From a virus (lineage: Duplodnaviria; Heunggongvirae; Uroviricota; Caudoviricetes), in the IMG/VR virus record IMGVR_UViG_648276648_000008: a stretch of DNA of 12,954 nt; one strand, written 5' to 3'. The position numbers were made by a program, and so were the translations under genes. This document shows positions 1-12,954 of the stretch, piece by piece (positions within the stretch are counted from its first letter, which is position 1; each line of letters begins with the position of its first letter). The notes beneath the pieces are model-generated. The model saw only the letters and a list, made by a program, of their open reading frames with translations. It did no database searches and was not told where the DNA came from.

Positions 1-8139: not shown

Positions 8140-9569
8140 GTAAAACAACACCGACTAAAGACAGTATTCGTGCAGAGTTTGAAGAGCTTGTCGAGAAAGA
8201 TTCATTCTGGTCGAAGTTTGTCGGCTCTCAATTTGTCTCGATGCTGACATTGTTTATTACCCAGATTGTCTACAGGTGCTTTCAGTATGCCGATGCGGCG
8301 CTGGCTGAAGGCTTTATATCGACCGCGACGCGGCGTTCCTCTATCCTGGCAGCGGCAGAAACGAATAGTTACGTTGGTACCAAGCCAACACCGTCATCGG
8401 GGATGATTGAGATCACCGCCACAAGTGAAGATGCTCCAGCGGTAATCCCCAAAAACATGCCTTTAATATCTGACGACCAGTACCCTTACATAACTATGGA
8501 TGTATGCAGGTTGGTTGACGGCACCGGTACGGTAGAAGTGGCACAGTTGGAAATCCAGGAGGTGACATATACCGTTACGGCAGCCAAAGAATTTCTGGAA
8601 GTCGTGTTATCAAAGGCTCTCACTGCTGTCTGCTATAAGCTGGAAGTATTCGTGACGACCGATGGTAAGACCACGCAGTGGTCTTCCAGCACTATGTTCC
8701 GGTTAGCTGGTAGTAAAAGCCAGGTCTACGTTGAGTTTTATAAACCATCCGAGCAGTTGGGGGTTCGATTCGGTGATGGGCTAATTGGGCAAATACCGCC
8801 AGAAGGCTCGACCATTACACTTAAGGTATGGTGCACCAACGGAGATATAACCTTGGTTGCTGGCCAAAATCTGACGCCTGTCGATTCTGCGGCTAATTTA
8901 GCTAATTTGATTTCAGTTAAGACAACGACACCCATAACCGCAGGTACCGATGCCGAAACAACGGAGATCACACGTAATCGTGCACAATATTACCTTGCCT
9001 ATGATGATCAGGTCGTATGGGGCGGGGACTATACGTATTTTCTGGTGCGTAACATCCCGGGACTGTCCTGGGTAAAGGCATGGGGCGAAGGCCAGCAAGA
9101 GAAATTAGATGGTGCTTATAATGTTCGGAATATCAATAAGATATTTATTTCAGGATGGCATCCAAACAAAAGCCAGTCAGAGCTTGAAGAAATGATCCTG
9201 GCTGCCTTTAAGAAGGTGCCGAATGAGTTGAACAAGAAATTCTCGTATAAAGAGGTCAGAAAACTACCCTTTAAGATCACCATCACCGGGCGGATATCGG
9301 CAAGCCTGACCATTGAGAACGTGACTGATGAGCTGAAGTCGGCACTGGAAACAAAATTTGGGCGTGACTCAACTTTCTTTGATCCGAACCGTGTTGGCAA
9401 GTACATCCTAATCAAGAAAAAAGACGTTTGGGCATTTATCGAAACGCTGGGTTATTTCCGCGACTTTTATCTGGAATTTGTCGAGTGGAATGAGTCCAAC
9501 GGCTTTTACGATTTCGTTTATCTGGATACAGAAAACTCCACCTTTAATATTTCGTATGAGGAGGAGTGA
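8136..9569 (+). CDS. bplA: Baseplate J-like protein (T4 gp6 / Mu gp47 / P2 gpJ family; P1 BplA-like)
   Basis: 477-aa ORF; ATG overlaps upstream stop (ATGA at 8136..8139). N-terminal region SIRAEFEELVEKDSFWSKFVGSQFVSMLTLF...AALAEGFISTATRRSSILAAAETNSYVGTKPTPSSGMIEITA resembles the start of Baseplate_J proteins. Follows a gp25-like gene as in contractile-tail baseplate operons. Confidence 0.75.
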   Translation: MSKTTPTKDSIRAEFEELVEKDSFWSKFVGSQFVSMLTLFITQIVYRCFQYADAALAEGFISTATRRSSILAAAETNSYVGTKPTPSSGMIEITATSEDAPAVIPKNMPLISDDQYPYITMDVCRLVDGTGTVEVAQLEIQEVTYTVTAAKEFLEVVLSKALTAVCYKLEVFVTTDGKTTQWSSSTMFRLAGSKSQVYVEFYKPSEQLGVRFGDGLIGQIPPEGSTITLKVWCTNGDITLVAGQNLTPVDSAANLANLISVKTTTPITAGTDAETTEITRNRAQYYLAYDDQVVWGGDYTYFLVRNIPGLSWVKAWGEGQQEKLDGAYNVRNINKIFISGWHPNKSQSELEEMILAAFKKVPNELNKKFSYKEVRKLPFKITITGRISASLTIENVTDELKSALETKFGRDSTFFDPNRVGKYILIKKKDVWAFIETLGYFRDFYLEFVEWNESNGFYDFVYLDTENSTFNISYEEE

Positions 9570-10405
9570 TGCAGCGTTCCTGGTTTAATAACCGGCTTAC
9601 ATCAGCTAAGCAAAAGTCATTGCTCTATAAATCATTGGCTGATTTGGTTCAGTCAATGATGGATACCTTTGTTGACCCATGGTTGGAGCGAATTACCAAC
9701 CGGAAGTCTATTTTTTCCATGAGCAAGGAGGATCTGGAGACCAGGACAAATGAACTTGGCCAGTTCTTTACTATCAGAACGTCGAACTCATCTTCCGTTC
9801 CGATGTTGTTACAACAGCGTCTTGATGAGATTCACTTTAAGGGGACTGAACGCCCTATAAACCAGACAATTTACCGCGAATTTAACGGTATTTCTGTTTT
9901 ATGGGATCCGATATATGCACCGGTGGACCTTGAGCGTCATCCCTATGGCACGGTTCTAATACCTGAAAGCACACTGGAGACTACCGGCGGCACATTCGGC
10001 GAGATGTTTCTGACTTCCAGAGGGATGATCAGTATTCCCATAAACGACCTGGCCCGGACAATGGGGATTACTGGCACGATAGATCAGTCCGCAATTACAG
10101 AAGAAATTCTCAGAAAGTTTAATCAGTTCGTAAAGCCTCTACTGCCACTGCATATAGTGTTTGATGGGCTTACGCTCTATTTGTCGGTTGTTGTAAATGA
10201 ACACGCCGACATGATCACTTTGAACGAGATTTCTGATACCGAAAAAGCGTACTGCTGGTTTGAAACTTCGGATACAACTTCGCTTACTGGAGTTACGTCG
10301 ATTAGCGCTCCGATCACTGCAACGCCGGGCGGCACTATTGTGAAAGCAACGCCTACGTTTGATCGCACCCGCGCAGATGATTTGCTGCTGGATAGTGATG
10401 CCTGA
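9569..10405 (+). CDS. Baseplate / tail protein (P2 gpI / Mu gp48 position; P1 gene 16 position by synteny)
   Basis: ATG at 9569..9571 overlaps upstream TGA (9567..9569), preceded by GAGGAGG (9558..9564). The ORF track's 9566 start is GTG. About 278 aa. Assigned by position after the J-like gene; no motif recognised. Confidence 0.7.
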   Translation: MQRSWFNNRLTSAKQKSLLYKSLADLVQSMMDTFVDPWLERITNRKSIFSMSKEDLETRTNELGQFFTIRTSNSSSVPMLLQQRLDEIHFKGTERPINQTIYREFNGISVLWDPIYAPVDLERHPYGTVLIPESTLETTGGTFGEMFLTSRGMISIPINDLARTMGITGTIDQSAITEEILRKFNQFVKPLLPLHIVFDGLTLYLSVVVNEHADMITLNEISDTEKAYCWFETSDTTSLTGVTSISAPITATPGGTIVKATPTFDRTRADDLLLDSDA

Positions 10406-10408
10406 TAA

Positions 10409-10433
10409 TCACCCCGTCCGCAGGGCGGGGTGA
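10409..10433 (+). terminator. GC-rich stem-loop (TCACCCCGTCC-GCA-GGGCGGGGTGA) 4 bp after the stop; possible terminator or mRNA stabiliser
   Basis: 11-bp stem with one G-U pair and a 3-nt loop, read from the sequence. Downstream is only moderately T-rich (TTACTTATCTT), so at best a weak or partial intrinsic terminator. Confidence 0.3.
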
Positions 10434-10483
10434 CAAGTTACTTATCTTACAATGAGGCTTCACAACATTGATTAGGGAAAATC

Positions 10484-10918
10484 ATGTCTGACGTCTCAAC
10501 AAACCTCTATAAGAGTCAGTTGTTGGACTATTACTATCAGCGGCGCGCTGAATCGTCCATTAACAAAGGCTCTCGATTTTTAATCAGCAAGGCCGTTTTC
10601 GGTACCAGTTCGCTGGTTACTAAGAAAGGAGATGGCACTTATGAGATTGGAGAACTGCCAAAGGCTTTCGAACTGGCAGAACTGACCAGTCAATTTTGCA
10701 CCATCAACCTCGTCCCAACCTACTCAGGCGGGATAATTACTGTCCGAATGGACCTTGATCAAAGCCAGTTGCAGGAAGGGAAAAACTACCCATTCAACAC
10801 TCTGGTTGTTCTGGATAACGAGAACAAGCCAATCGCCATTATTTGTGTCCAGGAAGACTCGCTGTATGTGGGCAAAACATATACCGCAGTTATGGCCATA
10901 AACACGACTACAGCATAA
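10484..10918 (+). CDS. Small tail-fibre-associated protein (P1 gene R position by synteny)
   Basis: 144-aa ORF, AGGGA RBS upstream, stop TAA at 10916..10918 followed 11 bp later by the fibre gene. Function inferred from position only. Confidence 0.65.
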   Translation: MSDVSTNLYKSQLLDYYYQRRAESSINKGSRFLISKAVFGTSSLVTKKGDGTYEIGELPKAFELAELTSQFCTINLVPTYSGGIITVRMDLDQSQLQEGKNYPFNTLVVLDNENKPIAIICVQEDSLYVGKTYTAVMAINTTTA

Positions 10919-10929
10919 GGATATGCTTG

Positions 10930-12954
10930 ATGAATGACGTTACAGTTGTTACATCGGTTACTTACCCATCATCCGAGTCGTTGGCTCTGGTGGCCGATGT
11001 GCAATACCACGAACCATATCTGTCAGCCGCGCTAAACCGAAAATTCAGGGGGATTGTTGACCCGGGATTTTATGCCGGTTTCTTACCTAAGCCTGGCGGT
11101 GGGATGAACCTGTTAATTACCTCAGTGGATGGTGATAAAACCGCAGGCGCGGCGTCGGTGGATATTGGTGAATTTTACCAGGTAACTATTCAGCAACGTA
11201 AGGATATTTCTCTTGCACTTAGTGCAGGCAAGAAATATGCAATTGTGCTGAAGGGAAGATACCTCCTTGGAGAAGATACCTACCAGGTGAATACCGCGTC
11301 ACATATTCATGCGGCTGAATTTGTTGCCAGAACCTATACCGATTCATATCAGTTAGGAGATGGGGAGCTGCTTGTTTGTACGGTGAATATCCCTGCTAGT
11401 GTATCTGCCATTACCCAGGAGATGATTGATACATCCGAGCGTATCAACCGCTCGATCGGCATTGATATTTCAGACTCTGTAACCAGTACCAGAAGTGATG
11501 TTGCTGCAAGTTCGCTGGCAGTTAAAAAAGCCTACGATCTGGCGAAAAGCAAGTATACGGCACAGGATGCAAGCACAACGCAAAAGGGATTAGTTCAGCT
11601 CAGTAGCGCAACTAACAGCGACAGCGAAACAATGGCGGCTACCCCTAAAGCTGTTAAGTCTATAAAAGATCTGGCTGATACCAAAGCGCCAATAGAAAGC
11701 CCGAGTCTGACAGGAACGCCAACCGCGCCGACGGCAGCGCAAGGTACAAATAGCACGCAGATCGCAAATACAGCCTTTGTTAAGGCAGCTATAACGGCAC
11801 TTATCAACGGTGCACCTGGCACACTGGATACGCTTAAAGAAATAGCTGCTGCGATCAATAACGACCCGAATTTCAGCACAACTATCAACAATGCTCTGGC
11901 TCTTAAAGCTCCTTTAGCAAGTCCTGCATTAACGGGAATACCTACTGCGCCTACCGCTGCACAGGGTACGAATAACACGCAGATCGCAAATACAGCCTTT
12001 GTTAAGGCAGCTATAACTGCACTTATCAACGGTGCGCCTGGCACACTGGATACGCTTAAAGAAATAGCTGCTGCGATCAATAACGACCCGAATTACAGCA
12101 CAACTATCAACAATGCCTTGGCTCTCAAAGCGCCTTTGGCAAGCCCTGCATTAACGGGTGTCCCTACTGCGCCTACCGCTGCACAGGGTACGAATAACAC
12201 GCAGATTGCTACGACCGCTTATGTAAGAGCTGCCATATCCGCATTGGTTGGTTCATCACCAGAAGCTCTTGATACCCTGAATGAGCTTGCCGCAGCACTT
12301 GGCAATGACCCGAACTTTGCGACAACAATGACAAATGCGCTGGCAGGCAAACAGCCTCTGGATGCAACTTTAACCGCTCTCGCTGCCCTTGCGACTGGTG
12401 CAAACAAACTGCCTTATTTCACTGGTAAGGATACGGTAGCTCAGACTGATTTAACGTCAGTCGGTCGCGATATTCTGGCTAAAACAAGCACACTGGCCGT
12501 TATCCAATACCTTGGTTTAAGAGAACTCGGTACCAGCGGTGAAAAGATCCCCCTGTTGAGCACGGCTAACACATGGAGTGCGCGCCAGACTTTCAACGGC
12601 GGGATCACCGGGGCACTGACAGGGAACGCCGACACCGCGACGAAATTGAAAACAGCCATAAACATTAATGGCGTCAGGTTCGATGGTTCTGGTGACATTA
12701 ATATCAATACTCTGGTATCGCGCGGTCGCGTAACGGCCTTGGAGGCGAATGCACAGGGAACATCTGGGATTCAGCTGTATGAGGCATACAACAATGGCTA
12801 CCCTTCCCCCTATGGCAATGTGCTTCACCTTAAAGGTGCCACCGCTGCTGGCGAAGGTGAGTTATTCATTGGCTGGAGTGGCACGAGCGGTGCCCATGCG
12901 CCCGTACATATCCGTTCGCGGCGGGATACTGATTCTGCCAACTGGTCTGAATGG
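10930..12954 (+). CDS. S: Tail fibre protein, N-terminal >=675 codons (P1 S / Mu S / P2 H / lambda Stf family); continues past window end
   Basis: AAGGA RBS 8 nt before ATG 10930; frame open to the window end, checked by hand translation. Hallmark fibre blocks: TQKGLVQLSSATNSDSETMAATPKAVK, PSLTGTPTAPTAAQGTNSTQIANTAFV, ALDTLNELAAALGNDPNFATTMTNALAGKQP, LPYFTGKDT...VGRDILAK. Absent from the ORF track because there is no stop in the window. Confidence 0.9.
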   Translation, partial: MNDVTVVTSVTYPSSESLALVADVQYHEPYLSAALNRKFRGIVDPGFYAGFLPKPGGGMNLLITSVDGDKTAGAASVDIGEFYQVTIQQRKDISLALSAGKKYAIVLKGRYLLGEDTYQVNTASHIHAAEFVARTYTDSYQLGDGELLVCTVNIPASVSAITQEMIDTSERINRSIGIDISDSVTSTRSDVAASSLAVKKAYDLAKSKYTAQDASTTQKGLVQLSSATNSDSETMAATPKAVKSIKDLADTKAPIESPSLTGTPTAPTAAQGTNSTQIANTAFVKAAITALINGAPGTLDTLKEIAAAINNDPNFSTTINNALALKAPLASPALTGIPTAPTAAQGTNNTQIANTAFVKAAITALINGAPGTLDTLKEIAAAINNDPNYSTTINNALALKAPLASPALTGVPTAPTAAQGTNNTQIATTAYVRAAISALVGSSPEALDTLNELAAALGNDPNFATTMTNALAGKQPLDATLTALAALATGANKLPYFTGKDTVAQTDLTSVGRDILAKTSTLAVIQYLGLRELGTSGEKIPLLSTANTWSARQTFNGGITGALTGNADTATKLKTAININGVRFDGSGDININTLVSRGRVTALEANAQGTSGIQLYEAYNNGYPSPYGNVLHLKGATAAGEGELFIGWSGTSGAHAPVHIRSRRDTDSANWSEW
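11701..12366 (+). repeat. Three in-frame tandem copies of a 222-bp (74-codon) unit within the tail-fibre gene; copies 1 and 2 near-identical, copy 3 diverged
   Basis: Unit starts at 11701, 11923 and 12145. Anchor ATCGCAAATACAGCCTTTGTTAAGGCAGCTATA at 11761 recurs at 11983, and copy 3 has the diverged equivalent (ATTGCTACGACCGCTTATGTAAGAGCT) from 12205. Each unit encodes P(S/A)LTG.PTAPTAAQGTN.TQIA.TAF(V)...NDPN(F/Y)..T..NALA.K.PL. Confidence 0.85.
12500..12525. promoter_or_regulatory. Candidate DNA-invertase crossover site (cix/gix/hix-like): TTATCCAATACC-TT-GGTTTAAGAGAA
   Basis: 26 bp with two imperfect 12-bp inverted half-sites (8 of 12 symmetric) around a 2-bp core, with the ACC..GGTTT core-proximal pattern seen in Gin/Hin/Cin sites as I recall them. 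Lies in the fibre gene just after the conserved VGRDILAK block, where Mu and P1 fibres switch from constant to invertible variable part. Confidence 0.55.

What the first reader, a model, noticed from the sequence alone, without database searches (positions are those of the whole stretch)
12500..12525. Invertase crossover-like site inside the tail-fibre gene, implying an invertible host-range segment starting here
Seen: TTATCCAATACC TT GGTTTAAGAGAA has the 12-2-12 architecture of Hin/Gin/Cin sites and lies in frame, encoding ...VIQYLGLREL..., at the point where fibre conservation normally ends. Established: P1 (Cin/cix) and Mu (Gin/gix) swap alternative fibre C-termini by inversion at a site within the fibre gene. 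Inference: the last ~430 bp of the window are one orientation of a variable fibre segment, with the second site and a serine invertase gene downstream of the window.
Basis: partly seen in the sequence, partly recalled or inferred. Interest (0 to 1): 0.6.

Follow-up and report, generated by a model that had tools for sequence, protein, structure and literature searches.

The report
Phage P1 cixR fibre-inversion site

Summary
The 26-mer TTATCCAATACC TT GGTTTAAGAGAA is at window 12500-12525 as described. It lies in frame in the fibre gene (aa 524-533, VIQYLGLREL).

It is base-for-base the cixR site of phage P1. It coincides with the cixR and crossover features annotated in the P1 genome, and it is the reverse complement of the published cixR sequence. 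The window is the tail, baseplate and fibre module of a P1-like phage-plasmid.

The window ends 429 bp after the site, so its own downstream cannot be read. Its nearest relative is an IMG/VR contig with no mismatch to the window over the last 4 kb. That contig has every predicted part:
- an inverted cixL 4,550 bp downstream;
- two opposed chaperone genes and an opposed alternative fibre C-terminus;
- a 186-aa Cin gene containing the 72-bp stretch that P1 annotates as its inversion enhancer (70/72 identical).

Inverting the segment in silico gives an intact alternative fibre (1046 versus 1159 aa). Two natural plasmids differ by exactly this inversion, 99.87% identical across 4,572 bp between the two sites.

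One refinement: 12514-~12700 is an inverted repeat shared by both orientations, so only ~12700-12954 is orientation-specific. The window's orientation encodes a P1 S'-type tip.

Verdict: observation confirmed, interpretation supported, already known, low interest.

The parts
12500..12525 (+). cixR: the 26-bp Cin crossover site, made of two 12-bp half-sites around a 2-bp core
   Evidence: Identical to P1 at L001 8379-8404, which covers the annotated cixR at 8382-8401. It is the reverse complement of the published cixR, TTCTCTTAAACC AA GGTATTGGATAA. No chance match in 200 shuffles.
12512..12513 (+). Central TT dinucleotide, the point of strand exchange
   Evidence: P1 annotates the crossover between L001 8391 and 8392, which are the two central T's. 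The partner site has the same TT core when read in the same half-site orientation.
10930..12513 (+). Sc, the constant N-terminal part of tail-fibre gene S
   Evidence: ORF open from the ATG at 10930. About 96% identical to P1 S/Sc. Pfam Phage_fiber_2 match.
12514..12700 (+). Inner inverted repeat of the invertible segment. It encodes fibre residues that are the same in both orientations.
   Evidence: In L002 the two arms are 100% identical over the first 100 bp and 89% over the next 100 bp, then drop to random levels. The S protein is identical for its first 587 aa in both orientations. A BLAST inverted match covers window 12502-12700 at 97%.
12701..12954 (+). Orientation-specific start of the variable part Sv (P1 S'-type), cut off by the window's end
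   Evidence: This stretch lies next to Sc in L002, L005 and L011, but next to cin on the opposite strand in L004. The full variable part in the nearest relative is 93.8% identical over 518 aa to P1 S'.
10484..10918 (+). Gene R, the tail-fibre structural or assembly gene that precedes S
   Evidence: A 144-aa ORF, collinear with P1 gpR at L001 6585-7019.
10435..10453 (+). Late promoter LPs (-22 box and -10 box) upstream of R and S
   Evidence: 19 of 19 bases identical to the LPs promoter annotated in P1. Its function is taken from the P1 annotation and was not tested here.

Best explanation
The 26-mer is cixR, one of the two crossover sites of the P1-family Cin/cix inversion switch. It sits inside tail-fibre gene S of a P1-like phage-plasmid.

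The mechanism below is established for P1 and the Hin/Gin/Cin family. It is inferred for this element. Cin is a small serine recombinase. Cin dimers bind cixR and the inverted partner cixL, which lies about 4.55 kb downstream and overlaps the 3' end of cin. A Fis-bound enhancer inside cin helps bring the sites together. Both sites are cut at the central TT, one pair of half-sites rotates, and the ends are rejoined. This inverts the segment.

The constant part of the fibre gene (Sc, 10930-12513) and its late promoter stay fixed. Inversion therefore fuses Sc in frame to one of two alternative C-terminal receptor-binding parts, and brings the matching chaperone gene (U or U') in behind it. The result is a change of host range.

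The window shows the orientation that expresses a P1 S'-type tip.
For: Shown directly:
- The site is identical to the annotated P1 cixR and its crossover point, and to the published cixR sequence.
- The window is P1-family DNA throughout.
- The site is in frame in the gene S homologue.

Shown in the closest relatives:
- Contig L011+L031 is 99.85% identical to window 4487-12954, with no mismatch after 8926.
- That contig has the cixL sequence CAATCCTAAACCTTGGTTTAAGAGAA on the opposite strand 4,550 bp downstream. It also has U-like and U'-like genes in opposed orientation, an opposed Sv' arm, and a 186-aa recombinase gene overlapping cixL.
- The recombinase is 184/186 identical to P1 Cin and has Resolvase and HTH_7 domains.
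- The 72-bp stretch that the P1 record annotates as the enhancer is 70/72 identical inside cin.

Functional tests by computation:
- In-silico inversion keeps the reading frame and gives intact fibres: 987/972 aa in P1 and 1046/1159 aa in this lineage.
- The predicted flipped junction exists in nature at 99.9% over 1,200 bp.
- Plasmids L004 and L005 are collinear outside the sites. Between them, across 4,572 bp, they are 99.87% identical but inverted. The fibre in L004 is 1,159 aa, the length the in-silico inversion predicted, and the two chaperone genes are swapped.

Literature: Cin-mediated C-segment inversion at the cix sites switches S and S' fibres and host range (bioRxiv 10.1101/2022.07.24.501295, PMC6906374).
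Against: The window stops 429 bp after the site, so the partner site and cin of this very molecule were not seen. No exact full-length copy of the window exists in the collections searched.

Some P1-like elements keep cixR but have lost cin and the partner site. Examples are phage phi456 and plasmids described in PMC6906374. The window also carries an IS26 end at 1-450, and IS26 has caused such deletions elsewhere.

No inversion was observed experimentally here. The evidence for activity is comparative.
Confidence: 0.93

Rival explanations
1. Fossil site. The sequence is a true cixR by descent, but in the window's own element the partner site or cin has been lost, for example by an IS26-mediated deletion. 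The fibre would then be locked in the S'-type orientation.
For: phi456 keeps the same 26-mer but has only one site. Its similarity to L004 and L005 stops 157 bp after the site and resumes near the 5' end of cin, and no recombinase gene is annotated. P1-like plasmids with a truncated cin or a deleted C segment are described in PMC6906374. The window has an IS26 end at 1-450.
Against: The nearest relative has no mismatch to the window's last 4 kb, continues into a complete C segment with cixL and cin, and stays collinear with L002 at 99.7% for a further 9 kb. All records that match the window's end at 99-100% carry the full system. The window runs through the point where phi456 diverges.
Confidence: 0.05
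2. One site of a multi-site shufflon of the p15B Min/mix type, with several invertible sub-segments and more than two fibre tips, instead of a simple two-state switch.
For: p15B is related to P1 in this region (annotation notes). Min/mix sites are listed alongside cix in PMC3241671. An invertase close to Min occurs in some P1-like plasmids.
Against: In L001, L002, L004, L005 and the nearest relative, only two sites with this conserved half-site are found. The recombinase is 99% identical to Cin. The L004/L005 difference is a single inversion of the whole segment. Internal sites with diverged mix-like half-sites were not searched for specifically.
Confidence: 0.015
3. A chance near-palindrome within a repetitive fibre gene, with no role in recombination.
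For: None beyond the generic point that the loose core motif AAACCNNGGTTT with one mismatch is expected 0.54 times per window by chance.
Against: 26 of 26 bases are identical to an annotated and published crossover site. No shuffle matched. The breakpoints of a natural inversion coincide with the site.
Confidence: 0.005

Closest known systems
Phage P1 Cin/cix C-segment inversion system (cixR within gene S; Punavirus P1)
   Same: The 26-bp site is identical. So is its position in gene S, at the Sc/Sv junction and in the same reading frame. The relatives have the same cixL partner, Cin at 99% identity, a 70/72-identical copy of the annotated enhancer, and the same gene order R-S-U / U'-Sv'-cin.
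   Different: The inner inverted repeat is ~187 bp here against ~560-600 bp in P1. The segment is 4,550 bp against 4,256 bp. Sc has three 74-aa repeats against two in P1. The window is in the orientation equivalent to P1 C(-), the S'-type, whereas the P1 reference record is annotated as expressing S, the C(+) state. The alternative arm (631-aa variable part) resembles neither P1 tip over its length.
Phage Mu Gin/gix G-segment
   Same: The same kind of switch. A serine invertase flips a segment that starts inside fibre gene S and carries alternative Sv/U and Sv'/U' sets. The P1 annotation notes 92-94% identity of parts of the C segment to Mu. The gix sites have the same 12-2-12 layout.
   Different: The site sequence differs. 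The published gix is TTCCTGTAAACC GA GGTTTTGGATAA, with a GA core where cix has AA (TT on the window's strand). The surrounding genome is P1-like, not Mu-like.
Plasmid p15B Min/mix multiple-inversion system
   Same: A P1-related backbone and fibre gene. The P1 annotation notes 96% identity of the R/Sc region to p15B. The mix sites have the same 12-2-12 layout and core dinucleotide as cix.
   Different: p15B has six mix sites and several sub-segments. Here only two sites and a single whole-segment inversion are seen.
Salmonella Hin/hix flagellar phase variation and the e14 Pin/pix element
   Same: The same recombinase subfamily (Din) and the same site architecture. The Fis and enhancer dependence and the subunit-rotation mechanism are from established knowledge of the family.
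   Different: Hin flips a promoter, not a coding segment. The site sequences differ.

Membership tests
P1 cix crossover site (Din-family invertase site) | A 26-bp site made of two imperfectly symmetric 12-bp half-sites around a 2-bp core | tested here: met
   TTATCCAATACC / TT / GGTTTAAGAGAA. The half-sites match at 8 of 12 positions as an inverted repeat.
P1 cix crossover site (Din-family invertase site) | Sequence identity to an experimentally defined cix site | tested here: met
   26/26 identical to the P1 site under the annotated cixR and crossover features. It is the reverse complement of cixR in Table 3 of PMC3241671.
P1 cix crossover site (Din-family invertase site) | Location at the junction of the constant and variable parts of tail-fibre gene S, in frame | tested here: met
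   The S ORF opens at 10930 and the site is at aa 524-533. This is collinear with the P1 Sc/Sv boundary.
Cin/cix invertible C-segment system | A second cix site in inverted orientation with the same core dinucleotide | not testable with these tools
   It lies outside the window. In the nearest relative (no mismatch over the last 4 kb) cixL lies 4,550 bp downstream on the opposite strand with the same TT core. The same holds in L001, L002, L004 and L005.
Cin/cix invertible C-segment system | An adjacent small serine invertase (Cin, ~186 aa, Resolvase domain plus HTH) | not testable with these tools
   It lies outside the window. The relatives have a 186-aa protein that is 184/186 identical to P1 Cin, with PF00239 and PF02796 above their cut-offs. 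No NCBIfam model reached its cut-off.
Cin/cix invertible C-segment system | A recombinational enhancer within cin | not testable with these tools
   It lies outside the window. The 72-bp enhancer annotated in P1 is 70/72 identical in the nearest relative. Fis binding was not tested.
Cin/cix invertible C-segment system | Inversion yields two intact, alternative in-frame fibre genes, each followed by its own chaperone gene | tested here: met
   In-silico inversion in the proxies gives 1046 and 1159 aa, with no frame shift or stop at the junction. The chaperone genes are opposed.
Cin/cix invertible C-segment system | The segment is actually found in both orientations | tested here: met
   Comparative evidence only. 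L004 and L005 are 99.87% identical but inverted over 4,572 bp between the two sites and collinear outside them. The flipped junction is found at 99.9% identity in nature. Inversion within one culture was not tested.

The most novel reading that the evidence does not exclude
The switch is the known Cin/cix system, but this lineage carries a different cargo. Its inner inverted repeat is only ~187 bp, about a third of P1's. Its second arm encodes a 631-aa variable fibre part that matches neither P1 S nor S' beyond short patches. The element would then toggle between a P1 S'-type receptor specificity and a third specificity not yet characterised. Both features lie outside the window, in its closest relatives.
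Probability: 0.5. Interest if true: 0.2.

Novelty: already known. Interest (0 to 1): 0.08.

Why it matters
It matters little for discovery. Cin/cix inversion of the P1 C segment has been known since the early 1980s, and the site is annotated in the P1 reference genome.

It does matter for annotating this window:
- The fibre gene crosses a recombination boundary at 12512/12513.
- An assembly of this region records only one of two states. The state seen here is the S'-type, which in P1 needs O-antigen and reaches Shigella flexneri and E. coli O3.
- Automatic pipelines call the silent arm as a separate "phage tail protein" or "hypothetical protein".

The result also shows that a reader working from sequence alone can recognise a recombinase site correctly.

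Tried and rejected
1. I searched for the partner site with the full 26-mer and up to 3 mismatches in L001 and L002. Only the cixR copy was found, because cixL differs at 4 positions in its outer half-site. Searching with the conserved half-site CCTTGGTTTAAGAGAA found the partner.

2. I looked for the window's exact source in the plasmid collection (PLSDB), E. coli complete genomes, phages and IMG/VR. No 100% full-length copy turned up. The best match is IMG/VR contig UViG_2778261504_000011 at 99.85%. Its stored stretch ended 921 bp past the window's end. A probe at that stored end only returned the same piece. A probe taken from L002 just beyond it recovered the rest of the contig.

3. I considered phi456, which is 99.9% identical up to window 12656, as a candidate flipped copy. 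I rejected that: it is a derivative with a different fixed tip and with cin and cixL lost.

4. NCBIfam gave only sub-threshold matches for the recombinase. Pfam and a direct comparison with P1 Cin settled its identity.

5. A scan for further cix-like cores in the window (AAACCNNGGTTT, 1 mismatch) found only the site itself.

6. The counts of plasmid records covering at least 80% of each junction were 133 as-is and 9 flipped. I do not take these as an orientation frequency, because different lineages carry different second arms.

Full report
**Observation**

It occurs once in the window. With up to three mismatches allowed, none of 200 dinucleotide-preserving shuffles produced a match. The two 12-bp halves form an imperfect inverted repeat (8 of 12) around a central TT.

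An ORF starts at the ATG at 10930 and stays open to the end of the window. The site lies in frame at residues 524-533, VIQYLGLREL. The protein has Pfam Phage_fiber_2 repeats.

**What the window is**

The last 2 kb match phage P1 gene S at 96%, along with P7, D6, RCS47 and hundreds of IncY-type P1-like plasmids of Escherichia, Salmonella, Shigella and Klebsiella. The rest of the window is collinear with the P1 map: pmgC, tub, pmgB, sit, pmgA, bplA, gene 16, R, S. The window is therefore the tail, baseplate and fibre module of a P1-like phage-plasmid.

**Identity of the site**

- The same 26-mer occurs in P1 at L001 8379-8404.
- The P1 record annotates "recombination site cixR; region of Cin recombinase binding" at 8382-8401.
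- It places the "crossover site within cixR ... right C-segment boundary" between 8391 and 8392. Those are the two central T's.
- It starts the [quoted passage not shown] at 8392.
- Table 3 of PMC3241671 prints cixR as TTCTCTTAAACC AA GGTATTGGATAA. Its reverse complement is the window's 26-mer.

The feature is the known P1 cixR site, base for base, and not merely a site that resembles one.

**What lies beyond the window**

The window ends 429 bp after the site, so I used relatives as proxies.

- Plasmids CP063732.1 (L002) and NZ_CP030784.2 (L005) are 100% identical to window 10900-12954.
- The IMG/VR contig UViG_2778261504_000011 (L011+L031, 22,518 bp) is 99.85% identical to window 4487-12954. 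It has no mismatch after window position 8926, and it matches a part of sit that is divergent in the other records examined.

In that contig (window coordinate = contig coordinate + 1564) I found:

- cixR at 10936;
- CAATCCTAAACCTTGGTTTAAGAGAA on the opposite strand at 15511-15486, which bounds a 4,550-bp segment;
- S of 1046 aa;
- a 177-aa chaperone-like gene on the + strand and a 187-aa one on the - strand;
- a long opposed fibre arm that runs up to the second site;
- a 186-aa gene at 15503-16063 on the - strand that overlaps the second site.

The second site is the reverse complement of the published cixL, TTCTCTTAAACC AA GGTTTAGGATTG. It is identical to P1's cixL. The 186-aa protein in L002 is 184/186 identical to P1 Cin and has Resolvase and HTH_7 domains. 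The 72-bp enhancer annotated in P1 is 70/72 identical inside that gene.

**Does inversion at these sites make sense, and does it happen?**

I inverted the DNA between the two central dinucleotides in silico. In P1 the S ORF changes from 987 to 972 aa. In L002 and in the nearest relative it changes from 1046 to 1159 aa. Both forms are intact.

I then searched the plasmid collection with the flipped junction, which I had built from L002. NZ_CP074369.1 (L004) contains it at 99.9% over all 1,200 bp. L004 annotates a fibre gene of 1,159 aa, the length predicted. It carries the same two chaperone proteins as L005 (WP_001164135.1 and WP_001164101.1), in swapped order and strand.

A direct alignment of L004 and L005 is collinear up to the first site and after the second. 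Between them, at positions 7590-12161, the two records are 99.87% identical over 4,572 bp but inverted. The sites themselves are at 7588-7613 and 12138-12163. This is comparative evidence that the segment inverts at exactly these sites in this lineage.

1. In this lineage the two ends of the segment are an inverted repeat for about 187 bp (100% identical over the first 100 bp, 89% over the next 100, then random). The fibre protein is the same in both orientations up to residue 587. So 12514-~12700 is common to both states, and only ~12700-12954 is orientation-specific. In P1 the repeat is ~560-600 bp.

2. Conservation among relatives accordingly breaks about 150-200 bp after the site, not at it.

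3. The orientation in the window corresponds to P1's alternative fibre. The full variable part in the nearest relative is 93.8% identical over 518 aa to P1 S', and matches P1 S only over the shared first 217 aa.

**Mechanism**

The sequence-level facts above are shown. The chemistry is taken from established knowledge of the Hin/Gin/Cin subfamily and from P1 literature summarised. Cin dimers bind the two cix sites. A Fis-bound enhancer assembles the synaptic complex. Serine-mediated double-strand cuts are made at the 2-bp core. Subunit rotation and religation then invert the segment. The promoter (LPs, 19 of 19 bases identical at 10435-10453), gene R and Sc stay fixed. Inversion changes which C-terminal receptor-binding part and which chaperone gene follow them, and so changes host range.

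**Rivals**

- The only serious rival is that the window's own molecule has lost cin or cixL. phi456 has done so: one site, no recombinase gene, and a different fixed tip. Some IS26-rearranged P1-like plasmids have done so as well, and the window has an IS26 end at 1-450. Against this, the nearest relative is identical to the window over the last 4 kb and has the full system, and the window reads through the point where phi456 diverges. I give this rival about 5%.
- A p15B-type multi-site shufflon and a chance palindrome are each very unlikely.

**Novelty and score**

This is the textbook P1 Cin/cix system, and the site is annotated in the reference genome: already known.

The only mildly new points lie outside the window, in its relatives. 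These are a shorter inner inverted repeat and a second arm whose 631-aa variable part resembles neither P1 tip. A third 74-aa repeat in Sc is inside the window. Interest is low.

Noticed in passing
window 1-450: The left end of the window is the end of an IS26 copy, with its transposase reading frame on the minus strand. It finishes with the terminal repeat ...TTTGCAACAGTGCC at 437-450 and abuts P1-like backbone upstream of the pmgC/tub tail genes, in the part of the map where P1 has its sim/ImmI region. This stretch accounts for the more than 5,000 plasmid hits. The annotations under H63 and H65 name IS26.
   Followed up: partly
window 11686-12351: The constant part of the fibre has three tandem 222-bp (74-aa) repeat units, starting at 11686, 11908 and 12130. 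P1 has two (its b1 and b2 elements). This explains the 222-bp length difference from P1. It presumably lengthens the fibre shaft.
   Followed up: partly
window 5383-6702: A stretch inside the sit gene (tape-measure/transglycosylase) is mosaic. There is no BLAST match for 5383-5586, and 5587-6702 is only ~82-88% identical to P1, L002, L004 and L005, whereas the flanks are 97-99% identical. Only the IMG/VR contig L011 matches it at >99.8%.
   Followed up: partly
L003 (phage phi456, OR339795.1) 9601-10995: phi456 keeps the identical cixR 26-mer but has no cixL. About 157 bp after the site it switches to ~1.2 kb of unrelated sequence that completes an 818-aa fibre. Similarity to L004 and L005 resumes near the 5' end of cin. 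It appears to be a P1-like phage with a fixed, non-invertible fibre.
   Followed up: partly
L011+L031 contig 13602-15498 (window-equivalent ~15166-17062); L002 13267-15163: The silent arm of this lineage's segment encodes a 631-aa variable part. It matches P1 S and S' only in the first 64 aa and in short patches, and the C-terminal ~80 aa are 43.5% identical to P1 S. It may be a third receptor specificity. The inner inverted repeat is ~187 bp against ~560-600 bp in P1.
   Followed up: partly
L002, L004, L005 annotations (homologous to window 8136-9569 and to the silent arm): Automatic annotation names the P1 baseplate gene bplA homologue "bleomycin hydrolase". It also calls the promoterless silent fibre arm a separate "phage tail protein", "tail fiber protein" or "hypothetical protein" with an internal start. 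Both labels are misleading.
   Followed up: no
L001 12635-12660 and 12652-13212; contig L011+L031 15486-15511 and 15503-16063: cixL overlaps the last codons of cin. The crossover site is therefore part of the recombinase gene's own 3' end (…FPASSFQS, stop), and only the half-site inside the segment is exchanged by inversion.
   Followed up: no

What the first reader, a model, noticed from the sequence alone, without database searches (positions are those of the whole stretch)
11701..12366. Three tandem 222-bp in-frame repeats in the tail-fibre shaft, two nearly identical
Seen: exact 222-bp periodicity with long identical stretches between copies 1 and 2 and a diverged copy 3. Inference: near-identical tandem units allow expansion or contraction of fibre length by unequal recombination or slippage, and short-read assemblies may collapse or inflate this region. 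It also produces the misleading antisense ORF 11595..12080.
Basis: seen in the sequence. Interest (0 to 1): 0.45.

Follow-up and report, generated by a model that had tools for sequence, protein, structure and literature searches.

The report
Extra repeat in P1 tail-fibre gene
The window carries the long-tail-fibre gene S of a P1-like phage-plasmid, and the three 222-bp in-frame repeats are the "repeated element b" annotated in phage P1 in 1992, here with one extra hybrid copy made by out-of-register recombination; it is a real but ordinary copy-number variant.

Summary
Copies 1 and 2 are 88% identical in DNA and 92-95% in protein, depending on register. Copy 3 is 59-69% identical to them in DNA.

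The gene is S, the long tail fibre of a P1-like phage-plasmid. The array lies in its constant part (Sc), about 150 nt upstream of the Cin inversion site cixR. P1 GenBank records already annotate 222-bp "repeated elements b1 and b2" at this position, so P1 has two units and this window has three.

The middle unit is a hybrid: b2-type 5' end, b1-type 3' end. The array matches one two-copy allele up to 11984 and another, read 222 nt out of register, from 11976 on. The two overlap in the 9-nt CACGCAGAT, which is the signature of an unequal crossover.

Relatives carry 1, 2, 3, 4 or 9 units. At least three expansions were independent, and some are perfect recent duplicates.

The array is not an assembly artefact: it recurs in many independent records, and no exact repeat exceeds 58 nt. 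The antisense ORF is a by-product of the repeat. An effect of the extra unit on fibre length or host range is inferred, not shown. Low novelty.

The parts
10435..10453 (+). Late promoter LPs (-22 box and -10) of the R-S-U tail-fibre operon
   Evidence: Window 10429-10489 is identical to P1 L003 1000-1060, which carries the annotated LPs at 1006-1024.
10484..10918 (+). Gene R (144 aa), tail-fibre structural or assembly protein
   Evidence: ORF list; phrog_2032 E=1e-84; same position as P1 R.
10930..12954 (+). Gene S, long tail fibre, first 675 codons (runs off the window end; 1046 aa in identical alleles)
   Evidence: Translation; phrog_454 E=0; 95.9% nt identity to P1 S with one 222-nt gap; 100% identity to the E. 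albertii plasmid NZ_CP030784.2 S gene, 1046 aa.
11518..11685 (+). Repeated elements a0 (11518-11553) and a1 (11554-11685) of Sc; the Pfam Phage_fiber_2 region
   Evidence: Identical to the P1 a0/a1 annotated in M81956 and AF234173; PF03406 hit at aa 215-254.
11686..11907 (+). Unit 1 of the 222-bp array, b1 type
   Evidence: 213/222 identical to P1 b1; 0 differences from unit 1 of the two-copy allele L030.
11908..12129 (+). Unit 2, the extra unit: hybrid of b2 type (nt 1-77) and b1 type (nt 69-222)
   Evidence: Segment-wise identity to P1 b1/b2. nt 1-74 are identical to b2 of L015, L016, L018, L023, L024, L025 and L030. nt 75-222 differ at 2 sites from b1 of P1 and L031.
11976..11984 (+). Recombination joint: 9-nt microhomology CACGCAGAT where the b2-type sequence switches to b1-type
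   Evidence: The window is identical to L030 over 11563-11984. From 11976 on it matches L031 read in the -222 register, with 2 mismatches up to 12489. This is the longest exact in-register match between b1 and b2, and the same joint is found in an independent allele, L086.
12130..12351 (+). Unit 3, b2 type
   Evidence: 202/222 identical to P1 b2; 0 differences from unit 2 of the two-copy allele L031.
12503..12522 (.). cixR, the Cin recombinase site; crossover at 12512/12513, the end of constant part Sc and start of the invertible C segment (Sv, 12513-12954)
   Evidence: The window sequence TTATCCAATACCTTGGTTTAAGAGAA is identical to P1 cixR as annotated in AF234173.
11595..12080 (-). Antisense ORF (161 aa, TTG start), judged spurious
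   Evidence: Its translation is itself a hydrophobic repeat. It is bounded by a TAA created by the Tyr codon of unit 2. It is not annotated in the 534-feature P1 record. It lies in the antisense frame that shares wobble positions with the sense frame.

Best explanation
The array is the 'repeated element b' of the constant part (Sc) of gene S, the long-tail-fibre gene of a P1-like (Punavirus) phage-plasmid. Each 222-bp unit encodes a 74-aa module: about 22 Pro/Thr/Gly-rich residues (APxxSPxLTGxPTAPTAxxGTN) followed by a helix-prone half (...ALDTLxEIAAAIxNDPNF...).

P1 has two diverged units, b1 and b2. This allele has three because an out-of-register recombination joined b2 of one molecule to b1 of another at the 9-nt microhomology CACGCAGAT. 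That gave b1 - (b2 5'/b1 3' hybrid) - b2.

Once the hybrid exists, units 1 and 2 share 96% identity over about 150 nt. Ordinary homologous recombination can then add or remove further units; 4-copy and 1-copy relatives exist.

At the protein level the extra unit inserts one more 74-aa module into the fibre, upstream of the Cin-invertible receptor-binding end. Both alternative fibres (S and S') therefore receive it. The most likely consequence is a slightly longer or differently jointed fibre.

Shown: identity of the gene, the prior annotation, the hybrid structure and joint, copy-number polymorphism, and recurrence of the event. Inferred: the recombination pathway, the direction of change in this lineage (2 to 3), and any effect on fibre length or host range.
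For: Gene and element identity:
- PHROG and Pfam hits for pmgC, tub, pmgB, sit, baseplate genes, R and S.
- 96% nt identity to P1 S, except for a 222-nt gap.
- LPs promoter, a0/a1 elements and cixR identical to P1.

Prior annotation:
- M81956 and AF234173 carry 'repeated element b1' and 'b2', 222 bp each, at the same place.

Hybrid unit and joint:
-.

Copy number in relatives:
- 85 loci: 1 unit in 3, 2 units in 69, 3 units in 7, 4 units in 4, 9 units in 1.
- Top 120 P1-type protein clusters: 86 with two units, 33 with three, 1 with four.
- Complete E. coli genomes: 535 of 5426 hit. In an evenly spaced sample of about 39 records spanning the array, counted by hand from match spans, about 32 have two units, 5 have three, 1 has four and 1 has one.

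Independent events:
- L086/P0034 is a perfect hybrid in another allele with the same joint.
- L007 has a breakpoint near unit nt 111-120.
- L005 and L009 have two 100% identical middle units.
- P0001 is a 4-copy derivative of the window type.
- L004 and L087 have single b1-5'/b2-3' hybrid units.

Selection on the sense frame:
- 19 synonymous against 4-6 non-synonymous differences between units 1 and 2.

The module is a common fibre building block:
- 43,649 representative proteins match at E<=1e-3.
- There are up to 11 full units per protein, and the modal spacing is exactly 74 aa.
Against: There is no structural evidence for what a unit looks like or how much length it adds. The AF2 monomer model had pLDDT 32, and the only solved relatives match half-units weakly or in unresolved regions.

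The direction of change in this lineage is not proven. L031's b1 could equally be a c1 x c2 deletion product of a three-copy ancestor.

Relative to its closest flank relative, L031, the window needs two template switches, or one unequal crossover plus a later in-register crossover upstream.

Nine nt of identity is far below what RecA-type recombination normally needs, so the first step must be a rare homeologous or microhomology event, or a phage-recombinase event. The pathway is unknown.

No phenotype data exist for 2- versus 3-unit fibres.
Confidence: 0.88

Rival explanations
1. Three units is the older state in this lineage. Two-unit alleles such as L031 and P1 arose from it by homologous deletion between units 1 and 2, so the window shows the ancestor rather than an expansion.
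For: L031, whose 2-kb left flank differs from the window at only 3 sites, has a b1 equal to c1 (nt 1-110) plus c2 (nt 111-222) with 2 extra differences. That is exactly what a c1 x c2 deletion would give. P1 b1 is likewise closer to c2 than to c1 in its 3' part, 2 differences against 8.
Against: The hybrid unit itself still requires an earlier b2 x b1 exchange, so two units must be ancestral at some depth. Two-unit arrays dominate all samples. The 222-nt stretch made of the c1 3' part plus the c2 5' part is identical to a different allele class, L015/L030, whereas the window's left flank is L031-like and much less like L030 (3 versus 40 differences in 2 kb). That points to import, not ancestry.
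Confidence: 0.15
2. The third copy is an assembly artefact: a two-copy locus inflated by a repeat-confused assembler.
For: Tandem repeats of 222 bp can confuse short-read assemblers. The provenance of the window is unknown.
Against: The longest exact repeat is 58 nt, and no k-mer of 59 nt or longer is repeated. The middle unit has a unique chimeric sequence.

The identical array occurs in several independent records:
- A complete E. albertii plasmid (100% identity).
- An IMG/VR contig (L006).
- E. coli ZYB62 plasmid (99.9%).
- Phage phi456 (99.9%).
- Protein clusters seen on 63 and 22 contigs.
Confidence: 0.02
3. The array is a programmed, high-frequency variation device, comparable to a contingency locus, that switches fibre length within a phage population and complements Cin inversion.
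For: It sits 150 nt from the Cin switch. Copy number varies in nature, and perfect duplicates exist in some alleles.
Against: The units are long and diverged (88% and 59-67% identity), which does not suit slippage. The same three-unit allele is stably inherited across many isolates from Escherichia and Salmonella. No dedicated recombinase site or enzyme is associated with the array. Two units is the overwhelmingly common state.
Confidence: 0.04
4. The antisense ORF 11595-12080 encodes a real small hydrophobic protein overlapping S.
For: It is a 161-codon open frame. Substitutions are not strongly non-synonymous in that frame: 81 synonymous against 47 non-synonymous.
Against: That frame shares wobble positions with S, so the substitution test has little power, and S still scores better at 95/34.

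The ORF's length depends on the duplication and on a Phe/Tyr polymorphism. The Tyr codon gives an antisense TAA, and P1 b1 has Tyr, which truncates the ORF there.

It starts with TTG, its product is a repeat of Ala/Val/Leu-rich sequence, and it is not annotated in the exhaustive P1 record.
Confidence: 0.03

Closest known systems
Repeated elements b1/b2 in the constant part (Sc) of bacteriophage P1 gene S (GenBank M81956; carried over into the P1 genome records AF234172/AF234173). From memory, the source is Sandmeier, Iida and Arber, J Bacteriol 1992; the paper could not be opened here.
   Same: Same gene, same position (after a0/a1, before cixR), same 222-bp unit length and same frame. Unit 1 is 96% identical to P1 b1 and unit 3 is 91% identical to P1 b2.
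   Different: P1 has two units. This allele has a third, hybrid unit (b2 5' / b1 3') between them.
Conserved tail-fibre segments shared by P2 H, Mu S, lambda Stf, T4 gp37 and the p15B/e14 fibres, taken as evidence of horizontal exchange of fibre modules. This is recalled from Haggard-Ljungquist et al. 1992 and Sandmeier et al. 1992/1994 and was not re-read here.
   Same: The b2-type unit (…SPALTGxPTAPTAxQGTNNTQIATTAYV…ALDTLNELAAALGNDPNFATTMTNALAGK) is a widespread module. It matches 43,649 representative proteins, often in tandem at exactly 74-aa spacing. Many 30-50-kb IMG/VR prophage contigs carry two units.
   Different: Those comparisons concern sharing of motifs between unrelated phages. 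This finding concerns copy-number change within one gene lineage.
Pfam PF03406 Phage_fiber_2 ('phage tail fibre repeat')
   Same: It occurs in the same protein and is also a short fibre repeat.
   Different: It matches the a0/a1 region (aa 215-254), not the 74-aa b unit. No Pfam or NCBIfam model covers the b unit. The only above-threshold Pfam hits on the isolated array are spurious (MtrD, Acyl-CoA_ox_N).
Solved fibres with weak sequence matches to half a unit: PDB 9d93 'tail collar fibers gp4' (C-terminal half, E=2e-11), cyanophage A4 gp24 in 9k09 (N-terminal half, E=1e-3) and phage 80alpha FibU in 6v8i (E=3e-3)
   Same: The helix-prone motif ALVDSAPxxLDTLxELAxAL…DPNF and the motif SPxLTGxP…IATTAxV are shared.
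   Different: Only half-units match. The FibU region is not resolved in the map (PMC7048315). The A4 fibre is a three-domain trimer with no tandem array (PMC12002296). No solved structure of a full unit or array was found.

Membership tests
P1-like (Punavirus) phage-plasmid tail-fibre operon R-S-U with Cin-invertible C segment | Gene order pmgC-tub-pmgB-sit-baseplate genes-R-S and high nucleotide identity to P1 | tested here: met
   PHROG hits for PmgC, PmgB, the tube protein, the Sit-like SLT protein, baseplate genes, R and S; 95.9% nt identity to P1 over S; hits are mostly non-mobilizable plasmids of about 85-130 kb from Escherichia and Salmonella.
P1-like (Punavirus) phage-plasmid tail-fibre operon R-S-U with Cin-invertible C segment | Late promoter LPs upstream of R, and a cixR site at the Sc/Sv boundary | tested here: met
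   Both sequences are identical to the annotated P1 features. cin and cixL lie outside the window and were not seen.
P1 Sc 'repeated element b' | 222-bp in-frame unit directly after element a1, homologous to P1 b1/b2 | tested here: met
   Units start at 11686, immediately after a1 (which is identical to P1). They are 213/222 and 202/222 identical to P1 b1 and b2.
P1 Sc 'repeated element b' | Two units (b1, b2), as in the P1 reference | tested here: not met
   There are three units here. The HMM count gives P1 2, window 3 and relatives 1-4. This is an allelic difference, not a reason to exclude membership.
Pfam PF03406 Phage_fiber_2 | The b unit matches the family HMM above the gathering score | tested here: not met
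   PF03406 matches aa 215-254 (the a region) only. The isolated array gives no PF03406 hit.
Contingency locus / slipped-strand phase variation | Short (1-9 nt), perfectly identical repeat units whose number changes the frame or promoter spacing | tested here: not met
   The unit is 222 nt, always in frame, and 59-88% identical between units.
Trimeric fibre shaft module | Units stack along the three-fold axis of the fibre, each adding a fixed length | tested here: inconclusive
   The AF2 monomer model had pLDDT 32. No solved full-unit homologue was found. P1 long tail fibres are not modelled in the available cryo-EM work.

The most novel reading that the evidence does not exclude
The number of b modules is under selection as a length or flexibility adjuster for the P1-type long tail fibre. 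According to a 2025 preprint, that fibre is the virion's only contact with the host and sets its stand-off distance. The 9-nt CACGCAGAT core would then act as a recurrent joint at which co-resident P1-like plasmids create new lengths and also re-assort the N-terminal (baseplate-side) and C-terminal (receptor-side) halves of S. Three- and four-unit alleles would then track hosts with thicker surface layers rather than being neutral variants.
Probability: 0.15. Interest if true: 0.4.

Novelty: already known. Interest (0 to 1): 0.15.

Why it matters
There are three modest practical points.

First, for annotation and typing of P1-like phage-plasmids, which occur in about 10% of complete E. coli genomes: S alleles differ by whole 74-aa modules. 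Length differences of 74, 148 or more aa are real alleles, not errors. Alleles with perfect 222-230-nt duplicates do need long reads.

Second, for engineering P1 tail fibres for transduction or delivery: the b array is a natural, tolerated site where modules can be added or removed upstream of the invertible receptor-binding part.

Third, it is a clean textbook-style example of unequal crossover, with both parental allele types and the 9-nt joint still identifiable.

It does not open a new biological question.

Tried and rejected
- **AF2 monomer prediction of S residues 235-547** with a 20-row alignment of near-identical sequences. Mean pLDDT was 31.9, so the model was unusable and no fold search was run on it. 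Only the crude secondary-structure pattern was noted: about 22 coil residues, then three helices per unit.
- **Original papers.** Neither Sandmeier et al. 1992 nor Lobocka et al. 2004 is held in the library. The prior description therefore rests on the GenBank feature tables.
- **Source of PDB 9d93.** The Bas63 paper turned out not to be its source and was irrelevant. The accession search found no virology paper for 9d93.
- **80alpha FibU.** The matching region lies beyond residue 123 and is not resolved.
- **Synonymous/non-synonymous test on the antisense ORF.** It has little power because that frame shares wobble positions with S.
- **Literature search for copy-number variation of tail-fibre repeats.** It found nothing.
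- **Naive position-by-position comparison of the whole window with L002.** It is meaningless outside S because of indels. Only the S gene identity is used.
- **Considered and rejected:** a diversity-generating or slippage mechanism (units too long and too diverged) and an assembly artefact.
Full report
**1. Observation**

Tandem Repeats Finder reports a 222-nt period at 11725-12206 with 92% matches, no indels and score 831. The repeat finder reports three copies spaced 222/222 at 11683-12348.

The ORF that contains them starts at ATG 10930 and runs off the window end, with 675 codons visible. Every proposed register is in frame.

- Copies 1 and 2 are 88% identical in DNA and 95% in protein, with 19 synonymous and 4 non-synonymous codon differences.
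- Copy 3 is 59-67% identical to them in DNA and 68-69% in protein.

Identity at lag 222 is 0.9-1.0 inside the array and 0.2-0.3 elsewhere.

**2. What the gene is**

PHROG and Pfam searches identify, in order: PmgC-like and PmgB-like proteins, a tube protein, a 1132-aa SLT-domain protein (P1 Sit), baseplate proteins, a 144-aa tail-fibre protein (P1 R), and then a tail-fibre protein at E=0.

megablast gives 95.9% identity to P1 gene S over the whole 2025 nt, but the match spans only 1803 nt of P1, exactly 222 nt fewer. The S region is 100% identical to a complete Escherichia albertii plasmid. It is 90-97% identical to hundreds of mostly non-mobilizable plasmids of about 85-130 kb from Escherichia, Salmonella, Shigella and Klebsiella.

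The late promoter LPs and the Cin site cixR are identical to P1. This places:
- LPs at 10435-10453,
- cixR at 12503-12522,
- the Sc/Sv boundary at 12512/12513.

The array therefore lies in the constant part of S, about 150 nt upstream of the invertible C segment. Both alternative fibres would carry it.

**3. It is already annotated in P1**

GenBank M81956 and the P1 genome record AF234173 annotate, within Sc, 'repeated element a0', 'a1', 'b1' (222 bp) and 'b2' (222 bp). In window coordinates:
- a0 = 11518-11553 and a1 = 11554-11685, both identical to P1.
- The b units are 11686-11907, 11908-12129 and 12130-12351.

Unit 1 is 213/222 identical to P1 b1, and unit 3 is 202/222 identical to P1 b2. 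An HMM built from the three units finds two units in P1 and three in the window.

**4. Origin of the extra unit**

Unit 2 is b2-like over its first ~77 nt and b1-like from nt 69 on. Among 85 related loci fetched from IMG/VR and the annotated collections:
- Unit 1 is identical to unit 1 of the two-copy allele L030.
- The first 74 nt of unit 2 are identical to the b2 of the L015/L030 class.
- The remainder of unit 2 differs at two sites from the b1 of L031 and P1.
- Unit 3 is identical to the b2 of L031.

Read continuously, the window is identical to L030 from 11563 to 11984. From 11976 onward it matches L031 shifted by one unit, with two mismatches up to 12489. The two tracts overlap in CACGCAGAT at 11976-11984. 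That 9-mer is the longest exact in-register match between b1 and b2.

This is the structure expected from an unequal crossover b2 x b1 between two distinguishable P1-like alleles.

Upstream of 11796 the window is again closest to L031 (3 differences in 2 kb). So either a second, in-register exchange occurred, or the whole event was a patch-type exchange.

The opposite direction cannot be excluded for this lineage: a three-unit ancestor from which L031 derives by c1 x c2 deletion. But the hybrid unit itself presupposes a two-unit ancestor.

**5. Copy number elsewhere**

| Sample | Copy-number counts |
|---|---|
| 85 related loci | 1 unit: 3; 2 units: 69; 3 units: 7; 4 units: 4; 9 units: 1 |
| 120 best P1-type protein clusters | 2 units: 86; 3 units: 33; 4 units: 1 |
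| Complete E. coli genomes (535 of 5426 hit), evenly spaced sample of ~39 records spanning the array, counted by hand from match spans | about 32 with two, 5 with three, 1 with four, 1 with one |

The architecture follows a rule. The first unit is b1-type, the last is b2-type, and the middle units are b2-5'/b1-3' hybrids. Single units are the reciprocal b1-5'/b2-3' hybrids.

At least three expansions are independent:
- The window type.
- L086/P0034, in a different allele. Its unit 2 equals its own unit 3 over nt 1-77 and its own unit 1 over nt 70-222, with no other difference. It uses the same CACGCAGAT joint and has a 230-nt exact repeat.
- L007, with a breakpoint near nt 111-120.

In addition, L005 and L009 carry two 100% identical middle units, and P0001 is a four-unit derivative of the window type.

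The two single-unit P1-type alleles examined sit in disrupted S genes: L004 has a stop at codon 58, and L087 is annotated partial.

**6. Artefact?**

No. Within the array no k-mer of 59 nt or longer is repeated, and the hybrid unit is unique in sequence. The same array is present in:
- independent complete plasmids,
- an isolated phage, phi456,
- an IMG/VR contig,
- protein clusters seen on 63 and 22 contigs.

**7. The protein module**

A profile of the unit matches 43,649 of 1.84 billion representative proteins at E<=1e-3, and 13,177 at E<=1e-10. Among the best 149, proteins carry 0-11 full units, and the commonest spacing is exactly 74 aa. The N-terminal ~38 residues also occur alone in arrays of 10-23 copies.

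No Pfam or NCBIfam model covers the unit. PF03406 matches the neighbouring a elements, and the only above-threshold Pfam hits on the isolated array (MtrD, Acyl-CoA_ox_N) are spurious.

Solved structures match only half-units:
- 9d93 gp4 collar fibre, C-terminal half, E=2e-11.
- Cyanophage A4 gp24, N-terminal half, E=1e-3.
- 80alpha FibU, in a region not resolved in the map.

An AF2 monomer model was unusable at pLDDT 32. Its secondary structure suggests about 22 coil residues followed by three helices per unit.

A 2025 preprint on the P1 tail-baseplate did not model the long tail fibres. It describes them as kinked, as the virion's only host contact, and as holding it about 530 Å from the cell. 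An extra 74-aa module could therefore plausibly alter reach or flexibility. That is inference only.

**8. Antisense ORF 11595-12080**

- Its translation is a duplicated Ala/Val/Leu-rich sequence.
- Its upstream limit is a TAA generated by the Tyr codon (NDPNY) of unit 2. P1 b1 has that Tyr, so the frame is cut shorter there.
- It is the antisense frame that shares third-codon positions with S. This explains why it is open, and why a synonymous/non-synonymous comparison barely discriminates: 95/34 for S against 81/47.
- It is not annotated in the 534-feature P1 record.

**9. Verdict**

This is a real feature, correctly read by the first stage. It is a known element of a classic phage, present here as a common three-unit allele. 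The added value is the exact reconstruction of the recombination joint and the survey of copy number. Interest is low (0.15). Novelty: already known.

Noticed in passing
window 11686-12351; proteins P0001, P0034: The isolated three-unit array scores above Pfam's gathering thresholds for two unrelated families, MtrD (28.5 against 25 bits) and Acyl-CoA_ox_N (26.7 against 25). The precomputed Pfam lists of the 3- and 4-unit proteins carry these labels. They are repeat-summed false positives.
   Followed up: partly
window 11686-12351 (unit profile A1): The 74-aa unit matches 43,649 representative proteins at E<=1e-3, yet no Pfam-A or NCBIfam model covers it. Its N-terminal ~38 residues also occur alone in arrays of 10-23 copies, in proteins of up to 6556 aa.
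   Followed up: partly
L040 2989-4998 (IMG/VR UViG_3300027796_000310): A 1054-aa fibre ORF carries nine consecutive units that are 60-96% identical in DNA, with one 12-nt insertion between units 3 and 4. This is the largest array seen in DNA.
   Followed up: partly
L005 2690-3133; L009 1758-2201; L086 927-1592: Some relatives have perfect, evidently very recent duplications. L005 and L009 each have two 100% identical 222-nt units, and L086 has a 230-nt exact repeat. These alleles could be mis-assembled from short reads.
   Followed up: partly
L004 1501-1677 and L087 868-1994: The only two single-unit P1-type alleles inspected lie in disrupted S genes (a stop at codon 58; annotated partial). 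This may hint that one unit is not enough for a working P1 fibre, or it may simply reflect decay in defective prophages.
   Followed up: no
window 10930-12954 versus 1-10929; L002: The S gene is 100% identical to E. albertii plasmid NZ_CP030784.2, but upstream genes differ. For example, the Sit-like ORF is 3399 nt here and 3393 nt there. Right of the array, different relatives are closest than to its left. This is typical tail-fibre mosaicism, with boundaries at or near the array and cixR.
   Followed up: partly
window 1916-1949 and 4889-4906: There are two short tandem repeats elsewhere in the window: 15 nt x 2.4 copies inside the 179-aa ORF at 1599-2138, and a perfect 9 nt x 2 (CGTGCTGAA) inside the Sit-like gene.
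   Followed up: no
window 11255-11288: A 17-nt imperfect direct repeat (GAAGATACCTCCTTGGA / GAAGATACCTACCAGGT) lies in the N-terminal part of S. It is probably chance.
   Followed up: no
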